Part shown: positions 1 through 64,000 of the stretch, in pieces
How positions within the stretch are numbered: position 1 is the first letter of the stretch
How the letters are laid out: every line of letters begins with the position of its first letter
Source: a virus
Virus record (IMG/VR): IMGVR_UViG_3300048925_000129
Reading direction: 5' to 3' (one strand)
Length of the DNA: 64,000 bases
Made by a program: the position numbers and the translations under genes
Notes under the pieces: generated by a model
What the model saw: the letters and a program-made list of their open reading frames with translations, nothing else
What the model was told of the DNA's origin: nothing
Database searches by the model: none

Positions 1-1629
1 GGCTTTCTTTAAAACGTTCTGGAAAGAGTCCCAACTTAAGGAACCATCTTCTCTAATTCTCCCTCCAACTGGAATAAATTTATCTAAAGCATAATAGGCT
101 TTTCCTGCCTTAACTTTTGATGAAGGCATGTTAGCATAGAAATTATAGAAATCTTCTCCATCTTCTTGATACTTCTTAAGTCTAATCTCTTCTGTATTTA
201 GATATTCTGCTTCATCTATTGGGTCCCACTCTGGTACGTTTTGGTACACCGAAATCTCATCTGGACTCTCAGCCATTCTTCTCATCTTTAATCCATTACC
301 CATTTCAACCTCTACACCATTAGGTTTTCCCATTCTTTTATATCCTGTTAGCCAATCTCTTTGATATCTGTTTACATTTGGTCCTAGGATGTCTACATCT
401 TTGTTGGATAGATAAACATTGTCAGCTCCAGATAGAAGATCCTCAACAGGAGTAAAGTTACTTGACTGGTTTCTGGCTTCGATAAGCATCTCTGGAGTAT
501 TGTTCCCTGTATAGGTTGCTCCTTTACTGAAAGAAGCTGGACCAAAGTCTGACCCTTTAACAAGACCCATAGATTCATCTAGAGCCCCTACTGCATCTCC
601 TTCGAGCTGTCTATAGAAAGCATCTGATTTAGGTCTGAAAGCAAATGGATTGTATTTATAAGCATTGGGAAGTTTAGCTTCTCCAAACTTATCAATGACG
701 ACCATTGCTTCGGCCTCTGTTGGAATCTTACTAAGAACTCTACCTGCTGCTCCAGTAATCTTTCCAGCATTCTCAGCTATACCAAGACCTGCATAAGTTA
801 GTGGGTCAGTTAATATGTCTTCAGCTAAAGTGGCGTTGTTTTTTCTACCAGCTATGGCATCCTCAAATTGATAGTCGTTCATGTAAGCTGACTGGACAAC
901 CTTTGCTGGAACTGCAAGAGGTGCAAGTACTCCAAGTTTATCTGCTACCTTTCTTGTTCCTCCATAATTACCATACTGGATATCATATATTAGTTTATTT
1001 CTCTCACTACTAGTAAGGTTTGGATCTTGGTTTATACTTTTAATAAGCTGCTGGTCTCCTCCTCCAAATTGATCAGACATAGTTGTATAAAGCCCTCTTC
1101 TAAAGTCTGCCCAGTACCCAGGTTCTACCCCTGAGTTTCCTGAATCCATAATGAAGTCTCTTACTTCATTTGGTAGCATTTTATTTATCCTATTAAAGTA
1201 GGCTCCCCTTTCCTCATCACTTTGTCTTGGATTATTTTTCAGATATTGATTAACCAGTTGCTGCTGCATCTCATTATCATAGTTTTGCTTATAAGAAGGA
1301 TTAACTTCCCAGAACTTATCCATACTCTGACCAAGACCTTTAGCTATTGAACCAGTCATCTCATCATCAAAGTATGGCTTCATATAATTCTCAAAACTAT
1401 TTTGTTGAGTAAGCTGCTGGTACTGTTTAAGAATATCGTGAGCTCCTTCTTGTGGATAGAAATTACCTCTTTCATCTTCTCCATAAAGAAGACCTTCTGC
1501 ATAGTAATCCTGATAGTCTGAAGAATCTGTGGCCAGAGTCTCACCTGTGCTTAGCTGCACGTATGTTTTTCCGTCCTCCCCTTGATATTGTTTTAAGACC
1601 CTGATTCCAGGTCCCTGAAATGTTGCCAT
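1..1629 (-). CDS. Large hypothetical protein, possibly virion-associated; runs off the window edge (missing from ORF track)
   Basis: Manual translation from ATG at 1629 (MATFQGPGIRVLKQYQGEDGKTYVQLS...) stays open for 543 codons to base 1; own promoter at 1651-1682. Confidence 0.85.
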   Translation of the reverse strand, partial: MATFQGPGIRVLKQYQGEDGKTYVQLSTGETLATDSSDYQDYYAEGLLYGEDERGNFYPQEGAHDILKQYQQLTQQNSFENYMKPYFDDEMTGSIAKGLGQSMDKFWEVNPSYKQNYDNEMQQQLVNQYLKNNPRQSDEERGAYFNRINKMLPNEVRDFIMDSGNSGVEPGYWADFRRGLYTTMSDQFGGGDQQLIKSINQDPNLTSSERNKLIYDIQYGNYGGTRKVADKLGVLAPLAVPAKVVQSAYMNDYQFEDAIAGRKNNATLAEDILTDPLTYAGLGIAENAGKITGAAGRVLSKIPTEAEAMVVIDKFGEAKLPNAYKYNPFAFRPKSDAFYRQLEGDAVGALDESMGLVKGSDFGPASFSKGATYTGNNTPEMLIEARNQSSNFTPVEDLLSGADNVYLSNKDVDILGPNVNRYQRDWLTGYKRMGKPNGVEVEMGNGLKMRRMAESPDEISVYQNVPEWDPIDEAEYLNTEEIRLKKYQEDGEDFYNFYANMPSSKVKAGKAYYALDKFIPVGGRIREDGSLSWDSFQNVLKKA

Positions 1630-1650
1630 GTATTATTGATTTTTATTTCA

Positions 1651-1682
1651 CAAAGATAAGAAATTATTTTGTATTGTGCAAG
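1651..1682 (-). promoter_or_regulatory. Bacteroidota sigma-A type promoter
   Basis: Minus strand CTTG-N20-TATCTTTG, matching the -33 TTTG / -7 TAnnTTTG consensus. Confidence 0.7.
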
Positions 1683-1690
1683 TATATAAT

Positions 1691-1723
1691 AAAAAATCCT
1701 ACCCAATTCATTTTAGGTAGGAT
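1691..1723 (-). terminator. Intrinsic terminator ending the tRNA island transcript
   Basis: ATCCTACC/GGTAGGAT stem followed by a T-tract on the minus strand. Confidence 0.7.
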
Positions 1724-1742
1724 CATATAGTTAATTATGAAT

Positions 1743-1892
1743 TTAAAGGGAATCAATTTCCCTGAGTTGAGATTTCATTTTAGCTCTAAATTTTTCTTTA
1801 TGGAAAGGAGCCCAAATACCTTTGTGAGGCTTACATAGTTTGCAGCCACAACCTTTCTTTCGTTTTCTTTTATTATGTCTGTTAGGTCCCAA
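1743..1892 (-). CDS. Small basic CxxC protein, 49 aa (below ORF-track cutoff)
   Basis: TTG start; MGPNRHNKRKRKKGCGCKLCKPHKGIWAPFHKEKFRAKMKSQLREIDSL; overlaps the stop of the upstream gene. Confidence 0.6.
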   Translation of the reverse strand: MGPNRHNKRKRKKGCGCKLCKPHKGIWAPFHKEKFRAKMKSQLREIDSL

Positions 1893-2340
1893 TAGGTTTT
1901 GATATTATTTTATATGCTATTTCAACTAGGTCCATGTTATGAACCATTGTTACAACATCTTGTCTTCCAGGTCTGGTATATTTTTTATACAAAGCTTTAA
2001 AAGATCTATCAACTTGAATGTTGGAGACTTTCTCTTGAATCAGCCTTTGTAAGTCTTCTTTTTTAACTAGAAGCCATTTATTTTTAGTTTCAAATGCAAA
2101 AGCATCTGCCTTACCATAAGCCCATCCCGTGTTCCCTCTTACATTTTTAAGCTCAATAAAATTAAAGAGATTTGTAGGTTGATCATCGGATCTATTTATC
2201 CTCTTCATAGCTTTAACATCAAATTTTAAACCTTGGACCTCTACATCCCAATGCTCAAACATGTCTTGCTCTCTTGTTGGATAAACTATATTGCACCCTT
2301 TAAATAAACTAGCAAACTCTTTTTCCTTTTCTACTGACAT
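1882..2340 (-). CDS. PD-(D/E)XK-like phage nuclease
   Basis: E...HWD...FDVK motif plus IELKNVRGNTGW. Confidence 0.55.
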   Translation of the reverse strand: MSVEKEKEFASLFKGCNIVYPTREQDMFEHWDVEVQGLKFDVKAMKRINRSDDQPTNLFNFIELKNVRGNTGWAYGKADAFAFETKNKWLLVKKEDLQRLIQEKVSNIQVDRSFKALYKKYTRPGRQDVVTMVHNMDLVEIAYKIISKPIGT

Positions 2341-2357
2341 CTCTTATTTATTTTTAG

Positions 2358-2432
2358 TGGTCTAGGTGGGGATTGAACCCACGTCCTTCTGTTTATGAGA
2401 CAGTTGCTTCGAACCAACCGAGCTCCTAGACC
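2358..2432 (-). tRNA. tRNA-CAT (Met or Ile2)
   Basis: GGTCTAG/CTAGACC acceptor, anticodon loop CTCATAA, T-loop TTCAATC. Confidence 0.85.
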
Positions 2433-2468
2433 TTTTAACCAGGATTAGCTAAGGAATCTTTTCTTATG

Positions 2469-2540
2469 AACCCCCACCAGGAATCGAACCTGAATCGTCT
2501 GTTTAGAAGACAGATGCTCTATCCGTTGAGCTATGAGGGC
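2469..2540 (-). tRNA. tRNA-Arg(TCT)
   Basis: TCTGT-CTTCTAA-ACAGA anticodon arm, canonical D and T loops. Confidence 0.85.
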
Positions 2541-2751
2541 AAGTTTCGGTTGTTATGCAAAGACAACCTGTAGTTTAGCTGGTTTAATCAAGAAAAACCA
2601 ATTACTCATCTCGGAGGTTTAAAAACTTCACTGTTTTAAAGATGGGGAGAGGTCGTGACTACCAAACCTTATTCCATTCTTACTACCTACATACCTCAGG
2701 GCAGTTAAGAGAAAGTGATTTAACGTTACACTTATACACGGCTCTGCATTG

Positions 2752-2823
2752 TCCCGATACTAGGAATCGAACCTAGATTTCAACTTTATGAGAGTTGTGT
2801 AATAGCCACTATACCATATCGGA
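2752..2823 (-). tRNA. tRNA-CAT (Met or Ile2)
   Basis: CAACT-CTCATAA-AGTTG anticodon arm, CTAGG-TTCGATT-CCTAG T arm. Confidence 0.9.
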
Positions 2824-3014
2824 AGTTGAGGGCGTTAAGTTAATCAGACTAATACCCTCTTTTAATTTCTTGCTTCCATTTTTTAGGGAAAAGGAAGCAC
2901 CCTGCAACCAAACCTAAGTTTTTTGAACACAAAAACTCATAAAGTACCTCGTATGCCCAGTGTTATTTAACCTTACACACCTCACTCCAAGGCTGAACTA
3001 TTTCAAGGGATTTG

Positions 3015-3087
3015 TAGCTCCACCAGGACTCGAACCTGGATCTTCAGCTTATGAGACTGACGAGGTAACCTATTTCTCCATGTAGCA
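3015..3087 (-). tRNA. tRNA-CAT, initiator-like
   Basis: TCAGT-CTCATAA-GCTGA arm, mismatched 1:72 pair, fMet-like TGGAG...TCGTC D region. Confidence 0.8.
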
Positions 3088-3094
3088 ATATTAG

Positions 3095-3174
3095 AGCAGA
3101 GTTGTGGAATCGAACCACTAGTCTAGACTACCTTACTCTTCACGACTAAGACCCTGCCTTCGGGTGACTCTGCT
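3095..3174 (-). ncRNA. Atypical tRNA-like element (8-bp acceptor, long variable hairpin, non-canonical anticodon loop)
   Basis: AGCAGAGT/ACTCTGCT, D arm ACCC/GGGT, T-loop TTCGATT, anticodon region CGTGAAG lacks U33. Confidence 0.55.
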
Positions 3175-3185
3175 TATAAAAACTA

Positions 3186-3434
3186 CTACTCTATAAGAGC
3201 AGTAGTTGTATTGTTTTCTTTAATAATTTTTAATGACCCTTTAAACTGGAGGCTGCCTTTAGTATGACTACTGTCAGGGGTCTCCTTTGTTGTGAAGCCG
3301 ACTCTGGAATCTAGATGATCCACATAGTAAGTTTCACCTTTACACTTCACTACCCAGGCAGGAATGCTCTGGTCCTCGTTGTGTTTCTTATTGAAGTGGA
3401 ATACTATTCTGGAGCTATTACAAATTGTCTCCAT
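3186..3434 (-). CDS. Hypothetical protein
   Basis: 82-aa ORF, translationally coupled to the upstream gene, ends TAG TAG. Confidence 0.7.
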   Translation of the reverse strand: METICNSSRIVFHFNKKHNEDQSIPAWVVKCKGETYYVDHLDSRVGFTTKETPDSSHTKGSLQFKGSLKIIKENNTTTALIE

Positions 3435-3684
3435 ACTTCTCTACAAGTTTAGTCACATAAGATTCAGAAATTTCCTTTCTCTTTGTTGTTTGTCTCTCCT
3501 TTCCTTTCAGAACCGAGTAAGCCTGGAAGAGATGTCTAAGCTCATACCTGTTAGTTTCTCTTTCCGAAACTGGATTTGTAGATGTTCTTTCTCCTGTAAA
3601 GGATTGTTTAATCTGAGGCTTAAGAGTTTTCTGTGCCTCTGATAATGTTTTTATTGCTTGTCTGATTGTTTCAAATTTTTTCAT
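3418..3684 (-). CDS. Hypothetical basic protein
   Basis: 88-aa ORF with A-rich start, directly after the PTH2-like gene. Confidence 0.7.
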   Translation of the reverse strand: MKKFETIRQAIKTLSEAQKTLKPQIKQSFTGERTSTNPVSERETNRYELRHLFQAYSVLKGKERQTTKRKEISESYVTKLVEKYGDNL

Positions 3685-3691
3685 GATAATT

Positions 3692-4042
3692 TTAATTTAA
3701 TGTTAGATTAAGATTTTTAAATAAAGACTTGTGTTGAGATCTTGAGATTGCTTCGATGGCTACTGCCGTCATTTGGTTTCCTATGTCAGGTTCCAGGAAC
3801 TTATGATACTTGATTTCCAAGTCATCCAGTTTATGGAGTATCCTTTCAATTTTGGATTCCGAAGCTTCAAGACAACACAGGTAGTTACTACCCATCTGCC
3901 ACTGCTTAAATTCATCGTTAAACTTGACTGCAAAATCAGCCAATGCATGTGCACTTTGCACAACTTTGTAACCTGGAGTTAAATCATCTCTGGTGATGAT
4001 TGTCATAAACTCGTTACCTGTCTAAATACCTGTCTTTGTCAT
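3692..4042 (-). CDS. Peptidyl-tRNA hydrolase type 2-like protein; probable start at 4042 with in-frame TAG at 4022-4024 (alternative start 4006)
   Basis: IITRDDLTPGYKVVQSAHALADF...FLEPDIGNQMTAVAI resembles phage PTH2-like proteins; upstream in-frame MTKTGI*TGNEF. Confidence 0.75.
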
Positions 4043-4061
4043 AATATAAAACTTTTGGTTG

Positions 4062-4134
4062 TTCTTTCAACGGGATTCGAACCCGTGACACACAGTTTTA
4101 GAGACTGCTGTTCTAACCACTGAACTATGAAAGA
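4062..4134 (-). tRNA. Amber suppressor tRNA (anticodon CTA)
   Basis: TCTTTCA/TGAAAGA acceptor, GCAGT-CTCTAAA-ACTGT anticodon arm, ACGGG-TTCGAAT-CCCGT T arm. Confidence 0.9.
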
Positions 4135-4140
4135 ATATTG

Positions 4141-4203
4141 CTTCGTATAAGGACTCGAACCTCACCTGCTAACTGCCGTGCTCCCAATTACACCATCACG
4201 AAA
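4141..4203 (-). pseudogene. tRNA-like element with collapsed anticodon arm
   Basis: TTCGT/ACGAA acceptor, D arm TGGTGTAATTGGGAGCAC, T arm AGG-TTCGAGT-CCT, only ~15 nt between D and T arms. Confidence 0.55.
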
Positions 4204-4296
4204 AACTTATCTCTCCCACACGGCAATGCAGTTAAAATAAGATTGATATAAGTTAAGGAGGCTTGCCGACCAACCTTATTTGCCATCAATTTTTTG

Positions 4297-4368
4297 TAGT
4301 CCATAGGGGAGTCGAACCCCTCTTCTTAGATCGAAAATCTAATGTCCTAACCGATAGACGAATGGACC
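4297..4368 (-). tRNA. tRNA-Glu(TTC)
   Basis: TTAGA-TTTTCGA-TCTAA arm, AGGGG-TTCGACT-CCCCT T arm. Confidence 0.9.
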
Positions 4369-4373
4369 AAGTA

Positions 4374-5194
4374 CAAGCTACAGGTCTTGTTAGTTAATAT
4401 TCCACACCGAGTGCCTCAACCAAGGCTTTGGGAATCGAACCCTCTTCGTCTTTTTTCCAAATAAAAATGTTTTAAACTTTGTATTTGCTGTGTGTAGCTT
4501 TATCAAATTACCGTTTGATGTTAAAATTCCAATTTTTAGCTTTGTTTAATTTGCTGTAGGTAATTTTGTCAGATTGCATACTAAACGTGTGTTTGATTAA
4601 AATTCAAGTGTTTGTTTAATTTGCTGTTAGCAATCTTTTCAGAATAGTATGTTTGAGGATTTGAACCCCTTGAACTGTTTATGAGACAATTGTTTTAACC
4701 AAATTTTTTAGATTTGCTGTAACTATTCTTATCAAGTTTCTATTGTTTTTGGACTATTGCTCTACCAACTGAGCTACTGAAATCCTAAGACTCCAGAAGG
4801 GACTCGAACCCTTGACCCACAGTGTTACATTCCTAAATTTGCTGTTAGAAACTTTATCAAAACTCATTTTTTGTTTTATACGTTGTACTAACCACTATAC
4901 TATCTCCCAAATTTTTCTAGATTAACTTTGTTGGGAGAGGAGGAGTCGAACCTCCGTCTACGGCTCTGAATGCATAACTTTGTATTTGCTGTATGAGTTT
5001 TTATATATTCAGGTTACTTGGGGACGATAAAAGGTCCCGTTAAGTTAAGATTTAAGTCATTCTAGGACTTTCCTATACAATTTTACTTCTCACATACAGG
5101 ACCCGAAGTGTAGAGATGTCTGTGCTTTTGCATTCTACAGTTTCCGTTATTTGAATCAATTATAGTTGTGTGTTGTATTTGCTGATAGTAACCT
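4374..5194 (-). ncRNA. Tandem array of 7 Y-RNA-like ncRNA units
   Basis: Units 4375-4500, 4505-4566, 4571-4636, 4641-4729, 4734-4854, 4859-5001, 5011-5194; each closed by a different 7-9 bp terminal stem with (A/U)CAGCAAAU just inside the 5' strand; adjacent to the TROVE-like gene. Confidence 0.8.
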
Positions 5195-5207
5195 TATAAT
5201 AACACTG

Positions 5208-5239
5208 CAAAGATATGAAAACTTTTTGAGATATGCAAA
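5208..5239 (-). promoter_or_regulatory. Promoter driving the ncRNA array
   Basis: TTTG-N20-TATCTTTG ending 14 nt before the first unit. Confidence 0.8.
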
Positions 5240-5276
5240 TCTTGCAGTGTTAAATTTATGTTAAAGGATTTTCACC

Positions 5277-6953
5277 TTATAGAACTTCTACTCTTTGAAT
5301 CAGTTCCTGAGACAATGCCTCTCTCACTAATTCGGCTGCTGTTTTAATCTTGGTGTTAGTCAAGAATCCTACAGTGGTAGCAGAGTACCCACTGAAGTAG
5401 AATACGTTTTGAACGTCTCCGTAAGTTTCGAACTTCTCTCCAGTCCCTCTACCATAGTATCCTGACTGTAGGTTCCAAAGAACGATTACGAAGCTATCTA
5501 CATACTCTTTAGAGAACCCAGCTCTTCTCAAAGTTTCCTTTGCAGTTTCAACGTTAGTTTTACCTAATTGGCTTGGGTTAAATTCACTATCAGATATACA
5601 TAGGATTCCCGATGGGAAATCTTGTTCTGAAACTCCACTCTGTTTCAACCTAACGAATAGGTTAATTACTGATTGGAAGTTAGTACCCCCAATGTAAGAA
5701 GAGTGATCATTCTTCCATTTGTCTACTGGAGTTTGACCTTTCCAGGTATGCATCTGAGCATCAGAGTTGAACTCGATCCATGCATTTGCAAACTTACCAG
5801 TTAAGAACTCAGAGAAGTAAAGGGCAAGTGCTTTACCAATATCGTAGCAGCTCATCTTAGTTCCAGTAGCTACACTACTCATTGAACCAGATGTATCTCT
5901 TACAACAATTAGATTAGTCTGTCCAGATTCACCACCTTTTTGAACAAGAGTAGTAAACTGCTTGTTAATGGTTTCAACTTCATTAGGAGTAACTGATCTT
6001 CTAGACTGCTTACCTAGACCTTCGAATAACTCGTGAACGAATCCAGTATACTTCACCTCCTTAGTTTCTGGAGCCTTGATCCACTCTGCATACTTGTCAG
6101 AAAGTTTCTGGTTAAATAGGAACTTACCTTGAACAAGTTTTGAAAGAGCTCTACCATGAACTTTGTTGAAGTCAATTCTATCAAATTGCTTTGTAGAGAT
6201 TAGCTTCTGCCATTCATGAGCTGTACCAGAAGTTTTTAACTTTCTGTACTGCTTGTAAGTAGAACCTGCATTTTCTTTAGTACCAAACACAAGTGAGCAG
6301 ATCCACTTTGCAATCATTGTATCAGCCTGAGCTTCTACAGTTTTACAAGATGATTTAGCCTTGATTTGTGGCAAATACTTCTTAATTAAATCACTGGTGT
6401 TTGAATTTTCTAATCCTGAAAGGATAAGTTCACCAAACTTTTTCCAGTTTAATTTTCTTCCGTTCCAACCGTGATGAACAAGGTCATAAGAAAGCATCGT
6501 GAAGATATCTTTCCATGATCCTGCTGAGATCATCAATCCTACGTTAGCCCAGAAAGTTTTTTCATCCTTGAAGTGTAACCATAAGAATCTCATGATACCT
6601 TCATGTCTTAGCTCACCTCCTTTTTGTGATTCGGCAGTCATAGTACCATCTTGATACATTGTCTGTCTTGAGATCATTCTTAAGAAGATAGAGAAAGCTA
6701 CTGCATCCCACTTATCATCTGCCCATAACATTTCGGCATCTCTGGTGATATCCTGGAAAGATCTTGGTGCTTTGAATTTACCCATAACTCCGAACTGGTC
6801 AACTAATGTTGAACCTGTTGAGGAATATTTTAGGGCTCCGTTCCCTGATAGTGTTTCTGCTCCTTTCTTTAAAGATGCATTAACGAATGCAGATGTTGCT
6901 TGTGTGTTTTTTGGAGTTACCTCGAATAAACTTTTTTGTTTGCTGTCGAACAT
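5277..6953 (-). CDS. TROVE-like/vWA protein (DUF2828 family, Ro60-related)
   Basis: N-terminal SGNGALKYSSTG..LVDQF, GSWKD, KKYLP, YRKL motifs; C-terminal vWA MIDAS DTSGS, GGTNF, ISDSEF, IVLWN. Confidence 0.8.
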   Translation of the reverse strand: MFDSKQKSLFEVTPKNTQATSAFVNASLKKGAETLSGNGALKYSSTGSTLVDQFGVMGKFKAPRSFQDITRDAEMLWADDKWDAVAFSIFLRMISRQTMYQDGTMTAESQKGGELRHEGIMRFLWLHFKDEKTFWANVGLMISAGSWKDIFTMLSYDLVHHGWNGRKLNWKKFGELILSGLENSNTSDLIKKYLPQIKAKSSCKTVEAQADTMIAKWICSLVFGTKENAGSTYKQYRKLKTSGTAHEWQKLISTKQFDRIDFNKVHGRALSKLVQGKFLFNQKLSDKYAEWIKAPETKEVKYTGFVHELFEGLGKQSRRSVTPNEVETINKQFTTLVQKGGESGQTNLIVVRDTSGSMSSVATGTKMSCYDIGKALALYFSEFLTGKFANAWIEFNSDAQMHTWKGQTPVDKWKNDHSSYIGGTNFQSVINLFVRLKQSGVSEQDFPSGILCISDSEFNPSQLGKTNVETAKETLRRAGFSKEYVDSFVIVLWNLQSGYYGRGTGEKFETYGDVQNVFYFSGYSATTVGFLTNTKIKTAAELVREALSQELIQRVEVL

Positions 6954-6982
6954 CTTATTATGATTTTTGGTTAATTTTTGAT

Positions 6983-7279
6983 TTAGTTTTTACCATTTCC
7001 CTTTTCTGGAAATTTATGAATTCTAATTGGAAGAAATCCTAATTCTTCACATAAGTTTCTTAAAACTTCTAACTTAGAATCATCTCCTTTTTCTATTTTC
7101 CCATCAAACAAAGCTTCAATTACTTCTCCATCTCCTAAGGAAATAAATCCATTTTGAATATGTCTTTCAGCTAGAAGTGAATATGCTTGAATTTTTGCCT
7201 GAAACTTTACCTGCTCTTTGTTAGCTTCTAATTGAATTCTAATTAGTTCTGCTTGTCTATAAAACTCTTGATCTGTCAT
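6983..7279 (-). CDS. Hypothetical protein (start revised to MTDQEF)
   Basis: Track start at 7309 lies inside the promoter at 7299-7330. Confidence 0.6.
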   Translation of the reverse strand: MTDQEFYRQAELIRIQLEANKEQVKFQAKIQAYSLLAERHIQNGFISLGDGEVIEALFDGKIEKGDDSKLEVLRNLCEELGFLPIRIHKFPEKGNGKN

Positions 7280-7298
7280 TTGTTTAATTATTACTTTG

Positions 7299-7330
7299 CA
7301 AAGATACAAAAAGTTTTCTTAATATGCAAA
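7299..7330 (-). promoter_or_regulatory. Bacteroidota-type promoter for the TROVE operon
   Basis: TTTG-N20-TATCTTTG. Confidence 0.75.
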
Positions 7331-7498
7331 TTTATTTTGTTAAAGTTTTGTTAAAGTTTTTCGATTATAGAGAAGACAATAAAAATTATGTTCTCAACTG
7401 GTATGTTATAAATCCATCTCATAGTATGTAAAATAAAAAATGTTGCTAATATAAGACTTCACATACTAACAACATTCAATCTACCTTCTTGTAGTTTG

Positions 7499-7570
7499 TG
7501 TGATAACGGGACTCGAACCCTGACTACCAATTTCACAGGTTGGCATGCTAACCTTTACATCATTATCACC
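7499..7570 (-). tRNA. tRNA-His(GTG)
   Basis: CCAAC-CTGTGAA-ATTGG arm, T-loop TTCGAGT. Confidence 0.85.
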
Positions 7571-7627
7571 ATATAAAGTATCTTTTATTTAAGGGGTTGA
7601 AAGATACAAAACTATCCCTAATTTTAT

Positions 7628-8020
7628 TTAGTAGTTCACTACTCTTACTGGTTTACCAAGATTTTTCATGAGGTCTATCATATTTTTTGTTCCTCTACTC
7701 TTGCCATCCCAAAAAGCTATAAGTACATCTCCTACTTCGGACATCTCTTCATTCCTAATTGGACCAGCAGCATTCCCATACATTTTCCAGTCGGCTGGCA
7801 TAGGAATAACATTGTGATTACTCTCAGCAGCATAAAGCTCTCCAAGTCCATCTGCTCCAAAGACATTAATACCATCTGATGTGGTAAAAGTCTTGGTTCC
7901 CGTGGAGCATCTTCCTGAAACTATTTCGATGTCTCTATGATTCCTAAGGAAATTATCACATTTTGTTTTAACGAGACGATAATCATTCAGATCTCTGCCT
8001 CCTGCTATTATGACTTTCAT
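7628..8020 (-). CDS. SLOG-family protein (DUF2493/YspA-like)
   Basis: KVIIAGGRD, IVSG, GADGLGE, AAGPIRNEEM, AFWDGKSRGTKNMI. Confidence 0.85.
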   Translation of the reverse strand: MKVIIAGGRDLNDYRLVKTKCDNFLRNHRDIEIVSGRCSTGTKTFTTSDGINVFGADGLGELYAAESNHNVIPMPADWKMYGNAAGPIRNEEMSEVGDVLIAFWDGKSRGTKNMIDLMKNLGKPVRVVNY

Positions 8021-8442
8021 TAGGCTTCAGCAATTGCTTGCTTGATCTCATCAGCTTTATTAATACCTTTACACTCCTTGTTGATCATACCAAATAGTTT
8101 ACCTTCGTGGATGCCTGGATTATCTTCTTTAGTTTGTTTAACCAAAGACACTAATTCAGAATAGGTTAAGGCCTGAGGTAAGTACGACTCAAGAACTTTT
8201 AATTCTGATTCTTCCTTAACAGCAAGATCTATTCTTTTAGAAAGAGTGTAGGCATCAATAGATTGATTCCTTTTCTTAATTTCCCTAGAGATAAGTTTCG
8301 TAACTTCATCTTCAGTTAAATCTCTTCTTAAAGCTATTTTCTCGTTGTCTACTACACTTATTAAAAGTGACAGGGTTGTTTTTGCTACTATATCTTTTGC
8401 CTTTAAAGCTTTTACGTAGTCTTGTCTGATCTTTGATTCCAT
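8020..8442 (-). CDS. YqeY/GatB-domain tRNA-binding protein
   Basis: KALKAKD...EIKKRNQSIDAY..SKRIDLAVKEESELKVLESYLPQ. Confidence 0.85.
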   Translation of the reverse strand: MESKIRQDYVKALKAKDIVAKTTLSLLISVVDNEKIALRRDLTEDEVTKLISREIKKRNQSIDAYTLSKRIDLAVKEESELKVLESYLPQALTYSELVSLVKQTKEDNPGIHEGKLFGMINKECKGINKADEIKQAIAEA

Positions 8443-8469
8443 TTTACTTTTGTTTTAATTATTGATTAG

Positions 8470-8540
8470 TGCAGGTAGGGAGAATCGAACTCCCGACTAA
8501 ACATTGGAAGTGTCCCGTGATACCACTTCACCACACCTGC
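8470..8540 (-). tRNA. tRNA-Gly(TCC); 5' half overlaps the HNH gene 3' end
   Basis: GCAGGTG/TACCTGC acceptor, loop CTTCCAA, GGGAG-TTCGATT-CTCCC T arm. Confidence 0.85.
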
Positions 8541-8958
8541 CTATTCTTTCCTGATAATGTAAGTCCCTATGACAGTTGGAACATAAAACCTCACATTTCT
8601 CTATTTCTTTTAATGCTCTAGATTTAGAACCACTCTTAAACAGAGCTCCAACTTCAGTATCCTTCTCGTCTGGATTAATATGGTGAAAATCTAAGACCCA
8701 CCATCTATCCTCTGGACATCTATTACATTTTAAATTTTTCTTTATTTCGAAAAATTCTTCCATAGAAGTTTGTCTATAAGCTTTAGATTTAGAAATATAT
8801 TTAGCTTTGTTAGCTTCATAATGTTTCTTTCTATATTCTTTCTGACATTCTCTACATTGCCACTGTAGAATTGTTTTTGTTTTCAATTTTTTAGTAGCAA
8901 AAAACTCTTCTGTCTCTGGTAATTCTTTTTTACAAGAACCACATATCTTCGTACACAT
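8497..8958 (-). CDS. HNH homing-type endonuclease with N-terminal Zn finger
   Basis: CGSC...CREC; CNRC...LDFHHINP.EK...EIEKCEVLCSNCHRDLH; start revised to MCTKIC, downstream of promoter 8974-9005. Confidence 0.85.
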   Translation of the reverse strand: MCTKICGSCKKELPETEEFFATKKLKTKTILQWQCRECQKEYRKKHYEANKAKYISKSKAYRQTSMEEFFEIKKNLKCNRCPEDRWWVLDFHHINPDEKDTEVGALFKSGSKSRALKEIEKCEVLCSNCHRDLHYQERIGRCGEVVSRDTSNV

Positions 8959-8973
8959 ATTTATTAATTTATA

Positions 8974-9005
8974 CAAAGATACAAAAAAGGTATCGAACTT
9001 CCAAA
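8974..9005 (-). promoter_or_regulatory. Promoter of the HNH cassette
   Basis: TTTG-N20-TATCTTTG. Confidence 0.7.
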
Positions 9006-9022
9006 CACATAAAATTAATTAT

Positions 9023-9065
9023 TAGGCTTGGAAGGCTAGAGTATTAACCACTATACGATACCTGC
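9023..9065 (-). pseudogene. Orphan 5' half of tRNA-Gly(TCC)
   Basis: GCAGGTA TCGTATAGTGGTTAATAC T CTAGC CTTCCAA GC, then AT-rich sequence with no T arm. Confidence 0.8.
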
Positions 9066-9160
9066 AATTATAATAGACCATCATACTCTCACTAATGTGA
9101 TTCGTGCACCTGATATACCTTGGGTATATAAGTAGATAGTTTTAGGGGCAACTATTATTG

Positions 9161-9234
9161 TCTCCAGTATAGGATTTGAACCTATGACAACTTCCTTATC
9201 AGAGAAGTGCTCTACCAGACTGAGCTAACTGGAG
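9161..9234 (-). tRNA. tRNA-Ile(GAT)
   Basis: CTCCAGT/ACTGGAG acceptor, loop CTGATAA. Confidence 0.9.
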
Positions 9235-9259
9235 TTAAACCAGGTTTCCCTGGTATGTT

Positions 9260-9496
9260 TTATTTTTTATAGTGAATGTAAGATTTCACTCCTTTCATGG
9301 CTGCATCTTCTACAAGCCTCAAAGCTAAAGTTTTCAAACTCAAAATTTCAGAAGCTTCGTCTGGATTTAAATCTGCTGTCACATTATCATTAATGTAGTC
9401 GAAAAGCTCAATAGCTCTTTGTTTAATTCCATCAATTACTCCTTCACCTGAAGGGTTGAAATCACCAATTCTTTTTTGTCCTAAAGTTTTTTCCAT
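9260..9496 (-). CDS. Acb2/Tad1-like helical-hairpin anti-defence sponge candidate
   Basis: TLGQKRI..FNPSG...IDGIKQRAIEL...LALRLVEDAAM.GVK pattern. Confidence 0.55.
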   Translation of the reverse strand: MEKTLGQKRIGDFNPSGEGVIDGIKQRAIELFDYINDNVTADLNPDEASEILSLKTLALRLVEDAAMKGVKSYIHYKK

Positions 9497-10257
9497 TATA
9501 TATCTTTTCTTGTTACAATAAAATCTTCTATTGAGTTATCCTCTTCTAAAATTAGCTTACCAAATCCTGGAGCTATAATAAAATGTGTCCTATCATTTTG
9601 GTCTTCAGCAGGAATAATATCTGAAAAACCTGATTTTTTTGAAATTTCCATTTGGTCTTTAGTAAGTAGATAGATAAGTTCCATTAACTTCAAGTGGTTA
9701 GTTTTAACTTCCATTACTCTTTCTGTCCAAGGAATATGTCTTCCAGTATAATACACAAAGTGAATATGATTCCTTAATGTACCTCTTATATCAGTTTCAT
9801 CTGGATAAGGTTCTGTATTAAATCCATGTGAATGCCACATGTATTCACCTTTATCATTGGTTTCTTTATACTCAACATATAATTTACCCGTTTCACCAGC
9901 ATAGTACCTTTTCAAAACTTCTTCATGTTGTTTAGAAACATCAAATTGTACAGTATCAAATAAGTTTCCAGTAGAAGAATATTCTCCTAATACAAAACCA
10001 ATTCTTATCCATTTATCTGTACTTTGGATATCTTCTTTTGCTAAATAGACATCAGGATCAGTTGTTACTAACACAACTGCTTTAGCATCTTCAGTGACTA
10101 TAAATTGAACACCGTACATGGCATCATCTGTATAAACAGTATTTGGATCACTGAATATTCCTTTGAATATCTCTATTGGAATTCTAGATCCATCAATACC
10201 TAAGTAAATACTTGGGTCTCTTCCTTCTTTTTCTTTGTAAAATCTTTCTCGTATCAT
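9496..10257 (-). CDS. Hypothetical protein
   Basis: 253-aa ORF coupled to both neighbours. Confidence 0.75.
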   Translation of the reverse strand: MIRERFYKEKEGRDPSIYLGIDGSRIPIEIFKGIFSDPNTVYTDDAMYGVQFIVTEDAKAVVLVTTDPDVYLAKEDIQSTDKWIRIGFVLGEYSSTGNLFDTVQFDVSKQHEEVLKRYYAGETGKLYVEYKETNDKGEYMWHSHGFNTEPYPDETDIRGTLRNHIHFVYYTGRHIPWTERVMEVKTNHLKLMELIYLLTKDQMEISKKSGFSDIIPAEDQNDRTHFIIAPGFGKLILEEDNSIEDFIVTRKDI

Positions 10258-10463
10258 TTGTTAAAAATTTCATCTGAAAATAAATCAAGAATCCTATCTG
10301 GTTCTCCCCAATCGTGACCTCCATATTTGTGCACTTTAAACTCTTCAAAAGAGGCTATATTATAACCCTCTTGACCATGAATTACTTTTAGGTAAATAAA
10401 TCTTAATCTATACCACCAGTAAACCCTGAATTTATCATACTCATCTAATTCCTGAAATTTCAT
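10254..10463 (-). CDS. Hypothetical protein
   Basis: 69-aa ORF immediately after promoter-like motif 10468-10499. Confidence 0.6.
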   Translation of the reverse strand: MKFQELDEYDKFRVYWWYRLRFIYLKVIHGQEGYNIASFEEFKVHKYGGHDWGEPDRILDLFSDEIFNK

Positions 10464-10521
10464 TTTACAAATTTAAGAAACTTTTTTGACATGTGCAAGT
10501 TTTTAACAAACTTTAACATTG

Positions 10522-10593
10522 TAGACCTACTAGGATTCGAACCTAGATACCCTGAGTCAAAGTCAGGTGTACTAACCGTTGTACGATAGGTCT
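10522..10593 (-). tRNA. tRNA-Gln(TTG)
   Basis: CCTGA-CTTTGAC-TCAGG arm. Confidence 0.9.
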
Positions 10594-10596
10594 GTT

Positions 10597-10670
10597 TGGA
10601 GCCCAGAACAGGATTCGAACCTGTGTACCTAGTTTTGCAGACTAGTGTCTAACCACTCGACCACCTGGGC
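10597..10670 (-). tRNA. tRNA-Cys(GCA)
   Basis: CTAGT-CTGCAAA-ACTAG arm, U73, encoded CCA. Confidence 0.9.
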
Positions 10671-10676
10671 AGCTTG

Positions 10677-10748
10677 AGCCTCTATCAGGAATCGAACCCG
10701 AATCTCAAGATTACAAATCATGTATAATAGCCGTTATACTACAGAGGC
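10677..10748 (-). tRNA. tRNA-Thr(TGT)
   Basis: GCCTCTG/TAGAGGC acceptor, loop TTTGTAA. Confidence 0.88.
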
Positions 10749-10752
10749 AAAT

Positions 10753-10793
10753 AAAAAATCCCTTGCAAAGTCGGTTGAGGATTCACAAGGGAT
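10753..10793 (-). terminator. Attenuator terminator B, directly upstream of tRNA-Thr
   Basis: ATCCCTTGTGAA/TTTGCAAGGGAT 12-bp stem plus T-tract. Confidence 0.85.
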
Positions 10794-10825
10794 AGAAATT
10801 TATAAAAAATAAATTTGTGTATTGT

Positions 10826-10915
10826 CTATTCATAAATGACATCAGACAAAATCATCCCTGTTGAGTGCCCCTGGCAGCCAATAGTTATCTCGATATGTTG
10901 TCTAGTTGTTGTCAT
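10826..10915 (-). CDS. Leader peptide B (29 aa): MTTTRQHIEITIGCQGHSTGMILSDVIYE*
   Basis: A-rich start context, lies between promoter and terminator; first 17 codons are only M,T,R,Q,H,I,E,G,C. Confidence 0.8.
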   Translation of the reverse strand: MTTTRQHIEITIGCQGHSTGMILSDVIYE

Positions 10916-10935
10916 TGTTTAAATTTTTACTTCTG

Positions 10936-10967
10936 CAAATATACAAAATGTTTTTGACATATGCAAA
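10936..10967 (-). promoter_or_regulatory. Promoter for leader B / tRNA block B
   Basis: TTTG-N20-TATATTTG. Confidence 0.8.
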
Positions 10968-10998
10968 TTTCTAAAAGAAATTATTAGTTAAAGTTTTG

Positions 10999-11220
10999 TT
11001 AAAAATAATAATACCAGTATTCATCGTGGAATAGCTGCATTTCTTGTTTTAAATTAATCTGCTTTTGGTGCTTATACATCCTATTGCCCTCACAAATGTT
11101 GCATCCACCATTATGTTCACAGAATTTAGATGGTCTTGTTCTGCTTCCATCTCTTACTGTTTTTAAGTGGTTAACACCCATCCATCTATGCTGAGATGGT
11201 TTTCTATAAGTTCTACTCAT
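10999..11220 (-). CDS. Small Cys/His-rich hypothetical protein
   Basis: MSRTYRK...CEHNGGCNICEGNR. Confidence 0.7.
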   Translation of the reverse strand: MSRTYRKPSQHRWMGVNHLKTVRDGSRTRPSKFCEHNGGCNICEGNRMYKHQKQINLKQEMQLFHDEYWYYYF

Positions 11221-11236
11221 AAAAATAATTTAAGTG

Positions 11237-11320
11237 AGGAAGACAGAGAGCACGATTCCCAGACCCTGAGGTCCCATTTGTTTAGCAAACAAAGTCTATA
11301 CCCCGATAGATTTAACTTCC
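11237..11320 (-). tRNA. tRNA-Ser(GCT), somewhat degenerate
   Basis: TTTGT-TTGCTAA-ACAAA arm, long variable arm, atypical T-loop. Confidence 0.7.
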
Positions 11321-11328
11321 ATAATATG

Positions 11329-11409
11329 AGGAGGAAGTGGGACTCGAACTCTCAGACCCAGAGGGTCACAGTTTTCAAGACTGCTGCAATACCATTCTGC
11401 CAATCCTCC
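11329..11409 (-). tRNA. tRNA-Ser(TGA), chimeric-looking T stem
   Basis: GCAGT-CTTGAAA-ACTGT arm, GACCC/GGGTC variable arm, mismatched T stem GAGAG/CCCAC. Confidence 0.8.
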
Positions 11410-11415
11410 GAATTG

Positions 11416-11772
11416 TTATTTTACAAAGATAGCCGTCTTACCAATAACTTCGTCTATATTTAGGTAGACAATTCTATCTTCTTTTTGTATATAGATGGCT
11501 AAAATGTCAAACTCATCAACTTCTATTTTATAGATAGTATTAGTATTTTTGTTTGATCTAATTCTTCTTAGCTCTATGTTATATTTGCCCAAACTATTTG
11601 GATCTTTGATAGTTGATTTAACAGATACTCTTTTAGACTCTCCATCTTTATAGATGAACAAATCAAAAGGTGCTTTACCACTCACTTGATTAAAAATGTG
11701 ATAACCTTTACTAGCTAAATCAGCCATTACTTTAATCTCACCTAATTGAGAATACATTGTTTTATTATCCAT
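11416..11772 (-). CDS. PD-(D/E)XK homing-type endonuclease (I-Ssp6803I / PDDEXK_5-like)
   Basis: GEIKVMADL..KGY.IF....GKAPFDLFIYKDG..KRVSVKST...FDILAIY. Confidence 0.75.
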   Translation of the reverse strand: MDNKTMYSQLGEIKVMADLASKGYHIFNQVSGKAPFDLFIYKDGESKRVSVKSTIKDPNSLGKYNIELRRIRSNKNTNTIYKIEVDEFDILAIYIQKEDRIVYLNIDEVIGKTAIFVK

Positions 11773-11799
11773 AGCTCTTCATCCAGCCAGATTCCCTCC
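11773..11799 (-). pseudogene. Probable orphan 5' fragment of a tRNA-Ser
   Basis: GGAGGGAATCTGGCTGGATGAAGAGCT directly abuts the endonuclease ATG; GGAGGGA pairs with the 3' acceptor strand TTCCTCC of the downstream tRNA-Ser. Confidence 0.55.
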
Positions 11800-11856
11800 A
11801 ATTAAAAGCCCCAGAAATTGTGCATGCAAGCAAAGGCATCTGGGGGATTGATATTT

Positions 11857-12369
11857 TTATTTTAGCAAGTACTGCTCCCAATCTTTAGGAATTGTACCTA
11901 GATGTTTTATAAACATCAAGTAATGTGGTCTTTTAGGATTTGGATGTTCCTTACCCCACTCTTCTATTGTTAAGTCATTTTTTTCCGAGTTACACGGTTT
12001 ACATGCAGTAACTAAGTTGTCCCAAGTGTCTTTTCCACCTTTCGATTTAGGAATAACGTGGTCGATAGTCATTGCTCTTATTTCGTCTTCTCCACAATAC
12101 ACACAAGTGTAGTTATCTCTTTTGAAAACATTGTCCCTGTTACAAGGAACTTTGTGGATATCCAGGTTAATGAACCTTGGAACCCTGATAACTGATGGTC
12201 TGAAGATCTCTAAATCTGGATTAACCAAACCAAACTTCTCTGGGTGTTCATGCAGGATGTCTGCATTACCCTTAAGAGAAACTACATAAGCTCTTTCAGA
12301 TGTCACAATTTGTCTGGGTAAGTACTGTGAATCTAACACCAAGCACTTACGAAAATCTACTTTTTTCAT
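11857..12369 (-). CDS. HNH endonuclease (McrA-like); start revised to MKKVDF
   Basis: CLVLDSQY, NVFKRDNYTCVYCG, TIDHVIPKSKGG..TWDNLVTACKPCNSEK; track extension overlaps tRNA-Leu. Confidence 0.85.
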   Translation of the reverse strand: MKKVDFRKCLVLDSQYLPRQIVTSERAYVVSLKGNADILHEHPEKFGLVNPDLEIFRPSVIRVPRFINLDIHKVPCNRDNVFKRDNYTCVYCGEDEIRAMTIDHVIPKSKGGKDTWDNLVTACKPCNSEKNDLTIEEWGKEHPNPKRPHYLMFIKHLGTIPKDWEQYLLK

Positions 12370-12389
12370 TGTTACACTTTTTTGATTAG

Positions 12390-12470
12390 TACTGATAGTA
12401 GGACTCGAACCTACACCCCTTTCGGGAACAGTTTCTAAGACTGCCGTGTCTACCATTCCACCATACCAGC
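12390..12470 (-). tRNA. tRNA-Leu(TAG)
   Basis: GCAGT-CTTAGAA-ACTGT arm, long variable arm. Confidence 0.9.
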
Positions 12471-12586
12471 ATTTCCCCTAATTGCTTTTTGATACCAACC
12501 ACTGTCAGGCTATGAACCTTCATAAGTCAAGGGGATCGAACCCTTAGTTCATCAATATCCTACTACTTCAATTTGGATAGGATTTG

Positions 12587-12666
12587 TACTCCCACTGGGA
12601 CTCGAACCCAGACCCCGAAGGATAAGATTTTAAGTCTTACGTGTCTACCAATTCCACCATGAGAGC
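12587..12666 (-). tRNA. tRNA-Leu(TAA)
   Basis: TAAGA-CTTAAAA-TCTTA arm. Confidence 0.9.
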
Positions 12667-12672
12667 ATTTTG

Positions 12673-12745
12673 TGGACCGACAGGGGATCGAACCCTGGTT
12701 TAAAGTTTGCAAAACTTTGGTTTTAGCCAATTAAACTACCAGCCC
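12673..12745 (-). tRNA. tRNA-Ala(TGC)
   Basis: Loop TTTGCAA, G3:U70 pair present. Confidence 0.9.
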
Positions 12746-12747
12746 AA

Positions 12748-13023
12748 TTATTTATTATCTTTGTTTCTTCCAATGTGATACCCATCACAGAAGACACATT
12801 TGTAAGTGCTAAAGTGCACTCCTTTCTTTTTCCCCATACTAATTGCTGACTTCAAAGCAGTCTCCTTGGTATTATACATAACCTTAGGCTTACCTGTATC
12901 TGCCCTCTGATGAGAATTTTTATGGAACATTCCCCAGGCATTTCTGGTAATAAAGAAATTTTTAATGAATCTCTTGAGTGGAAGCTGATCCTTCAATGCT
13001 ATTACTATGTTCTTTAGTTTCAT
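12748..13023 (-). CDS. Small Zn-ribbon protein
   Basis: YKCVFCDGYHIG. Confidence 0.7.
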   Translation of the reverse strand: MKLKNIVIALKDQLPLKRFIKNFFITRNAWGMFHKNSHQRADTGKPKVMYNTKETALKSAISMGKKKGVHFSTYKCVFCDGYHIGRNKDNK

Positions 13024-13231
13024 ACTCTCCTTTTATAATTCTTACTATGTCCTTTGGTGATACTACTGTGCATCGTTTCATTACATCTTGAATTCTACCT
13101 TTAGGTATATCGTAATGATTTTTATGAAACCAGCAAATGTTGATCCCAAGGTCTCTAGCCATTTTATGCAGATTCTGTTTAGAATATGGCAAGCAGACTA
13201 GATGTCTTTTGTTATCACAAATATATTTCAT
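12962..13231 (-). CDS. DUF4031-like protein
   Basis: HLV......LHKMARDLGI...WFH..HYDIP. Confidence 0.65.
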   Translation of the reverse strand: MKYICDNKRHLVCLPYSKQNLHKMARDLGINICWFHKNHYDIPKGRIQDVMKRCTVVSPKDIVRIIKGEYETKEHSNSIEGSASTQEIH

Positions 13232-13233
13232 TG

Positions 13234-13304
13234 TACCTCGTAAAGGAATCGAACCTTTTCCACTTGTATGTAAGACAAGGAAGCTACCGTTACATCAACG
13301 AGGC
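13234..13304 (-). tRNA. tRNA-Val(TAC)
   Basis: CTTGT-CTTACAT-ACAAG arm. Confidence 0.88.
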
Positions 13305-13365
13305 ATACAACTATGTGAGTCCTAACTAAACTTATCTCACTTTTACTGGAACCCGTAGGTAGTTT

Positions 13366-13563
13366 TTAAATGTTGTTATTCCAGGTTCTATATCCTGTGG
13401 AAGGGTCAGTATCGACTTTCTTTCCAACAAATGTTATCTCCCAGAATTCTTCACCCAACTCTAGTAGTTGAACAAAATTTCCTTTCTTGGCATGTTTAGA
13501 ATCAATCCAGCATTGTGTGAATTCTTCTTTGCCTTTTTTCTTAAATGTGCATTGTGCCCACAT
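13366..13563 (-). CDS. Hypothetical protein
   Basis: 65-aa ORF with A-rich start between tRNAs. Confidence 0.65.
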   Translation of the reverse strand: MWAQCTFKKKGKEEFTQCWIDSKHAKKGNFVQLLELGEEFWEITFVGKKVDTDPSTGYRTWNNNI

Positions 13564-13580
13564 AACTTTAATTTTTACTG

Positions 13581-13654
13581 TGCCCCCAGAAGGACTCGAA
13601 CCTTCAGTCTACATCTTAAAAGGATGTTGCTTTAACCAATTCAGCTATAGGAGC
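13581..13654 (-). tRNA. tRNA-Lys(TTT)
   Basis: ACATC-CTTTTAA-GATGT arm. Confidence 0.9.
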
Positions 13655-13766
13655 TTTTCTTTCGATTTAGAGCAGAAATCGAACCCGAAACATATACTGC
13701 CTAGATTTCTTAATCCCCGAAAACGACCTTGCCTCAAGGCTTACAGCTTTAACTGATGGATTTTTG

Positions 13767-13838
13767 TCGGGTAGACAGGACTCGAACCTGCATCCTCTTG
13801 CTTCCAATGCAAGTAATCGACCATTGATATACTACCCG
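13767..13838 (-). tRNA. tRNA-Pro(TGG)
   Basis: CGGGTAG/CTACCCG acceptor, loop ATTGGAA. Confidence 0.9.
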
Positions 13839-13845
13839 TAATATG

Positions 13846-13927
13846 TGAGGCATGTAGGATTCGAACCTACTCAGCAATTGCAACTGTTTTACAGACAGTC
13901 TCAGCTCTCCAACTCTGACGATACCCC
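13846..13927 (-). tRNA. tRNA-Tyr(GTA)
   Basis: ACTGT-CTGTAAA-ACAGT arm, long variable region. Confidence 0.9.
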
Positions 13928-13935
13928 GTTTAAAT

Positions 13936-14013
13936 TGGTGGGTCCACTGGGAATCGAACCCAGTCCTACAGTTTTTCAGACTATCGTGCAGACCTTAATT
14001 ACACCTTAGACCC
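13936..14013 (-). tRNA. tRNA-Phe(GAA)
   Basis: ATAGT-CTGAAAA-ACTGT arm, encoded CCA. Confidence 0.9.
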
Positions 14014-14065
14014 AATCGTACAGTTACGTTTCCAAATAGGAAAGAGGCTTGACTGTACATCATTG

Positions 14066-14138
14066 AGGGAGAAGTGGGATTCGAACCCACACAAATCGAC
14101 TTAACAGGTCGGTGCTCTACCATTACAGCTATTCTCCC
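14066..14138 (-). tRNA. tRNA-Asn(GTT)
   Basis: CCGAC-CTGTTAA-GTCGA arm. Confidence 0.9.
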
Positions 14139-14151
14139 GAATAAAAATTTG

Positions 14152-14223
14152 CACGTCCCACAGGATTCGAACCCGTACCAAAAGTTTTGGAGACTCCTAT
14201 GCTACCATTAACACCAGAGACGT
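14152..14223 (-). tRNA. tRNA-Trp(CCA)
   Basis: GGAGT-CTCCAAA-ACTTT arm, G73. Confidence 0.88.
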
Positions 14224-14230
14224 ATGTTTG

Positions 14231-14306
14231 CCGTGATAGAGGGATTCGAACCCTCGTTTTTGAAGAGTGACAGTCTAAATCCCCATCCAATGGAGCATAT
14301 ACCACG
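14231..14306 (-). tRNA. tRNA-Asp(GTC), irregular D arm
   Basis: Loop CTGTCAC, GAGGG-TTCGAAT-CCCTC T arm. Confidence 0.75.
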
Positions 14307-14314
14307 AGTTATAT

Positions 14315-14352
14315 AAAAATAAAAATCCCTACGAATTTTACTAAGTAGGGAT
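14315..14352 (-). terminator. Attenuator terminator A, directly upstream of tRNA-Asp
   Basis: ATCCCTAC/GTAGGGAT stem followed by TTTTATTTTT. Confidence 0.85.
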
Positions 14353-14385
14353 ATTAATCAAAAAAACTAAAACTATGAACCAAAA

Positions 14386-14502
14386 TCATGTTTGTGTGCT
14401 TTTACTTAATCCTACTATTGTAGAGCTATTATCCCATAACTTATCTGCCCCCAGTACACTAGGGTTAAAGGCAAACGAATAAAAGTTATAAGAGTTTTTC
14501 AT
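14386..14502 (-). CDS. Leader peptide A (38 aa): MKNSYNFYSFAFNPSVLGADKLWDNSSTIVGLSKSTQT*
   Basis: A-rich start, lies between promoter and terminator; codons 2-27 contain all 11 amino acids of the downstream tRNA block and only one other (Gly). Confidence 0.82.
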   Translation of the reverse strand: MKNSYNFYSFAFNPSVLGADKLWDNSSTIVGLSKSTQT

Positions 14503-14520
14503 TGTATATTTTTTACTTTG

Positions 14521-14621
14521 CAAAGATATGAAATTAATTTCACATATGCAAATTTAATTGGTTAAATTTTTGTTAAATTTTTAGTAATGCAAAGATAGGA
14601 AATAAAATCCAAAAAAGCAAA
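14521..14621 (-). promoter_or_regulatory. Two tandem promoters for leader A / tRNA block A
   Basis: TTTG-N20-TATCTTTG at 14521-14552 and 14590-14621. Confidence 0.8.
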
Positions 14622-14637
14622 TACATAAAACTTTTTA

Positions 14638-14847
14638 TTAAAAGTATTCTTCATCAATGAAGAAATCCTCTTCATCTTCCTCCTCATCAATAAGGTGTAG
14701 TAGAGACTCATCTAAGTTTGAGTAAATACTACTGAACAAGGTTTTATCCTTATCCCAAATTCCAGTAGCTTCTGGTAAAACTGATTCCAGTTCACCTGAG
14801 TCCAGGAATGTATCATACAGATCTCTAAGTTTTGGGTTGTTCTCCAT
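14638..14847 (-). CDS. Small acidic hypothetical protein
   Basis: 69-aa ORF with D/E-rich tail. Confidence 0.7.
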   Translation of the reverse strand: MENNPKLRDLYDTFLDSGELESVLPEATGIWDKDKTLFSSIYSNLDESLLHLIDEEEDEEDFFIDEEYF

Positions 14848-15088
14848 AACCTTTCTTTTTTAAATCATTAATTATAAATAGATACTCATCTTCCATTTTA
14901 GTAGAAGGTTCCTCATCTAATCTATAATTTATCACTTCTTTCCCACTTCCATTATCAAGGACTGTTTTGACTAAGAATTTAGGGGGTTTGGTAGCAGTTT
15001 TTACGTGCAATACACTTTTAACCCCCTTCATTTTTCTTATTACATTTAGCCAATGATTATGGAAAGCCATATCATATAAGCCTTTCAT
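14825..15088 (-). CDS. Hypothetical protein
   Basis: 87-aa ORF in operon. Confidence 0.65.
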   Translation of the reverse strand: MKGLYDMAFHNHWLNVIRKMKGVKSVLHVKTATKPPKFLVKTVLDNGSGKEVINYRLDEEPSTKMEDEYLFIINDLKKKGYGEQPKT

Positions 15089-15099
15089 ACTTCAAATTT

Positions 15100-15912
15100 T
15101 TAGAATGGACTATCATCATCTTCTGCTACTGCATTGGCTGCAAAAGGATTTTCACCTGTTGTAGTTGCTGTAACTGGAGTTTGTGTAGCCACTGGTGTTG
15201 TAGTTGGTTGAGTTTCTTCAGGAGCAGCTTCTGCCCATTCTTTGTAAAACTCAGATTGGTATACATTACCAGCTTTGAAATCTTCGTATCTCTTTAACTC
15301 ATACATTAGAACTTTAGACAGGAAAGTATCCTGAGCTTTGTAGTCCATTGTTTTTTGGCTTGGATTGATTGGGTCCTGTTCAACTATGAACATAGGAACG
15401 TTTCCTTTCTCTCCGAACTTTAATGAGAATTTGATTGGTTGATCTTTGTCTTGTCCTTCCTCTTGCTTATATCTGAAGTAAAGAATCTTGTCAACATATC
15501 CTCTTTGATTTTTATCCCTGTTTGAAGAGATGATAATCGACTTAGAGTAATCTAAGCTAGGAAGGATAGCAATTAGTTTCTTAACTTCATCATTTAATCC
15601 ACCTTTTATACTTTTAAGTGGTAGCTGAATTACATCAACTCCCGAAGGATCTTCATCAGATTGTACTGACAATTCTACGTAGCTAACTTTTCCTTTTGGG
15701 AATGTTTTCTCAGTAATTGCAAGGTATGAAACCTTACCGTAGTCTGTACTCTTATAAGGCTTTTGATAAGTCTTTCTTTCGTTTGCAGTACCTGCATCTA
15801 GAACGATCTCATTAAATCCTTCTTTAGGCTCTTTTGAGCTCTCATATAGTTCCCCTTTAGAGTTGATTCTTAGAAATGTAAAATTTCTCCCTGTTCCGAA
15901 TTCTTTTGCCAT
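15100..15912 (-). CDS. Probable single-stranded DNA-binding protein
   Basis: P/T-rich linker and acidic C-terminal tip AEDDDSPF; own promoter 15951-15982; near recA. Confidence 0.65.
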   Translation of the reverse strand: MAKEFGTGRNFTFLRINSKGELYESSKEPKEGFNEIVLDAGTANERKTYQKPYKSTDYGKVSYLAITEKTFPKGKVSYVELSVQSDEDPSGVDVIQLPLKSIKGGLNDEVKKLIAILPSLDYSKSIIISSNRDKNQRGYVDKILYFRYKQEEGQDKDQPIKFSLKFGEKGNVPMFIVEQDPINPSQKTMDYKAQDTFLSKVLMYELKRYEDFKAGNVYQSEFYKEWAEAAPEETQPTTTPVATQTPVTATTTGENPFAANAVAEDDDSPF

Positions 15913-15998
15913 GTTGTAAACTTTTTATTAATTAGTTATTTATTAGATTGCAAATGTACAACTTTATTTTGACATATGCAAATACATAAAAGTTAATT

Positions 15999-16496
15999 TT
16001 ATGTTAAAAATTTTTGTATTTCTTCTGTAGTTAAAAATATGTCTTCGTCATTCTCGTAAGCCTCCCACTCTTCTTTAGTTAAAATACTTGGTAATCTAGC
16101 TTCAACTGCTTCCACTAAAGGGTACTTTACTTTATAAAGTAACTTATCTTCTGTGAAATCCAATTTAATTTTACCTGTTCCAGGTCTTACGGATACTCTT
16201 CTTGATGTCGTGTGTACCATTCCTGTAGTTCCAGGAACAAGATACTTTGGGCATTTAACAGTAACAAATAAGTCGAACGCTGCACTAAAGATACTGCCAC
16301 ATGCAACTAACTGAAATTGTTCTGGGTCATATGATTCGAAAAGCTCTCTAAGCATTTCTGCAATTATACATTTACCTCCTGGGGAATCAAGCCATACTTC
16401 AAACTTCATCCCTTCTGGTAACTCGTTCTGAAACTGAAGAAATGTTTCAAACACATCCTCGTTCAATTCATCATTCCAATAAAATCTCCTTATCAT
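15999..16496 (-). CDS. ClpP-like serine protease
   Basis: WLDSPGG, GSIFSAA (Ser), GMVH (His), EDIFLTTEE. Confidence 0.75.
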   Translation of the reverse strand: MIRRFYWNDELNEDVFETFLQFQNELPEGMKFEVWLDSPGGKCIIAEMLRELFESYDPEQFQLVACGSIFSAAFDLFVTVKCPKYLVPGTTGMVHTTSRRVSVRPGTGKIKLDFTEDKLLYKVKYPLVEAVEARLPSILTKEEWEAYENDEDIFLTTEEIQKFLT

Positions 16497-16929
16497 AATC
16501 TAAATCTCTTCTATAAAATTTACCTAAAATATTGTCATTATAAAAGTCATCTGACTCAAGAACACCATAAGAGAATAAACATTGAGATTCATAATAAGTG
16601 ATTTGTTTCTTAGTGAAACACACTTTTAGAATTTCTTTCTTAACTAAATGAGCTCCATCATCCATTGATCCTTTCATTTCTCTTCCAGATGACCCTGCAT
16701 AGGTCTGCCACCTGACTTCCTTCTGGACTATTTCATAGGTTTTTAATCTTTTGTCTGTAATTAGAGCCAACTCCTTTTTAGTAAAATTTCTTTTAGTATA
16801 AGAGTACATAGATTTTCTTCCAATGTATTTCTTCCCATTTGAGAAGTGTAACATGTAAATAAACCCTATGGCTCCTTCAGGGAAGTCTTTAATGTGTTTG
16901 ACTTCCCTTCCTTTAAGAGTCCAATTCAT
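16471..16929 (-). CDS. GIY-YIG family endonuclease-like protein
   Basis: GFIY...GKKYIGRK, WQTYAGSS, FYNDNILGKF. Confidence 0.7.
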   Translation of the reverse strand: MNWTLKGREVKHIKDFPEGAIGFIYMLHFSNGKKYIGRKSMYSYTKRNFTKKELALITDKRLKTYEIVQKEVRWQTYAGSSGREMKGSMDDGAHLVKKEILKVCFTKKQITYYESQCLFSYGVLESDDFYNDNILGKFYRRDLDYDKEILLE

Positions 16930-16935
16930 TTTGTG

Positions 16936-17901
16936 TTATTTTAATTTTTGAGTAATCTCCTCAACTAACTCAGGATTATCCTTAAGCATTTGAGCAGCCT
17001 TTGGAGCCCCTTGTGCAATGTTTGTTCCATCATAGCTAATCCAAGATCCATTCTTTTGAACGACACCTTTTTTGATAGCAAATTCTAGGAAATCTTGCAT
17101 CTTGTCAACTCCTTCGTTGTAGTATACACTAACAACTGTTTCTTTAAAAGGAGCAGCAATTTTATTCTTGATCACTTTAATTTTCATCAAGTAACCAATA
17201 ACAAGATCTCCATCCTTTATTAATTGTCCTTTTCTTACATCAATTCTCTGAGAAGCATAAAACTTCATTGCATTACCACCAGTTGTAGTCTCAGGATTAC
17301 CAAACATAATTCCAATCTTTTCCCTTAACTGGTTAATGAAAATCACAGTAGTGTGAGTTTCATTTGTTTTTGCTGTAATTTTTCTAAGTGCTTGAGCCAT
17401 AAGTCTTGCAACCTCACCCATTTTCTTAGTTCCCATTTCATCTTCAAGTTCTGATTTAGGAGTCACAGCAGCAATGGAGTCAAAAACAATGATGTCAAAC
17501 AATCCTGACTCAATCATTTTATCTAAAATTTGTAATGCTTCTTCTCCAAATCCTGGTTGGTTTACAACTAGCTTATCTAAATCAACTCCTAATTTCTTAG
17601 CATAACTTGCATCAAAAGCCTGCTCAACATCCACGAAAGCACAAATTTTTCCTTCCTTCTGAGCTTCTGCAATAGCCATAAGAGTTAATGAAGTTTTCCC
17701 AGAAGACTCTGGACCATAAATCTCAATAATTCTACCTTTAGCAAAACCTCCTCCCATACAATCATCAATAGAGTAAACTCCAACTGGATTACATTCTACT
17801 TGTTGAGTGTTTGCATTTCCTAGAACTATTAAACTTCCTTCTCCAAAGCTTTTATTCATAGATGTTAGGAACTCATCTAAACTTAATTTCTTTTCTGCCA
17901 T
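16936..17901 (-). CDS. recA: RecA recombinase
   Basis: GRIIEIYGPESSGKT, DSIAA, FINQLREKIGIMFGNPETTTGGNAMKFYASQR. Confidence 0.97.
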   Translation of the reverse strand: MAEKKLSLDEFLTSMNKSFGEGSLIVLGNANTQQVECNPVGVYSIDDCMGGGFAKGRIIEIYGPESSGKTSLTLMAIAEAQKEGKICAFVDVEQAFDASYAKKLGVDLDKLVVNQPGFGEEALQILDKMIESGLFDIIVFDSIAAVTPKSELEDEMGTKKMGEVARLMAQALRKITAKTNETHTTVIFINQLREKIGIMFGNPETTTGGNAMKFYASQRIDVRKGQLIKDGDLVIGYLMKIKVIKNKIAAPFKETVVSVYYNEGVDKMQDFLEFAIKKGVVQKNGSWISYDGTNIAQGAPKAAQMLKDNPELVEEITQKLK

Positions 17902-17902
17902 A

Positions 17903-18640
17903 TTATTTTACTTTGTCTATTTTATCTAATTCTTTTTGTATGTAAAACTTTGTGGATTTTGGGAAGTCAGCAGTTAAAGCCCACCTTGCATATGAAGGGT
18001 CTTTAATAACAGGTTGATCTTTACATTTACCCATAGCCCAACATATTTCTCCATCAATGTATTTTAGTTTACCTAGAGGATCTACAAGATCATCCTTAAT
18101 ACCAAATGCAAAATTAAAATCTGCTGAATGGATGTCTAGGTTATGTGTTTCTATTTGTGCTTTTAAAACCTCCATAGAAGCTTTACAATCGGCTAATGCT
18201 GAGTGTGCATCATCTAAGTCTTTTCCAGTATATTGTTTGTATAGATATGATAGATTTCTAGGCTTGAGGACGGACTCAATTACAAGAGTATCCAATGTCC
18301 TATATTCACTAATATCAAAAGGAAAATCACTTAACAAACATTTCTCCGCAAGTAAAGGTAAATCAAACCGTCTGATATTCTGTCCACAGATAATTTTTCC
18401 TTTAATGAGTTGTAAAACAGTTGGTATAACCTCATGAAAATAAGGCATATGTTCAACCATTTCATTTGTTATTCCATGAATTGCAGATACATCTTCTGGT
18501 ATTGGCTTGAAGGTCTTACAAAGAGTTCTGAATTCTTTTTCTATTTTAAAATCTTTGTCATAATTGACAACAGCTACCTCACAAATCTCGTCTAGAGTTA
18601 GGTTTAATCCTGTTGTCTCAAAATCTATTGTTGAAAACAT
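17903..18640 (-). CDS. DEDDh 3'-5' exonuclease (DnaQ/epsilon-like)
   Basis: IDFETTG, IHGIT, NIRRFDLP, DAHSALAD. Confidence 0.92.
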   Translation of the reverse strand: MFSTIDFETTGLNLTLDEICEVAVVNYDKDFKIEKEFRTLCKTFKPIPEDVSAIHGITNEMVEHMPYFHEVIPTVLQLIKGKIICGQNIRRFDLPLLAEKCLLSDFPFDISEYRTLDTLVIESVLKPRNLSYLYKQYTGKDLDDAHSALADCKASMEVLKAQIETHNLDIHSADFNFAFGIKDDLVDPLGKLKYIDGEICWAMGKCKDQPVIKDPSYARWALTADFPKSTKFYIQKELDKIDKVK

Positions 18641-18731
18641 AATTTACTTTTTTGCAAATATAAGAAAAATTTCTGACATATGCAACAAAAAAATGAGAAA
18701 GTACAAAAAAATTTATACTTTCCCAAATTAA

Positions 18732-18980
18732 CTAACAATTAATACTTGACTTGAAATTTTTTATGAAGGATTCAATAATCCTTGCACATACCTTTGGTGT
18801 TAGGAGTTCCTGCCTTTCTCCATTGGGAAAGGTGATGCTTGCCTTCGAATACAAGTCATAAAGGTCGAAGGTCATAGCATAGAATTCATCCTCATGCCTT
18901 TGCCATAATTCGTCATCCACAATGTGTTCGGATACATAATCCCAAACATCATTGAAGAATTCATCGTAACTTACTATCAT
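18732..18980 (-). CDS. Hypothetical acidic protein (start revised to MIVSY)
   Basis: ORF downstream of promoter-like 18999-19030. Confidence 0.6.
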   Translation of the reverse strand: MIVSYDEFFNDVWDYVSEHIVDDELWQRHEDEFYAMTFDLYDLYSKASITFPNGERQELLTPKVCARIIESFIKNFKSSINC

Positions 18981-18998
18981 TGTGTGTGTGGTTTTGTG

Positions 18999-19172
18999 CA
19001 AAGGTATGCAAAAATTTTGAGATCACCAAATTTATAACAAAAAATATTTTTAAAATAATACTTGCATAATTCAAAATAATTTCGTACATTTGCAAAACGA
19101 TTGAAAATTCTACCAAAAACATAAAATTTTTTGTTAGGTATTTGGTCATGTTAAAAAAAAGTATTATATTTG
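18999..19172. promoter_or_regulatory. Divergent promoter cluster at the strand switch
   Basis: Minus-strand motif 18999-19030; plus-strand motifs 19061-19092 and 19141-19172. Confidence 0.75.
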
Positions 19173-19192
19173 CAAAGTCAAATGTGACACTT

Positions 19193-19447
19193 TCTATGTT
19201 GGTCGGTTGAATACGGTGGCAACATAGATTAAAAACTCACTACCATGAGGGTCCCTAAAGTGAGTAGGCAAGGTGACAGTCTTAATGCCTGGGAGAGGAA
19301 ATACCTCAAATATAAGACAAGTTCGGAATTTGTAAAAGTTAAATTAATCAAGCAAAAGTAATCTCAATCTAAACAAGAGTTACACAACCGAGCCCCAAAG
19401 AGTAGGGAATGAAAACATCATAGCCCTATAAGGGGAAGGTGTGTTCA
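19193..19447 (+). ncRNA. Candidate structured RNA or long 5' leader
   Basis: Stems TCTATGTTG/CAACATAGA, ACTCACT/AGTGAGT, GAGG/CCTC, long-range TCGGTTG/CAACCGA; no ORF. Confidence 0.45.
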
Positions 19448-19601
19448 AACGTTAACCTTTAAGGTTTAGTTTAACCTTTAGTTTTTAGTTATACTATTGG
19501 TTTATTTCAGTAATAGTTTACCTAATAATTTAGTATAACTATAATAACCACTATGCAAAAGTCAGAAATAGATGGCCTTTGTTTTTATTTAACTTAAAAG
19601 T

Positions 19602-19997
19602 ATGAGTGAAGAAAAGAAAATAGATAGTATCTATGCCTACCCAGTTAAGACTGATAGTAGACTGGATCTAATGAAAAAGGCAGTAGCAATATTTGCTACT
19701 CTGGAACGAGTGAGAACGGGGAGAGTAAAAATTAGAAGAAAACTGGAACAAGTGCTTGCATTTTATGCCCTTCAGGGATACAATACTGAAGCTAAGCAAA
19801 TGATAACTCAAACTCTAGGTATTTCTTCTGACAATTTGACACAGATCAATGCAGAGCTGACCAGAAATGGTTATCTAATCAGAGATAAGAATAACTTTAG
19901 AAAAAAATATTTGCATCCAGATATTTTGAGACTGAAAGACACTTTGGCTTCCCCAGTAATAGACAGCAAGAAAGCTATATTAGTTTATTTTGAATAA
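19602..19997 (+). CDS. Hypothetical protein, possible winged-helix
   Basis: ITQTLGISSDNLTQINAELTRNGYL. Confidence 0.65.
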   Translation: MSEEKKIDSIYAYPVKTDSRLDLMKKAVAIFATLERVRTGRVKIRRKLEQVLAFYALQGYNTEAKQMITQTLGISSDNLTQINAELTRNGYLIRDKNNFRKKYLHPDILRLKDTLASPVIDSKKAILVYFE

Positions 19998-20521
19998 TGA
20001 AAAAAGGTGAAATTAAAAAAGAAATTTACTTTACAAATGATATCTTCCGAGAGGTCTCTAAAAGGATTTCAGTGCAAGAGCCATTGGTAAAAGAAGTTTT
20101 CAATGATTTCATTAAAGACTTCAAGCAGTATATTCTAGATACAGATGGTTTATTTTATGGACTTACTCCTCTTGGAATATTGTCAATAAACAAAAAAGAT
20201 TTGGATAAAAATATCAAAAAATTATCTAATAAGCATTACAAAGAGACTGATGAGGAGAAAAAACAAGAGCTCAAACAATATCTGGAAAATTTCAAGGTGA
20301 GAGAGAAAAGGATGAGAGTAGAACAAGAAAAATTTAAGGTCATCTATCCTGATTTGATATCAAAAGTATTTTTAGATAAAACAAGAAATGCCATGTTTAA
20401 ACCTTCTAAGTTTGAATCTAGTTACTATACTGACAAAGTAAGACTAAAAGAAGCAGAGAAAGAACAAAACAATTATGCTTACAACTGGTATAAAAAGCAG
20501 GGTAAGCCAATCAACCATTAA
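19997..20521 (+). CDS. HU/IHF-like DNA-binding protein candidate
   Basis: DIFREVSKRISVQEPLVKEVFNDF...LTPLGILSI pattern. Confidence 0.5.
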   Translation: MKKGEIKKEIYFTNDIFREVSKRISVQEPLVKEVFNDFIKDFKQYILDTDGLFYGLTPLGILSINKKDLDKNIKKLSNKHYKETDEEKKQELKQYLENFKVREKRMRVEQEKFKVIYPDLISKVFLDKTRNAMFKPSKFESSYYTDKVRLKEAEKEQNNYAYNWYKKQGKPINH

Positions 20522-21168
20522 TGAAGGAAATAAATAAAGCAAGAAAGATCTTCAAAGGCTTTTTTCCTGATGAGACGGTATCCGATAAGGTGATGGAAGA
20601 GAGAAGATCTCTTTGTGGAGCCTGTGAGTACAACAGTGTTAATACACCATCAGAAAAGCTAAGTCCTATAGACTATCTCAGAAGTAATGTAACATCTGCT
20701 TTTTGTACTCTATGCAAGTGTCAAATTAAAGAAAAGACACAATCTCCTTTTGAGGAGTGTGCAGCTTACATGGCAGGAAAAGAAAAAAAATGGTTTAAGA
20801 CCAGATTAGAAACAATGAAAAACGAAGATTTAAATATAACCAATGTATCTGATGTTAAGGTAGATTTAAGTTTAGTTGGTAACAAATTTGTGGTAGACTA
20901 TGGAGTTCTACATTTCGGAGATAATACCGAGCTAGAATTGTTACTGGATATAAACAGTCCCGACAACTTCAAGATTCATTCAGTACAACCGAGCTGTGGA
21001 TGCACAGTAACAAAATATCACACTATTGAAAATAGGGGAACAATTTACTTTAGATTGGACCTGGGAGCAGTAGCTATAGGAAAGTTTTCAAAAGAAGTAA
21101 GTGTTGAGTATGTAGTTGGTAACCAGCCACATACAGTAGTAATATCATTAACAGGTTTTAGACAATAA
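20521..21168 (+). CDS. Zn-finger plus Ig-like (DUF1573-like) protein
   Basis: CGAC...CTLCKC...C; VQPSCGCT. Confidence 0.6.
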   Translation: MKEINKARKIFKGFFPDETVSDKVMEERRSLCGACEYNSVNTPSEKLSPIDYLRSNVTSAFCTLCKCQIKEKTQSPFEECAAYMAGKEKKWFKTRLETMKNEDLNITNVSDVKVDLSLVGNKFVVDYGVLHFGDNTELELLLDINSPDNFKIHSVQPSCGCTVTKYHTIENRGTIYFRLDLGAVAIGKFSKEVSVEYVVGNQPHTVVISLTGFRQ

Positions 21169-21172
21169 GATT

Positions 21173-21409
21173 ATGAGTGATAGAACTAACTACGGAACAC
21201 TGATTATATCCTCATTAAAGGACTTTCAGACTACATTTCCTAACATGAGTTTTGGTGAGATAATGTATTCTTTCTTAAGGCAAAATGATTTATCAGGTAA
21301 GACTCTACAAGAAATTAGAGCTTTATCAGATGAGGAAATATACCAGTCAATAGAAAAATCAATTAAGTACGAACAAGACGAACCTTTAAACACAGAAGAT
21401 ATTAAGTAA
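21173..21409 (+). CDS. Hypothetical protein
   Basis: 78-aa coupled ORF. Confidence 0.7.
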   Translation: MSDRTNYGTLIISSLKDFQTTFPNMSFGEIMYSFLRQNDLSGKTLQEIRALSDEEIYQSIEKSIKYEQDEPLNTEDIK

Positions 21410-21891
21410 TGGAGATTAAAGATCTACTAGAAAAAAGATTACAGGAGTTAATGACGGTTACCAAAACTCTGTCAGCACAATCTTCTGACCATAAATTCAG
21501 GACAGCCGAAATTATTAAGGAGATTAAATCATCTGGAACTTCAAATACAGACAGAGACAACAACAGAAGATTAGTCACTGAAATGAAAAAGATAAACTCT
21601 TTTTCCTTTGTAAAATCTAACGAGGTAGGAATCAATGTAAGAATCATGAATGAAATTTATGCATTTATGAAATTCATTGATCATGAACCTAACCTTGCTC
21701 CAGAAGATATTGAAGTTTTAGAGTTTAACCTGGCAAACATAAAACCAACTTTCATTCTTGATAAAGGAGAAGTTGTTTTTTTCAGTAAAGAAGCTGAAGA
21801 TTTTGTTATGGAAAAGATGAATCAACCTGATTCTAGGGATGATGAGTATATTGAAAAAATAAGAAACTTTAAGGAGGATGGCAAAAGCTAA
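21409..21891 (+). CDS. Hypothetical protein
   Basis: 160-aa coupled ORF. Confidence 0.7.
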   Translation: MEIKDLLEKRLQELMTVTKTLSAQSSDHKFRTAEIIKEIKSSGTSNTDRDNNRRLVTEMKKINSFSFVKSNEVGINVRIMNEIYAFMKFIDHEPNLAPEDIEVLEFNLANIKPTFILDKGEVVFFSKEAEDFVMEKMNQPDSRDDEYIEKIRNFKEDGKS

Positions 21892-22237
21892 GAATCTAAC
21901 ACCCCATATTGATTACGTTGAGCATTGTCTGGACCTACTTAGAGATAGACTAGATGAATGTAATGACTACATGGCTACAGTCAAATGGACTGAGAAGAAC
22001 ACAGAAGATGAAAGAGAGAAGGAATTCAAGTTTCAGGCTGGTCTTATGAACAACTATATTACATGGATTTCTCAGTATGCCGACCTTTCTGGTATGGTAT
22101 CAGAATTAAAAGAGCTTACCAACACAGGAGATGTGAAGGAAGTAAGAAAAGGATCTAACAAAAGTGCTTATGCAGATATGCTTAAGGCTGGAGAGTTGGG
22201 TGAGCAGCAGAATGATGATGACGATGATGATTATTAA
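21878..22237 (+). CDS. Hypothetical helical protein (terminase small subunit candidate by position only)
   Basis: Immediately upstream of terL. Confidence 0.55.
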   Translation: MAKAKNLTPHIDYVEHCLDLLRDRLDECNDYMATVKWTEKNTEDEREKEFKFQAGLMNNYITWISQYADLSGMVSELKELTNTGDVKEVRKGSNKSAYADMLKAGELGEQQNDDDDDDY

Positions 22238-22277
22238 AAAATTACTCCCACTACAAAAGTAGTGGGTTTTATTGTAT

Positions 22278-24395
22278 ATGAAGTATAGCAGTCAGTTATA
22301 TATTAACATGAAAGATAAGCCTATTTGGGCTAAAGATAAATCTTTTGAAGAGCAAAAAAGAATTGTACAGCAATTCTATATAGAGGAAGCTAAAAAATTA
22401 CAAACAGGTATTACTATTGGAGGAGTTAAAATTCACCCATGGTTATATTGGCACATTAATTTTTGGAAGTTCCTAAAAGATTTACCACCAGATAAAGATG
22501 GTAACTTTAAATCGGTTAAAGCAAACCCAGATTTAAGGGATAATGAATGGATGCTACAGCAAGCTTTATTTAGAGCTCAAGAAGAGAATAAAGGTATTGT
22601 AGGGGTAGGAGCCAGAAGGATCACTAAATCTGTGTTTATTTCTTCCTGGTTAGGGTTTAATGCCACTACTAAATATGGAGGGGAATTAAGGGTTAATTCA
22701 GTTATTGGAGGTACACAAAAAGACTTAGATAACATTGCAGATTATGTGGATTATGGACTTGACAACATTCATCCTTTCTTTAGAATGGACAAAGTTGGTA
22801 AGGATTGGGGAACAGGTGTAACCTTAGGAACTAGAAACTCAGATAACAGTAAGGAAATCTTTTCTAAGATGACCATTACCAACGTTAACATGGGTACTAA
22901 AAAGTCTACACAGAAGGCTGCTGGATCTACTCCAAACTCTATTGTATTTGACGAAATTGGAAAATATTCTTTCCTAAAAACGTTTAACACAGCTAAATAT
23001 TCCATTGCTACTGAGCACGGTTGGAGAACAATTCCTATTCTATTTGGGACTTCAGGAGAAATGTCTGAAGCAGGAGATGCTCAGAAAATGGTTAACAATC
23101 CAGAGGTTTATAAAATGATTACAATGGATTGGGAATGGTTAGAGAGAAGAAATAGAAAAACTACATGGGTTAGAAAACAATCTTGGGGAGTATTCTTTCC
23201 AGGACAGATGTCATTGGATGCAGGAGTTCCAAAGAAGAAAATCAGCTTAGGTGAATACTTGGAATTAGAGGACCCAGAACTTGCAGAAATAGACTTTTAT
23301 GAGACTCAATGGGCAGAGTCATCTAAAGTTATGCTAGAAAGAAGAAAGCTCCTAGAAAGGACTGATAAGAAGGCATATGAGGATGAACTGATGTTTATGC
23401 CATTAGACCCTGAGGACTGCTTCTTAGATGGAGGCTCAAATCCTTTCCCTATGGCTGAAGCTACAAGACATAGAAGTAGAATTCTAGAAGATGGAAATGT
23501 AGGTAGAGTTATGGATGTATTCAAGAAACATGGTCAGAACGATACTCAAATTCAGTTTGATTTCTCTCACAAACCTATTGCAGAGTTTCCATTTGAAGGT
23601 GGAATTTTAGATTGTGGGATTCAGGTATTTGAAGATCCACCAGAAGAGAATGACTTTGACTATACATATGTTGCTGGTCTTGACCACTATAAGCATATTG
23701 AATCTACAGGAGACTCTATTGGAGCTTTATATATCTTCAAGAGGTTTGTCAACATTAATGATAAATTTGCAAATAGAATAGTTTGTTCTTTTGTTTCAAG
23801 ACCAGCTTCGATGAACACTTTCAATAGAACATGTGAGATGCTTCTTGAAGGGTATGGAGCAGAATGTTTACAAGAAAATGCCGATATCTCTTTCCAGCAG
23901 TATCTTGAGGCAAAAGGTAAGGATATTAAGTTACTTGCTAATGGGGAAGTTATTGCTCAAAGAATGATTTCTGGTACGGCTAGACAGACTAATAAATATG
24001 GACTTACTCCAACTCAAAAGAATAAAGAATACTTACTAAAAGTTATAATTAATTATTGTTGGGAAATTGTTGATTCATATATTGATCACGATGGAAATGA
24101 AGTCTCAGTACTAGGTATTGAGAGGATTAATGATGTCCAATTGTTAGATGAGATAATTGGGTACAAACCTGGTAAGAACGTGGATAGAATTATTGCTTTT
24201 GCTCATGCACTTGTTTGGGCTAGATACCTTGACGATATCAGAGTACTTCCAAGAATTAAGGCAAAGAAACCTACAGATACAGAAAGGTTAAAAAGAGAAG
24301 ACAAGGTAACAAGAATTAAAGATGTTGTTAGAAGAAATTCATATGGTAAAGGAAGACAGTCAAGTCCTAGAAGACCTGGAAGATATGGCTTCTAA
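22278..24395 (+). CDS. terL: Terminase large subunit
   Basis: GARRITKS Walker A-like, IVFDEIGK Walker B, FGTSG, YVAGLDHY RNase H-like domain, NVDRIIA. Confidence 0.9.
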   Translation: MKYSSQLYINMKDKPIWAKDKSFEEQKRIVQQFYIEEAKKLQTGITIGGVKIHPWLYWHINFWKFLKDLPPDKDGNFKSVKANPDLRDNEWMLQQALFRAQEENKGIVGVGARRITKSVFISSWLGFNATTKYGGELRVNSVIGGTQKDLDNIADYVDYGLDNIHPFFRMDKVGKDWGTGVTLGTRNSDNSKEIFSKMTITNVNMGTKKSTQKAAGSTPNSIVFDEIGKYSFLKTFNTAKYSIATEHGWRTIPILFGTSGEMSEAGDAQKMVNNPEVYKMITMDWEWLERRNRKTTWVRKQSWGVFFPGQMSLDAGVPKKKISLGEYLELEDPELAEIDFYETQWAESSKVMLERRKLLERTDKKAYEDELMFMPLDPEDCFLDGGSNPFPMAEATRHRSRILEDGNVGRVMDVFKKHGQNDTQIQFDFSHKPIAEFPFEGGILDCGIQVFEDPPEENDFDYTYVAGLDHYKHIESTGDSIGALYIFKRFVNINDKFANRIVCSFVSRPASMNTFNRTCEMLLEGYGAECLQENADISFQQYLEAKGKDIKLLANGEVIAQRMISGTARQTNKYGLTPTQKNKEYLLKVIINYCWEIVDSYIDHDGNEVSVLGIERINDVQLLDEIIGYKPGKNVDRIIAFAHALVWARYLDDIRVLPRIKAKKPTDTERLKREDKVTRIKDVVRRNSYGKGRQSSPRRPGRYGF

Positions 24396-24460
24396 CTAAT
24401 AGTTTCTTTTATCATTTTGTATAATTTAATGATTTTTTTTATCTTTGCAAAAAATATTTA

Positions 24461-27268
24461 ATGAGTGATTTAGGATATTGGTATGGTTCTGCTCTGCAAG
24501 GCAGCAGAGATAATTTTATACCACCCCAAGCTATTCCATTGTCAAAGAAAAATGATAAATGGAGGGAGAGATGCCTTGATGCTTTTGAAAGTATTGGTTT
24601 AAGACAGTTTAAAAAGAATTTAAAATATACGGACATCTTCAGAATGATCAATGGAAAAATGTCATTCTCTGAGATGTCTGAAGCAATGCCTCAGTATAGA
24701 GAACTAGAAAGAGTTTTGAATGACGTTGAGATCCCAACTTTCTTAAGACACTATGATATCATAGGCATCATTATAAATGCATTGGCTGGAGAGCTAATGT
24801 CTAATAGTGATAAATTTTCTATTAATACAAATGATGATGTATCTAGTAATGAGTATCTTAGAACTAAGACAGATAAATTATGGGAAACCATACAAACTGA
24901 TTTAGAAAGAGAACTTGAAACTAGGCTACTTAATCTAGGTATTAATCCTAATGTTCCACAGGAAGCTTTCCAGGACCCACAACAATATCAGCAATATCTT
25001 CAGCAAATACAAAGTAAGAAAGCTGAGATGACTCCTGCTGCAATTCAAACTTATATGGATGCAGACTGGAAAACAGTTGCAGCTAAATGGGCATCCCTTA
25101 AACTAGAAGAGGATAGAATAAATCATGACATGGACATGATGGACTATGAAAACTTCATTGAGTATCTAGCTACAGGAAGATGTTTCAGACATATGTTTGT
25201 ATCCTATGATTATTATAAACCTGAGAAATGGAGTATGATGAATACCTTTTTTTCAGAGGATTTAGAAACTAAGAGAGCTGAAAAAGGAGATTATGTTGGG
25301 AGAGTTCATCAGTTTTCAAGATCCCAAGTTCTTACAAGATATGGTCATAAACTAACTGCTAAGCAGAAGGAAGATATGGCAGGAGTTAATAATATGTTTT
25401 ATAACGACAATGATTATAACTTCGACAGAGATAACAATGTTTCTTACAAGAAAATGTTTGAAAGTCATTTCCATAATCTACAAATTGTTCCTTTTGAAAA
25501 TTATCCTGAGTATCAGTTTAATCTAGATATGCAAGATGCCCTAGGAGTTCCTTTAGGAGAGCAGAAGATTATGAACAGACACGGTGAATATGAAACCGTT
25601 CCAGTAATGCTGCCAAAACTTGCAGATGTTACAGGAGATCTAGGATACAGAGGACACACTAATTTCCAGATGTTAAGAAATGACATCTCAATTAGAAATG
25701 ATTTAATGACAGTAACGGAGGTTTACTGGAAGTCTTTTAAAAAGATAGGTTACCTTAGTTATTATGATGAAAATAATAATTTAACTTCTGCTTTAGTTAC
25801 AGAAGATATTCTACCAGAATTTCTTTCTGAAAACGAAATTAAGAAGCTTAAAAATATTTCTCTAATGGATTTAGAGAAAAAACAAGAAGCAAACACAATA
25901 GTTTGGGACTACATGCCTGAGGTATGGCAAGGAACCAAGATTACAGGTGTTTTAAATGGTCCATCTCAGGGTGGTACTCCAGAAACCTATTATCTTGATA
26001 TTAAACCTTGTGAGTTCCAGATTAAGGGTGATGGAAATATGTTCGATGTGCTTCTTCCAGTAGCAGGTATGATTGATGTAGGTTTAGCACCTAAGATTGA
26101 GCCATACCAAGTAACATATAATCTGGTAATGAATCAGATCTTCAACTTACTGGAAAAAGAGATTGGGTTATTCTTTATTTTTGATATCAACTTTTTACCT
26201 TCAGAGTTTAGAGATTGGGGAGATACAGAGGACACCTTGCTTTACATGAGAGATATTGCAAAGGATATAGGAATTGTTCCTGTAGATTCATCTAAGCAGA
26301 ACCTTGTAGGAGGAGCTAACTTTAACCAGTTTGCTGCTCAGAATTTATCTTTCTCTTCACAAATTCAGGATAGAGTTAATCTAGCTGAGTTTATTAAGAA
26401 TAAAGCCTTTGAGCAAGTTGGAATGACTCCTCAGAGATTGGGAAGCCCGACTAAATATGAAACTGCTGAGGGAGTTAGACAATCTCAGGATGCTTCTTAT
26501 TCTCAAACAGAACAATATTTCTCTAAGTTCTCTTCATTTAAGAAGAATGCTTTAGAACTTCAGTTAAGTGTAGCTCAGTACTGCCAGAAAGAGGGAATTG
26601 ATTTACAAGTATTTTATACTCAGATTGATGCTACCCAGGCTTTCTTAAGAGAGTCAGATCCTGACTTCCACCTTAGAAATTTAGGTATCACTCCGATATC
26701 AAACTCTAAGAAAAGAAAAGAACTTGAAGTGTTTAAACAGTACTTACTTAATACAAACACCTTAGGAACAGATGAGCTTTCTTTAGCTGAACTAATTTCA
26801 TCTGATGCAATGTCAGAAGTTATTGAAGCTGCCAGAGGAGCTAGAGTTGCTAGACAACAACAAGAGCAAGCTGCTTCAGAGCAAAGAATGCAAGAGATTC
26901 AAACTCAACAGGAAGAGCTTAGAAAGACAGAACAACAAAAATGGCAGTTGGAAGAAATGTCTAAAGATAAAGACAGAGAAACTGATATCAGAGTTGCTGC
27001 TATTAATGCTGCTGGTAGAGCTTCAGACAAACAGTCTGATCAGGAAGGATTTGATTATATCACCAACCTTACTAATTTATCTCTACAGCAAACTAAGATG
27101 CAGTCTGATGCTACTAATAAACAATTGGAAACAGAGATCAAGAGAGAAAAAGTACAATCAGACAAAGAGATTGCTATGAAAGAGATTCAATTGAAAATTG
27201 CCGAACTAGCAAACAGAAGAGCTATCTCAAAAGACAACGTTCAGATTGCTAGAATGAATAAAAACTAA
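24461..27268 (+). CDS. Portal protein (crAss-like)
   Basis: PPQAIPLSKKNDKW start, HYDIIG, EVWQGTKI, GMTPQRLG, C-terminal coiled coil; follows terL; promoter 24416-24447. Confidence 0.88.
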   Translation: MSDLGYWYGSALQGSRDNFIPPQAIPLSKKNDKWRERCLDAFESIGLRQFKKNLKYTDIFRMINGKMSFSEMSEAMPQYRELERVLNDVEIPTFLRHYDIIGIIINALAGELMSNSDKFSINTNDDVSSNEYLRTKTDKLWETIQTDLERELETRLLNLGINPNVPQEAFQDPQQYQQYLQQIQSKKAEMTPAAIQTYMDADWKTVAAKWASLKLEEDRINHDMDMMDYENFIEYLATGRCFRHMFVSYDYYKPEKWSMMNTFFSEDLETKRAEKGDYVGRVHQFSRSQVLTRYGHKLTAKQKEDMAGVNNMFYNDNDYNFDRDNNVSYKKMFESHFHNLQIVPFENYPEYQFNLDMQDALGVPLGEQKIMNRHGEYETVPVMLPKLADVTGDLGYRGHTNFQMLRNDISIRNDLMTVTEVYWKSFKKIGYLSYYDENNNLTSALVTEDILPEFLSENEIKKLKNISLMDLEKKQEANTIVWDYMPEVWQGTKITGVLNGPSQGGTPETYYLDIKPCEFQIKGDGNMFDVLLPVAGMIDVGLAPKIEPYQVTYNLVMNQIFNLLEKEIGLFFIFDINFLPSEFRDWGDTEDTLLYMRDIAKDIGIVPVDSSKQNLVGGANFNQFAAQNLSFSSQIQDRVNLAEFIKNKAFEQVGMTPQRLGSPTKYETAEGVRQSQDASYSQTEQYFSKFSSFKKNALELQLSVAQYCQKEGIDLQVFYTQIDATQAFLRESDPDFHLRNLGITPISNSKKRKELEVFKQYLLNTNTLGTDELSLAELISSDAMSEVIEAARGARVARQQQEQAASEQRMQEIQTQQEELRKTEQQKWQLEEMSKDKDRETDIRVAAINAAGRASDKQSDQEGFDYITNLTNLSLQQTKMQSDATNKQLETEIKREKVQSDKEIAMKEIQLKIAELANRRAISKDNVQIARMNKN

Positions 27269-27392
27269 TATAATAAAAAATCTTAAGGGGTAGATAATAA
27301 AAAATTTTACCCCTAATATTTAATTTTAAAATTATGATAATTTATTACATATTTTGAAATTACGTTAATTAATCTTAAATTTGCAAATATAA

Positions 27393-28598
27393 ATGGAAGA
27401 AAACCACATCACAGACGATTTTTCTGGATTAGAGAGTTTAGGCAATAGTCAAATAGTAGAAAACTTAGGAACTTTTTTAAGTCTTGAAGATTTAGGACTT
27501 AAGCCAGGATCTGAAAATGAAGATTATATTCCTCTTGATAATGTTAACATAACAAAAGAAGACGAGGAAGAAGATACTACTAAACCTACAGAAGGAGCTG
27601 TTACAGCAGAAGCTACTCCAACTACAGAAGAAGTAACTGGGTTAGAAGGTTTAAATGCCTTAGATGAAGGGATTCCTACAGAAGATGTAGAAGTTATTAT
27701 CCCAACAGGAGAAACTGATTACAAATCCATTCTTAAGGATTTGATTGCTGAGGGAGTTCTGCCTGAAATAGGATCTTTTGAAACAGAAGATGGCGATGTC
27801 AGTTTTGATGACATGGCTATTGACAAAGATGCCTTATTATTCCTTATTAAAGACCACCAAGACAAGATTAAAGAAGAGCTAAAATCTTCATCTATTGATG
27901 TTAATGGGGTTTCTGAATTCACAAAGAAATTAATCAGTATTGAGAAACACGGAGGTAATGTTCAACAAGCACTTGAAACTTACCAACAGGTTAAACATCC
28001 AATTGAGTCAATTGACTTAAATGATCCAGTAGGACAAAAAGCTATGTGTTATCTAAGATTCAAAGCTAATGGAATAGAAGATTCTATGGCTAGAGACTTG
28101 ATTAATGCTTATGAAATTAAAGGAGTACTTGAAGAAAAGGCTGCTGAATCTAAAGAACAACTAGATGAAGCATTTAAGCAGAGTATGATCCAACAAGAAG
28201 AGTTGGCTATTAAACAAGAGCAGGAATTCAAAGCTGCCCTTAAAACTTATAGAGGAACTTTAGATAGTGTATTGAAAGATCAACAAATTTCAGATACCCA
28301 CAGAAGAAAGTTACTTGATATAGCAACTAAACAGACTGCTCAAGGAGATTTTGAACTTGATGAATACATTGAGAATTTTAGAAAAAATCCTATTGATGCG
28401 GTTGATTTGTTGATGTTCGTTACAAACAAAGAGGAATTTATTAAGAAGAAAGCTGAGGAAATGATGAAGGAAGAAAGGAAAAAAACCCTTCAAAGAGTTG
28501 CCCTTATTCCTAAAGGAAAATCTTCTAGCCTTACTGTTCCAGAACAAACCAATACAAAACAAGATCCTTACTTACTTGACTTAAGTAAGCTGCAATAA
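27393..28598 (+). CDS. Probable scaffolding/capsid assembly protein
   Basis: Acidic N-terminus and helical C-terminus, between portal and MCP. Confidence 0.65.
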   Translation: MEENHITDDFSGLESLGNSQIVENLGTFLSLEDLGLKPGSENEDYIPLDNVNITKEDEEEDTTKPTEGAVTAEATPTTEEVTGLEGLNALDEGIPTEDVEVIIPTGETDYKSILKDLIAEGVLPEIGSFETEDGDVSFDDMAIDKDALLFLIKDHQDKIKEELKSSSIDVNGVSEFTKKLISIEKHGGNVQQALETYQQVKHPIESIDLNDPVGQKAMCYLRFKANGIEDSMARDLINAYEIKGVLEEKAAESKEQLDEAFKQSMIQQEELAIKQEQEFKAALKTYRGTLDSVLKDQQISDTHRRKLLDIATKQTAQGDFELDEYIENFRKNPIDAVDLLMFVTNKEEFIKKKAEEMMKEERKKTLQRVALIPKGKSSSLTVPEQTNTKQDPYLLDLSKLQ

Positions 28599-28633
28599 AA
28601 CAAACAACAAACAATTAATAATTTAAGTAACAA

Positions 28634-30334
28634 ATGAGTTTACAAGCTAGTGGTGTTCCTAGAGTAATAAACGGTGACTATGTTATCGGATATACGAATG
28701 GAAAGAGAATTAAACACATGGGTTGGGAAGATATCTCTTCAATGAGTAAGTGGTATCAGGAGGACCCTAATGAGAGACACTTAGGATTGATCAACCTATA
28801 TGAAAATATGGGAGCTAAACCATTACCAATGTATAAGAATTTCTTTAAAGATAAAGCTATTCTAGAGGTAAATGGTGTTAATGGTTCATTTACTTATGAT
28901 CTTCCAGTAACGAAGAAAAAATCAGGAGTTTATACTACTGAAGATACTTCTGATTACTCTGAAGCTCCAGGTATTGATGGAACTTTATTCCCAATCAAAT
29001 TAGATCAGCCTTATACAAAAGGAGACATTTTAACATATGATGCTTTCCACGGATCACAAGTAATTGTATCTGAAGATAGACACGTTACACAAGAAGGTGA
29101 TTCTTGGGTACATTGGGTTACTTTAGTAGATAACAATTCAGCAGCTTGGTTCCCTATTGACAAATTGAAAGCTGGTATCCAGTACTTCAAAATTGGTCAC
29201 TCTTTAGGAGAGTATTCTACAGACTTCTCAAACATTCAGTCACCTGATACAAACGGAACCATTAAGTGTGAGTTCAGATTAGGTAACCACAGAGGTGTTG
29301 AGACTTACTATACTTACTATGCAAATAGTAGAGACTTCAACGGTGCTACTTTAACAAGTAGAGACTACATCGACCAATGGATGAGAGAAGCCGAAACTAT
29401 TGAAAAAGATGAGAATGGTAAGCCTTTAGATATGTTCTACGTTGGTAGACTTAGAGAAGGAAAACTAGATATGAGAACCGTTAGAATCGGAGCTGTTCTT
29501 GAAAGACTAGCTGTTTTAGAATTGATGAGATTAGAAGCATATTCATTAATCTTCCAAAAAGGTGCATTGATCAATAACATCAATGGTACTAAGAGATTAA
29601 ATGAAGGTATCTATCACCAAATCAGAAGAGGTAGAATTATCAAGTATGCTAAGCCAGGGGCTATCTCAATCAGTCATCTAAGACAAGCTATGGCATTCCT
29701 TTACAGATTCAGAAGAAATGTACCACTTGATCAAAGAAGAATTAGATTCAAAGCTGGATCTATGGCTTATGATAATATCATGAGACTTATCCAGGAAGAA
29801 GCTTTAAGACAAGTAGGAAACCTAGCAATGTTCAACGGTTACGAAAGAACATTACCATCAAACCCAGTAACTGGATCAAGTTTAACAGACCTAAGAGTTA
29901 ACCCTGTTAGATTCGTTGAAGCTTTATTCCCAGGAATTGGTTGGATCGAGGTAGAGCACGACCCATCATTAGACTTCCAACCTCTAACAGACAGAATGTC
30001 TAGAGGATTCTTCGGAGAGGAAGGTTATGCAGATTCTTCTTACTCAGCAGTTATCTGGGATGTCCTAGATCAAGAGTATGCAGATGTAAGCAAAACTATC
30101 GGTGGAGATGCTAGACTTATGGCAGGTGGTAATTCTAGAGCTAACATTTACTATGTTAAGCCAGAAGGAGAAGGATACTTCATGGGATACTCTGAAGGTA
30201 GATGGTCTCCAAATAAAGCAACTGACATTGCTTCATCATTGAAACACATGGCTAGAGAATTCTGGTGTCACTCTGTTTCAGCAGGATGGGTAAAAGATAT
30301 CAGTAGATTTGTTATCATCGAGTTAAAAAGATAA
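28634..30334 (+). CDS. Major capsid protein (crAss-like)
   Basis: 566 aa, biased codon use, EVEHDPSLD motif, position after scaffold, followed by a terminator. Confidence 0.85.
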   Translation: MSLQASGVPRVINGDYVIGYTNGKRIKHMGWEDISSMSKWYQEDPNERHLGLINLYENMGAKPLPMYKNFFKDKAILEVNGVNGSFTYDLPVTKKKSGVYTTEDTSDYSEAPGIDGTLFPIKLDQPYTKGDILTYDAFHGSQVIVSEDRHVTQEGDSWVHWVTLVDNNSAAWFPIDKLKAGIQYFKIGHSLGEYSTDFSNIQSPDTNGTIKCEFRLGNHRGVETYYTYYANSRDFNGATLTSRDYIDQWMREAETIEKDENGKPLDMFYVGRLREGKLDMRTVRIGAVLERLAVLELMRLEAYSLIFQKGALINNINGTKRLNEGIYHQIRRGRIIKYAKPGAISISHLRQAMAFLYRFRRNVPLDQRRIRFKAGSMAYDNIMRLIQEEALRQVGNLAMFNGYERTLPSNPVTGSSLTDLRVNPVRFVEALFPGIGWIEVEHDPSLDFQPLTDRMSRGFFGEEGYADSSYSAVIWDVLDQEYADVSKTIGGDARLMAGGNSRANIYYVKPEGEGYFMGYSEGRWSPNKATDIASSLKHMAREFWCHSVSAGWVKDISRFVIIELKR

Positions 30335-30348
30335 TAAATATTCATATT

Positions 30349-30385
30349 AGATTCCCTAGGGCAACTTAGGGAATCTTTTGTTTTT
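30349..30385 (+). terminator. Intrinsic terminator after MCP
   Basis: AGATTCCCTA/TAGGGAATCT plus T-tract. Confidence 0.8.
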
Positions 30386-30556
30386 AATAAAAATTTTTAT
30401 ATTTTTAATATTATTTTAGGTACTTGTATTTAGCATTTTATTGTTGTATCTTTGTATTTAGAAAGTTAACCATAGAGATAAGTTAATAATAACTTTTATC
30501 TTTTTGTCTAAGTCATAAATTTTTCTTATTTTTGCAAGAAAATAAAATCACAATTT

Positions 30557-31504
30557 ATGTCAGATAAGATAATCATAGAGGTTAACGGACTTAAGATTAA
30601 AGAAAACTCACTTTATAAAGTAATCGACAAGCCAGATGCCAATGCAGTAGCTGGACTTAGAGAACATGGTTCTACTAAAGTTCCTGTGGAGTATATGTAT
30701 AATACAGCAGGATGTAGATTCGATAAAGCAAAGAACGTTTTTGATACAGGTTTCTATACCCAATCACCATGTTATTCTAACTTAGAGAAATCAGTTAGAG
30801 AACAGAAAATAAGATCTCTTAGAGAGCACATCATTGAACCATATGAATTAGTTCATGGTGAAAATATTCTTGACAACAAAAATCATGACTTTTGGGAAAA
30901 TTATACCTATGATTTATTTGAAGGTAGAGTTTTTAACACAGAAAATATTGATGATCTATTAGCTCTTTATATTGCTATTTTAGGTTATGAATTAACTCCA
31001 AAAGAAGCACTAGGTAATCCAGCATTTAATGAGTCACAATTCTGTGTAGAAGATAAAGAAGTTACTTCTAAGAAGAGAAATGAAAGAACTCATAATTACA
31101 TGAGAGCAATGACAGCATTTGCACTTATGTTGACTTCTGAGAAAAATAAACTAATTGCTTGTTTAAGATTTGCCAGAATGAATGGTTCAGATAATCTTGA
31201 TGTTAATACACAAGATTCAACTTTCCAAGCATTCTTCCACGACTGGGTTAATGCAGATGTTAAGAATGTAGATGACTTCTTAAGAGCAACAGACATGATC
31301 ACTAAAAAACCAGGTTTAGAAGAAGTAATTATCTTCAGTCATTTACTTGATTTAGTGAGTTCTAACAAGGTAGTTAAGATCGGAGGGGAATATTCTTTCA
31401 AAGAAAATCCACTAGGTGCTGACCTTAAAACAGCAGCTAAGAACTTAGCAACTAGACCAACGTTAAAAGAAATAAAAACACAAATCTATAAAGAAATTGA
31501 ATAA
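30557..31504 (+). CDS. Conserved capsid-module protein, function unknown
   Basis: 315-aa ORF in the position occupied by a conserved gene next to MCP in crAss-like phages. Confidence 0.65.
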   Translation: MSDKIIIEVNGLKIKENSLYKVIDKPDANAVAGLREHGSTKVPVEYMYNTAGCRFDKAKNVFDTGFYTQSPCYSNLEKSVREQKIRSLREHIIEPYELVHGENILDNKNHDFWENYTYDLFEGRVFNTENIDDLLALYIAILGYELTPKEALGNPAFNESQFCVEDKEVTSKKRNERTHNYMRAMTAFALMLTSEKNKLIACLRFARMNGSDNLDVNTQDSTFQAFFHDWVNADVKNVDDFLRATDMITKKPGLEEVIIFSHLLDLVSSNKVVKIGGEYSFKENPLGADLKTAAKNLATRPTLKEIKTQIYKEIE

Positions 31505-32172
31505 TGCATCCTGAGCTAGTCTATCAAAGAATGTTGGAGAAAACAAACAAGAACCTGAATAATGGTTCTATTGCTTTAGATAGAGCCAGAGCAGTTTCGA
31601 TTTATAGAGAAGAAGAAGGTAAGTTTATTGAGTACTGTCTTCAAAAGAGAAATACTTTTGATATTCAGGATATTCAAATCTTACTAACAACTGAAAAATT
31701 AAAACTAAAGGAGGATACACTAAACTATTCCTCTTTTAGTTTACCTAATAAAGATAAATTCTTTGCATTTTCCAATGTAAAAATTAAAGCCTCATCTGGA
31801 GGCTGCTCTGATTACCTACTTCCTGTAGGTATTAAATCAGAAAACATAGAGGAAGTTCTATTCGATGTGAATAATGAACCCTCTTTTCCATACAGAGAAA
31901 CACCTTATACTATTAGAGATAATTCAATTGTAGTCTTTAAGAAAGATTTCAAGGTAGATAATGTAGATTTAATTTACTATAGATATCCCAAGAAATTTGA
32001 TCTGGAAGGTTATATTGATGAGGAAGATAGACAATCTTTTAATTCTGAACCAGAATTTGATGATAAGATCGTTAATAGAATCATATCAATGGTAGCAACA
32101 TCATTTGACATAAATAATGAAAATTTAAACAAAGTTCAAGTTGATGTTAACAGGGTAATTTCAAAACTTTAA
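31504..32172 (+). CDS. Tail ring/adaptor protein candidate
   Basis: YYRYP motif, size and position. Confidence 0.6.
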   Translation: MHPELVYQRMLEKTNKNLNNGSIALDRARAVSIYREEEGKFIEYCLQKRNTFDIQDIQILLTTEKLKLKEDTLNYSSFSLPNKDKFFAFSNVKIKASSGGCSDYLLPVGIKSENIEEVLFDVNNEPSFPYRETPYTIRDNSIVVFKKDFKVDNVDLIYYRYPKKFDLEGYIDEEDRQSFNSEPEFDDKIVNRIISMVATSFDINNENLNKVQVDVNRVISKL

Positions 32173-32203
32173 ACAACAAACAATTAATAATTAATTTTTA
32201 AAA

Positions 32204-34510
32204 ATGGCAATACACAAACCTTGGGACAGACCTTTCTTTGTATTAGGAGGTTCTGTTATGAAAAATGGTTTCTCGTTGAACCTTGCTGAAGGACAATTTG
32301 GTATTTTCGATGTGACAAAACAGACTCAAAGAGGTTCTGTAGCTGTTGAATCTTTCAAAGGGGGTCCTATTAACCAGTTTCCTAGAGGAGAAGCTTCATA
32401 CGAATTAAAATTAGGACACAACGGACCAGGAAGTATTCCAGGTGTAAGAAGTGTTTCTGACAAAAAATACAGTTCATTCCCATTCCATATTAAGGATGTA
32501 TTGGATGTAAGAGTTTCCGTACCAAAAAGAAAAGATCAATCTGTAGATGAGCTTATTATTGGATATAATGGTATAGATCCTACAACTTCAATTCAGCTTA
32601 TTCCTGGAGATGAGAAAGAGCTTTACGTTGAATTATCAGGTAAAGCTTTAGAATATATTGGTGCTCCAGAAGGAATTCTTGGATTAACAGTTCCATTATC
32701 AGCTCCAGCTTTATTACCAGATCAATGTTCTCCAGTTCAAGATCTTTGTGCTCCAGTTGATATGTTACCTATTATTTTAGGTGCTGTTGATTACATTAGA
32801 GATTATGATGTAATGGGAGTTCCATTTGAAACATTTGCAGATGTTACTCCAATTATTGAACTGTCTGGATTAACTAGAACAGGGACTACAACTTCAACGT
32901 TGTTTACATTACAAGTTTGTGATACTGGAGATGCTGGTGCATTAGCACTAGTTCAACAACAGTACGGAGATTTACAAGTAATTAGAGTATCTAGAAAAGG
33001 ACCTATTTCTACTTATCAAGTAGCTAAAACTGGTACTACAACTACTCCAGCTACAGCTCCAGCAGCATTTACTCAAACTATTCCTTCAATTATGAAAGGA
33101 TGTGAGAGTTGTCCAGCAGGATATACTGAGCTTCCAGGAGGACTTTTATATGCAGTTGCATTAGAAGATGATGGCGTAGATAAAACATCTGTTATTCAGG
33201 CTTTACCAGGAGCAGTTGCAGGTACAGCTAAAAAAGCTGATGGACAAGAATTCGGTGTAGGTTTCTATACTGTTGTAACTGACAATGCATTAACTGATGC
33301 AGAGATCACTACTTTCATGACTGCAAACCCTACAGCAATTGTAGAATTTGTAAATGATATTCTTCCAATCTGTGAAAATGGAACTGTAACAACAGCAACA
33401 TGGGCTACAGGATCAACAGTAACAGCATCTACTCAATCATATACTATTGATTTACCAGATAATGAGTGTGGTCAATCAAGACTTGCAGAACTACAAGTTG
33501 CTTTTCCTAATTTAGTTATCACATTAGCTGATTCAACTAAATCAACCAGAACAGTTACCTTAACAGGGACAAGTGGAACAGCTAATATTGTGGTTGGTGG
33601 AGTAAACTACTTAGCTACTTTTGCAACTAATTTAACTACTACAGCTAACAACTTTGTATCTACACATGGTGCAGCAATTAATACAGCCACAGGAGCTACA
33701 GTAACAGCATCTAACGGTGTAATTACATTTACTGATACTACAGTAGGTTTTCCAACTTTAAGTGTTGCTAACGTAACTACAAACTTAGCAGGAACTGTAG
33801 GAACTATTACTGCTATTCCAGTTACAGGAGGATGTCAAAGAAGATATAGAACAGTTGTTCCAACTAATTTCTTGGGAACTGAATGTTCAGAAATTTTTGT
33901 GGACTTATACAGAAGTGAAGCTCCAGCTTCATTTGATGGTCATAAATGGAAAGAGGATTTCACTCAAGTTAGTGGAGTTGGAGGGTTCTACGGAATCAGA
34001 CTAAAAGGTAAGAAGTTCAAGCTTGCTTCTGGAGAATGTCTTAGAGATATGATTGGATACACTGAAGATTCAGTTAAGATCCAAGCTTCAGGAGGTTACA
34101 TTAGAGATTTTAATCTAGGTGTTAACTTTGCAAGAAATATTAAGGATACTCCTTTCAATGTAGAATATCTAACTCAATGGAAACCAAGAACTCACGTTCT
34201 AGGTAACATGTTAGACGAAGAAAAAGTATCAAGAGCATTCTTCTCAGGTATGCATATTGACTACAACTACATGGGTAGAATTCTTACTGGGAATGAATCT
34301 AACATACTTGACTTAGATGCACAGTTTGTAGATTATGCAATCACCATTAGAAGAAGAAACTTCAGTCAAGGACTTTCATCTGTTAAGGATGAATACATCG
34401 ACTACCATATTAACGTAGAGTTAGGTAGACACCAAGATGTAGAAGACCTTGTTAATGCTTTAGCTGCTGGTGCAGGACTTCCAGGTGTACAAGCTTTTGG
34501 AAATGCATAA
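32204..34510 (+). CDS. Abundant structural protein (auxiliary capsid-like) with Thr-rich insertion
   Basis: 768 aa, same upstream AAACAACAAACAATTAATA motif as MCP, terminator after. Confidence 0.65.
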   Translation: MAIHKPWDRPFFVLGGSVMKNGFSLNLAEGQFGIFDVTKQTQRGSVAVESFKGGPINQFPRGEASYELKLGHNGPGSIPGVRSVSDKKYSSFPFHIKDVLDVRVSVPKRKDQSVDELIIGYNGIDPTTSIQLIPGDEKELYVELSGKALEYIGAPEGILGLTVPLSAPALLPDQCSPVQDLCAPVDMLPIILGAVDYIRDYDVMGVPFETFADVTPIIELSGLTRTGTTTSTLFTLQVCDTGDAGALALVQQQYGDLQVIRVSRKGPISTYQVAKTGTTTTPATAPAAFTQTIPSIMKGCESCPAGYTELPGGLLYAVALEDDGVDKTSVIQALPGAVAGTAKKADGQEFGVGFYTVVTDNALTDAEITTFMTANPTAIVEFVNDILPICENGTVTTATWATGSTVTASTQSYTIDLPDNECGQSRLAELQVAFPNLVITLADSTKSTRTVTLTGTSGTANIVVGGVNYLATFATNLTTTANNFVSTHGAAINTATGATVTASNGVITFTDTTVGFPTLSVANVTTNLAGTVGTITAIPVTGGCQRRYRTVVPTNFLGTECSEIFVDLYRSEAPASFDGHKWKEDFTQVSGVGGFYGIRLKGKKFKLASGECLRDMIGYTEDSVKIQASGGYIRDFNLGVNFARNIKDTPFNVEYLTQWKPRTHVLGNMLDEEKVSRAFFSGMHIDYNYMGRILTGNESNILDLDAQFVDYAITIRRRNFSQGLSSVKDEYIDYHINVELGRHQDVEDLVNALAAGAGLPGVQAFGNA

Positions 34511-34539
34511 TAAAATAAGTTTAAAAACACTTTAAATAT

Positions 34540-34574
34540 AAAGGGGAGGGTTAATTCAAACCTTCCCTTTTTTT
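34540..34574 (+). terminator. Intrinsic terminator
   Basis: AAGGGGAGG/CCTTCCCTT plus T-tract. Confidence 0.75.
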
Positions 34575-34587
34575 AATCCCATAGTAT

Positions 34588-35127
34588 ATGTCACAAATAA
34601 ATATAGATTTTCAGGTACTTACCAATTACAATCCAAAATATTTAGTTGTTGTTGACACATCTGATTGGCAAAATATAAAAGGAAAACCCTCTATTATAGA
34701 GATTACTCTTCCAGGATTTAGTGATCCTATTGTACACTACTTCTCTCAGGGGCAAGTTAATGTATTTAACTCAGTTAACTTAGGATTAAACTGTAAAGAG
34801 TGTGGTATAAAGGAACAGGATTTTAATGATCTTCCTGATGGTATATACCAAATAACTGTTAAAGGATCTCCTTCAAACTTTCAGAACACAAGATACTTCT
34901 TAAAGAATGATAGTCTTAGATTAAAGCTAGATATGGCTTTCATGAAATTCAATTTAGGTTGTAATGAATTCGATAAAACATTACTGGAAAAACTTCAAAA
35001 GATTGACTTCCTAATAAAGGCAGCAGAATCTAATGTAAGATTAGGACATCAATGTGAAGCTCAAGAACTAATGTTTAGAGCAGAAAAAGAAATCAACAAA
35101 TTAAAAAATTGTAAATCATGTGTTTAG
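34588..35127 (+). CDS. Virion structural protein (tail hub-like candidate)
   Basis: LPDGIYQIT motif, structural module. Confidence 0.55.
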   Translation: MSQINIDFQVLTNYNPKYLVVVDTSDWQNIKGKPSIIEITLPGFSDPIVHYFSQGQVNVFNSVNLGLNCKECGIKEQDFNDLPDGIYQITVKGSPSNFQNTRYFLKNDSLRLKLDMAFMKFNLGCNEFDKTLLEKLQKIDFLIKAAESNVRLGHQCEAQELMFRAEKEINKLKNCKSCV

Positions 35128-35381
35128 CCTGTCAGAAATCAACAGCATCTACACCTATGAGAAAGAAATCCGAATGTGGATATCTTTTTACCGAATTAAC
35201 TAATTTGGATCTACAGGTTTTAGATTTGTATAAAATTAATAAAGATGCAAATCTATTAGGAGTTAATAAAACTTTAAGATCTTGGATCACGGCCTTAAAT
35301 AGGGAGTGTCCTCCAAGTGATGAATTAAACGTAGTTAGAGAATTTATAAGAAATGAGTACCCAAAGTATTTTCCAGAATGA
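35118..35381 (+). CDS. Hypothetical Cys-containing protein
   Basis: Coupled ORF. Confidence 0.65.
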   Translation: MCLACQKSTASTPMRKKSECGYLFTELTNLDLQVLDLYKINKDANLLGVNKTLRSWITALNRECPPSDELNVVREFIRNEYPKYFPE

Positions 35382-35604
35382 TTTAGAAGACGTTAAGTCT
35401 AGATTAGATGAGCACTTTGCTTGTCTATCCAACAAGATGTTGCTGGAATCTAAGTTTGGATTCAAATTCTCTATGACTTCTACAGATACATTTTTATTTA
35501 ATTATTTATATGAGCTTATCAATAAGGACACCAATTGCTACTTGATTTTAAACGATGAGTGCACCTTAGAGAAAGTAAACAAATTACTACTAAAATATAA
35601 ATAA
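35353..35604 (+). CDS. Hypothetical protein
   Basis: Coupled ORF. Confidence 0.65.
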   Translation: MSTQSIFQNDLEDVKSRLDEHFACLSNKMLLESKFGFKFSMTSTDTFLFNYLYELINKDTNCYLILNDECTLEKVNKLLLKYK

Positions 35605-36053
35605 TGAATTGTAATAAAAAAATTAAATACACATGTGGGAACAAAGTTCCTTCAACTTGTGTTTTTTATAGCTTAGAAGAGACTATTCCAGAGTTTTCTA
35701 ACTTGAATGGAGAGTCTTGTATAGTGATTGAAGAAACAACACATGACCTTTATGAACTCATTAAGTCGATTAAACTTTCAATTGATTTAGATGATTTTGA
35801 TAAAGGGTGTTTAAACATAGATAAAGTAAAAGATCCTTATGATAAAAAAGATAAATATCTTATAAAGGATATTCTTACTGCATTAAAAGATAAAGCATGT
35901 GCTGACTCTTCAAATGGTTCTGATCAGCAGAACATAGAATGGATTTTAAATAATCTAGATTATAAGTGTTTAGTATTACCTTGTAACGCTAAACCTAAAA
36001 ATCTTTTCCAATTCTTTCAACTTTTAATTGATAAAATTTGTTCAAATGGCTAA
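35604..36053 (+). CDS. Cys-rich structural protein candidate
   Basis: CVFY...C...CL...LIDKIC pattern. Confidence 0.6.
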   Translation: MNCNKKIKYTCGNKVPSTCVFYSLEETIPEFSNLNGESCIVIEETTHDLYELIKSIKLSIDLDDFDKGCLNIDKVKDPYDKKDKYLIKDILTALKDKACADSSNGSDQQNIEWILNNLDYKCLVLPCNAKPKNLFQFFQLLIDKICSNG

Positions 36054-36321
36054 GAGAATATGTGGACAGGTAAACATACCTGAAGTAGATGAGACTTTAA
36101 GTAATTGTGATATTTTTCTTAATACTGAATGTATTATGGTCACTTACAAATCAAGTTTTGTTAAAAATAAAGTTGGAGGCAGCTTAAATGATTACTTAAA
36201 GCTATTGGATGATAGATTAAACAAAATGAACAACCAAATATTTCAACTAACAAAGACCGTTGAAATTTTACAACAAGGTATGACTCTTCCAGATGGAATT
36301 GGAGTTTTTCCAACAACTTAA
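36046..36321 (+). CDS. Small coiled-coil structural protein (start revised to MAKRICG)
   Basis: Overlaps the upstream stop; C-terminal heptads. Confidence 0.6.
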   Translation: MAKRICGQVNIPEVDETLSNCDIFLNTECIMVTYKSSFVKNKVGGSLNDYLKLLDDRLNKMNNQIFQLTKTVEILQQGMTLPDGIGVFPTT

Positions 36322-36330
36322 AGAATAAGA

Positions 36331-37755
36331 ATGAATAATTATAAAAAACCTTGTGGATGCAAGGATAAAAAAGTTCCATGTGGTTGTGAGGAACCACTGA
36401 TTTGTGGGTGTTCAAATAAATATGATTTACTTTGTTCTTTCTATAGTGGTAATCCATTAAATCCAATTGGTATTGAGCCAGGGATGGATGGAAACACTGT
36501 TGTTAGAATGATAGTTGAGTATATTGATTCTGAGATATCTCAAATACAAATGGACCCAACAGTAATAGAAAGTATTGGAGGTAAAATTCCTATATATAAG
36601 GGTTTATCCGATGGATTTATTCATCAAATTAAATCTATTCAAGGACAACCCAATGGAGGAGTTATTGTTGAGAATGCACAAGCCACTCCAAATGATTGTA
36701 ATGAAAAGGGGGATTATATTAATGTTAAAATAGATGAAACTTGGTTAACTAATTTCCTTAATCAGTGGATATTAACTATTGACTTGTGTCCTTTAGTAGC
36801 TAATTGTGGACAAGAAATACAAAACCCAACAGTTACAAATATTCCTATATCATTAGCTAACAGAGGTACAAAGACCTTTACATTATCAGACTTTACATCA
36901 CATTATGTTGACCCTCAGGGAGACCCATTAACATCAATTAGATTAATTGGTAATATAACAGGATATAAATTAAACGGAGTAGCTTATGTATCCAATACTG
37001 AAGTTACAGCAGCTAATTTAGCATCAGGGGCACTAACATATACTGGAGAAAATATAGACTCATTATATACTTATGATACTCCATACCAAGCTAAAGATTC
37101 TCAAAATAATTGGTCAAACATAGCTGATATTATAATAACAGTAGCTGCTAAACAATTTTTATCCTTTAGTACTCCTACTCTGTCTCTTATAAGAGAAGTA
37201 TCTAATACAAAAACATCTAGTATAGCATTTAGTAATGGTAATGGTCAGATTATGCCAAATGGATATATATTCGTATCTCAAGGTACTTCGGGACAGCCAG
37301 GATATTTAAGAATAACTTCAACTTCGCAAGTAACTTTAAATGGTACAGGTAATATTCCTATTCAAGTAGTATCAATACCAACCTCTACACAATCAAATCA
37401 AACTGTTAATTACGTTTTTGATGGTTCTAATGGAAGCATTAATTTAATATATAACTCAAATCCTGTAACGCAAGATATTGTAATTAATATACCTAATAGA
37501 GGAGAACATGTATTTACTTCACAAGAATTCCTTAATGCTTACTTTGATTACGATGGGGATTCCCTTACTGAATTCAGAGCAATGGTTCCTGTAGCAGGAA
37601 TGAAATTAAATGGACTTGATTATATTGCAGGTACTTGGATTCCTATTAATAATGCTACTCAATTATCATTTACTGGGGCTAATCAAAATGCAGCATACCA
37701 ACAAATAACTCCTTGGCAAGCCAAAGATTCTCAAGGTAATATTTCATCACTTTAA
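36331..37755 (+). CDS. Fibre-like protein: Cys-rich N-terminus plus two cadherin/Ig-like repeats
   Basis: Repeated NRG...F...Y.D..GD.L...AKDSQ.N.S units. Confidence 0.65.
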   Translation: MNNYKKPCGCKDKKVPCGCEEPLICGCSNKYDLLCSFYSGNPLNPIGIEPGMDGNTVVRMIVEYIDSEISQIQMDPTVIESIGGKIPIYKGLSDGFIHQIKSIQGQPNGGVIVENAQATPNDCNEKGDYINVKIDETWLTNFLNQWILTIDLCPLVANCGQEIQNPTVTNIPISLANRGTKTFTLSDFTSHYVDPQGDPLTSIRLIGNITGYKLNGVAYVSNTEVTAANLASGALTYTGENIDSLYTYDTPYQAKDSQNNWSNIADIIITVAAKQFLSFSTPTLSLIREVSNTKTSSIAFSNGNGQIMPNGYIFVSQGTSGQPGYLRITSTSQVTLNGTGNIPIQVVSIPTSTQSNQTVNYVFDGSNGSINLIYNSNPVTQDIVINIPNRGEHVFTSQEFLNAYFDYDGDSLTEFRAMVPVAGMKLNGLDYIAGTWIPINNATQLSFTGANQNAAYQQITPWQAKDSQGNISSL

Positions 37756-37766
37756 TATATTAAATA

Positions 37767-38198
37767 ATGATAGAATATAAGAATTTTAAATGGGCTGAAA
37801 TTATCGAAGATGAATCTCAGATAACTAAAACTAGTGCCTTATATATGATCCCTGTCGATAATACTACATTTAGAATAGTAGTAGCAGACGAGGATGGAAA
37901 TAGAAGAACAATATTTAGTACTGGACAACCAGGAGAAAATGCAACAATAGAAATTGGAAGTGTAGAAAAATTACCACCAGATGGGTTTCCTACAGTAAAT
38001 AATATAGGAACAGATACTCATGCTATTTTAGAGTTTGGAATACCCCAAGGAGGAAAGGGTGACCCAGGAGAGGCAGGAGATATATCTGCAATAAATTTTG
38101 AAGTAAACGATGATATGCATTTAATAATGCAATTAGAAACAAATACAAATTTAGATTTCATTTTAGATAGTGACGGACATTTAATATTGACAAATTAA
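37767..38198 (+). CDS. Short tail-fibre adaptor with collagen-like linker
   Basis: FGIPQGGKGDPGEAG; C-terminus shared with 40086-40391. Confidence 0.6.
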   Translation: MIEYKNFKWAEIIEDESQITKTSALYMIPVDNTTFRIVVADEDGNRRTIFSTGQPGENATIEIGSVEKLPPDGFPTVNNIGTDTHAILEFGIPQGGKGDPGEAGDISAINFEVNDDMHLIMQLETNTNLDFILDSDGHLILTN

Positions 38199-38199
38199 T

Positions 38200-40047
38200 A
38201 TGGCAATAGACTTAGGTAAAATAGCTATGACATTAGAAGGATCTTATGATAGTTCTATAACATATAATAAATTAGACACTGTTACATTTAATGGTAGCTC
38301 ATATACATCTAGTGTAGATAACAATAATGCACCTATAACAGATACAACAAGTTGGCAATTAATTGCTAAGAAAGGTCAAGATGGTAATGATGGTATCCCT
38401 GGTCCTATTGGTGAGAAAGGAGATAAGGGGGAAGACGGAATAGATGGTATCAATGGTACTAATGCTCAATCTTTTAACTATAAAGGAGAAGTAGTAAATT
38501 ATGCAGGGTTACCTGCAACAGGTAACATTATTAATGATGCTTATTTTAATAGAGCAGATAATTTGTGGTACATATATAATGGTACTAGTTTTCCTTCTAA
38601 TGGACAAGGATTACCTGTAGGTGTATTGAGTTTAACTACTACATTTGATAAAACAAATACAACTAAAGCAGAAAGTGGTAAAAATATTTATGATGCCTCA
38701 GAAGATTTAGTTAAAAAAGCACTAGAAAGTCCAGGAAGTGTTTATGCAAAATATGGATGGGATACAAATTATGTAGGAATAGCTGGTACTACTACAATGG
38801 TTTGTAATATGGCTTATTTAACAGGGTCTGCTACTATAGGTAGAGTAACTATTAATGCACCAGTATCTGGTAATTTTGAAATATATAAAGTTAATGGTGG
38901 TGTAACTCCTACTATAGGTAATGCTTTAACTAAAACTTATATAACTACAGTAGCTTTGACAGTAGGTATTAATGTAATAGATACTTCAATTCCTGGAGTA
39001 GCAGGAGATATGATTGCAATTAAAAACCTATCAGGATCTATTGGTTATACAGATGGAGGAACTCATCAATATTTTGATGCTTCACCAGCTACTATATTAA
39101 ATATAAATTCAGGTTATATTGCTTATTATTTTGAAACATCTGTTCAAGGATCAGTACAATATCCTTTAGATAATTTAAAAAAAGTAGTCACAATAAGTAC
39201 TACTGATTTTGATAAGATATTAGAGGGTTCAGATACAAGTTCATCAATACATTCAAGAATTACAATAGAAGGACAATCTAATGCTTTAGGTGTTGGTTTT
39301 GCTTCTGGGTTAACAGTACCTCCTTATAATACATCTTTATTTGATTGGACACTTGAGTTCTCAAGAGTTTTTATTTGGAATCCTAAAACAGATAAGTATG
39401 AAAATATACAAATAGGAGTTAATAATATGGCCTCTTGGGATTCATATTATACTATAGGTGCTCCTACACCTCAATCAACATTTGGTCCAGAAATAGGAGT
39501 TGCTTTAATTTGGTTACAAACACATAAATCAGGAAATCTATATATTGATAAGAATGTTGGCGATGGAAGACCTATCTCTTACTTTCAAAAAGGTACAGCT
39601 TATTATACTGAAAAAATAAATAGGAAAACAAAAGCTGATCTATGGTTAAAGGACAGAGGATTTTCTGTATCAGAAGTAGGATTTATATGGGTTCAAGGAG
39701 AAGCAGATATGTCTCAAACAGATACATATTATAAATCTCAGTTAGATATGTTAATTAATGATAGATTAACTGATGGTTTTATTGATTCTAAGACTAAATT
39801 AATTATTACTCAAATTCCAGTTGGATCAGGGAATTATGGAGCAGGTGTATTTAATGCAAAAAGTCAATTTGTAGCATCTAATAAAAATTCAATATTAGTA
39901 CCATATACAAATAATTTTAATGGGGATAATATACATTTGAATACTACAGGTCAAATTAATTTAGGGATGTTATCAGCTATTAAAATATTACCTTCTGATA
40001 ATTTAAACTATACAGATTTAGAAACCAAAATATATTGGAACAAATAA
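38200..40047 (+). CDS. Tail fibre/spike with collagen repeats and C-terminal SGNH acetylesterase (SASA/CE6-like)
   Basis: Gly-X-Y repeats; GQSNA, FGPEIG, WVQGEAD, DNIH. Confidence 0.8.
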   Translation: MAIDLGKIAMTLEGSYDSSITYNKLDTVTFNGSSYTSSVDNNNAPITDTTSWQLIAKKGQDGNDGIPGPIGEKGDKGEDGIDGINGTNAQSFNYKGEVVNYAGLPATGNIINDAYFNRADNLWYIYNGTSFPSNGQGLPVGVLSLTTTFDKTNTTKAESGKNIYDASEDLVKKALESPGSVYAKYGWDTNYVGIAGTTTMVCNMAYLTGSATIGRVTINAPVSGNFEIYKVNGGVTPTIGNALTKTYITTVALTVGINVIDTSIPGVAGDMIAIKNLSGSIGYTDGGTHQYFDASPATILNINSGYIAYYFETSVQGSVQYPLDNLKKVVTISTTDFDKILEGSDTSSSIHSRITIEGQSNALGVGFASGLTVPPYNTSLFDWTLEFSRVFIWNPKTDKYENIQIGVNNMASWDSYYTIGAPTPQSTFGPEIGVALIWLQTHKSGNLYIDKNVGDGRPISYFQKGTAYYTEKINRKTKADLWLKDRGFSVSEVGFIWVQGEADMSQTDTYYKSQLDMLINDRLTDGFIDSKTKLIITQIPVGSGNYGAGVFNAKSQFVASNKNSILVPYTNNFNGDNIHLNTTGQINLGMLSAIKILPSDNLNYTDLETKIYWNK

Positions 40048-40085
40048 TAACATACAATAAAACTAATATTAATTAATTAATTAAA

Positions 40086-40391
40086 ATGTCAACAGATTTA
40101 GGGAAGATATCTATAACTTTAGAAGGGGAATATAATGCCTCTATAGTTTATTCTAAGTTAGATATGGTTACGTTTAATGGTAGTTCTTACACTTCTAAAA
40201 AAGATAATAATACAGCACCAATAACAGATGTAACAAGCTGGCAATTGAGTGCTCAAAAAGGCGATACAGGGAATGTATCTACTATATCATTTAACATAAA
40301 TAATGATATGGATTTAATAATGGAATTAAGTACAAACAGTAATTTAAATTTTGTTATTGATAGTACAGGACATTTAATATTAATAAATTAA
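40086..40391 (+). CDS. Short fibre adaptor (shared N- and C-terminal modules only)
   Basis: DLGKI...VTFNGSSY...WQL N-module plus DMDLIM...GHLIL C-module. Confidence 0.7.
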   Translation: MSTDLGKISITLEGEYNASIVYSKLDMVTFNGSSYTSKKDNNTAPITDVTSWQLSAQKGDTGNVSTISFNINNDMDLIMELSTNSNLNFVIDSTGHLILIN

Positions 40392-40392
40392 T

Positions 40393-42093
40393 ATGGCAAT
40401 AAATTTAGGAAAGGTCTCAGTAACTCCAAAAGGAGTATACGTAAGTAGTCAAGCATATGAAAGACTTGATATTGTGGTGTCAAATGGTTCATCATATATA
40501 TCTTTGAAAGATAATAATTTAAGCCCTTTGACAGACACTTTATCCTGGCAAATAAATGCAGCAAAAGGAGACCCAGGTGCTCCAGGTATAAAAGGGGATA
40601 CAGGATATAAAACAATAGATCCTTATCCACTTTTACCAACTGATCCAACACCAACGGTTGTAGGATGGTATAAGCCTCAACAATCATCTGTAACACCTGG
40701 TACTAATTATCCTAATGCAGGGAATTTAAAATCTATTGAAGGATATGATACACTATTTTATTATAGTGGTACAACGTGGGTAAAATCAGAAAGCAAATTA
40801 CCTCAAGTCTCTCAAAATATAATTAAGTTTCAAAATTTAACATTTCCTGCTGCATCAGGCACACAGGCAACTTATAATGATGCTGTATGGGAAGTTAATC
40901 AAGGTATGTCTGCCAGTTCTTCAGATATACCTAGTTTGACAAGTACGATTTGGAAATTAATAAGTAAAGATGAATATTTAAGGACAGTAGTAACAGCTAA
41001 CTCAGTTCCAGAAAATGCTTATACTGAATTTTATAACTCAGGAACAGCATTAAATGGTTTCTATAATGCTTCAGGGGTTTTCACATCTAATACAGATTAT
41101 AAATGTACTCCAAAAATTCCTGTTACAGCAGGAGAAATTTGGAGATACAGAGGTAAACCTTATGCAGGATTAAGTGTTAGAGGGGTATATGGATATAAGG
41201 CAGATAATTCTATAGTTATATTAGTTAATGTAGTTGATGCTAATGCAGCATATGTAGAGTTCACAATCCCTACTGATATAATTCAAATAGCAGCTAATTA
41301 TAATGTTCCAACTACACAATATTATAGTATACAAAAAAAGACTGTAAATTATGTTTTTGTATCGGTAGCCAAAGATTTACTTGGAAATGTTACAGATATA
41401 AATAATAATAATGTTTCTAGAGTAAAAACAGGATTATCAATTGCATCAGTAGGTGATAGTATTACAGCTAATGGAGCAGCAGGATCACCATTAAAAGGAT
41501 ATCAGTGGTATTTAAAAGATTTTTATGATTTTACAACATATACCTCATATGGGTATAGTGGTAGAGCATTATCTACATTTATAACTCCAGATACTAATAG
41601 TATTATTGAACAATTTATAAATAATGCGGTTTCTCATGATGTTTTTACACTATTAGCAGGTACAAATGACTTTAGGAATAATATGAGAAACGGGGAAATA
41701 GGTACTTTAAATGATTATAAAAATTTAACATCTTATGGTGCTGTAGGTAGTGTAACATCACTTAATTTTTATCAAGCACTAAAAGCTTTTGTTTTAAGAT
41801 GTTATGAATTAAATCCCAAAGCAAAAATTATATTCATTACCCCATTACAAAGAGATAATGCAGGTTATACATCATGGTCAGTAAATCCAGTAGGAAGAAC
41901 ATTATCTGATTTTGTAAATGCCATTAGAGAAGTAGCTGAATATGAAAGCATACCTTTAGTTGATTCATTTAAGAATGGAGTAATAAATATGAGAAATATA
42001 ACTCAATATACATCAGATGGATTACATCCAAATAATGAGGGGTATAAGATTTTGGCAAGAAGCATGCAACCAGCAATTAATAAATTTATTTAA
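40393..42093 (+). CDS. Tail fibre/spike with C-terminal SGNH/GDSL esterase
   Basis: GDSIT, GYSG, GTND, DGLHP blocks. Confidence 0.82.
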   Translation: MAINLGKVSVTPKGVYVSSQAYERLDIVVSNGSSYISLKDNNLSPLTDTLSWQINAAKGDPGAPGIKGDTGYKTIDPYPLLPTDPTPTVVGWYKPQQSSVTPGTNYPNAGNLKSIEGYDTLFYYSGTTWVKSESKLPQVSQNIIKFQNLTFPAASGTQATYNDAVWEVNQGMSASSSDIPSLTSTIWKLISKDEYLRTVVTANSVPENAYTEFYNSGTALNGFYNASGVFTSNTDYKCTPKIPVTAGEIWRYRGKPYAGLSVRGVYGYKADNSIVILVNVVDANAAYVEFTIPTDIIQIAANYNVPTTQYYSIQKKTVNYVFVSVAKDLLGNVTDINNNNVSRVKTGLSIASVGDSITANGAAGSPLKGYQWYLKDFYDFTTYTSYGYSGRALSTFITPDTNSIIEQFINNAVSHDVFTLLAGTNDFRNNMRNGEIGTLNDYKNLTSYGAVGSVTSLNFYQALKAFVLRCYELNPKAKIIFITPLQRDNAGYTSWSVNPVGRTLSDFVNAIREVAEYESIPLVDSFKNGVINMRNITQYTSDGLHPNNEGYKILARSMQPAINKFI

Positions 42094-42094
42094 A

Positions 42095-42328
42095 ATGGCA
42101 GCAGATTTAGGAAAAATAACTACAACATTGGAGGGAGACTTTAATCCCTCTAATGTGTATGAGAGATTAGATATAGTAACATTTGATGGGAGTTCTTACA
42201 TTTCAAAAATAGATAATAATAACTTTCCTTTAACAGACACAACTGCTTGGCAATTAAGTGCTAAAAAGGGAGATACAGGAGCTGATGGAACTTTTATTTT
42301 AGAGTATAATGATATTTTTGATATTTAA
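42095..42328 (+). CDS. Stand-alone fibre N-terminal module (start revised to MAADLGK)
   Basis: Fourth copy of the DLGKI...GSSY...WQL module. Confidence 0.7.
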   Translation: MAADLGKITTTLEGDFNPSNVYERLDIVTFDGSSYISKIDNNNFPLTDTTAWQLSAKKGDTGADGTFILEYNDIFDI

Positions 42329-42331
42329 TAT

Positions 42332-44584
42332 ATGAGTATAGCTAACGATATAAAAAAAACTATTGATGTAGCATCAGGAGCTGATGTTAACTATAGAGTT
42401 ACTGGTACATGGTATGATGGTACTCTATTAAATGATACTAGGTTAGACCAAGATAAGTTTAGAAAATTAAATAATATATACTATAAGAAAACTATTGCTT
42501 CTGACTTAATGCCAAAGGTAGATACAATAGCTGATTTAAGACTATATAATGGTTATTTTGAAGGTCAGGTAGTTGATCTATTAGGATACTATGTTGCAGG
42601 GGATAAAGATACAGTAAGATATAAATTTACAGTAGCTAATTACTCAACTTTGGTTGATGATGGAGGAGGAGTTATTAAAACAGATAGAGGATCATGGATA
42701 GCTCAATTTGGTAACGTAATTGATGTTAGAGATTATGGATGTTCTGAATCATTACCTGATAACTCTACAATACTTAATACCATTATTCAAAAACAGTCTG
42801 GGAAAGAAATTTCCATAGGAACACTAAATTTGAAATTTACAAAATCTATTATTATAAATAATAAGATTAAAATTAGAGGAGTTGTCAGAAGTAGTATATT
42901 TGATTTTACAGGATTAACACCAGCAGATTATGCAATTAGAACAAACACTACAGCCGCAATTAATGGGTTAGAAATAGAGGGTCTAAGAGTAATTGGAGCC
43001 CCTACAGTAAATTTTATTAGAATCAATCAAAACAATAATATTAACTTCTCTTTAACTGATTCTATTTTTACTAACCTTAGAATAGAAGGATTTAATACAG
43101 GATTACAATCTAATTATATGTGGTGTAATACTTTCTTGAATGTAAGATTCAATGGATGTATTGAACCATTAGTATTAAACTCTCAATCTAATCAACTTGA
43201 CTTTATAAGATGCTCTTTTGTATCATACAAGAAAGCAATTAAACATACAAATTGTGAGGGTATTACATACACAACTTGTAATATAGCCAACTTTAATTTA
43301 GCAGGAGATGTAGATGCCACGCAGAGCTTTATGTCTTTATTTCAGAGTAATGTTACAATAATTAATCCTTATTTTGAACTTGTATCAAGTGCTGTTCTTG
43401 CAGTGGGTGGTAGTTCAGAAGTAAATAAATCATCTTTAAATATCCTAGGAGGAAAAACTACTGATGATAATGTTAGAGTAAAAATTAATGGAAATGATAC
43501 AAAAATATCTCTTAAAGGTCTTAACAATAAAAACGGTAAGGATATATATGTATTAGAGAATGCTGCTAATGATATTGCACCAACAAACTATGTAAGAGAA
43601 ATATATTTAGATAATGGGCAGACATCTGTTAATAATACGTTATTTAAATTTGATGGTAATCAAGAATGGAATTTCACAAACTTTGGTGGAGGAGCAATTA
43701 GTATTAGAACTGTAAACAAAGGTTTTAAAACTATTCAGATGAATGGTCCCGCTAACACTGGAGTAAGGTTAACTAACTCATTAGTATCAGGAAACTATTA
43801 TACTTTAGTCTACATGATTAATAAAAGAGCTGTTACAGGAACTCTAAGAATACATCATGGTGCTGATTACCAAGTTCTTCCAATACAAGAACTTACGGAT
43901 AATTTTGAAATGAGATATATACCATTCAAAGCAATGGGAACCAATCTTGATTTAGCATGTACTGTTACAGGAGATTCTTTTGATTTCAGATACTTAACTA
44001 TTGTAGAAGGAAACTATATTCCAAATAGCTTTGAAAAAACGTATATCCCACATTTCCCTTCAATACCAACATCTGTGGGTAACTTTGCAAATGGTGATAT
44101 TGTTAAGGATTCATTACTTGGAGATACTTACTACACATTAGTTTCAGGGGTATGGCAGACTGTTAAATTAATGAAGCAATCAGCAGCCGTTACAGATGTC
44201 ACAGCCACAAATAGTTCTCAGGTTTCTATAGCAGATTTAACATCTATATCAATAGCAGACTTGGTAACAATGTCTACTGCTGATCCTACGACTATATCAA
44301 CTACAGATGCAGGGTCTACTTATACTACTGCTGAACAAGCATTAATTAATGAACTGAAAGCAAAAGTAAATGTTTTAACTAGTTTTGTGATTGAATTAAA
44401 AGCTAAAGCTAATTTAAATGTTACATTAACTAATGATGAAAAAGCTAAGATAAATCTAGGAGTAACAATGTCAAACGATATTAAATCTAAGTATAATACA
44501 ACTTCTACTTTAGCTAACAGTAATAAGACTCAATTAAATGCACACATGGCGGCTGAAAGAACATCGGGGCAACAAGCACCTTAA
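42332..44584 (+). CDS. Tailspike, probable beta-helix depolymerase
   Basis: TIADLR, GYYVAGD, IDVRDYG..DNS motifs followed by N/I-rich beta repeats. Confidence 0.7.
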   Translation: MSIANDIKKTIDVASGADVNYRVTGTWYDGTLLNDTRLDQDKFRKLNNIYYKKTIASDLMPKVDTIADLRLYNGYFEGQVVDLLGYYVAGDKDTVRYKFTVANYSTLVDDGGGVIKTDRGSWIAQFGNVIDVRDYGCSESLPDNSTILNTIIQKQSGKEISIGTLNLKFTKSIIINNKIKIRGVVRSSIFDFTGLTPADYAIRTNTTAAINGLEIEGLRVIGAPTVNFIRINQNNNINFSLTDSIFTNLRIEGFNTGLQSNYMWCNTFLNVRFNGCIEPLVLNSQSNQLDFIRCSFVSYKKAIKHTNCEGITYTTCNIANFNLAGDVDATQSFMSLFQSNVTIINPYFELVSSAVLAVGGSSEVNKSSLNILGGKTTDDNVRVKINGNDTKISLKGLNNKNGKDIYVLENAANDIAPTNYVREIYLDNGQTSVNNTLFKFDGNQEWNFTNFGGGAISIRTVNKGFKTIQMNGPANTGVRLTNSLVSGNYYTLVYMINKRAVTGTLRIHHGADYQVLPIQELTDNFEMRYIPFKAMGTNLDLACTVTGDSFDFRYLTIVEGNYIPNSFEKTYIPHFPSIPTSVGNFANGDIVKDSLLGDTYYTLVSGVWQTVKLMKQSAAVTDVTATNSSQVSIADLTSISIADLVTMSTADPTTISTTDAGSTYTTAEQALINELKAKVNVLTSFVIELKAKANLNVTLTNDEKAKINLGVTMSNDIKSKYNTTSTLANSNKTQLNAHMAAERTSGQQAP

Positions 44585-44599
44585 TACTTTTAAAATAAA

Positions 44600-44974
44600 A
44601 TGGGAGGAAAAATAATTTTTAATGTGTCTGAGTTACAGTGTATTCCACCAAATATAACAAATACTTCCTGGACTGGTATAAGATATGTTTTTGATGTGGA
44701 TTGGACCTCTAATGGAAATGAATATCATAGTATTGATCCGACAACTAATTTGGAACTAAGTATGACTATAGTTGAAGTTGCAACTAGTACCACTGTATTT
44801 TCTGGTGTTATTGATTCATCAGTACCATTTATAACTACAGGATACCAGTTTGATGCTTATGATTATTATCCTACTTTTTCAGATAAATATCAGATAACAT
44901 TAACACTTAGTTTAACTTCAGTTATAGCATGTAATGAATCAACTTCGTTCATTATTCCTATAGACTATACATAA
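44600..44974 (+). CDS. Small beta-rich virion protein candidate
   Basis: Starts IIFNVSELQC; paralogous start to the next ORFs. Confidence 0.6.
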   Translation: MGGKIIFNVSELQCIPPNITNTSWTGIRYVFDVDWTSNGNEYHSIDPTTNLELSMTIVEVATSTTVFSGVIDSSVPFITTGYQFDAYDYYPTFSDKYQITLTLSLTSVIACNESTSFIIPIDYT

Positions 44975-44979
44975 ATACT

Positions 44980-45321
44980 ATGGCAAATATAATATATAAT
45001 ATAGCAGAATTTCAATGTGTATCACCTGTAATGGGTGATACATTTAGACAAGGAGGAGAGTGGAGATTTAATTGGACGTCTCAGTGGGATTTATATACAT
45101 CTTTAGGTTTAAATACAAATATTAAATTATTTTATTCAGGAGATGGTCAACCAGAAGTAGAATATACTAATCAAACTATACCAGCAAATGCAAATAGTTT
45201 TTTAATAGATGATATAATTAATTTTGATACAGTAAATTTTAGAGTTTTATTTACAATTGATAATGGAACTACTTGCTCTAAACAATTTATTATACCAAAT
45301 TCATCCATAATAATAACATAA
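44980..45321 (+). CDS. Small beta-rich virion protein candidate
   Basis: Starts IIYNIAEFQC. Confidence 0.6.
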   Translation: MANIIYNIAEFQCVSPVMGDTFRQGGEWRFNWTSQWDLYTSLGLNTNIKLFYSGDGQPEVEYTNQTIPANANSFLIDDIINFDTVNFRVLFTIDNGTTCSKQFIIPNSSIIIT

Positions 45322-45322
45322 T

Positions 45323-45973
45323 ATGTCTAATATAATTTTTAATGTAGCAGTTAAGCAATTTATTAACTTCTCTCCAGTAACTGTAACCTTAATAAGAGAA
45401 CAAACTAATTCAGTTCCTACTACTCTAAACTATAGTAATGGAACAGGGCAAACTATGACTGCTGGACAAGTTTTATACTCAGTAGGTACATCAGGAACTC
45501 TAGGATTTATTGAAGTTGTTGTTCAAAGTTCAGTTACGTTAAATGGTTCTGGTACTATTAACATAGTAGTGAACTCTTATCCAACAGCAACTCAAACAAA
45601 TCAAACTATAACACCTGTTTTTGATCAATCAAATATTACTATAAATCTAGTTTATAATTCAAAACCAGTAACTTCTAATGTTAACATTTCATTAGAGAAC
45701 AGAGGAACTCATAGTTTTACAACTACAGAATTCGTAAATAGTTATACTGATTATGATTCTGATGCTTTGTCAGCAATAATGGCTACAGGAGATGTAACTG
45801 GGTATCAATATGATATTAATGGTACAAATAACTGGGTAGCATACACAGCAGGTACATGGATTCCTGTGAGTAATATAACAAGATTAAGATATGTAGCATT
45901 AGATCAGAATGATGCTTATACTAAATCTAATCCATGGTTCGCCAAAGATTCTCAAGGTAATATTTCATCATAA
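45323..45973 (+). CDS. Paralogue of the C-terminal half of 36331-37755
   Basis: AKQF...LIRE...YNS.PVT...AKDSQGNISS shared. Confidence 0.7.
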   Translation: MSNIIFNVAVKQFINFSPVTVTLIREQTNSVPTTLNYSNGTGQTMTAGQVLYSVGTSGTLGFIEVVVQSSVTLNGSGTINIVVNSYPTATQTNQTITPVFDQSNITINLVYNSKPVTSNVNISLENRGTHSFTTTEFVNSYTDYDSDALSAIMATGDVTGYQYDINGTNNWVAYTAGTWIPVSNITRLRYVALDQNDAYTKSNPWFAKDSQGNISS

Positions 45974-45997
45974 TGTTTAATAATAATATAATTTAAA

Positions 45998-46507
45998 ATG
46001 GGAGGTTTAATAAATATAAGTGTTCAAGAGGAACCTATAAGTCCAATGAGTTATGATGGCTATAGTGTGGGACAAGCTACAATATGTAATAGTGCTGCAT
46101 CACAAAGAAATGTTAAATTTAATGATATTTTAGGTGACTTTGTAGTAGGGAAAAACTATAGCCATGCTCAAGGATTACCTGCACAGACCTTAAGAATTAT
46201 TAATTTTACAGATGATAATTTTTTTATTGAAAATTCATCAGGTAATCAATCTCCAGCTCCAGGGTTTGTTCCAAGAAGATTAAAAAATTTGACAACAAAT
46301 ACAGTTATTACTACATTTCCTTATGAAATATCTATAGCTAATTTAAGTCAATTAGGAGTGGAGAATATTGGGACAGAATTAATATGTCCTTCTGATACTG
46401 TAAATTACACAGGTAGAAGGGTAAGGCAATTATCTTATAGAATATTAGATTCTAATGGTGCAGTAGGACCTCTTAAAATTGCTGACTACATGAATACTCC
46501 TCAGTAA
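45998..46507 (+). CDS. Hypothetical virion protein
   Basis: 169-aa ORF in fibre cluster. Confidence 0.6.
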   Translation: MGGLINISVQEEPISPMSYDGYSVGQATICNSAASQRNVKFNDILGDFVVGKNYSHAQGLPAQTLRIINFTDDNFFIENSSGNQSPAPGFVPRRLKNLTTNTVITTFPYEISIANLSQLGVENIGTELICPSDTVNYTGRRVRQLSYRILDSNGAVGPLKIADYMNTPQ

Positions 46508-46551
46508 ATTAGCTATTGAATAATACTTAACAATTTAAATAGTAAATTAAA

Positions 46552-47235
46552 ATGACAATATATACTTTAAATAATAGAGTATTGATGATGGAGAAAAAAC
46601 TTCATGATTTATACTGCTATGTCAAGAATAATTCTGGGAGTACTGTGGAAACTGATCCAATATTTTCTGATTCCCCTGCTTTTTCTATCACTCAAACAAA
46701 TATAGATACATGGAACACAACCCCTACAGTTCCTAACTTACAACAAGTAACAGAACAGGGATTTACAACGGATAGAATAATTCAATCTGATTCAAGCATC
46801 ATAGCTTCTGAGTTTATTACTAGTGGTACAACAGCCCAAGGAACAATAAAAGCAGATAATTTAACTAACAATAGAACATATGAACTACCAAATATATCAG
46901 GGACTTTTGCTTTAGTAAGTGATATACCTGTTGATACAGGACCTCAAATAATAAGAACAAATGTATCAAGTTATAATTTAGTCCCAACAAAAAAAACTAT
47001 TCTAGTTACTTTTACAGGAACCACAACAACTTTTAATTTACCTTTGGTTGCACCTAATGTAGGAACAATTATATTATTATATAATGGAGGTACAGGAGGT
47101 GTTACTATTACAGGAAATGTAGCTGATGGAAATGTAATAATAGATGGAGGGGTAGCATCCCCAACTAGTGTTTTAACAGTAGGATCTCCTATAACCATAT
47201 TTAATGATGGATTTAATTGGATAAAAAAACCTTAA
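46552..47235 (+). CDS. Fibre-like protein (head/tail fibre trimer candidate)
   Basis: ETDPIF, NLQQVTEQG, YELPNISGTFAL motifs. Confidence 0.6.
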   Translation: MTIYTLNNRVLMMEKKLHDLYCYVKNNSGSTVETDPIFSDSPAFSITQTNIDTWNTTPTVPNLQQVTEQGFTTDRIIQSDSSIIASEFITSGTTAQGTIKADNLTNNRTYELPNISGTFALVSDIPVDTGPQIIRTNVSSYNLVPTKKTILVTFTGTTTTFNLPLVAPNVGTIILLYNGGTGGVTITGNVADGNVIIDGGVASPTSVLTVGSPITIFNDGFNWIKKP

Positions 47236-47285
47236 CAATTATGTTAAGAGCCCTATAGTAGATATAGTAATAACAGAAAAATAAT

Positions 47286-47828
47286 ATGCAAAAATATATT
47301 GATATTGCTGAAGCAAATCCAGAAGAATTTAAGTTCTTCTTAGAAAAAGTATTTCCTATTACTATGAAATGGGAAGGAGGAGGAAAGCTGCATAATGTTG
47401 CAGGAGATTCAGGAGGATGGACCATTTATGGAATTGCCTGGAATTTTAACAAAGAATATTTTAAAGACTTTGATGACTTTAAGAATATCTCTCAAGAGCA
47501 TGCTGCCATGTTTGCCTTTGCCAACTACTATCTGAAACTATCCCCAAGTTATCTTAAATCAAATGTTAAACTATTAGCTTTTGATATTGCTTATAACATG
47601 GGTGTAGCTAAAGCAATTCAGTATATCCAAGAGTGTGCTGGAGTTGTAGCAGATGGCAAAATAGGACCAAACACTAGAGCTAAAATGGGAACTGTTACCC
47701 CAGACTGTTTACAACAGAAAAGAGTGGCTTATTATAATGCCCTTAACAAACAATCTAAATTTCAGAAATTCTATAAAGGATGGATGAATAGAGCAAATGA
47801 TATTTTTAAAATAACAAAAACAAATTAA
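47286..47828 (+). CDS. Endolysin, glycoside hydrolase family 108 with peptidoglycan-binding domain
   Basis: WEGG...DSGGWTIYGI, FDIAYNMG, ADGKIGPNT, KFYKGWMNR. Confidence 0.88.
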   Translation: MQKYIDIAEANPEEFKFFLEKVFPITMKWEGGGKLHNVAGDSGGWTIYGIAWNFNKEYFKDFDDFKNISQEHAAMFAFANYYLKLSPSYLKSNVKLLAFDIAYNMGVAKAIQYIQECAGVVADGKIGPNTRAKMGTVTPDCLQQKRVAYYNALNKQSKFQKFYKGWMNRANDIFKITKTN

Positions 47829-47839
47829 TACACAATTAC

Positions 47840-48070
47840 ATGACACTTACCTTTCTTATTATTTTTTTCGGATTAATCCTGGTAGCACTAATCGGATTAT
47901 TAACACACAGAATCCATCAAGTCACTAGAAAATTCGATAAACTATATAACTACTTCATTAGATCAGAAAAAGATATTGATGAAAAAGTTAGTTTTATTTC
48001 ATTCATGAAAGGATTGCCTCCAACTAACAGTGAGTGTCCTACAAAGGAGGAACTAGATAAACTAGACTAA
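47840..48070 (+). CDS. Single-TM membrane protein (lysis cassette)
   Basis: N-terminal hydrophobic helix. Confidence 0.6.
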   Translation: MTLTFLIIFFGLILVALIGLLTHRIHQVTRKFDKLYNYFIRSEKDIDEKVSFISFMKGLPPTNSECPTKEELDKLD

Positions 48071-48489
48071 TGGAATCTTGGAAAAGGTTATTTAATAATA
48101 AATATGTTCTAACTTTCATTAAGTACTACAACTTAATTTTTTTAATAGTTTACACGATTGGATGTTATATATTTTTATTCAAATTTGAGTTTTACAAAAC
48201 CATATTTCAGGTTTTAGTGGCTCTGTTTGGATTTAATTTATCCAGTCAAGTTTTCGTAGGATACGTAATGTCCAGGTTGAACTTTTGTGGGTGGCAGAAT
48301 TTGGCTTTTCTATTTAATCTGATTATAAATATTCTAGCCCTTATATTAAAAGTACTTGGATTCTTTTTCGTCATCAAATTTGATTTGATAGCTATGACTG
48401 TCCTGTGTAGTATTTTTGTCACTTACTTTATTTTTTATTTCATCTCAAAACACCTAAAAACAAAAACTCATACAACAAATTCAAAATGA
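48070..48489 (+). CDS. Multi-TM membrane protein, holin candidate
   Basis: About four hydrophobic segments, basic C-terminus, next to endolysin. Confidence 0.55.
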   Translation: MESWKRLFNNKYVLTFIKYYNLIFLIVYTIGCYIFLFKFEFYKTIFQVLVALFGFNLSSQVFVGYVMSRLNFCGWQNLAFLFNLIINILALILKVLGFFFVIKFDLIAMTVLCSIFVTYFIFYFISKHLKTKTHTTNSK

Positions 48490-48887
48490 AGCTAAATTTT
48501 ATTGATAAAGTAATAAAGTTTTTCAATTGGTTCGTTGATTTCTTGGCAAAACCCTTAGGTATAGCCACCTGGTCAATTGTACTGATTCTTTCAGGAGTTT
48601 ATTATGGTAATGAACAAAGAGCACTAGGAACTGCTGCAAACAAAGAAAAAATGAATGCAGACGAAAATAGAATAATTTTACTAGAGAAAAAGATTGATAC
48701 TCTATCAAACAGGCTTATGAATAAGGACTGTACCGATGAAGTTCAAAAATATGTAAACCTAATACAAACCTTACAGATTCAAACAAGCCAAAACAAAGAG
48801 GAAGTCAAAAAGAGACTTGAATTGGAAAAGAAGAAAACCGAAGAATTAGAATCTTTAAATAAATCATTATATGATAAATCACATTAA
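48486..48887 (+). CDS. TM plus coiled-coil protein (holin/spanin-like)
   Basis: N-terminal TM then heptads. Confidence 0.5.
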   Translation: MKLNFIDKVIKFFNWFVDFLAKPLGIATWSIVLILSGVYYGNEQRALGTAANKEKMNADENRIILLEKKIDTLSNRLMNKDCTDEVQKYVNLIQTLQIQTSQNKEEVKKRLELEKKKTEELESLNKSLYDKSH

Positions 48888-49359
48888 AATAGTATGTTTA
48901 TTAATTGTATCAAGTTTGATACTAGCTCAGCCTACTCCTACACCTACAGATAGTAGTAAAGCTGTAAGTACAGAAATCCCTCCAACAGTTAAACCTGTGG
49001 TTGAAGAAATAGTAATCAATTCTAAAGAGTCTCAAGAGGCTACTGAACAGATTAGTAAAGAGATGAAAAAACAAATTTCTCTCATGAAACAGATTAAGAC
49101 TAAAATTAATGAACTTAAGAAGTCTTCTCCTGATAAGAAAGCTTCAAAAGTTCCTGTTAATATTGAGAAGGTAGTACCATCAGATACATTTGGGTTGAAG
49201 GCTAAAGATACTATAATTCAGGTACAAGGTCAAATAATTCAATTCGAACCTAAGAATAGATCTTGGGTGGGAAGACTACTACATAAGAGTGATATCATTT
49301 ATTACCCGTTCATTTATGATCTTGATGGTAATAAAATTTACTTAAAAATAACTGATTAA
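48871..49359 (+). CDS. Signal-anchored coiled-coil protein
   Basis: Signal-peptide-like N-terminus. Confidence 0.55.
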   Translation: MINHIKIVCLLIVSSLILAQPTPTPTDSSKAVSTEIPPTVKPVVEEIVINSKESQEATEQISKEMKKQISLMKQIKTKINELKKSSPDKKASKVPVNIEKVVPSDTFGLKAKDTIIQVQGQIIQFEPKNRSWVGRLLHKSDIIYYPFIYDLDGNKIYLKITD

Positions 49360-49404
49360 CAATAATACTTTTAAATTTACCTTTTTGTGGTTTTAGGTAA
49401 ATTA

Positions 49405-49435
49405 TGCCCCTTAGTGTAAATTAAGGGGCTTTTTA
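49405..49435 (+). terminator. Intrinsic terminator after lysis cassette
   Basis: GCCCCTTA/TAAGGGGC plus T-tract. Confidence 0.8.
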
Positions 49436-49486
49436 TTTGCATATGTCAAAAATAATTCCTATATTTGCAACGTTTAAATAAATTAT

Positions 49487-51082
49487 ATGGTTGGCTATAA
49501 AGTAACAGATTCAGATATTGAATTGATAAAAGAACTGATGCAAAAGCATCATGACAATATTACCAGGGCTACAAAAGAGTTCTGTGAGAAACTAGAAATT
49601 GTATTTACAGACTCTAGTAGAAAAAGAGTTTCCAGTCTTCTTCATTCAGCGGGATATTTTCCTGAAACTGACGAAGAGGTAAAAGATATTTCAGTATTAG
49701 ACAAAGACTACTTAATTGCTAAAGAAAGGGTACTTCCAGAGTCTAAATATTACATCATAACATGGGAGCAAAATGAGACTCCTTTACATTCCAAGCTTTG
49801 GAGAAACATCTTAGCCTATAAAGACTTCTTAGGAGCGGAGCTGAGTGTTATTCTTGGTAGGTATCAAAACCCAACATCTGTGTTTAGAGATGTACAACAT
49901 GAAAGTTGGAATCCTGCTACTAAGCCATACTGGGATACCAATAGGCACGACATCCATAAATACCTTACAATTTTGGGAGATGTTAAGATTCAGCCAACGG
50001 CTGCTAATCCATTGACAGGTTTAGAGTCTATCTCAGGAGAGACTACAACCATCATAGGACACCCAAAAATGCATTTAAAACCTGTTCCAGTATTGGAGGG
50101 TCACCCAAAAAAGATATTGCTTACAACAGGAGCTATTACACTCCCAAACTACACAGACTCTAAATCAGGTAAAAGAGGTGAATTCCATCATAAACTTGGA
50201 TTCACTATTGTTGAGATAAAGGATGAGGAAATATTCTTTATCAGGCAAGTAGAAGCAGATGAATCTGGAAACTTTATTGATCTTTATCATGAGGTTAAAA
50301 ATGGAAAGGTAAAACAGGTTCCAAAAGCTGAAGGAATTGTCTGGGGAGATACACACGTAAACTCCTTAAACCCAGAGATTCTTGAACCTACAGAAAATCT
50401 TATAAGAGACCTTGGAATTAAAGTAGAAATTCATCACGATCTAAGTGATGGTATTTCGGTAAACAATCACATTACCAATAATCCAGTTGAGCAGCATAAA
50501 AGGTTTATGAAAGGTTTAGATAGTGTTGAGGTTGAACTCCACAGAACAGCTAACTTCTTGAGAAGAAGACCTGACACTTTCAAAATCATAGTTCAATCTA
50601 ATCACAATGATAGATACGATAGATGGATAATCAACCAAGACTGGAGAAAGGATATTCCAAATGCTATTCCATTTATGAAGTATGGATTAGCTACTCTACA
50701 AGGTAAAGCTGATAAAGGGATTCTTGCATTCTTCCTGGAGGAACAATTCTCTGACAAAGAAATATTGTGCTTAGACTATGACGACTCATATATCTTAGGA
50801 GGGTTTGAGATAGCACATCATGGGCACATTGGTTCAAATGGTTCTAAAGGATCAATTGAGCAGTTTAGAAAGATGTCGATGAAGATGATCATTGGACATT
50901 ACCACAAACCTATGAGATTAGATAAAGTTCTGGCAGTTGGGACTTCTACCCATTTGAGAGAGGGGTACAACAAAGGAGCATCAGATTGGATGAACTCACA
51001 TGTCATCATCCACAGTAACGGGACAGCCCAACACATTATATTCATAAAAGGAGAATTTACAACCTTCAAGAGAGAGCTTTAG
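49487..51082 (+). CDS. T5 A1-like nuclease / calcineurin-like metallophosphoesterase
   Basis: TTGAITLPNY..KSGKRGEFHH; GDTH, HDLSDG, SNHNDR, HHGH, GHYH; own promoter 49436-49467 and terminator ~51068-51094. Confidence 0.75.
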   Translation: MVGYKVTDSDIELIKELMQKHHDNITRATKEFCEKLEIVFTDSSRKRVSSLLHSAGYFPETDEEVKDISVLDKDYLIAKERVLPESKYYIITWEQNETPLHSKLWRNILAYKDFLGAELSVILGRYQNPTSVFRDVQHESWNPATKPYWDTNRHDIHKYLTILGDVKIQPTAANPLTGLESISGETTTIIGHPKMHLKPVPVLEGHPKKILLTTGAITLPNYTDSKSGKRGEFHHKLGFTIVEIKDEEIFFIRQVEADESGNFIDLYHEVKNGKVKQVPKAEGIVWGDTHVNSLNPEILEPTENLIRDLGIKVEIHHDLSDGISVNNHITNNPVEQHKRFMKGLDSVEVELHRTANFLRRRPDTFKIIVQSNHNDRYDRWIINQDWRKDIPNAIPFMKYGLATLQGKADKGILAFFLEEQFSDKEILCLDYDDSYILGGFEIAHHGHIGSNGSKGSIEQFRKMSMKMIIGHYHKPMRLDKVLAVGTSTHLREGYNKGASDWMNSHVIIHSNGTAQHIIFIKGEFTTFKREL

Positions 51083-51171
51083 GCTCTCTTTTTTGTTTTG
51101 ATTAAATTTTATGTTTTTTGTAATTTGATAAAATTTTCTTATATTTGCATTTCATAAAAAAATATTTTACT

Positions 51172-51870
51172 GTGACAAATGCAAAATTTGTTTCTAGGGT
51201 AGTTAACGGCTTGAAGGCTCTGAATGTAGATGCCCACATTAGTAAAAGACACATCTTAGAAATAGGAAGAAATAAATCAAAATTCTATATCTCACAAAAA
51301 CTACTTGATAAATCTCTTTTCAAGGAGGATAACTTATTTAGATCTCTGAACTGTTTTAGGTTATTTGATGAAGACAGGATTAAATGTGGAATCTACGAGT
51401 TTGCAAGATGTGAATCTCTAATGAAATCAGCAAAGAAGATTCCTGGACTTGTTTATAGTAGATATGGGGCTTCTATAATTTCCATTACTTCGATTGATGG
51501 ACTAACTAAATTTGTCCCTACAACCCTGTCTAATTATGGGTTATTTCAAGACAGATCTAATGCTAATAAATTCAAAGATAGAACTAAGTTTTTTTATATC
51601 AAGGATGGATACCTTTATTTACCTAACTCAGAGATTGAGATGGTAAACATAGTTTACATTCCATACGATGAATCTGAATTAGATAAAGTTTCTGAATGTA
51701 GTGAAGCTAATCCATGTGAGTCAATGTGGGACAGGGAATTTATTGTTCCTGATAAACTTGGAGAACAGGTAATATCTGAAACTGTGAATGAAGTATTTAC
51801 TGGAAACAGAAATACCAAAGACGAGAATCCTAATGGAGATAATAACATAGTAAGTTCAACTACAAGATAA
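51172..51870 (+). CDS. Tail ring protein candidate (start revised to GTG 51172)
   Basis: YIKDGYLYL motif; promoter 51117-51147 overlaps the track start. Confidence 0.6.
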   Translation: MTNAKFVSRVVNGLKALNVDAHISKRHILEIGRNKSKFYISQKLLDKSLFKEDNLFRSLNCFRLFDEDRIKCGIYEFARCESLMKSAKKIPGLVYSRYGASIISITSIDGLTKFVPTTLSNYGLFQDRSNANKFKDRTKFFYIKDGYLYLPNSEIEMVNIVYIPYDESELDKVSECSEANPCESMWDREFIVPDKLGEQVISETVNEVFTGNRNTKDENPNGDNNIVSSTTR

Positions 51871-52349
51871 TGAAGTTTTTAACCGAAGACAACAGGGAGG
51901 TAAATTATTATGACAGAAGTAAATCTTGGTTGAAGTATAAGGAAAAGACTAAGAACAGACCAAAGTACCATAAAGTAAGAGAGGAAGCAACATACAGAAA
52001 AATTATTGATACAGTTTTAAGAGTACTTAGAGAAAGGTGGGTAACAACTACTGGAGGAATTTATATGAGAAATATGGGTTATTTTGCAGTGTATAGAACC
52101 CCCCATAAGACAGTCTCTCACAAGAATAGATTTTCTTATGTTGACAGACTTATAACAGATGGTTATATGTACATTCCTAGTCATTTCACTACACTTAGAA
52201 AATCAGATGATTTCTTTGGCTTTAATTTCAATGAGACCTTCCCTCACAGAATGACCCAGGATCTTTACAAGAACCTTAAGGAGGGTAGAAGATATACACT
52301 TAATTACTTCTTACTGAAGGAGTATCTAAAAAATAGAACAAACCTATAA
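51870..52349 (+). CDS. IHF/HU-like protein of the crAss-like tail module
   Basis: Basic; GGIYMRNMGYF motif; position before the tubular protein. Confidence 0.55.
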   Translation: MKFLTEDNREVNYYDRSKSWLKYKEKTKNRPKYHKVREEATYRKIIDTVLRVLRERWVTTTGGIYMRNMGYFAVYRTPHKTVSHKNRFSYVDRLITDGYMYIPSHFTTLRKSDDFFGFNFNETFPHRMTQDLYKNLKEGRRYTLNYFLLKEYLKNRTNL

Positions 52350-53209
52350 TGACATTTACCGAGTTCCTATCTGATTTAAAGGTAGAATTTAGACAATATT
52401 ACGATGCCAATCTAATTGATGACCTGCTTGTTTATAAGTGGGTCAATCAGGCTTTAAAGAAGTTTGGTGCAACTATAATGGTTGAACAAGACTATATGGT
52501 TTCTGTGGAGAATAACCAAGGTAAATTACCTGAGGGATTTTTCCAGTTGAAGTCAGCCATTCTCTGTGAACCTGATTTTATCCAATGTAGAAAAGAAGAT
52601 GAAAAAGTTCTTTTAAACTCTTTCTTTTGGACTGATGTAGTTAGGAAACAGAAATCCTGGGACATCTGTACTGATGACTGTTGTGAGAATGCAGTAGAAG
52701 AATTTACCATCAGAGAAAAGACTTATATGAATGAGTGTGCAATTACAAAGGTTTATAAGAGCCCAATGCCGCTAAGATTAGGAAAATCATTCAAATCAAG
52801 CTATTGTGCACCAGATTGCCTAAACAAATATACTTCAAGAGCTGCAAATGAGATTAACATTGTGGGAACAACTCTTCAAACCAACTTTAAAGATGGAGAA
52901 GTTTATTTGAAGTATAAAGGACTAGAGCTGGATGATGAAGGGCTTGCAATTATTCCTGAAACTCCAAAGGGGGAAGTATCTACTTATGTGATGGTTTTTG
53001 TTAAGAGAAACATCTTAGAGTATATTCTAGCTAATGGAGAAGACACAAACATAATTACAATATTCCAATACTATAACCAACAAGTACAATCACAATTAGG
53101 GTTAGCTTTAACGGATGCCAAGTTCAGCAGCTTAACTCCTAGATCAATGTACAAATTAAAATTAAGACCTTACTTAGAAAGGCAAGTATTCGAAAATAGA
53201 ATTCACTAA
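52349..53209 (+). CDS. Tail tubular/ring protein
   Basis: KLPEGF...LQTNFKDGEVYLKY....DDEG...IP, upstream of muzzle. Confidence 0.7.
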   Translation: MTFTEFLSDLKVEFRQYYDANLIDDLLVYKWVNQALKKFGATIMVEQDYMVSVENNQGKLPEGFFQLKSAILCEPDFIQCRKEDEKVLLNSFFWTDVVRKQKSWDICTDDCCENAVEEFTIREKTYMNECAITKVYKSPMPLRLGKSFKSSYCAPDCLNKYTSRAANEINIVGTTLQTNFKDGEVYLKYKGLELDDEGLAIIPETPKGEVSTYVMVFVKRNILEYILANGEDTNIITIFQYYNQQVQSQLGLALTDAKFSSLTPRSMYKLKLRPYLERQVFENRIH

Positions 53210-53211
53210 AC

Positions 53212-56200
53212 ATGCAAAATAACCAAAATAGTATCTACATTCCAACAATGGGAATGGATAGAGATTCTCACCCTATAAGACTAAAGGACGGATCTTATAC
53301 TTTTGCAAAAAACATTTCAATAGAAGATTCATCAGGTAACGGTATTCCAATCGTTCAAAATGAGCCTTCTAATATTTTATGTCAAGAAATCAAGGGTGGA
53401 AGAAACGTAATAGGGTTTAAGTATGAACCTTCTTTAAGAAAGACGTTCTTATTTATTACTAACACCATTACCAATGTTTCAGAAGTAGGTTATATTAGTC
53501 ATGATAACTATACATACAACCAGGAAGGAGAAATCCAAGATTGTAATTGTGAGCCAAGTATAGAGCTTGGAACACCTTTAGAAGATCTGATAGAATATAC
53601 AGAGAATTGTGAGTATACCATGCTTATCTCTGATGGATGTACTCAGGCAAACAAATGCTTAAACTTCTCAATAAATCACCCAGTAAAACCAAATAACATA
53701 GTTTTTAAAAATGAACAGTGTGGTAAAAGATTATATTGGACTGATGGTTACAATCCACCTAGATATATTCACTTAGAAGAATTAGAAGAAGGGTTTGCAG
53801 GAGACAAATGGAAGACTAACAGGTATTATCATAATGGAGCTTTAGTTTGTAAACAAGAAATTGATTTAGTTCAGACTTGTTTAAACTGTGAGGCTTTAAA
53901 GATTTTTCCTGATTTTTCTATTCCATGTATTGATATCAAGACAGTAGTAGCAGGAGGTAATCTTTTTGAAGGAACTTATGAGTTTTACATTGCATTTTGT
54001 GATGAAGAAGGAAACGAGATCTCTAACTATTACTCACATACATTCCCTACTCCTATTTTTAACTTCGAAAATGTTGTGGTTGATTCATGGGATATGTCAA
54101 GACAGACAACCTATGGGATTAACATAGAAATGTCTTATTTAGATACAAGTTTCTCATACTACAAAATAGTGTGTGTTTTCAAAAGTGCCCAAGGCCAAAC
54201 TGAAAGGTATTATGATTTAGGAGTTTTTCCTATTTCACAAACTGTTGTTGCCATTTCTACAATGGGTAACTCTAAAGATATCACTTTATCTAAAATCATC
54301 ACTAAGAAGCAGGAAGTAGCTGTAGTTGACAAAATGTCAGAAGCTAATGGATTCCTATTCATGGGAGGATTAACAGCTAAAACTCCACTAAATTTACAAC
54401 CTATTGTAGCTTTAATGGGACCATTTGCTAGATGGAACACTTTAATAGCAAATGAGAAGTTGTATAAGAATGCAGCCTTCTCACAGAAGTTTAGAAGTTA
54501 TATGAGAGATGAATCTTACACTTTCTCATTGACTTTCGGTTATTCAGATGGTACTGAATCAAGTGATTTCATTTTGATTAACAGAGGACCTTATACGGCT
54601 GCTGATTACCAAGCTCTAGGACAAACTATGCCTGGAGACTTAACAGTGGTAGTAAATAACTCTGGAGATGTTCCAGTACCAATTGGTAATGACAAAAACG
54701 TAGCAGCTATGCTTAATAGTAATTTAGCTTGCTTTGATACAAATAGAATTTACAGATGGCAGTACTATAACACTGCTTTAAATAAAGGTATGTCCCTAGC
54801 AAGTTTAGTGGACACAGATATTGATTTATCTAATACCACAGGATTAATTAAAAGGGTAATTCATTCTACCTGTTCATCAGTTGACTTGAATGGATTGAAC
54901 ATAATTCCAGATACGAACATCAGAATAGATGGAGACTACCAGTTCTTTAATGGAACACCAGCAGAGTATCTGAATTCTCACTATGCAGACTTTACAAATC
55001 CTGGATATCCATTCTATTCATCTTATCTTCATGAATTTTTGAAGTTAACTAGATATAATGGTTTAGGATGTTTCTACACATTAAGTGGAACTAGTAGTAA
55101 TTGTAATAATTTCATTTTGGAATCAGAGAATGTTAACTTCTCTCAAGCTGATTTTGTTACTCTTACACCAACTATGTTGCCTTTCTCTAACTACACTTAT
55201 ATGCAGTTAGATTATGTAGAGACTCAGTTTACTAATGGTAACAGGGTAGTAGATACTACCATGAGTACAGCTCTTGGGTTGAAAGGGTATCCACAGATTC
55301 AATTAAGAATTGACACTCAATTAGGGTATACATGTGCTACATCTATTGCTGCATATTCACTAAATAACATCACCCCAGTAGATACTGATGGTTTTATTTT
55401 TAAAAATTTAGGTACTACTATTGATAATTACACTCCAGACTTAGTTTTCTCAGAATATATCACAGGATCTATGCCAGATACCTATGAATATTCATTGAGA
55501 CCTTTGTATGTAAGTGGTAGTGGAATTAAAATGAATGATGCTCCATTAGGTTCTAAGTTTAAATCATCGAATGAAGTATGGAAATTCTTAAAAGTTAAGC
55601 AACAATTTAGTACCAATGTAGCAAAAAATGCCCAATGGTTTAAACTAAATAGCTTAGATACATATCCATACCTGCAAATTAACTTTAAATCTTTAAGTTC
55701 AGTTCCTATTAGTGATTCAGATTTGAATGTTTACTATGTAGTAACAGGAGAAACTGATGTTACAATGAATAGATTGGGTAAAGTTAGAATGTCAATCTTT
55801 GATGGGTGTGCTACTTCAGGTAATAAAACTGCTATTCATTCACAATTTTTCAACTTGACAGACAATCCATTAATTGATGTTAAAACCATTATTAATAATT
55901 TAGGATTAATAACTAATAAATCGTATATAATTTCTTTTGATTGTCCTATACAAAGAGTAGAAAAACAGATTATAAACTTCACTAGAAGATACCATTCTGA
56001 TACTCCTATGCAAGAAAACCAGATTCCACAAGGTGCATACTTACACATGGAAAAAATGGGTATGGGTCAAAATACATACTATAGAGCTAGAAACTTTAAC
56101 CAAAATGATCAACCAGCAACTACATGTATTGATCCTTTAATTCAAATGAACCCAATAGCATGGTCAAGCTCTGGTAACTATACCGAACTTGGAGTCTGTA

Positions 56201-59200
56201 CTGGACCAATTGAATCATTATTTGTACCACCTCCAGCCCCAGTAGCCGATGGCTTTATTTGGACGACTACTTCTCTAGAGAATTCCTTTATGGTAACTCA
56301 GAGAGGTGAGGAGGTTGATTACTATGATTTGACATTATCTAATGCTTTAATAGCTAAAACTCAAGAGTTTCAAAAAGATTGTTACTATAAGGATATTACA
56401 GGACAGGTTTGTGATTATGAAAACTATGAAAATGGTATTTTTGCCTACACAGAATCTACAGAAACTTATCCAGATAATCCTTACCTGTTTGATGCAAGTA
56501 AATTACCTACAAAGATTACTGAGCAATTAGTAAACTCATCAATTTCAGAAACACTAGGAAGTGGAATAAATGACTTTGATATTTTTGAAGGAGTTAAATT
56601 TAAGGACCTATTTAGATTGAACTTTGGGTCCAATTCTAAGTTTGTAGAGGATGCCAAAATAGACTTCACTTGTAAGCCTATTAGACACTTTAAATTTCCA
56701 GATAATACCATAAGTCCATTCATTTATACTAATGAAGTGTTTGACTTTAATGAGACCTTTATTCACCCTCTAGGTGTGAGTATTGATTCAAATGTTGTAA
56801 ACGTATTCTTAAACCTGGCTGTAAAAACAGGTCAGATTACACAAGAGCAAAGAGACTCTATTGTGTATTTCAAAGTTAACAGAGGTACTAGAGGAATTAA
56901 CAGAACAGTTCTATCTAAAGGTTTCTTGTCAGATATGATTAAGTATTCTGATACAGACGGCCCTGAGAATTATTATTCAAATTTTCCATATAACTCACTA
57001 AATAACAAAGAGTTAATATATGCAAATGGAACGAGTCCAATCTCTCATCAAAATGGTAAGAAAGGAAATAGTAGATTCTCTTTCATTTCTCCAGAAGTTA
57101 TGAGTGGAGTTTCAGTAACTCCTACTGAATTTAAACTAGATGGATATGTTTATGGTGGAGGAGTGAGACAGGCTGACGAAGTTAAAGAACATGCTTTAAT
57201 GACTGTATTAACTCAGAATGCTAAAGACCTAGCTATAAAGTTAGGTAAAGCTGAAGCATCTTTTGAGCTTGCCATGAATATTGCTAATGGATTACTCAAT
57301 AGTGTTGAGGCATTTGATATGTTCTATGGATGGACTGGGGTTGGTATCAATATTGGTGGTATGATTAATTTTACTTTAGGTATGGGAACTTTGATTGCTT
57401 TTGAATCGTCAGAGTTCAACAGAAAACTTTACAGTTATGCCTATAAGTGGATGGAAGCTTTTAAAGAAGCAGGTAAAGGAGCAAACTTTGCTTATTATCT
57501 TGCCAGTTCAGGCTACTATAATAATTTCTCTCCTTTGGATAGAATGTCTCAGGAGCAGCTTAGAAGTCTTAGAATATCTAAGGTACTAGAAGATGGAAAT
57601 TATCAAATTAATCATGACTTTGGTACAGTTGTTGATATTAACAATATTGATAGGGAAAAATCTATGTATCTTTACATGGGACCAAATTATCAAACAAATG
57701 GATTCACCTATCCTGACGATTACATTGGGAAAGACAATTCAAATAAGGAACCAACTGAAGATGTAATTAAGAAGAATGAATCATTAAATATAGCCAATCT
57801 CTACGGAGGTCTTAAAATATATAATCCAGCTCAATATGGAAGAATACACAATATTACTTGGGTTCCAGTTCCTGGATGTTTCTATTTAAAGAATGATGAT
57901 ATCAACATTTTTTTTGGAGGTGACACATATATTTCTAGGTTTTCTTATAAGAAGAAATATAACTTCTATTTAGTTACAGAACTTTGGCAGAAGAATTATA
58001 CTCCTATAAAGTATTCCAGATATGATAATGTAGGTAAGAATAAGTATTTTATTGATTATGATTCTGAGGTTACTGATATTGGAAGTTATGGATTACCATT
58101 TGCTGATTCAGCTTATAGACTTCAGTTTAAACAAGAACATGGTAAGTATGTAGATGGGGGTAGATTCTACCATTATGAATATGGATTCCATGATCAATTA
58201 GTAGAATCAGAGATTAACTGTTGGACAAGAGTAGCACTCCCACAAGCTAAGGATAATTTCTTCCCGAACTTCCCAGACTTTATGAAGTTCACTCAAGAGA
58301 CTTATTTAAGCATTAGAGAAAGAGAATCCTTCTTGTATAACAATGTTTATAGTAATGAGGGAGTTAGATATGTAGGTAGATTTCTACCAGACAGTTACGA
58401 GCCAAAATTCTATAATTGTATTAATAACTCACCAAGTGGAATCATAAGATCTCAAGTAGATAGATCAGAAAAAAGAAAAGTTGATCCTTGGTTAATTTAC
58501 AAAGCATTAGATTTTGATAACTTTAAAGCTGCTTATGGTAAGTTCATCTCATTAAAATCAATTGAATCAGAACAATTACTAGCTCTATTTGAGCACAAGT
58601 TAGTTCTTTTAAATAAGATTGATGTTATCAGAGAGAGAACTACTCCAGAGAATGTAGATCTTGGACAGGGTATATTTAATACCAGACCAATTGAGTTTCA
58701 TAGTACAGATAATGGTTATGGAGGATCTCAACACTCTGACATTTTAAGTAATGAATTTGGTCACTTCTATGTAGATGCAAGAAGGGGCCAGGTGTTTCAA
58801 GTTGATCCAAATGGGGAAAACATGACTGAAATTACTACAGGAGTTAGAAACTGGTTTAAAGAACATCTACCATTTAAAATATTAAGAGCTAATATTGATG
58901 GATTAACTGATCTAGATCTAGATAACAACTTTAAAGGAATAGGTATTACTCTAGGATGGGATTCTAGATATAAAAGAGTATTTTTAACTAAATTAGATTA
59001 CGTAGTTAAACCTGAATACAAAGGTAAATTAGAATATAGAGAGATAACAGATGGTAATTCTCTGATTGTAACAAAGGTAATTGTAGATAAAGTAACAGGG
59101 CAGGAAGTAAAATTCTCTAACAGAAATGTTTTTACACCTGCTCACTTTACTATTGCATACAACCCATTGTTTAAAACTTGGATATCGTACTATGCATTCT

Positions 59201-59877
59201 CTCCAAATTATTACATTTCATATGATAACTACTTTAGAACAGGATTAAACGAGTCAAATAATGTAGTAGGTAAAAGTAATGATGGTATGGTTAAAACAGG
59301 TATATGGTCTCACCTATTGACTAATAAGTCTTATGGTGTATTCTATGGTAAGAAACATTTATGGGGTGTAGAGATTGTTTCAAAAGAACAATTTAATCAG
59401 AAGATCATGTCCGATGTCAACTACTGGCTAGATTCCCTAGTGTACCACAATGATTATGACTATGCTCAGAATACAAACTTAGGTTTAGATTCAGCTATTA
59501 TCTATAATAATACTAACAATTCAGGTAAACTGAATTTAATTAGAAGACAGGAAAATAATAGATTCCAGTACACTAAGTATCCTATCTATAATACAGATGG
59601 AAGCTCAGATATTCTGGCATCTTATGATGAAGGAAGTTGGAGATTTAATGACTTCTTCAACAGAACCATAAATGAAAATAATAATGTTCCAATTTGGAAT
59701 TACGATATCAATGCTATCGACAAAGTAATCAATCCAAGAGCTATCTCATTCAAGAGAACCTGGTTGGATAGATTAAGAGGAGATTACTTTATGGTAAGAT
59801 TTGAAGGAGGTAGTGATACAAGATATAAGCAAATTTTCAAGTGGAATTATAACAACGAACAAATAGTAGTATCATAA
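53212..59877 (+). CDS. Muzzle / tail stabilisation protein
   Basis: GMDRD start, YWTDGYNPPRYI, YMRDESY, IRHFKFPD, GGDTYISRF, YGGSQH, WISYYAFSP, RLRGDY. Confidence 0.85.
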   Translation: MQNNQNSIYIPTMGMDRDSHPIRLKDGSYTFAKNISIEDSSGNGIPIVQNEPSNILCQEIKGGRNVIGFKYEPSLRKTFLFITNTITNVSEVGYISHDNYTYNQEGEIQDCNCEPSIELGTPLEDLIEYTENCEYTMLISDGCTQANKCLNFSINHPVKPNNIVFKNEQCGKRLYWTDGYNPPRYIHLEELEEGFAGDKWKTNRYYHNGALVCKQEIDLVQTCLNCEALKIFPDFSIPCIDIKTVVAGGNLFEGTYEFYIAFCDEEGNEISNYYSHTFPTPIFNFENVVVDSWDMSRQTTYGINIEMSYLDTSFSYYKIVCVFKSAQGQTERYYDLGVFPISQTVVAISTMGNSKDITLSKIITKKQEVAVVDKMSEANGFLFMGGLTAKTPLNLQPIVALMGPFARWNTLIANEKLYKNAAFSQKFRSYMRDESYTFSLTFGYSDGTESSDFILINRGPYTAADYQALGQTMPGDLTVVVNNSGDVPVPIGNDKNVAAMLNSNLACFDTNRIYRWQYYNTALNKGMSLASLVDTDIDLSNTTGLIKRVIHSTCSSVDLNGLNIIPDTNIRIDGDYQFFNGTPAEYLNSHYADFTNPGYPFYSSYLHEFLKLTRYNGLGCFYTLSGTSSNCNNFILESENVNFSQADFVTLTPTMLPFSNYTYMQLDYVETQFTNGNRVVDTTMSTALGLKGYPQIQLRIDTQLGYTCATSIAAYSLNNITPVDTDGFIFKNLGTTIDNYTPDLVFSEYITGSMPDTYEYSLRPLYVSGSGIKMNDAPLGSKFKSSNEVWKFLKVKQQFSTNVAKNAQWFKLNSLDTYPYLQINFKSLSSVPISDSDLNVYYVVTGETDVTMNRLGKVRMSIFDGCATSGNKTAIHSQFFNLTDNPLIDVKTIINNLGLITNKSYIISFDCPIQRVEKQIINFTRRYHSDTPMQENQIPQGAYLHMEKMGMGQNTYYRARNFNQNDQPATTCIDPLIQMNPIAWSSSGNYTELGVCTGPIESLFVPPPAPVADGFIWTTTSLENSFMVTQRGEEVDYYDLTLSNALIAKTQEFQKDCYYKDITGQVCDYENYENGIFAYTESTETYPDNPYLFDASKLPTKITEQLVNSSISETLGSGINDFDIFEGVKFKDLFRLNFGSNSKFVEDAKIDFTCKPIRHFKFPDNTISPFIYTNEVFDFNETFIHPLGVSIDSNVVNVFLNLAVKTGQITQEQRDSIVYFKVNRGTRGINRTVLSKGFLSDMIKYSDTDGPENYYSNFPYNSLNNKELIYANGTSPISHQNGKKGNSRFSFISPEVMSGVSVTPTEFKLDGYVYGGGVRQADEVKEHALMTVLTQNAKDLAIKLGKAEASFELAMNIANGLLNSVEAFDMFYGWTGVGINIGGMINFTLGMGTLIAFESSEFNRKLYSYAYKWMEAFKEAGKGANFAYYLASSGYYNNFSPLDRMSQEQLRSLRISKVLEDGNYQINHDFGTVVDINNIDREKSMYLYMGPNYQTNGFTYPDDYIGKDNSNKEPTEDVIKKNESLNIANLYGGLKIYNPAQYGRIHNITWVPVPGCFYLKNDDINIFFGGDTYISRFSYKKKYNFYLVTELWQKNYTPIKYSRYDNVGKNKYFIDYDSEVTDIGSYGLPFADSAYRLQFKQEHGKYVDGGRFYHYEYGFHDQLVESEINCWTRVALPQAKDNFFPNFPDFMKFTQETYLSIRERESFLYNNVYSNEGVRYVGRFLPDSYEPKFYNCINNSPSGIIRSQVDRSEKRKVDPWLIYKALDFDNFKAAYGKFISLKSIESEQLLALFEHKLVLLNKIDVIRERTTPENVDLGQGIFNTRPIEFHSTDNGYGGSQHSDILSNEFGHFYVDARRGQVFQVDPNGENMTEITTGVRNWFKEHLPFKILRANIDGLTDLDLDNNFKGIGITLGWDSRYKRVFLTKLDYVVKPEYKGKLEYREITDGNSLIVTKVIVDKVTGQEVKFSNRNVFTPAHFTIAYNPLFKTWISYYAFSPNYYISYDNYFRTGLNESNNVVGKSNDGMVKTGIWSHLLTNKSYGVFYGKKHLWGVEIVSKEQFNQKIMSDVNYWLDSLVYHNDYDYAQNTNLGLDSAIIYNNTNNSGKLNLIRRQENNRFQYTKYPIYNTDGSSDILASYDEGSWRFNDFFNRTINENNNVPIWNYDINAIDKVINPRAISFKRTWLDRLRGDYFMVRFEGGSDTRYKQIFKWNYNNEQIVVS

Positions 59878-61271
59878 TGCCAAGATTAAAAGATAAAGAC
59901 GGAACACCAGCCTGGAAGTGGAATAAAAAAGCTTCCAGTGTGAATGTTGCCAATTTGAACCCAAATATTATTCAGTACTTTGATACACTCCCTCAGGAGA
60001 TTCAAAGTAGGATTCTGGCAACATCTGGCAATGATTCTGGACATGCAAAAACCAGTAGACACTATGCTGACAATGCAATTGACTTAAGATATGATGATGT
60101 TATCTGGCAATATGTGGCAAAAGACCCAAACAGATTAAAATACGGATTGACTTTGTTAGACCCTGATCATGGGTCTGCAAAGCATATCCATTTGAGTCAT
60201 GGAGATGGTAGTGAAAACAAGAAAGATGTTTGGATGAACCCTTATTCTCCAGAGGCAAGGGATATAATTGGGATGCAGCCAACTGAGGTTAAAAATCCTA
60301 ATCCAACTTTAGTTGGAACAACCAATACTCAGATCATTATGAATGACACTAGTAAAAGGGATGAGTTTTTAAAAGGCTTACAAGATCAGATAAGATTTGA
60401 CTCTCAAGTTGATGCTCAACAGAAGCAGCTTATAGCTCAAGAACAAGAAAGACAACAGATAGCAGCCCAAAGATTTCAAGAAAGAAATGCCATACTGGAT
60501 GCCATAGGTAATAACAACTTGGAGTTTGAAGGTAGAAATTATAAGCCCAATCAACAATTTGCTGATGGGGGAATAGTTGAGGGATTAGATGAGGACATAA
60601 ACTTTATGATTCAAAATCTTAAACAGGATGTTCCTAACTTTGAAAGTCCAGAGTATTTGGCTTTAGTTCAGGAGAATCAAGCTACACAAAATAGACTTTC
60701 TAAAAATATGGAGCTATACGATAAAGCTTATTCTCAATATCAAATGAGTCAGCCTACTATCATCAACAATGAAACATATGGTGCACTTCCTGTTGCAGCC
60801 CCTCAACCACAAGTAGAAGCAAACCCTGAAAAGGTTTCCAGTCTTTCTTCAACAAAAGGAATGCTCTATTCTGAATTAAAAAATTTAGGATTAAATAACT
60901 TTCAAGTTGCAGGTGTGATAGGATCTCTAGGAGGGGAATCCCATGAGAAGATATCCCATACAGCTAGAAATAGTTCTTCAGGAGCTTTTGGTATTGCACA
61001 GTGGTTAGGACCAAGATATAGAAATTTAGTTAAGTTCTCTAATGAACAGGGACTTGATTTTAACTCTCCCGAAGCTCAAGTGAAGTTTCTTATCAGTGAG
61101 TTGAAAGGAAGTGAGAAAGGAACACTAAACAGTATTCTTAAGACTAAGAATCTTTCAGAAGCAACTGAGACATGGACTAGAAAATATGAGAGACCAAGTG
61201 AACAAGAAATTAGAGGTTCCTTAGGTAGAAGAATAAATTTTGCACAAAATTTCTTAAACAGTATAAGTTAA
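59877..61271 (+). CDS. Virion cargo protein with M15-like Zn peptidase and phage tail lysozyme domains
   Basis: SRHYADNAIDL...HIH (N-terminal); AGVIGSLGGES...GAFGIAQW...YERP (C-terminal). Confidence 0.75.
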   Translation: MPRLKDKDGTPAWKWNKKASSVNVANLNPNIIQYFDTLPQEIQSRILATSGNDSGHAKTSRHYADNAIDLRYDDVIWQYVAKDPNRLKYGLTLLDPDHGSAKHIHLSHGDGSENKKDVWMNPYSPEARDIIGMQPTEVKNPNPTLVGTTNTQIIMNDTSKRDEFLKGLQDQIRFDSQVDAQQKQLIAQEQERQQIAAQRFQERNAILDAIGNNNLEFEGRNYKPNQQFADGGIVEGLDEDINFMIQNLKQDVPNFESPEYLALVQENQATQNRLSKNMELYDKAYSQYQMSQPTIINNETYGALPVAAPQPQVEANPEKVSSLSSTKGMLYSELKNLGLNNFQVAGVIGSLGGESHEKISHTARNSSSGAFGIAQWLGPRYRNLVKFSNEQGLDFNSPEAQVKFLISELKGSEKGTLNSILKTKNLSEATETWTRKYERPSEQEIRGSLGRRINFAQNFLNSIS

Positions 61272-61332
61272 TAGTTTTCTTTATACTTTTTATATTTTGT
61301 TATTTTTTTTGTAAATTTGTAAAAATTTTATT

Positions 61333-64000
61333 GTGATTGATATATCAAAACTATACAAAAAACTTCAAGAATCCAACCTAGACTTTTTCGAGGATGGAGG
61401 ACCATATGACCCTTATACAGATACTCCTGATGGAGTTCTAGAGAGTCAGTACTTAGGGAATGATACTTTATCAATCCCTTTTCCTGTTCCTAGTCAAAGG
61501 GACATAGACTATGCTTTAAACTACACAGGAGATCCAGATTTACAACCTATTGATCAAAGTGATGCTCCAGGTGTAATGATTCCTAATATTGATTTATCAC
61601 AAGGTAATACCAGTTCTGTTTTTCAAAGGGTAGGTACGACTCCACATGAGATAGGTACACTAGCTGATGAGCTTAAGGCTTCTTTAGGTATAAGTGTTCC
61701 TACCAATAATTCTATGGTTCCAACTCCTGGTCAAAGACCTGCACCAGTAGCTCCTACCAACCATGATGTTAGAAACTATGATAGTGGATCTTTTGCTGAT
61801 GCTTGGAAACAGGCTAGAAGTTCAGTAGGACCAAATGGAACATTCACATACAAAGGTAAAAGATATAATACTTTAGCTGCTACAGATTCTGGAGCAAAAG
61901 TTTCTGTTGGATCTGGAGCAAGAATTCCTTCAAGATCTTCAAGTGGTTTATCAGGAGAACAGGTTGATTATAACAATTTGGTCAACTTAGTTGAAGGAAC
62001 CCCTAATATAGCTGCTCTTAAAAATTATAGCCCACAAGCACTTAGACAAATTCTTTCAGATAATGTCGGTTCTGGTGAGGCTCAGCAACTAGTTAGACAG
62101 GCTCTTAATGGGACCTCAACTCCAAGCTCAGCTTCTGTTATTAATCAGTCTGACATCAATAAGTTATCTGATATTGGTTTACCTAAGAAAAGAGATGTTG
62201 CTCAAAAACCAGCTTCAACCAATCCTGGAAAACCAGCAGACGGATACAACCCAAAAAACGATACATTTACTATTAATGGTACATCATATACCAGAGCAAG
62301 ATTAAATGCTGTAAATGCCCAGTTAGCTAAGTCTATAGAGGGTGGAGAATCTAAACATGGGTTCCCTAAAATTTATAGAACCCAACAAATCATTAACAGA
62401 AATAAAGAGTTAATGGAAGATGCTCAAAATTATAAAAATGAGCAGAAGATAAATGACATGAGATTTGATTCAGCTTCTCAGTCAATTATCTACAACGGTA
62501 AAAGATACAATGTGAATAACAAATCAGAACAAGATAAATTAACTGGACTACTAGGAGAACTACCATTATTCGGTAGAGGTAACTATGGTAGTGGTTATGA
62601 TAAATACAACAAAATTAAGAATGCTCTTCCAAAGAAAGCCTTAGGGGGAGAAATTCCTAGTATGGCTATAGGAGGACCCCTTCCTTTACCATTAAATAGA
62701 ACTTCTACTTTCCCAGGACTTCAGGATGCCATGTCATCTTTAGTTGATCCTACAACAGGGCAAGTGGTGAGTTCTAATACTAATCAACCTAATCAAGGAC
62801 AGTTACAACTAACTCCAGAGATGGATGCTAGATTACAGGCATCTGGACAGAATCAGTTTCAAAGTTTTATTGGAGATAACGGACAGATGAGAATTCAAAC
62901 CGATGCCGACAGGAACTTAAATATTGGAACTGCTCAAAGTGATATTGAAAGATATTATGTTGACCCAAAAACAGGGCAGCCAAGACCAATAACCATTAAG
63001 CAAGGTCAAAATTATGATCTGGGATTAGATGCTTTGTATAACTCACAAGGAGTACAAAACACTGTTAATGCTAATAGTGATAAAGCATATAACCAGCAAA
63101 TGGCAATGTTAGGAATGCTTCAGAATCAGCAGTCTTATGATGTTCCAGAAGACTTAAGAATGTTAGGTCAATCTTTAGCTTTTAATGCTAACAAAAATTC
63201 TAAATACACGAATGATGTTGACAGAGGTATTGCAACAGGATTAAACGTTACCAGAGGTGTAGCTGCTGGATTAGATGCACTAGTTGGAGGAGCCAGAGAA
63301 CTTTACTCAGGATATGCCTACCAACAAAGACAACAAAATACTGAAGATGCTTTCTATAGAGGTCAAAGAAGAAGATTGGAAAATCAGCAACTAAGATATG
63401 CTGATGGTGGTGAAGTTGTGAATCAACTTTTAGCAATGTTTGCTGAGGGAGGACAAAACCCTAAAGATCTAGCTGCTGCTTTCGGAAAACAGGATGATAG
63501 ACCAGACCTATCTGAATCTGCTTTATTAACAGGAGAATACATTCAACAAGCTCCTCCTCAAGCAGTGGTGGAACCTAATGCTGAACTAGAAAGAAATGAG
63601 TTTGTGCAACATACTGATGGAGAAGTTCAACAGGTAGTTGGTAGAACTCACGGACAAGGAGGTGAAAGACTTGCTTTAGAACCAGGAACAATGGTTGTTT
63701 CAGATAAAGTTAAGCTTGGAGCAAAGAATGCTAAACTAATTAATAAAGAGTATGACCTTGGAATTAAAGCTGGAGACACTTATGCAAAAGTGGTTGAAAA
63801 GTATACTAAGAAAATAGGATTATCTAAATTAAATGATGATCAAGAAGGATACTTTGACAAGCTTAAGAAAGTTTCTGATCAAGCTGAAGCTGGAGCTGGA
63901 AACGAAAAAGAGTCTCAAACTGCTGAAATTAACAACTCATTCTTATCAGACAAGATAAACGATTTGGAGCAGCAAAAAGCACTTGCAGAACAATATAGAA
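61333..64000 (+). CDS. Large virion cargo/ejection protein, truncated by window end (missing from ORF track)
   Basis: GTG start MIDISKLY; repeated FEDGG/KALGG/MAIGG/YADGG/FAEGG motifs; PNAELERNE...GRTHGQGG motif. Confidence 0.8.
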   Translation, partial: MIDISKLYKKLQESNLDFFEDGGPYDPYTDTPDGVLESQYLGNDTLSIPFPVPSQRDIDYALNYTGDPDLQPIDQSDAPGVMIPNIDLSQGNTSSVFQRVGTTPHEIGTLADELKASLGISVPTNNSMVPTPGQRPAPVAPTNHDVRNYDSGSFADAWKQARSSVGPNGTFTYKGKRYNTLAATDSGAKVSVGSGARIPSRSSSGLSGEQVDYNNLVNLVEGTPNIAALKNYSPQALRQILSDNVGSGEAQQLVRQALNGTSTPSSASVINQSDINKLSDIGLPKKRDVAQKPASTNPGKPADGYNPKNDTFTINGTSYTRARLNAVNAQLAKSIEGGESKHGFPKIYRTQQIINRNKELMEDAQNYKNEQKINDMRFDSASQSIIYNGKRYNVNNKSEQDKLTGLLGELPLFGRGNYGSGYDKYNKIKNALPKKALGGEIPSMAIGGPLPLPLNRTSTFPGLQDAMSSLVDPTTGQVVSSNTNQPNQGQLQLTPEMDARLQASGQNQFQSFIGDNGQMRIQTDADRNLNIGTAQSDIERYYVDPKTGQPRPITIKQGQNYDLGLDALYNSQGVQNTVNANSDKAYNQQMAMLGMLQNQQSYDVPEDLRMLGQSLAFNANKNSKYTNDVDRGIATGLNVTRGVAAGLDALVGGARELYSGYAYQQRQQNTEDAFYRGQRRRLENQQLRYADGGEVVNQLLAMFAEGGQNPKDLAAAFGKQDDRPDLSESALLTGEYIQQAPPQAVVEPNAELERNEFVQHTDGEVQQVVGRTHGQGGERLALEPGTMVVSDKVKLGAKNAKLINKEYDLGIKAGDTYAKVVEKYTKKIGLSKLNDDQEGYFDKLKKVSDQAEAGAGNEKESQTAEINNSFLSDKINDLEQQKALAEQYR

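What the first reader, a model, noticed from the sequence alone, without database searches (positions are those of the whole stretch)
3692..4134. Amber suppressor tRNA directly upstream of a peptidyl-tRNA hydrolase-like gene with an in-frame TAG
Seen: tRNA(CUA) ends 20 nt before an ATG (4042, A at -3) reading MTKTGI-TAG-TGNEF-MTIITRDDL... in frame with the PTH2-like ORF. The internal ATG (4006) has a poorer context (T at -3). A 9-nt direct repeat (AGACAGGTA) brackets the TAG. Inference: full-length hydrolase is made only on amber readthrough, so expression is gated by the ratio of suppressor tRNA to RF1, a sensor of termination stress or a timing switch.
Basis: partly seen in the sequence, partly recalled or inferred. 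Interest (0 to 1): 0.82.

Follow-up and report, generated by a model that had tools for sequence, protein, structure and literature searches.

The report
Suppressor-tRNA-gated phage Pth2-like gene
A large phage that otherwise uses the normal genetic code puts a UAG stop at codon 7 of a small tRNA-hydrolase-like gene and carries its own UAG-reading tRNA 18 bases upstream; because about 60 distant phage lineages keep this pairing, and the stop codon changes together with the tRNA's anticodon, the enzyme is probably made only when that tRNA overrides the stop.

Summary
On the minus strand a canonical tRNA(CUA) lies at 4134-4061. It is followed after 18 nt by ATG 4042, a TAG at codon 7 (4024-4022) and a 116-codon Pth2-fold gene that ends at 3692.

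The strongest evidence is comparative:
- Of 100 dereplicated phage homologues, 58 keep an in-frame TAG 1-8 codons after an ATG, and 54 of those have no ATG between the TAG and the first strand.
- 71 of the 100 have a suppressor tRNA within about 3 kb, always on the same strand.
- Three rare variants carry early TAA or TGA instead. The two with a suppressor tRNA nearby have the matching UUA or UCA anticodon.

This phage is not recoded. In the window, in a complete 160-kb relative and in three further genomes, TAG still ends genes. The Pth2-like gene is the only convincing gated gene.

Its purpose (sensor or timer) is untested, and nothing here is experimental. The 9-nt repeat is real but not conserved.

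No paper in the held library describes this pairing. Earlier follow-ups in this scan found the same module on other genomes.

The parts
4061..4134 (-). Amber suppressor tRNA, anticodon CUA. It has a canonical cloverleaf, a U1-A72 first pair, discriminator A73 and no encoded CCA.
   Evidence: ARAGORN; Rfam RF00005 at 71.2 bits; fold; acceptor-stem parse. ARAGORN's 'tRNA-Pyl' label only reflects the anticodon.
4043..4060 (-). 18-nt A/T-rich leader without a Shine-Dalgarno sequence, between the tRNA 3' end and the start codon.
   Evidence: Sequence. The start-context matrix scores ATG 4042 at +2.8, the 96th percentile of all ATGs in the window. No terminator-like site lies between the tRNA and the gene.
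4040..4042 (-). Probable true start codon of the Pth2-like gene.
   Evidence: Homologues nearly always have an ATG 1-4 codons before the gate.
4022..4024 (-). Gate codon: in-frame TAG at codon 7, followed by A.
   Evidence: Sequence. The TAG is kept at the aligned position in L001, L002 and L084. An early TAG is present in 58 of 100 dereplicated homologues, and the next base is A in 42, G in 12, C in 4 and T in 0. In the model this codon lies in a disordered N-terminal tail.
3692..4042 (-). Full-length Pth2-like gene: 116 codons including the TAG, ending in TAA.
   Evidence: Pfam PF01981 E 1.5e-4; profile against PDB Pth2 chains E 2e-8; AlphaFold model pLDDT 91; the 13 best Foldseek matches are Pth2 chains, the ten best with TM 0.65-0.77.
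4004..4006 (-). Internal ATG (Met13), a possible fallback start. It is not conserved and has a poor context.
   Evidence: The context scores -6.6, below all 45 training genes. Relatives have Leu, Ile or Val here. Starting here would remove E11 and F12 of strand beta1.
4015..4035 (-). Two copies of AGACAGGTA with a 12-nt period. This is lineage-specific and probably a small duplication.
   Evidence: Sequence. Absent from L001 and L002.
3418..3684 (-). 88-aa ORF that directly follows the Pth2-like gene. Function unknown.
   Evidence: tblastn finds a relative in only 3 of 99 clusters.
3186..3434 (-). 82-aa ORF of the 'FHFNKKH...WVVKCKGETYYV' family. It is ungated here but often starts M-x-TAG-I in other phages.

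Best explanation
**Proposed mechanism**

1. The tRNA(CUA) and the Pth2-like gene lie 18 nt apart on one strand and are probably transcribed together (inferred).
2. Ribosomes start at ATG 4042 and reach UAG at codon 7.
3. Without a charged suppressor tRNA, release factor 1 ends translation after a hexapeptide.
4. With the phage's own tRNA(CUA), the codon is read as an amino acid of unknown identity, and the 116-residue Pth2-fold protein is made.

**What this implies**

- The gate sits in a disordered N-terminal tail, so any inserted residue should be tolerated.
- Output of the enzyme is thereby tied to the activity of the suppressor tRNA relative to RF1.
- The phage otherwise uses the standard code, so this gene is the tRNA's only evident client in the genome.

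**What is shown and what is inferred**

- Shown by sequence comparison: the gate is conserved, it usually has no alternative start behind it, it is linked to a suppressor tRNA, and its codon matches that tRNA's anticodon.
- Inferred: co-transcription, actual read-through, and the purpose.

**Best guess for the purpose**

The enzyme recycles peptidyl-tRNA produced when ribosomes meet stop codons while suppressor and RF1 compete. Its dose is therefore set by the level of suppression.
For: **This window**
- tRNA, leader, ATG, TAG and the Pth2-like ORF are as described.
- ATG 4042 has a gene-like start context and ATG 4006 does not.
- The residues between the TAG and Met13 (TGNEF) are conserved as protein in relatives, and E11-F12 belong to strand beta1.

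**Family level**
- In 100 clusters at 70% identity, 58 have an early TAG gate. The ATG-to-TAG distance is 2 codons in 33. 54 of 58 have no ATG, and 46 of 58 no ATG, GTG or TTG, before beta1.
- The background rate of the same pattern in 729 other open frames of the same loci is 2.3%.
- A further 6-7 clusters (counts differ) carry only a mid-gene TAG, at other positions. These cannot be bypassed by re-initiation.
- The early TAG occurs on both sides of the deepest supported split of the family tree.

**Linkage**
- 71 of 100 clusters have a suppressor tRNA within 2.5-3 kb.
- All 76 such tRNAs are on the gene's strand.
- The suppressor is the only tRNA in the locus in 29 of these 71 clusters.

**Covariation**
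- L105 has a TAA gate with tRNA(UUA) upstream.
- L190 has a GGAGG-N5-ATG start, TGA at codon 5 and a tRNA(UCA) ending a few bases before that GGAGG.
- Both nest among TAG-gated relatives.
- No gated locus has a mismatched suppressor.

**Not genome-wide recoding**
- In the window, in the complete relative G001 and in G003, G004 and G006, TAG still ends 3-15 ORFs.
- TAG-split frames are not in excess.
- The Pth2-like gene is the only convincing gated ORF.

**Context after the stop**
- The base after the TAG is a purine in 54 of 58 and never T.
- From my own knowledge (Bossi 1983; Pedersen and Curran 1991), this context favours amber suppression over RF1.
Against: - Nothing is experimental. Expression, processing, charging and the amino-acid identity of the tRNA are unknown.
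- In this phage an internal ATG (4006) could give a nearly complete protein without read-through.
- About 31 of 100 clusters have no in-frame stop yet sit beside a tRNA(CUA) at the same rate. The linkage is therefore not explained by gating alone.
- Only 3 of 59 unselected phage tRNA(CUA) loci hold a Pth2-like gene. The tRNA must have other roles, which this reading does not explain.
- TAG still ends phage genes and presumably host genes, so a strong suppressor should be costly.
- The codon after the gate is often ATT, ATA or ATC (29 of 58). This leaves some room for re-initiation at a weak start.
- In mycobacteriophage Bxz1 the arrangement ATG-TAG-GTG has a Shine-Dalgarno sequence placed for the GTG, so that case may be ungated.
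Confidence: 0.78

Rival explanations
1. Ordinary stop-codon reassignment. The phage reads TAG as a sense codon (as in 'code 15' crAss-like and Lak phages), and the TAG in this gene is just one recoded codon with no special gating role.
For: - A tRNA(CUA) is present.
- TAG is a rare stop: 3 of 50 ORFs.
- Some related loci hold other genes with in-frame TAG.
Against: - No other long ORF in the 64-kb window is interrupted by TAG.
- The complete relative G001, together with G003, G004 and G006, uses TAG as a stop in 4-15 ORFs and has fewer TAG-split than TGA-split frames.
- A neutral sense codon would drift to a synonymous codon, yet TAG is kept at the same place in homologues down to about 35% identity. 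It is replaced only by other stop codons paired with matching tRNAs.
Confidence: 0.06
2. Mini-ORF with re-initiation. ATG-x-TAG is a two-to-six-codon upstream ORF. After termination the ribosome restarts at a weak start codon just downstream (ATT, ATA, GTN, or ATG 4006 here), independently of the suppressor tRNA.
For: - The codon after the TAG is ATT, ATA or ATC in 29 of 58 clusters and GTA, GTT or GTC in 12 of 58.
- The window has ATG 4006 five codons after the TAG.
- Bxz1 has ATG-TAG-GTG with a Shine-Dalgarno sequence placed for the GTG.
Against: - 16 of 58 clusters have no near-cognate start after the gate: 15 read AAC, AAT, ACN, CTT or CAC there. The window, whose next codon is ACA, is among these 15; one further cluster has ATG.
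- Mid-gene TAGs cannot be bypassed this way.
- This model does not explain the same-strand linkage to suppressor tRNAs, or the switch of the gate codon to TAA or TGA together with the tRNA anticodon.
Confidence: 0.08
3. Decayed gene start. The TAG is a nonsense mutation in a former N-terminal extension, and the working protein is the 104-aa product from ATG 4006. The neighbouring tRNA is there by chance, because the gene lies in a tRNA array.
For: - The 104-aa ORF covers the whole Pfam PTH2 model.
- The gene lies inside a 22-tRNA region.
- The pattern alone is not rarer than chance in the window.
Against: - The same TAG is kept in L001, where the internal Met is Leu (CTA) and no other start exists, and in 58 of 100 clusters.
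- ATG 4006 has a start context worse than any of 45 genes in the window.
- In 29 of 71 clusters the suppressor is the only tRNA near the gene.
Confidence: 0.04

Closest known systems
Stop-codon-recoded phages with phage-encoded suppressor tRNAs (TAG read as Gln, 'code 15': crAss-like, Lak and others; Borges et al., bioRxiv 10.1101/2021.08.26.457843; Peters et al. 2022, PMC9523058)
   Same: A phage-encoded tRNA(CUA) lets in-frame TAG codons be translated in a host that uses the standard code. In-frame stops have been proposed to regulate when genes are translated.
   Different: - In those phages many genes, mainly late and lysis genes, carry in-frame TAG, and TAG is given up as a stop.
- Here the genome keeps the standard code.
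- One small translation-related gene next to the tRNA carries the stop, at a conserved position right after the start codon.
- The preprint does not mention a hydrolase.
prfB (release factor 2) autoregulation through an early in-frame UGA
   Same: A gene for a factor of the termination and tRNA-recycling machinery holds an early in-frame stop codon. Its output therefore depends on how efficiently that stop is read as a stop.
   Different: - prfB needs a +1 frameshift, and its own product acts at the gate.
- Here the frame is continuous, passage needs a dedicated tRNA, and it is not known whether the product acts back on the gate.
Orphan suppressor tRNAs of standard-code jumbo phages (Xanthomonas phage XacN1, PMC5852040; Agrobacterium phage Atu_ph07, PMC6102473) and Pth2 genes of jumbo phages (Iyer et al. 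2021, PMC7824862)
   Same: These are large tRNA-rich phages that carry suppressor tRNAs and Pth2-type hydrolases.
   Different: - Those papers treat the two features separately.
- The XacN1 authors could not find targets for their CUA suppressors because they looked only at C-terminal read-through.
- Iyer et al. propose that Pth2 helps rescue ribosomes after tRNA cleavage and do not mention suppressors or in-frame stops.
Lambda bar minigenes and Pth (own knowledge, not tested here)
   Same: A two-codon ORF ending in a stop (ATG-AAA-TAG in most relatives) is the layout that makes ribosomes shed short peptidyl-tRNAs, which are the substrate of peptidyl-tRNA hydrolase.
   Different: The bar minigenes are stand-alone and toxic to Pth-deficient hosts. 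Here the mini-ORF is the head of the hydrolase gene itself and is continued by read-through.

Membership tests
Pth2 peptidyl-tRNA hydrolase (Pfam PF01981) | Sequence match to the family model | tested here: inconclusive
   The window protein scores 22.4 bits against a cut-off of 23 (E 1.5e-4, full-length match). Many homologues carry a precomputed PF01981 hit. A profile of the phage family hits PDB Pth2 chains at E 2e-8 and 1.3e-5.
Pth2 peptidyl-tRNA hydrolase (Pfam PF01981) | Pth2 alpha/beta fold | tested here: met
   The model has pLDDT 91 and pTM 0.84. The 13 best Foldseek matches in the PDB are Pth2 chains (3erj, 1q7s, 1wn2, 1xty, 2zv3, 1rlk); the ten best have TM 0.65-0.77.
Pth2 peptidyl-tRNA hydrolase (Pfam PF01981) | Active-site residues (the Asp of the 'DAG' motif and the Lys before 'AQ..HA', as I recall them for Sulfolobus Pth2) | tested here: inconclusive
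   The invariant D of 'EPDIGNQMT' aligns with the Asp of 'DAG', and Q..HA is conserved. The Lys position is K in the window but Q in many relatives.
Pth2 peptidyl-tRNA hydrolase (Pfam PF01981) | Hydrolysis of peptidyl-tRNA | not testable with these tools
   Needs an enzyme assay.
Amber suppressor tRNA | Canonical tRNA with anticodon CUA | tested here: met
   ARAGORN; Rfam tRNA at 71.2 bits; cloverleaf fold.
Amber suppressor tRNA | Aminoacylated and used at UAG | not testable with these tools
   Indirect support only: the gate codon and the anticodon co-vary. The amino-acid identity is unknown. The tRNA is closest to the phage's own tRNA-Trp at 72%, and suppressors in other loci have varied acceptor stems and discriminator bases.
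tRNA-Pyl (ARAGORN's label) | Atypical pyrrolysine tRNA shape (short D loop, 6-bp anticodon stem, 3-nt variable loop; from my own knowledge) | tested here: not met
   The fold shows an 8-nt D loop, a 5-bp anticodon stem, a 5-nt variable loop and a standard T loop.
Code-15 (TAG-recoded) phage | Many genes with in-frame TAG | tested here: not met
   Only the Pth2-like gene qualifies in the window, in the complete relative G001 and in G003, G004 and G006.
Code-15 (TAG-recoded) phage | TAG no longer used as a stop | tested here: not met
   TAG ends 3 of 50 ORFs in the window and 12 of 151 in G001. The read-through tails of the two TAG-ended genes with a G001 counterpart show no sign of being kept as protein: one differs in length and sequence, the other is a 10-codon tail in a 95%-identical region.
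prfB-type autoregulatory gate | The product acts on its own in-frame stop (feedback) | not testable with these tools
   No evidence either way.
prfB-type autoregulatory gate | Frameshift needed to pass the stop | tested here: not met
   The frame is continuous across the TAG.

The most novel reading that the evidence does not exclude
The tRNA and the enzyme form a closed control loop, a 'suppression-stat'. In this reading the Pth2-like protein acts on the suppressor tRNA itself, on its peptidyl or aminoacyl form. Because the enzyme can be made only by read-through, the pair would set the level of stop-codon read-through in the infected cell. This would explain why even ungated family members stay next to a suppressor tRNA, and why standard-code phages can afford to carry one.
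Probability: 0.2. Interest if true: 0.9.

Novelty: new variant of a known kind. Interest (0 to 1): 0.78.

Why it matters
Many large phages that use the standard genetic code carry suppressor tRNAs with no known target. The XacN1 authors stated this openly.

This module gives such a tRNA a concrete client that can be checked: one small gene, one codon and one tRNA, with natural UAG, UAA and UGA versions.

- If read-through is confirmed, it is a natural minimal translational switch built from a private codon-tRNA pair.
- It may also represent a stage on the route to full stop-codon reassignment, though nothing here tests that.
- It ties a peptidyl-tRNA hydrolase to termination control.
- It would improve phage annotation, because the gene is mis-started or missed in deposited genomes. 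In pT24 the annotated CDS starts inside the domain.
- Cultured phages with the layout exist (Tenacibaculum phage pT24, and possibly mycobacteriophage Bxz1), so the idea is directly testable.

Tried and rejected
- **Genome-wide recoding.** I tested this by comparing ORF coverage under alternative codes, stop-codon usage and frames split by a stop, in the window and in four related genomes. Rejected.
- **Other gated genes.** I scanned the window and the relatives. Only chance-level patterns appeared. G001 77829 'MK*FHPL' has a later ATG and overlaps the preceding gene's end.
- **Programmed C-terminal read-through.** Three genes in the window end in TAG. For the two with a counterpart in G001, the tails past the stop give no evidence of a conserved extension.
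- **The 9-nt repeat as a functional element.** It is not conserved.
- **Pth2-like as a general partner of phage amber suppressors.** Only 3 of 59 sampled tRNA(CUA) loci hold such a gene. The dependence runs one way.
- **Promoter and terminator scan.** Nothing above chance.
- **Close relatives among deposited phages.** None found by DNA search.
- **The 'Q' in database homologues.** Homologues in the protein database show Q at the gate position. The DNA-verified loci all have TAG there.
- **Literature.** Searches for a suppressor tRNA together with Pth2 in phages found no paper that describes the pairing.

Full report
**What is in the window**

The window is part of a large A/T-rich phage (34% G+C).
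- 22 tRNA genes lie on the minus strand between 2357 and 14223.
- A long plus-strand block of densely packed ORFs follows from about 19.6 kb.

On the minus strand the layout is:
- a canonical tRNA with anticodon CUA at 4134..4061;
- 18 nt of A/T-rich leader;
- ATG 4042;
- five sense codons;
- TAG at 4024-4022;
- five more sense codons;
- ATG 4006;
- an open frame down to TAA at 3692.

The two AGACAGGTA copies are real (4035-4027 and 4023-4015). The second starts inside the TAG. Close relatives lack the repeat, so I treat it as a small lineage-specific duplication.

**What the protein is**

- The 104-aa part matches Pfam PTH2 over its whole length, just under the cut-off (22.4 against 23 bits).
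- A profile of the phage family hits solved Pth2 structures at E 2e-8.
- An AlphaFold model of the 116-residue read-through product has pLDDT 91.
- The 13 best Foldseek matches in the PDB are archaeal or human Pth2 chains; the ten best have TM 0.65-0.77.
- Residues 1-8, which include the gate codon 7, are disordered.
- Strand beta1 runs from E11 to R18. A start at Met13 would therefore remove two residues of the fold.

**Which ATG is the start**

The phage uses leaders without a Shine-Dalgarno sequence. They are A/T-rich, G-poor, and have A at -3 in 29 of 45 genes.

I built a position matrix from those 45 genes:
- ATG 4042 scores +2.8. The training genes average 4.0 with SD 3.2, and this is the 96th percentile of all ATGs in the window.
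- ATG 4006 scores -6.6, below every training gene.

**Is the genome recoded? No.**

- Standard-code ORFs fill the window.
- Stops are TAA 45, TAG 3 and TGA 2.
- No other long frame is broken by TAG.
- The complete 160,268-bp relative with terminal repeats (G001, 88% identical Pth2-like protein) has 151 ORFs of 100 aa or more. They end in TAA (123), TGA (16) or TAG (12). The Pth2-like gene is its only convincing gene with an in-frame TAG.
- The same holds for G003 (180 kb, complete) and for the large fragments G004 and G006. Each has one tRNA(CUA), TAG ends 4-15 ORFs, and TAG-split frames (9-16) are fewer than TGA-split frames (40-82). Gate-like patterns are no more frequent for TAG than for TGA or TAA, apart from the Pth2-like gene.

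**Comparative evidence**

I collected about 200 loci from three profile or protein scans of IMG/VR and one scan of JGI metagenomes. Dereplicating at 70% protein identity gave 100 clusters.

*The gate*
- 58 clusters have an ATG followed after 1-8 codons by an in-frame TAG, then 3-16 codons before the arginine of the conserved 'R.DL' motif in the first strand. The distance is 2 codons in 33 clusters, the typical 'M-K-TAG-I'.
- 54 of 58 have no ATG, and 46 of 58 no ATG, GTG or TTG, between the gate and that strand.
- In L001, the closest complete relative, the window's Met13 is CTA (Leu). Read-through is then the only route to the protein.
- The base after the TAG is A in 42, G in 12, C in 4 and T in 0.
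- The same start pattern occurs in only 17 of 729 (2.3%) other open frames of these loci. Several of those 17 belong to other families that look gated as well.
- 6-7 further clusters (the counts differ) carry only a mid-gene TAG at other positions. Some members have two TAGs.
- On a family tree the early TAG occurs on both sides of the deepest supported split. With 75 alignment columns most forks are unresolved, so I do not count independent origins.

*Linkage to the tRNA*
- 71 of 100 clusters have a suppressor tRNA within the 2.5-3 kb fetched on each side.
- All 76 such tRNAs are on the gene's strand.
- In 29 of the 71 clusters the suppressor is the only tRNA in the locus.
- The suppressors are not one lineage. 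Their acceptor stems and discriminator bases vary. This fits a gate placed where the inserted residue does not matter.

*Covariation*
- L105 has tRNA(UUA) directly upstream and reads ATG GGT CAC TAA ATT.
- L190 has a tRNA(UCA) ending a few bases before a GGAGG-N5-ATG start, followed by TGA at codon 5.
- L153 has an early TGA but no suppressor within reach.
- All three nest among TAG-gated relatives.
- No gated locus has a mismatched suppressor.

This is the strongest argument that the stop is decoded by the neighbouring tRNA, and that selection keeps a stop there rather than a particular amino acid.

**What does not fit neatly**

- About 31 clusters have no in-frame stop, yet they sit beside a tRNA(CUA) as often as the gated ones do. 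In many of them the tRNA follows directly after the gene.
- Conversely, only 3 of 59 phage tRNA(CUA) loci found with an anticodon-loop and T-loop pattern hold a Pth2-like gene.
- So the hydrolase family depends on, or works with, suppressor tRNAs, but most suppressors do without it.
- This leaves room for a functional tie beyond gating. I give about a 20% chance that the enzyme acts on the suppressor tRNA and closes a feedback loop.
- The alternative is that it clears peptidyl-tRNA by-products of suppression, with its dose coupled to suppression.
- Neither can be tested here.

**Cultured carriers**

- Tenacibaculum phage pT24 has 'MK-TAG-ITKN...IITRSDL'. Its annotated CDS wrongly starts inside the domain. 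It has an annotated tRNA-Sup with anticodon CUA 2.6 kb upstream on the same strand.
- Mycobacteriophage Bxz1 gp154 is followed after 300 nt by a tRNA(CUA) annotated as 'tRNA-OTHER'. It reads ATG-TAG-GTG, but its Shine-Dalgarno sequence fits the GTG, so it may be ungated.

**Literature**

- Iyer et al. 2021 list Pth2 in jumbo phages as a ribosome-rescue factor, without mention of suppressors.
- The Borges et al. preprint on recoded phages mentions no hydrolase. It notes suppressor tRNAs in standard-code relatives only as a possible step towards recoding.
- The XacN1 paper could not find targets for its CUA suppressors.
- Five searches found no paper that describes the pairing.
- The library lacks most subscription journals, so absence there is not proof.

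**Earlier notes of this scan**

After reaching this reading I looked up the scan's notes by words. At least eight follow-ups on other genomes describe the same module, so the scan has found it before on other DNA. They agree with what I tested here. I did not build on them.
- the TAA/UUA and TGA/UCA covariation;
- the one-way association between the hydrolase and suppressor tRNAs;
- the disordered position of the gate;
- the start-context scoring;
- the four-genome check for recoding.

**Limits**

I could not check whether the 'Q' that database homologues show at the gate position is a TAG translated by the gene caller.
- Nothing here is experimental.

Noticed in passing
window 3186-3434 (-); L008:3665, L023:3524, L029:3334, L031:3336, L056:3333, L205: The 82-aa 'FHFNKKH...WVVKCKGETYYV' family lies directly after the Pth2-like gene in 12 of 99 clusters. 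In six of those it also starts M-x-TAG, so it may be a second gated client. The window's copy is ungated. No Pfam match.
   Followed up: partly
L006:1477-2058, L055:2391-2987, L062:2381-2971, L054:3346-3945, L098:3956: A family of about 195 aa ('QSV..HG.SV') next to Pth2-like genes also carries an early in-frame TAG. No Pfam match.
   Followed up: partly
L020:352-945, L017:846-1370, L033:1784-2359, L039:520-1095: A family of about 190 aa ('MEKKMKVEITEIFMAKADWNR...') near the module keeps a mid-gene in-frame TAG around codon 84-107.
   Followed up: no
L018:1709-2449: An N-terminal Pth2-like piece that includes its 'MT-TAG-I' head is fused to an HNH_4 plus NUMOD3 homing-endonuclease ORF. An intact gated copy lies beside it, so a mobile endonuclease appears to have landed in or next to the gene.
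   Followed up: no
window 8020-8442 (-); L213:330-773 (XacN1 ORF360): The window encodes a YqeY/GatB-like tRNA-binding domain protein (Pfam E 2.9e-26) inside the tRNA region. XacN1 has a gene annotated 'glutamyl-tRNA amidotransferase' 1.2 kb upstream of its Pth2-like fusion protein. This could bear on charging of the suppressor.
   Followed up: no
window 3095-3174 (-) and about 4140-4295 (-): A weak tRNA-Sec-like Rfam hit (26.9 bits, below threshold) lies between the 82-aa ORF and a tRNA-Met. A T-arm-like GGTTCGAGTCC lies in the 160-nt gap between tRNA-Glu and the suppressor tRNA. These are possibly further tRNA-like units of the kind other notes describe at 4374-5200.
   Followed up: no
L212:2480-3391 (Tenacibaculum phage pT24, LC168164.1): The deposited annotation starts the CDS at 194218, inside the Pth2-like domain, because the true head is 'ATG AAA TAG'. 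In pT24 the domain is also the N-terminal part of a protein of about 300 aa.
   Followed up: partly
L213:1961-2800 (XacN1 ORF364), L214:2015-2800 (Stenotrophomonas phage RAS14): In these jumbo phages the Pth2-like domain is the ungated C-terminal part of a protein of about 260-280 aa, and no suppressor tRNA lies within 2.5 kb.
   Followed up: no
suppressor tRNAs of L003, L013, L014, L016, L020, L053, L077 and others: Most suppressor tRNAs lack an encoded CCA (20 of 76 have one). Many are followed by the discriminator base plus 'CAAA', which could be a shared processing context.
   Followed up: no
L227, L241, L290: The only three Pth2-linked tRNA(CUA) genes in the unselected tRNA sample are long (85-92 nt), with a class-II-like long variable arm. 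The 72-78-nt suppressors of the main set are shorter.
   Followed up: no

What the first reader, a model, noticed from the sequence alone, without database searches (positions are those of the whole stretch)
4374..6953. Ro60/TROVE-like gene followed by a promoter-driven array of seven Y-RNA-like units
Seen: seven back-to-back units of about 62-184 nt, each closed by a different terminal stem (plus-strand pairs AAGCTACA/TGTAGCTT, AAATTACC/GGTAATTT, AGATTGC/GCAATCT, AGAATAGT/ACTATTCT, AAGTTTCTA/TAGAAACTT, AAAACTCAT/ATGAGTTTT, AGGTTACT/AGTAACCT). Each has (A/U)CAGCAAAU just inside the 5' strand, and six of seven have GA after the 3' strand; interiors differ. Covarying stems with a fixed unpaired motif are the signature of a protein-binding RNA handle. 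Known: Ro60/Rsr binds Y RNAs through the 5'/3' terminal stem, and bacterial Y RNA genes lie next to rsr. Inference: the DUF2828 TROVE-vWA protein loads a library of RNAs with swappable effector domains, a modular RNP.
Basis: partly seen in the sequence, partly recalled or inferred. Interest (0 to 1): 0.92.

Follow-up and report, generated by a model that had tools for sequence, protein, structure and literature searches.

The report
Ro60-like phage protein with partner RNAs
A large phage encodes a ring-shaped Ro60-like protein followed by seven small RNAs that share one conserved "handle" but carry different tRNA-derived inserts. The same handle wraps the protein's own start codon and matches the unexplained Class I RNAs of Dictyostelium, which points to a widespread RNA-protein system that I found in no paper or RNA catalogue.

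Summary
On the minus strand, ORF 5277-6953 is followed by seven back-to-back units (5194-4375). Each is closed by a different 7-9 bp terminal stem, has CAGCAAAU exactly 10 nt from its start and a G after its 3' strand, and is separated from the next by a 4-nt spacer.

- **Spread:** handle arrays lie beside homologues in most related phage loci, in a cultured Felixounavirus, and beside 28-30%-identical genes of Saprospiraceae, one on a chromosome. They are almost always on the gene's strand.
- **Specificity:** in three complete phage genomes the handle occurs only in the array and at the gene's own start codon, which suggests an autoregulatory operator.
- **Cargo:** the inserts are tRNA-derived: YrlA-like elbows, a tRNA-Met body and anticodon-loop mimics.
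- **Dictyostelium link:** the handle matches Rfam's Dictyostelium Class I RNA model just below threshold.

Binding, processing and function are untested. A preprint shows that a Felixounavirus Ro60-like protein (Bas63 gp130) counters the Ppl defence.

This scan has already found the same system on other DNA, in at least 29 genomes. I rate it a new variant of the Ro60-Y RNA kind, of high interest.

The parts
5277..6953 (-). Ro60-like protein gene (558 aa; DUF7788/DUF2828 family, PHROG 850 'RNA-binding protein'): helical-repeat ring plus vWA domain with a MIDAS motif
6891..6955 (-). Handle copy in the gene's own mRNA. The 5' strand AGAUGUU (6955-6949) contains the start codon, CAGCAAA lies at 6945-6939, and the 3' strand AACAUCU lies at 6897-6891, followed by G. 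Probable autoregulatory operator.
   Evidence: Best non-training hit of covariance model R1 in the window: 34.2 bits, E 1.7e-5. Coordinates and fold. The same element is seen in 22 of 44 distinct homologue starts, and only where AG precedes the AUG (sequences). It is also hit in whole genomes G001-G003.
5208..5239 (-). Bacteroidota-type promoter match (TTTG-N20-TAtcTTTG), 13 nt upstream of U1
   Evidence: The pattern is found 15 times in the window against 1.7 expected. Motif-level evidence only.
5011..5194 (-). Unit 1 (184 nt): handle plus a long cargo with no recognisable tRNA part
   Evidence: an orthologous stem is kept in L001/L002
4859..5001 (-). Unit 2 (143 nt): handle plus a permuted tRNA-like cargo in which the T arm precedes a D-arm-like hairpin
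4734..4854 (-). Unit 3 (121 nt): handle plus a YrlA-type cargo (T arm, loop-closed acceptor-like stem, D arm)
   Evidence: Rfam YrlA RF02553 39.4 bits, E 2.9e-6, below the gathering score of 69; fold
4641..4729 (-). Unit 4 (89 nt): handle replaces the acceptor stem of a tRNA-Met-like body (D loop, CAU anticodon arm, T arm)
   Evidence: Aligns to the phage's own tRNA-Met at 2357-2432 from the D loop to the T arm; loops
4571..4636 (-). Unit 5 (66 nt): handle plus a hairpin with a 7-nt anticodon-like loop AUUUUAA (UUU, Lys-like)
   Evidence: Rfam Dicty_Class_I_RNA 28.8 bits
4505..4566 (-). Unit 6 (62 nt): handle plus a small hairpin with loop AUUGGAA (D-loop-like GG)
   Evidence: R1 61.4 bits, but this is a training sequence
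4375..4500 (-). Unit 7 (126 nt): handle plus a cargo with a T arm; it ends 6 nt before tRNA-Glu
4296..4368 (-). tRNA-Glu directly downstream, probably co-transcribed; RNase P cleavage there would free the 3' side of unit 7
   Evidence: ARAGORN and Rfam. tRNA genes near homologues are always co-oriented with the gene: 249 to 0 in viral loci and 62 to 0 in genome loci.

Best explanation
This is a two-part ribonucleoprotein system of the Ro60-Y RNA kind, built from a divergent Ro60 paralogue (DUF2828/DUF7788 family) and a class of partner RNAs that I found in no RNA catalogue. A promoter just after the gene drives a polycistronic transcript of seven units that runs on into tRNA genes. Each unit is a constant handle plus an exchangeable cargo. 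The handle is a covarying 7-9 bp stem that joins the unit's ends, a single-stranded ACAGCAAAU next to the 5' strand, and a G after the 3' strand. The cargo is made of tRNA parts: a T/D-arm elbow as in YrlA, a tRNA-Met body without its acceptor end, or anticodon stem-loop mimics. I infer that the ring protein binds the handle, stabilising and presenting each RNA. I also infer that it binds the handle copy that encloses its own start codon and so limits its own translation. The most likely purpose is to protect the phage's translation supply during infection. The tRNA-part cargos would act as decoys or tethers for host factors that recognise tRNAs, for example defence nucleases that cut anticodon loops.

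Shown: the anatomy, the fold, the synteny, the strand bias, the operator copy and the tRNA origin of the cargos.

Inferred: binding, processing into units, autoregulation and the decoy or tether role.
For: - **RNA family is real:** 62 of 129 stems pass the fixed-register test, against 0-5 in shifted registers. In alignment A3, 95% of cells pair against 63% when shuffled and 30-39% when slid, and all 8 pairs show changes on both sides. A logo was built from 190 distinct units.
- **Association found from the protein side:** arrays lie downstream on the gene's strand in most loci of 53-93% identity, with almost none on the other strand.
- **Association found from the RNA side:** a DNA-pattern scan found 7 array loci. 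Six lie in records that encode a homologue, and the seventh sits at a contig end.
- **Specificity:** in whole phage genomes G001-G003, model hits lie only at the gene start and in the array.
- **Bacterial loci:** all 33 hits in genome loci are on the gene's strand, including 28-30%-identical Saprospiraceae and Planctomycetota loci. A Saprospiraceae chromosome carries units by eye.
- **Cultured phage:** Felixounavirus garuso has handles between its annotated tRNA genes.
- **No other partner:** no protein-coding neighbour is conserved across loci.
- **Operator:**
- **Cargos:** 87 hairpin loops of 7 nt against 13.5 in shuffles, and 19 strict anticodon-like loops against 0.15. About 38 loops are T loops. 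U4 aligns to tRNA-Met and U3 to the suppressor tRNA. YrlA hits appear.
- **Literature:** phage Ro60 homologues bind adjacent Y-like RNAs (PMC4201824, PMC12135203). Bas63 gp130, a Ro60-like Felixounavirus protein, counters the Ppl defence (10.1101/2024.10.10.617714).
Against: - No direct evidence exists for binding, transcription or processing, and no usable RNA data were found.
- The handle does not resemble the conserved bulged Ro60-binding helix of canonical Y RNAs.
- The protein does not match Pfam TROVE.
- Arrays were not detected within 3.5 kb in a sizeable minority of homologue loci, for example L145-L154 and L183-L203.
- The operator is present in only half of the distinct gene starts.
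- Its 5' strand is fixed by the start codon, so it cannot covary.
- In the PhageMaP preprint, gp130 alone, apparently without the phage's RNAs, rescued T7 on a Ppl strain. The protein may therefore act without its RNAs.
- The units used for the covariation counts were selected for having stems.
- The decoy role rests only on the shape of the cargos.
Confidence: 0.7

Rival explanations
1. The handle is a processing or stability signal read by a host or phage ribonuclease, not by the Ro60-like protein. It marks where a tRNA-cluster transcript is cut into pieces. The copy at the gene start only defines a short-leader mRNA 5' end.
For: Units are packed with exact 4-nt spacers and run into tRNA genes. 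tRNA genes are always co-oriented with the gene. The conserved G after the 3' strand and A before the 5' strand could flank a cleavage site.
Against: The window's other 16 tRNA genes (7498-14223) carry no handle. In complete phage genomes the handle occurs only at the Ro-like locus. The pairing persists down to 28-30% protein identity and on a bacterial chromosome. A pure cleavage signal would not need a conserved 7-nt single-stranded motif together with a covarying stem next to one particular gene.
Confidence: 0.12
2. The protein and the RNAs act independently. The Ro60-like protein is a stand-alone counter-defence factor, for example against Ppl-type systems. The units are free tRNA-mimic decoys or regulators that merely share an operon with it.
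For: Bas63 gp130 expressed alone restored T7 plaquing on a Ppl strain. Some homologue loci show no nearby array.
Against: The handle copy on the gene's own start codon co-occurs with the handle's features: 22 of 31 starts when AG precedes the AUG and 0 of 13 otherwise. RNA and gene are paired across very distant lineages with no other conserved neighbour. Ro60 homologues, including a phage one, bind adjacent RNAs (PMC4201824, PMC12135203).
Confidence: 0.12
3. The units are decaying tRNA pseudogenes or leftovers of tRNA-gene recombination, without function of their own.
For: The cargos are recognisably derived from tRNA genes of the same phage, and the region is a tRNA cluster.
Against: An invariant motif at a fixed offset, stems that covary, a strict strand bias, and conservation across phages, bacteria and a cultured coliphage are not what decay produces.
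Confidence: 0.03

Closest known systems
Ro60/Rsr with Y RNAs, especially bacterial and phage YrlA/YrlB (Rfam RF02553; Chen et al. 2014, PMC4201824) and Thermus phage phiLo Ro60 with Yrl1/Yrl2 (PMC12135203)
   Same: A ring-shaped helical-repeat plus vWA/MIDAS protein encoded next to small RNAs. The ends of each RNA pair in a stem, and the interior can mimic tRNA (a T arm, a loop-closed acceptor-like stem and a D arm in U3). Phage-encoded examples exist.
   Different: The protein belongs to another sequence family (DUF7788/DUF2828, no TROVE Pfam match). The RNA handle is a short stem plus single-stranded ACAGCAA rather than the conserved bulged helix or CGAA-containing loop. There are 7 units in one tight array, and up to 11 in relatives, instead of 1-4 RNAs. 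Cargos include bare anticodon-loop mimics and a tRNA body. A handle copy sits on the gene's own start codon.
Class I RNAs of dictyostelid social amoebae (Rfam RF01414; Kjellin et al. 2021, PMC7919456)
   Same: RNAs of about 60 nt and low G+C with a short stem joining the 5' and 3' ends, an unpaired conserved motif ending in ACAGCAA directly after the 5' strand, a variable interior, many different copies per genome and a 3' end reading CUG. The Rfam model scores units at 37.3, 35.9, 28.8 and 26.7 bits against a gathering score of 41.5.
   Different: Class I RNAs are eukaryotic, individually transcribed from DUSE promoters, reported as unique to Dictyostelia, and known to bind the RRM protein Rnp1A. 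No link to a Ro60-like protein has been reported. I could not test whether Dictyostelium encodes a DUF2828-family protein.
Bas63 (Felixounavirus) gp130, Ro60-like counter-defence protein against Ppl (PhageMaP preprint, 10.1101/2024.10.10.617714)
   Same: Described as structurally Ro60-like and encoded directly upstream of the phage's tRNA genes. The authors speculate that some of those 'tRNAs' are Y RNAs. Felixounavirus proteins are sequence homologues of the window protein, and phage garuso of that genus has handle RNAs between its tRNA genes.
   Different: About 25% identity over half the protein. I did not align gp130 itself. No RNA partners were identified in the preprint, and the host is E. 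coli rather than a Bacteroidota-type host.
Autogenous translational operators that mimic the protein's RNA target (E. coli thrS operator, ribosomal-protein operons, T4 gp32/RegA, MS2 coat protein; from established knowledge)
   Same: A copy of the protein's presumed RNA target overlaps the start codon of its own mRNA.
   Different: Neither binding nor repression is shown here. Part of the element lies inside the coding sequence, which always uses ACA/GCA-UCU codons for its 3' strand.

Membership tests
Ro60 / TROVE protein family | Sequence match to the TROVE domain model (Pfam PF05731) | tested here: not met
   A Pfam scan up to E 10 lists only DUF7788 and two chance hits.
Ro60 / TROVE protein family | Ring of helical repeats followed by a vWA domain (Ro60 fold) | tested here: met
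Ro60 / TROVE protein family | MIDAS motif in the vWA domain | tested here: met
   D353, S355 and S357 are invariant in 56 homologues, and this region aligns to the Ro60 MIDAS region.
Ro60 / TROVE protein family | Binds Y RNA on the outer surface and RNA 3' ends in the central hole | not testable with these tools
   Needs biochemistry or a structure of the complex.
DUF2828/DUF7788 family (PHROG 850) | Match to PF25043 and PF11443 | tested here: met
   PF25043 E 1e-11, above its cut-off, and PHROG 850 E 7e-37 over residues 30-550. PF11443 is recorded on several homologues of 63-67% identity but is not hit by this protein itself.
YrlA-type Y RNA (Rfam RF02553) | Score at or above the Rfam gathering threshold (69 bits) | tested here: not met
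   U3 scores 39.4 bits, E 2.9e-6. A relative's unit scores 35.6 bits. The other units are not hit.
YrlA-type Y RNA (Rfam RF02553) | tRNA-like module: T arm, loop-closed acceptor-like stem, D arm, in that order | tested here: met
   Met in U3 (alignment, fold). U2 has the same order. The other units carry other cargos.
YrlA-type Y RNA (Rfam RF02553) | Encoded within a few kb of a Ro60 orthologue | tested here: met
   The array starts 83 nt after a gene with a Ro60 fold.
YrlA-type Y RNA (Rfam RF02553) | Canonical Ro60-binding stem (conserved bulged helix) | tested here: not met
   The terminal stem is short and variable in sequence, and is followed by single-stranded CAGCAAAU. cmscan mis-aligns the YrlA lower stem.
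Dictyostelid Class I RNA (Rfam RF01414) | Short stem joining the 5' and 3' ends, with the conserved motif (…ACAGCAA) directly after the 5' strand | tested here: met
   The consensus alignment shares the stem, CAGCAA and the 3' CUG. The logo of 190 units is.
Dictyostelid Class I RNA (Rfam RF01414) | Score at or above the Rfam gathering threshold (41.5 bits) | tested here: not met
   In the window U5 scores 28.8 bits and the mRNA element 26.7 bits. The best relatives score 37.3 and 35.9 bits.
Dictyostelid Class I RNA (Rfam RF01414) | Dictyostelid gene with a DUSE promoter; binds Rnp1A | not testable with these tools
   This is a phage sequence, and no Dictyostelium data are held here.
Autogenous translational operator | Target-like RNA element overlapping the gene's translation start, conserved in relatives | tested here: met
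   Element 6955-6891(-), R1 34.2 bits. 22 of 44 distinct starts have it, and it is linked to AG upstream and to the AGCAA motif.
Autogenous translational operator | Protein binding represses translation | not testable with these tools
   Needs reporter assays.

The most novel reading that the evidence does not exclude
The handle RNAs are the viral and bacterial counterparts of the orphan Class I RNAs of Dictyostelium. On this reading there is one ancient RNA-protein family spanning phages, bacteria and amoebae, in which a Ro60 paralogue (DUF2828 family) reads a stem-plus-ACAGCAA handle. In phages the family has been turned into a library of tRNA-part decoys or tethers that blunts tRNA-directed host defence.
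Probability: 0.3. Interest if true: 0.92.

Novelty: new variant of a known kind. Interest (0 to 1): 0.8.

Why it matters
Ro60 and its Y RNAs are a classic RNA-surveillance particle whose bacterial and phage roles are still unclear. Here a second, very large Ro60-like family (about 1,900 clusters at 50% identity; homologues in 574 cultured-phage records) turns out to have its own partner-RNA class.

Three features stand out:
- The RNAs have a simple, searchable handle.
- The cargos are a modular set of tRNA-derived parts.
- There is a probable feedback operator on the protein's own mRNA.

The family includes Felix O1-like coliphages. One member of that group is already reported to defeat a defence system, so binding, processing and phenotype can be tested at once in E. 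coli.

The near-identity of the handle with Dictyostelium Class I RNAs offers a concrete lead. Those RNAs are abundant, regulated during development, functionally unexplained and thought to be unique to social amoebae.

Practically, these units lie among phage tRNA genes, are currently unannotated, and can be confused with tRNAs or pseudo-tRNAs.

Tried and rejected
- **DNA-pattern scan:** Only 7 loci held real arrays.
- **Locus search with A1:** the 56-sequence alignment was too diverse for the search for related loci, so I used the closer alignment A2.
- **Own genome:** no whole genome is held for this window.
- **RNA evidence:** no RNA holder is listed. Three wastewater runs labelled RNA-Seq are probably DNA and are kept as contigs. 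They say nothing about transcription, ends or processing.
- **Promoter and terminator scan:** the sigma-70 scan was at background level. The Bacteroidota-type pattern was informative instead.
- **Variant motif:** a relaxed search for another motif in homologue loci without arrays found none. In one such genome the model finds dispersed units 3-11 kb upstream.
- **Fused forms:** none longer than 977 aa were found, which is weak evidence.
- **RNA-repair partners:** no RtcB in three related complete genomes. An RNA-ligase-family gene occurs in only one, 23 kb away.
- **Protein neighbours:** none is conserved across loci.
- **ESM Atlas:** it returned only the protein's own family.
- **Sequence search of PDB with the single protein:** nothing found. 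The profile search found Ro60 only weakly, over the vWA domain.
- **Hammerhead reading:** I rejected a hammerhead-like reading of the junction (C/U)UGAnAA by eye, because the essential G of CUGANGA is absent.
- **Dictyostelium:** I could not test whether it encodes a DUF2828-family protein. Four amoebozoan transcriptomes hold homologues, but contamination from bacterial prey is not excluded.
Full report
**What is there.** All genes in this part of the window are on the minus strand. ORF 5277-6953(-) encodes a 558-aa protein. Downstream of it, on the same strand, lie seven units: U1 5194-5011, U2 5001-4859, U3 4854-4734, U4 4729-4641, U5 4636-4571, U6 4566-4505 and U7 4500-4375. Each unit is closed by a perfect 7-9 bp stem whose sequence differs from unit to unit. 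CAGCAAAU begins exactly 10 nt from the unit start in all seven, and a G follows the 3' strand in all seven (GA in six). Units are separated by 4 nt (GAnA), or 9 nt after U1. U7 ends 6 nt before tRNA-Glu (4368-4296). Every unit keeps the terminal stem in its minimum-free-energy fold. The motif occurs seven times in this roughly 700-nt stretch and six times in the remaining 64 kb on both strands.

**Is it more than chance?** A stem search inside a 300-nt range can find 7-bp partners by luck, so I used a test with no search. For consecutive motif copies in related loci, I asked whether the 5' strand pairs with the bases that end exactly 5 nt before the next unit. In 62 of 129 cases there are at least 7 pairs. 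With the register shifted by 1-7 nt the count is 0-5. On an alignment of 57 short units (A3), 95.2% of cells pair, against 62.6% after shuffling and 30-39% after sliding, and all eight pairs change on both sides. Those units were chosen for having a stem, which is a caveat. A logo of 190 distinct units gives the consensus GAUA | A-G-R-N3-C-N2-A-CAGCAAA-U … A-N2-G-N3-Y-C-U | G-A-U-A.

**Association of RNA and protein.**
- *From the protein side.* In 80 viral loci that encode homologues (44-93% identity), a simple detector finds units on the gene's strand in most loci of 53-93% identity, usually directly downstream, with up to 11 units in one array. It finds almost none on the other strand.
- *From the RNA side.* A DNA-pattern scan blind to the protein brought in seven loci with true arrays. 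Six lie in records that encode a homologue next to the array, and the seventh sits at the end of a fragment.
- *With a covariance model.* Model R1 was built from the 57 short units. In the window it finds only the array and the gene's start. In three complete relatives' genomes (125-160 kb) it finds only the gene start and the array. In 49 loci from bacterial genome assemblies it gives 33 hits, all on the gene's strand. These include loci whose protein is only 28-30% identical. By eye, the same arrangement, with CAGCAAU, follows the gene on a complete 8-Mb Saprospiraceae chromosome.
- *In a cultured phage.* In the cultured coliphage garuso (Felixounavirus), two handle RNAs lie between annotated tRNA genes just after the homologous 'vWFA protein' gene.
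- *Other neighbours.* No protein-coding neighbour is conserved across loci. tRNA genes are frequent neighbours and are always co-oriented with the gene: 249 to 0 in viral loci and 62 to 0 in genome loci.

**A handle on the gene's own start codon.** The best non-training hit of R1 in the window is 6887-6959(-), at 34.2 bits and E 1.7e-5. It has these parts:
- The 5' strand AGAUGUU (6955-6949) contains the AUG.
- CAGCAAA follows at the usual 10-nt offset.
- The 3' strand AACAUCU (6897-6891) lies inside the coding sequence and is followed by G.

Among 44 distinct homologue starts, 22 have a stem of at least 7 bp beginning exactly 2 nt before the AUG. Other offsets give 0-2, apart from sub-registers. 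The stem occurs in 22 of 31 starts where AG precedes the AUG and in 0 of 13 where it does not. The 3' strand always reads RRCAUCU in the same frame, at a variable distance, and is followed by G in 21 of 22. This part of the protein is predicted to be disordered (pLDDT below 50 for residues 8-21), so the fixed codon choice points to selection on the RNA. A target copy over the start codon is the classical layout of autogenous translational control. It is also the best indirect sign that the protein reads the handle.

**The cargos.**
- U3 matches Rfam YrlA at 39.4 bits (E 2.9e-6), below the gathering score of 69. It has a T arm, a loop-closed acceptor-like stem and a D arm.
- U2 has the same order.
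- U4's interior aligns from the D loop to the T arm with the phage's own tRNA-Met (2357-2432), with the handle in place of the acceptor stem.
- U3's 5' part resembles the suppressor tRNA.
- U5 carries a hairpin with the loop AUUUUAA.

Over 137 distinct units, hairpin loops of 7 nt number 87, against 13.5 in shuffled interiors. Loops of the strict anticodon-loop form (Y-U-NNN-R-A) number 19 against 0.15. About 38 loops are T loops. The displayed 'anticodons' are most often UUU/CUU (Lys), UGU (Thr) and CAU (Met).

**Transcription.** The Bacteroidota promoter pattern TTTG-N19-21-TAnnTTTG occurs 15 times in the window against 1.7 expected. One copy is at 5239-5208(-), 13 nt before U1, and another at 7330-7299(-), upstream of the gene. 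This supports an array with its own promoter at the motif level only. Public runs gave no usable RNA evidence.

**Comparison with what is known.** Y RNAs next to Ro60 genes, including tRNA-mimicking YrlA and phage examples, are established (PMC4201824). A Thermus phage Ro60 binds two adjacent Y-like RNAs and recruits PNPase (PMC12135203). The present handle is different from the canonical Ro60 site. Unexpectedly, Rfam's model of Dictyostelium Class I RNAs (RF01414) hits units in several loci, against a gathering score of 41.5:
- 37.3 bits at L129:7527-7584.
- 35.9 bits at L251:5120-5167.
- 28.8 bits for U5.
- 26.7 bits for the mRNA element.

The printed consensus shares the terminal stem, CAGCAA directly after the 5' strand, and the 3' CUG. 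Class I RNAs are about 60 nt long and abundant, have variable interiors, are functionally unexplained and are reported as unique to dictyostelids (PMC7919456). Homologues of the protein occur in four amoebozoan transcriptomes, one of them fused to a 2H-phosphoesterase domain. Contamination from bacteria is not excluded, and I could not query Dictyostelium itself. A full-text search for DUF2828 found no functional study. The PhageMaP preprint reports that Bas63 gp130, described there as Ro60-like and lying before the tRNA genes, counters the Ppl defence and works when moved into T7. Felixounavirus proteins are sequence homologues of the window protein.

**Earlier notes of this scan.** After I had reached the points above, a look-up showed that this scan has described the same protein-RNA pairing, the Class I resemblance and start-codon handle copies in at least 29 other genomes. 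These are unreviewed AI notes. My tests here agree with them. The Bas63 paper was a lead from one of them, and I read it myself.

**Verdict.** I put 0.7 on a Ro60-type particle in which the protein binds the handle of each unit and of its own mRNA. The purpose is less certain. I think tRNA-part decoys or tethers serving phage counter-defence the most likely, but that is inference. Relative to the literature this is a new variant of the Ro60-Y RNA kind, and it is directly testable in coliphages.

Noticed in passing
window 4061-4134 (-) and 3692-4006 (-): A tRNA with anticodon CUA (an amber suppressor, which ARAGORN calls 'Pyl') lies just upstream of a Pth2-like peptidyl-tRNA hydrolase gene (Pfam E 1.5e-4). 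Another agent of this scan has already followed this up.
   Followed up: no
window ~4140-4215 (-): A tRNA-like element with an acceptor-like stem, a D-loop-like GG and a good T arm, but too short for an anticodon arm. Neither ARAGORN nor Rfam calls it.
   Followed up: partly
window ~4240-4290 (-): A hairpin between tRNA-Glu and the element above has a terminal stem followed by GGCAAAU instead of CAGCAAAU. It may be a decayed eighth unit. It is not hit by the covariance model, and its fold is not better than shuffles.
   Followed up: partly
window, e.g. 7299-7330, 10936-10967, 14521-14552, 15951-15982 (-) and 49436-49467 (+): The 15 Bacteroidota-type promoter matches share a longer phage-specific consensus (TTTGCATATGTCAAAAA … TATCTTTG). 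This suggests one promoter class used across the genome.
   Followed up: no
L227:5225-5310, L239:5270-5345, L251:5330-5410 and 5515-5590: Units beside the distant Saprospiraceae homologues share a conserved cargo of unknown kind (…GGAAAGAUGGAGAAAUC…UCGCCAG…). It is distinct from the tRNA-like cargos.
   Followed up: no
P0245, P0276, P0284, P0330: Homologues of about 50% identity to Saprospiraceae proteins occur in transcriptomes of four amoebozoans (Rhizamoeba, Dracoamoeba, Pellita, Endostelium). The Rhizamoeba protein (843 aa) carries an extra 2H-phosphoesterase / 2'-5' RNA-ligase-like domain (PF13563). These may be genuine amoebozoan genes or bacterial contamination; this is undecided.
   Followed up: partly
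L145-L154, L171, L178 (one metagenome) and G005: A subgroup of homologues has a variant start-codon element (GAAGCAAAA, with 3' strand GCAUCU not followed by G) and no array downstream. The model finds single units 3-11 kb upstream instead.
   Followed up: partly
L253:4360-4423 and 4521-4587 (Escherichia phage garuso, MN850566.1): Two unannotated handle RNAs sit in the gaps between annotated tRNA genes of a cultured Felixounavirus. The gaps in Felix O1-type tRNA clusters are probably not empty.
   Followed up: yes
G001:C1:41044-41673: The 93%-identical relative encodes an RNA-ligase-family protein (PF09414, 38.9 bits) about 23 kb from the Ro60-like gene. Two other relatives' genomes lack it.
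   Followed up: no

Follow-up and report, generated by a model that had tools for sequence, protein, structure and literature searches.

A free-standing HNH endonuclease cassette in a phage tRNA-Gly gene that appears to carry a replacement for the part it displaces

Introduction

In a tRNA gene array of a tailed phage, the 5' part of a tRNA-Gly(TCC) gene stands alone upstream of an HNH endonuclease gene, and the last codons of that endonuclease gene are at the same time the first bases of a second, complete tRNA-Gly(TCC). How could such an arrangement arise, and what became of the tRNA gene that occupied the site before? To address these questions, the locus was compared with an HNH-less relative, with contigs from public sequencing runs, and with homologous HNH genes in other phages and in bacterial chromosomes. 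The stretch of DNA analysed (hereafter the window) comprises 64,000 nucleotides of IMG/VR virus record IMGVR_UViG_3300048925_000129. Genes for terminase, portal and structural proteins mark it as tailed-phage DNA, and ARAGORN finds 22 tRNA genes in it, all on the minus strand, of which a single one is tRNA-Gly.

Results and Discussion

Layout of the tRNA-Gly locus

The features of the locus are listed below from 5' to 3' along the minus strand; L083 denotes the HNH-less relative described in the next section.

9160..9234, minus strand: tRNA-Ile(GAT), the upstream neighbour of the orphan (ARAGORN; Rfam 68.9 bits)
9159..9066, minus strand: spacer of 94 bases from tRNA-Ile to the orphan
9024..9065, minus strand: the orphan, 42 bases equal to bases 1-42 of the old resident tRNA-Gly(TCC) (42 of 42 identical to the L083 gene)
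8959..9023, minus strand: left end of the cassette, 65 non-coding bases with no counterpart in L083 in the alignment
8497..8958, minus strand: HNH endonuclease gene, 153 aa from the first ATG (PHROG 2255)
8469..8540, minus strand: complete tRNA-Gly(TCC) (ARAGORN; Rfam tRNA 63.2 bits)
8495..8540, minus strand: 5' part of the rebuilt gene, foreign and brought in by the cassette; its D stem and anticodon stem differ from those of L083 and the orphan
8469..8494, minus strand: 3' part of resident origin, from the T arm through the acceptor 3' strand to the discriminator base, identical to L083
8020..8442, minus strand: YqeY-like gene, the downstream flank, outside the cassette (Pfam YqeY, E 2.9e-26)

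The HNH reading frame and the tRNA-Gly gene overlap by 44 bases (8540..8497), such that tRNA bases 1-44 are the final HNH codons and the stop codon TAG (8499..8497) falls within the tRNA. Coordinates of the HNH gene are given from its first ATG; the program-made list of open reading frames places an alternative TTG start of the same frame at 8976. The orphan contains the acceptor 5' strand, the D arm, the 5' strand of the anticodon stem, the TCC loop and four bases of the 3' strand, and, taken alone, it is recognised as a tRNA truncated at the 3' end (Rfam model positions 1-41, 17.5 bits). The phage derives from root and wastewater metagenomes, and several public runs contain contigs with the identical arrangement. 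Because the same layout is seen in several runs, an assembly accident or chimera was rejected as its source.

The 65 non-coding bases between the orphan and the HNH gene had been read, from the sequence alone, as a promoter. By eye, they contain a Bacteroidota-type promoter-like pair, with a -33 TTTG (9005..9002), a 20-base gap and a -7 TAtcTTTG (8981..8974), judged against the published Bacteroides consensus (-33 TTTG, -7 TAnnTTTG). The TAnnTTTG motif is also found directly 5' of the HNH start in four homologous loci (L004, L018, L020 and L035). A scan for sigma-70 promoters returned three sites where 4.1 were expected, and hence no enrichment. The order first proposed (orphan, promoter, HNH gene, complete tRNA-Gly) is confirmed as to layout, with the orphan at 9065..9024, and its promoter is a match by eye; we refer to the 65-base spacer as a putative, promoter-like region carried by the cassette. 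This left end also includes a T-loop-like stretch (9002..8989).

Comparison with an HNH-less relative

An exact search of IMG/VR with the first 25 bases of the orphan matched a sole contig, L083. It has no HNH gene at this place and carries one intact tRNA-Gly(TCC) about 100 bases past a tRNA-Ile, which lies 5' of tRNA-Gly as it does in the window. Bases 1-42 of the L083 tRNA-Gly match the orphan at 42 of 42 positions (BLAST against 399 tRNAs, E 3e-19), and its T arm, acceptor 3' strand and discriminator base are identical to window positions 8494..8469; one base of the variable loop differs between the two genes. Since the L083 gene equals the orphan plus the 3' part preserved in the window, the window gene is the old gene, interrupted after base 42 by an insertion. 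Two expectations of the sequence-only reading are borne out here, namely that the HNH gene had inserted into a tRNA gene and that relatives lacking it would carry an intact GCAGGTA...TACCTGC gene.

At the sequence level, this comparison demonstrates both an insertion inside the tRNA-Gly gene and a foreign origin of the 5' part that now completes it. The rebuilt tRNA-Gly is a chimera, in which a foreign 5' two-thirds (8540..about 8495), comprising the acceptor 5' strand, the D arm, the entire anticodon arm and most of the variable loop, is joined to a resident 3' third, with the junction lying somewhere in 8498..8494. It should be noted that L083, the nearest relative found, is nonetheless distant (YqeY 64% identical, a neighbouring 253-aa protein 48% identical), so that the state before insertion is a reconstruction and was not seen directly in any near-identical genome. 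With the 253-aa flank protein as query, the L083 contig alone was matched, at that same 48% identity, and no closer cassette-free relative is thus available.

The acceptor strand of the orphan, GCAGGTA, pairs perfectly with the surviving TACCTGC, while the new strand, GCAGGTG, needs one G:U, at 7:66, exactly as had been pointed out from the sequence alone. In Rfam the rebuilt tRNA-Gly scores 63.2 bits and has no non-standard pairs; the old allele scores 62.1 bits and has two, both in the anticodon stem, where the rebuilt gene has none. Judged by these scores and pairs, the rebuilt gene is as tRNA-like as the old allele, whose type is common among phage tRNA arrays (L084-L094). The new and old alleles differ in the anticodon stem and the variable loop, and in the D stem as well.

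Origin of the foreign 5' part

The sequence-only reading had proposed that the target was resequenced. This idea is not upheld, and the new 5' part is a natural foreign allele with no redesigned sequence. Its anticodon arm is shared by a tRNA-Gly that stands without an HNH gene on the unrelated phage contig L097, and the same arm, judged from the protein tail, adjoins the 66%-identical HNH protein P0002. An exact-match query of IMG/VR with bases 1-24 of the new part returned nothing. The tail of the closest HNH protein, P0001 (84% identical), fits the start of an L007-type tRNA, here too as read from the protein tail only; a further close homologue, P0003, is 69% identical. The tails of P0001 and P0002 indicate that HNH genes exchange their tRNA partners. 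In crAss001-like phages, the HNH-adjacent tRNA-Gly genes have mixed acceptor stems with one or two G:U pairs (L009-type), and the tRNA-Gly(TCC) of HNH-less L023 is wholly different from these HNH-adjacent genes.

The HNH protein

The protein matches the PHROG 2255 family 'HNH endonuclease' (E 8e-32). At its N-terminus lies a zinc ribbon of the CxxC...CxxC type, from which a long helix leads to an HNH core that holds another pair of CxxC motifs. All residues that are invariant among 24-25 homologs are present in it (those of the N-terminal ribbon, D90-F91-H92-H93, C78/C81, C126/C129, N128 and H130), and these include the hallmarks of an HNH nuclease, the catalytic His of the 'HH' pair and a C-terminal metal-binding His, set between two CxxC zinc pairs. 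Its family matches are to HNH families only, with no GIY-YIG domain. A profile search against PDB sequences gives a weak match to the McrA HNH motif (E 0.008). Pfam returns no HNH family at E up to 0.01 and only a sub-threshold match to CTD5, and Foldseek against the PDB returns no match at E up to 0.001, with Hpy99I, Cap5, the Gme HNH and T5 SciA appearing as weak rows only.

The AF2 model has a mean pLDDT of 90.4, with values below 50 for residues 145-153, the tail encoded by the tRNA. Homologs read into their tRNAs in differing frames and end after 2 to 15 unrelated residues. These differing frames of entry, together with the predicted disorder of the tail, indicate that the tRNA-encoded tail is read-through and no functional C-terminus; the HNH gene is a gene without a stop codon of its own. 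The earlier suggestion that the new 5' half of the tRNA is encoded in the C-terminus of the HNH protein stands with respect to the 44-base overlap, with the refinement that this C-terminus is mere read-through.

Recurrence across the HNH family

The junction between HNH gene and tRNA is not confined to the window. Among the closest homologs in IMG/VR, INPHARED and GTDB, a tRNA on the same strand begins 0-2 codons past the conserved end of the protein. The reading frame ends inside, or within a few bases of, a tRNA 5' end in most of the closest IMG/VR loci and in 17 of 22 bacterial loci, and across the family it runs into the 5' ends of tRNAs of more than ten isotypes. The junction is absent from the most remote homologs, which are shorter HNH proteins ranked last in the list. 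Examples of the tRNAs met at the junction are as follows.

tRNA-Gly(TCC): L003, L004, L007, crAss001 and relatives
tRNA-Thr: L020, L104
tRNA-Arg, four anticodons: L025, L102, L105-L107, L109, L112, L117, L119
tRNA-Glu: L022
tRNA-Cys: L035
tRNA-Pro: L027, L043
tRNA-Trp: L103
tRNA-Lys(CTT), within Nostoc tRNA arrays and with the stop codon inside the tRNA: L113, L114, L118

Several loci of the family also retain a piece of a split tRNA gene.

L007, 2914-2953: orphan tRNA-Gly 5' piece, ending two bases past the anticodon loop
L025, 2913-2953: orphan tRNA-Arg 5' piece, upstream of the HNH gene
L109, 1352-1391: orphan tRNA-Arg 5' piece, upstream of the HNH gene
L033: tRNA-Asn split, with its 5' part before the open reading frame and its T arm and acceptor 3' strand at the end of the frame; no replacement copy

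In loci where the orphan has a readable end, the last tRNA base retained is base 42 in the window, 40 in L109, 40 in L007 and 41 in L033, so that orphan ends cluster at tRNA bases 40-42 across loci and phyla that are independent of one another. A search for an unbroken gene corresponding to the L007 orphan returned only the contig of L007 itself. From this recurrence, the HNH family appears to do likewise to the tRNA genes of other phages and of bacterial chromosomes.

Other placements occur in addition. In crAss001, L004 and L020 there is no orphan, and the HNH gene lies cleanly between two whole tRNA genes, from which it follows that insertion inside a tRNA gene is not the sole outcome. Phages of the crAss001-like group are found both with and without the HNH gene between Gly(GCC) and Gly(TCC). 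Orphan 3' pieces follow the HNH open reading frame in L019 and L023, and mirror cases, in which a whole tRNA stands upstream and an orphan 3' piece downstream (L023, L121 and L132), are not fully explained by a simple insertion model.

Allele series at a chromosomal tRNA-Arg site

Genomes of Pyrinomonadaceae hold 3-4 copies of the HNH family each, and one syntenic tRNA-Arg(TCG) site is found among them in several states.

G007 and G008: intact old-type gene
G001 (L109): old bases 1-40 at 1352-1391; HNH gene at 1432-1902; complete, different tRNA-Arg(TCG) at 1879-1956; old T arm and acceptor 3' strand at 1966-1990, nine bases past the new tRNA
G002 (L119): layout as in G001
G005: whole old-type tRNA, HNH gene and decayed 3' piece
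G004 and G006: no HNH gene; tRNA with the anticodon arm of the cassette-borne gene

This series of allele states is the pattern that would be expected of the successive stages of a homing element. The layout of G001 represents the full form of the cassette, in which the nuclease and a whole spare tRNA are nested in the target gene, and the window holds a variant in which the junction on the right came to lie within the tRNA. No statement made here draws on the unpublished genomes G021, G025 and G039.

Indications of recent movement

Contigs of one wastewater run (X8) are 98.3% identical to the window over 8533-9070, from the HNH gene through the orphan, and 99% identical in the tRNA, compared with 91.2% DNA identity in the yqeY flank. 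In the same run the structure changes immediately beyond both ends of the expanded tRNA gene: the 88-base spacer 9071-9158 is missing, so that the orphan abuts tRNA-Ile, and yqeY is separated from the tRNA by 588 additional bases. Since the two X8 pieces belong to different contig records, their linkage is probable and not proven. In a related contig of run X6, positions 8457-9085 are swapped for 667 other bases. No contig joining the old tRNA halves without the cassette was found in four sequencing runs.

Proposed mechanism and alternative explanations

Taken together, we hold with good confidence that a free-standing HNH homing-endonuclease cassette has inserted in the tRNA-Gly(TCC) gene, and that it carried with it a replacement for the part that it displaced. 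As is characteristic of homing genes, the element is present or absent at one and the same site (in the window versus L083, in Pyrinomonadaceae and in crAss001-like phages), co-conversion is seen in the chimeric tRNA and in the mixed acceptor stems of L009-type phages, and the cassette is more conserved than its flank. The gene does not lie in a self-splicing intron or an intein: there is no Rfam intron in 7000-11000, the open reading frame has its own start, and it is embedded in no host protein frame.

The cassette consists of the promoter-like region, the HNH gene and foreign tRNA-Gly bases 1 to about 46, and it has landed just after tRNA base 42, in the 3' strand of the anticodon stem. Fusion of the foreign copy to the resident T arm and acceptor 3' strand has restored a whole tRNA-Gly gene, presumably a functional one, and has left resident bases 1-42 upstream as a dead orphan. 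In the scenario that we propose, spread of the cassette would involve three steps. First, the enzyme would cut cassette-free tRNA alleles near bases 40-46, a site that we infer from the ends of the orphans. Second, the break would be repaired from a cassette-bearing genome, with the orphan serving as the left homology arm and the 3' part of the tRNA as the right one. Third, the copied allele would be spared from further cutting, because it differs from the old one around the putative cut site, in the anticodon stem and the variable loop. As the stop codon used by the HNH gene belongs to the tRNA, processing at the tRNA 5' end would strip that stop from the HNH mRNA, and the level of nuclease may in this way stay low, by analogy with the control proposed for T4 segB (see below).

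Three other explanations were weighed against this one. The cassette might be kept mainly for the benefit of the phage, with tRNA alleles swapped or multiplied against tRNA-cutting defences and homing only secondary. Amplification of tRNA genes driven by SegB overcomes a defence that cuts the variable loop (PMC13096335), and it is exactly in the anticodon stem and the variable loop that the new and old alleles differ, the old one having two non-standard pairs in the anticodon stem and the new one none. We nevertheless regard this explanation as unlikely, given that the single tRNA-Gly gene of the window represents no amplification; moreover, a benefit of this kind is compatible with homing and does not exclude it.

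Less likely still, in our estimation, is that the HNH gene is a passive passenger in a spacer and that tRNA-Gly was partially duplicated through ordinary recombination or slippage in a dense array. Phage tRNA arrays are prone to recombination and contain decayed tRNA pieces with no nuclease nearby, and a chimeric tRNA-Gly-like piece without an endonuclease frame is present in L088/L089, from a food metagenome. A passenger would not, however, be expected to be joined to the first base of tRNAs of more than ten isotypes within one protein family, to follow orphans that end at bases 40-42 in independent loci and phyla, to give intact and split alleles at one chromosomal site, or to be more conserved than its flank.

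An intron-like insertion, with the old 5' half and 3' part joined as RNA and the old tRNA made together with or instead of the chimera, is very improbable: the order of old 5' half, open reading frame and 3' part does resemble an ORF-bearing intron, L033 has no replacement copy, and group I introns with homing endonucleases occur in anticodon loops of bacterial tRNA genes (PMC3984707), but no Rfam intron family, Intron_gpI included, matches in 7000-11000 at E up to 1, the 65 non-coding bases between orphan and open reading frame, with none downstream, leave no room for a ribozyme core, and a complete, contiguous tRNA that uses the 3' part is present, for which reasons a group I intron in the tRNA gene was rejected.

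Comparison with known systems

Homing by a replacement-bearing cassette, the explanation that we prefer, has elements in common with several known systems. SegB of phages T4 and T6 is a free-standing homing endonuclease in the tRNA gene cluster of T-even phages, which cuts inside the tRNA genes of phages that lack segB and thereby drives the co-inheritance of neighbouring tRNA genes (PMC2330249; PMC13096335); it acts on tRNA-Tyr against Septu (PMC13096335). The segB frame runs up to the 5' end of tRNA-Arg, the tRNA that follows, where processing would separate the last codon from the stop, and a low level of nuclease through tRNA processing has been proposed for it in T4 (PMC2330249). SegB thus resembles the HNH gene of the window in being a free-standing nuclease gene in a phage tRNA array whose frame meets the 5' end of the next tRNA. 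It differs in being a GIY-YIG enzyme that recognises a T-loop motif, whereas the enzyme of the window is of the HNH type, and no split target, orphan half or chimeric replacement tRNA has been described for it.

HNH enzymes of phage T5 are reportedly encoded among phage tRNA genes, and their control by processing of tRNA precursors is said to have been proposed. By description only, they are like the HNH gene of the window in being HNH-type nucleases among phage tRNA genes; we know of no orphan or replacement layout for them. A parallel in design is offered by synthetic cleave-and-rescue or home-and-rescue drives, which have been engineered with Cas9 in insects. They share the logic of the proposed cassette, linking a nuclease that breaks a needed gene to a cut-resistant replacement; the window element, by contrast, occurs naturally and is guided by protein, and its replacement allele is only putatively resistant.

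In fungal mitochondria, free-standing endonuclease open reading frames create hybrid or partly duplicated atp9, atp6 and cox1 genes (PMC7487136). There, too, a nuclease frame arrives with a foreign gene part, and the outcome is a hybrid gene plus a pseudogene made up of the displaced native part. The fungal examples concern protein-coding genes of organelles, involve GIY-YIG or LAGLIDADG enzymes and usually replace the 3' end, whereas the present family has an HNH enzyme and replaces the 5' part, or the whole, of a tRNA gene in phages and bacteria. One such hybrid, atp6 of Allomyces macrogynus, was reportedly described by Paquin et al. in 1994.

The HNH homing endonuclease gene all8564 and its orthologs lie beside the long tRNA arrays of cyanobacteria and have been proposed to spread them (PMC8421152). 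The likeness to the present family, taken from description only, is that of an HNH gene linked to mobile tRNA arrays; all8564 lies upstream of its array, with no insertion into tRNA genes described (PMC8421152), whereas members of the present family are embedded in Nostoc arrays. Nucleases of tRNA clusters that cut tRNA genes (T4 SegB and reportedly the T5 HNH enzymes), and hybrid-gene cassettes in fungal mitochondria, are accordingly already known. A search of the available literature found no description of a cassette combining a nuclease with a replacement part for tRNA genes.

Implications

Homing endonucleases usually gain a place in conserved genes by hiding in introns or inteins, which are removed by self-splicing; here, in an RNA gene, the element brings a replacement for what it breaks. 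In annotating the window, the orphan (9065..9024) is best labelled a pseudogene fragment, and the HNH gene is best shown with its overlap into tRNA-Gly. More generally, we would like to suggest, tentatively and as a plausible proposal, that the family constitutes a natural 'home-and-rescue' drive on RNA genes: HNH enzymes in several phage groups and bacterial phyla would cut tRNA genes at the boundary of anticodon stem and variable loop, install themselves together with a cut-resistant part or whole tRNA, and so rewrite tRNA sets without an intron, their expression being gated by tRNA 5' processing. If cutting near bases 40-46 is true, it would provide a mechanism by which phages and mobile bacterial tRNA arrays come to have mosaic tRNA sets that turn over fast. 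The same process would explain the stray tRNA halves and the tRNAs with mismatched stems that annotation pipelines report, and it would make the family a compact natural nuclease-plus-rescue drive and a source of nucleases with tRNA-gene specificities.

HNH genes and neighbouring tRNAs in other genomes

The arrangement of homologous HNH genes and their flanking tRNAs was compared across phage and bacterial loci. In Bacteroides phage crAss001, the homolog Gp8 exactly fills the gap between two tRNA-Gly genes, its ATG being preceded by a single base of that gap and its stop codon lying within tRNA-Gly(TCC).

L001 (crAss001) 2592-3141, region of the HNH homolog Gp8, between tRNA-Gly(GCC) and tRNA-Gly(TCC)

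In a relative (L023), tRNA-Gly(GCC) and tRNA-Gly(TCC) are separated by 3 bases, with no HNH gene between them. Two near-identical gut-phage contigs (L005:1938-1990 compared with L006:2925-2999) differ from one another 5' of the HNH gene: one carries a complete tRNA-Trp located 1 base 5' of the HNH ATG, whereas the other retains only bases 1-53 of this tRNA.

Three loci (L121, L132 and L023) have a complete tRNA 5' of the HNH gene, with an orphan T arm and acceptor 3' strand 3' of the gene. These layouts are mirror images, in which the rebuilt tRNA copy lies on the opposite side of the nuclease gene.

Variation and possible relics at the tRNA-Gly site

Related strains in public sequencing runs vary at the tRNA-Gly site of the window. 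In a strain from run X6, the entire tRNA-Gly/HNH/orphan region (window 8457-9085) is replaced by a different segment of 667 bases. Related strains from wastewater run X8 carry 588 additional bases 3' of tRNA-Gly (window 8457-8465) and lack the 88-base spacer at window 9071-9158.

Within the left end of the cassette, a MAFFT alignment paired a short stretch with the T arm of the tRNA-Gly of L083, the nearest relative lacking the HNH gene.

Window 9002..8989, minus strand, stretch resembling a T arm, with GGAAG followed by the loop motif TTCGAT, 20 bases past the orphan tRNA 5' part
L083:1110-1181, old-type tRNA-Gly(TCC); likewise in L084, L092 and L093

The cassette may here preserve what is left of an earlier tRNA 3' piece; alternatively, the stretch may be a chance likeness next to the promoter motif. 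The old-type tRNA-Gly(TCC) itself retains two non-standard anticodon-stem pairs, U:U and A:C, in several unrelated phage contigs, which is unusual for a functional tRNA.

tRNA arrays

HNH family members are also embedded in long tRNA arrays of Nostoc genomes (L113, L114 and L118), where the stop codon falls within tRNA-Lys(CTT). The crAss001 tRNA array contains a DpsA-like gene, a component common to this array and those of cyanobacteria (PMC8421152). The phage tRNA array of the window includes an amber-suppressor-type tRNA.

Window 4061-4134, minus strand, tRNA with anticodon CTA, labelled tRNA-Pyl by ARAGORN

This tRNA may be a sign of TAG recoding in the phage.
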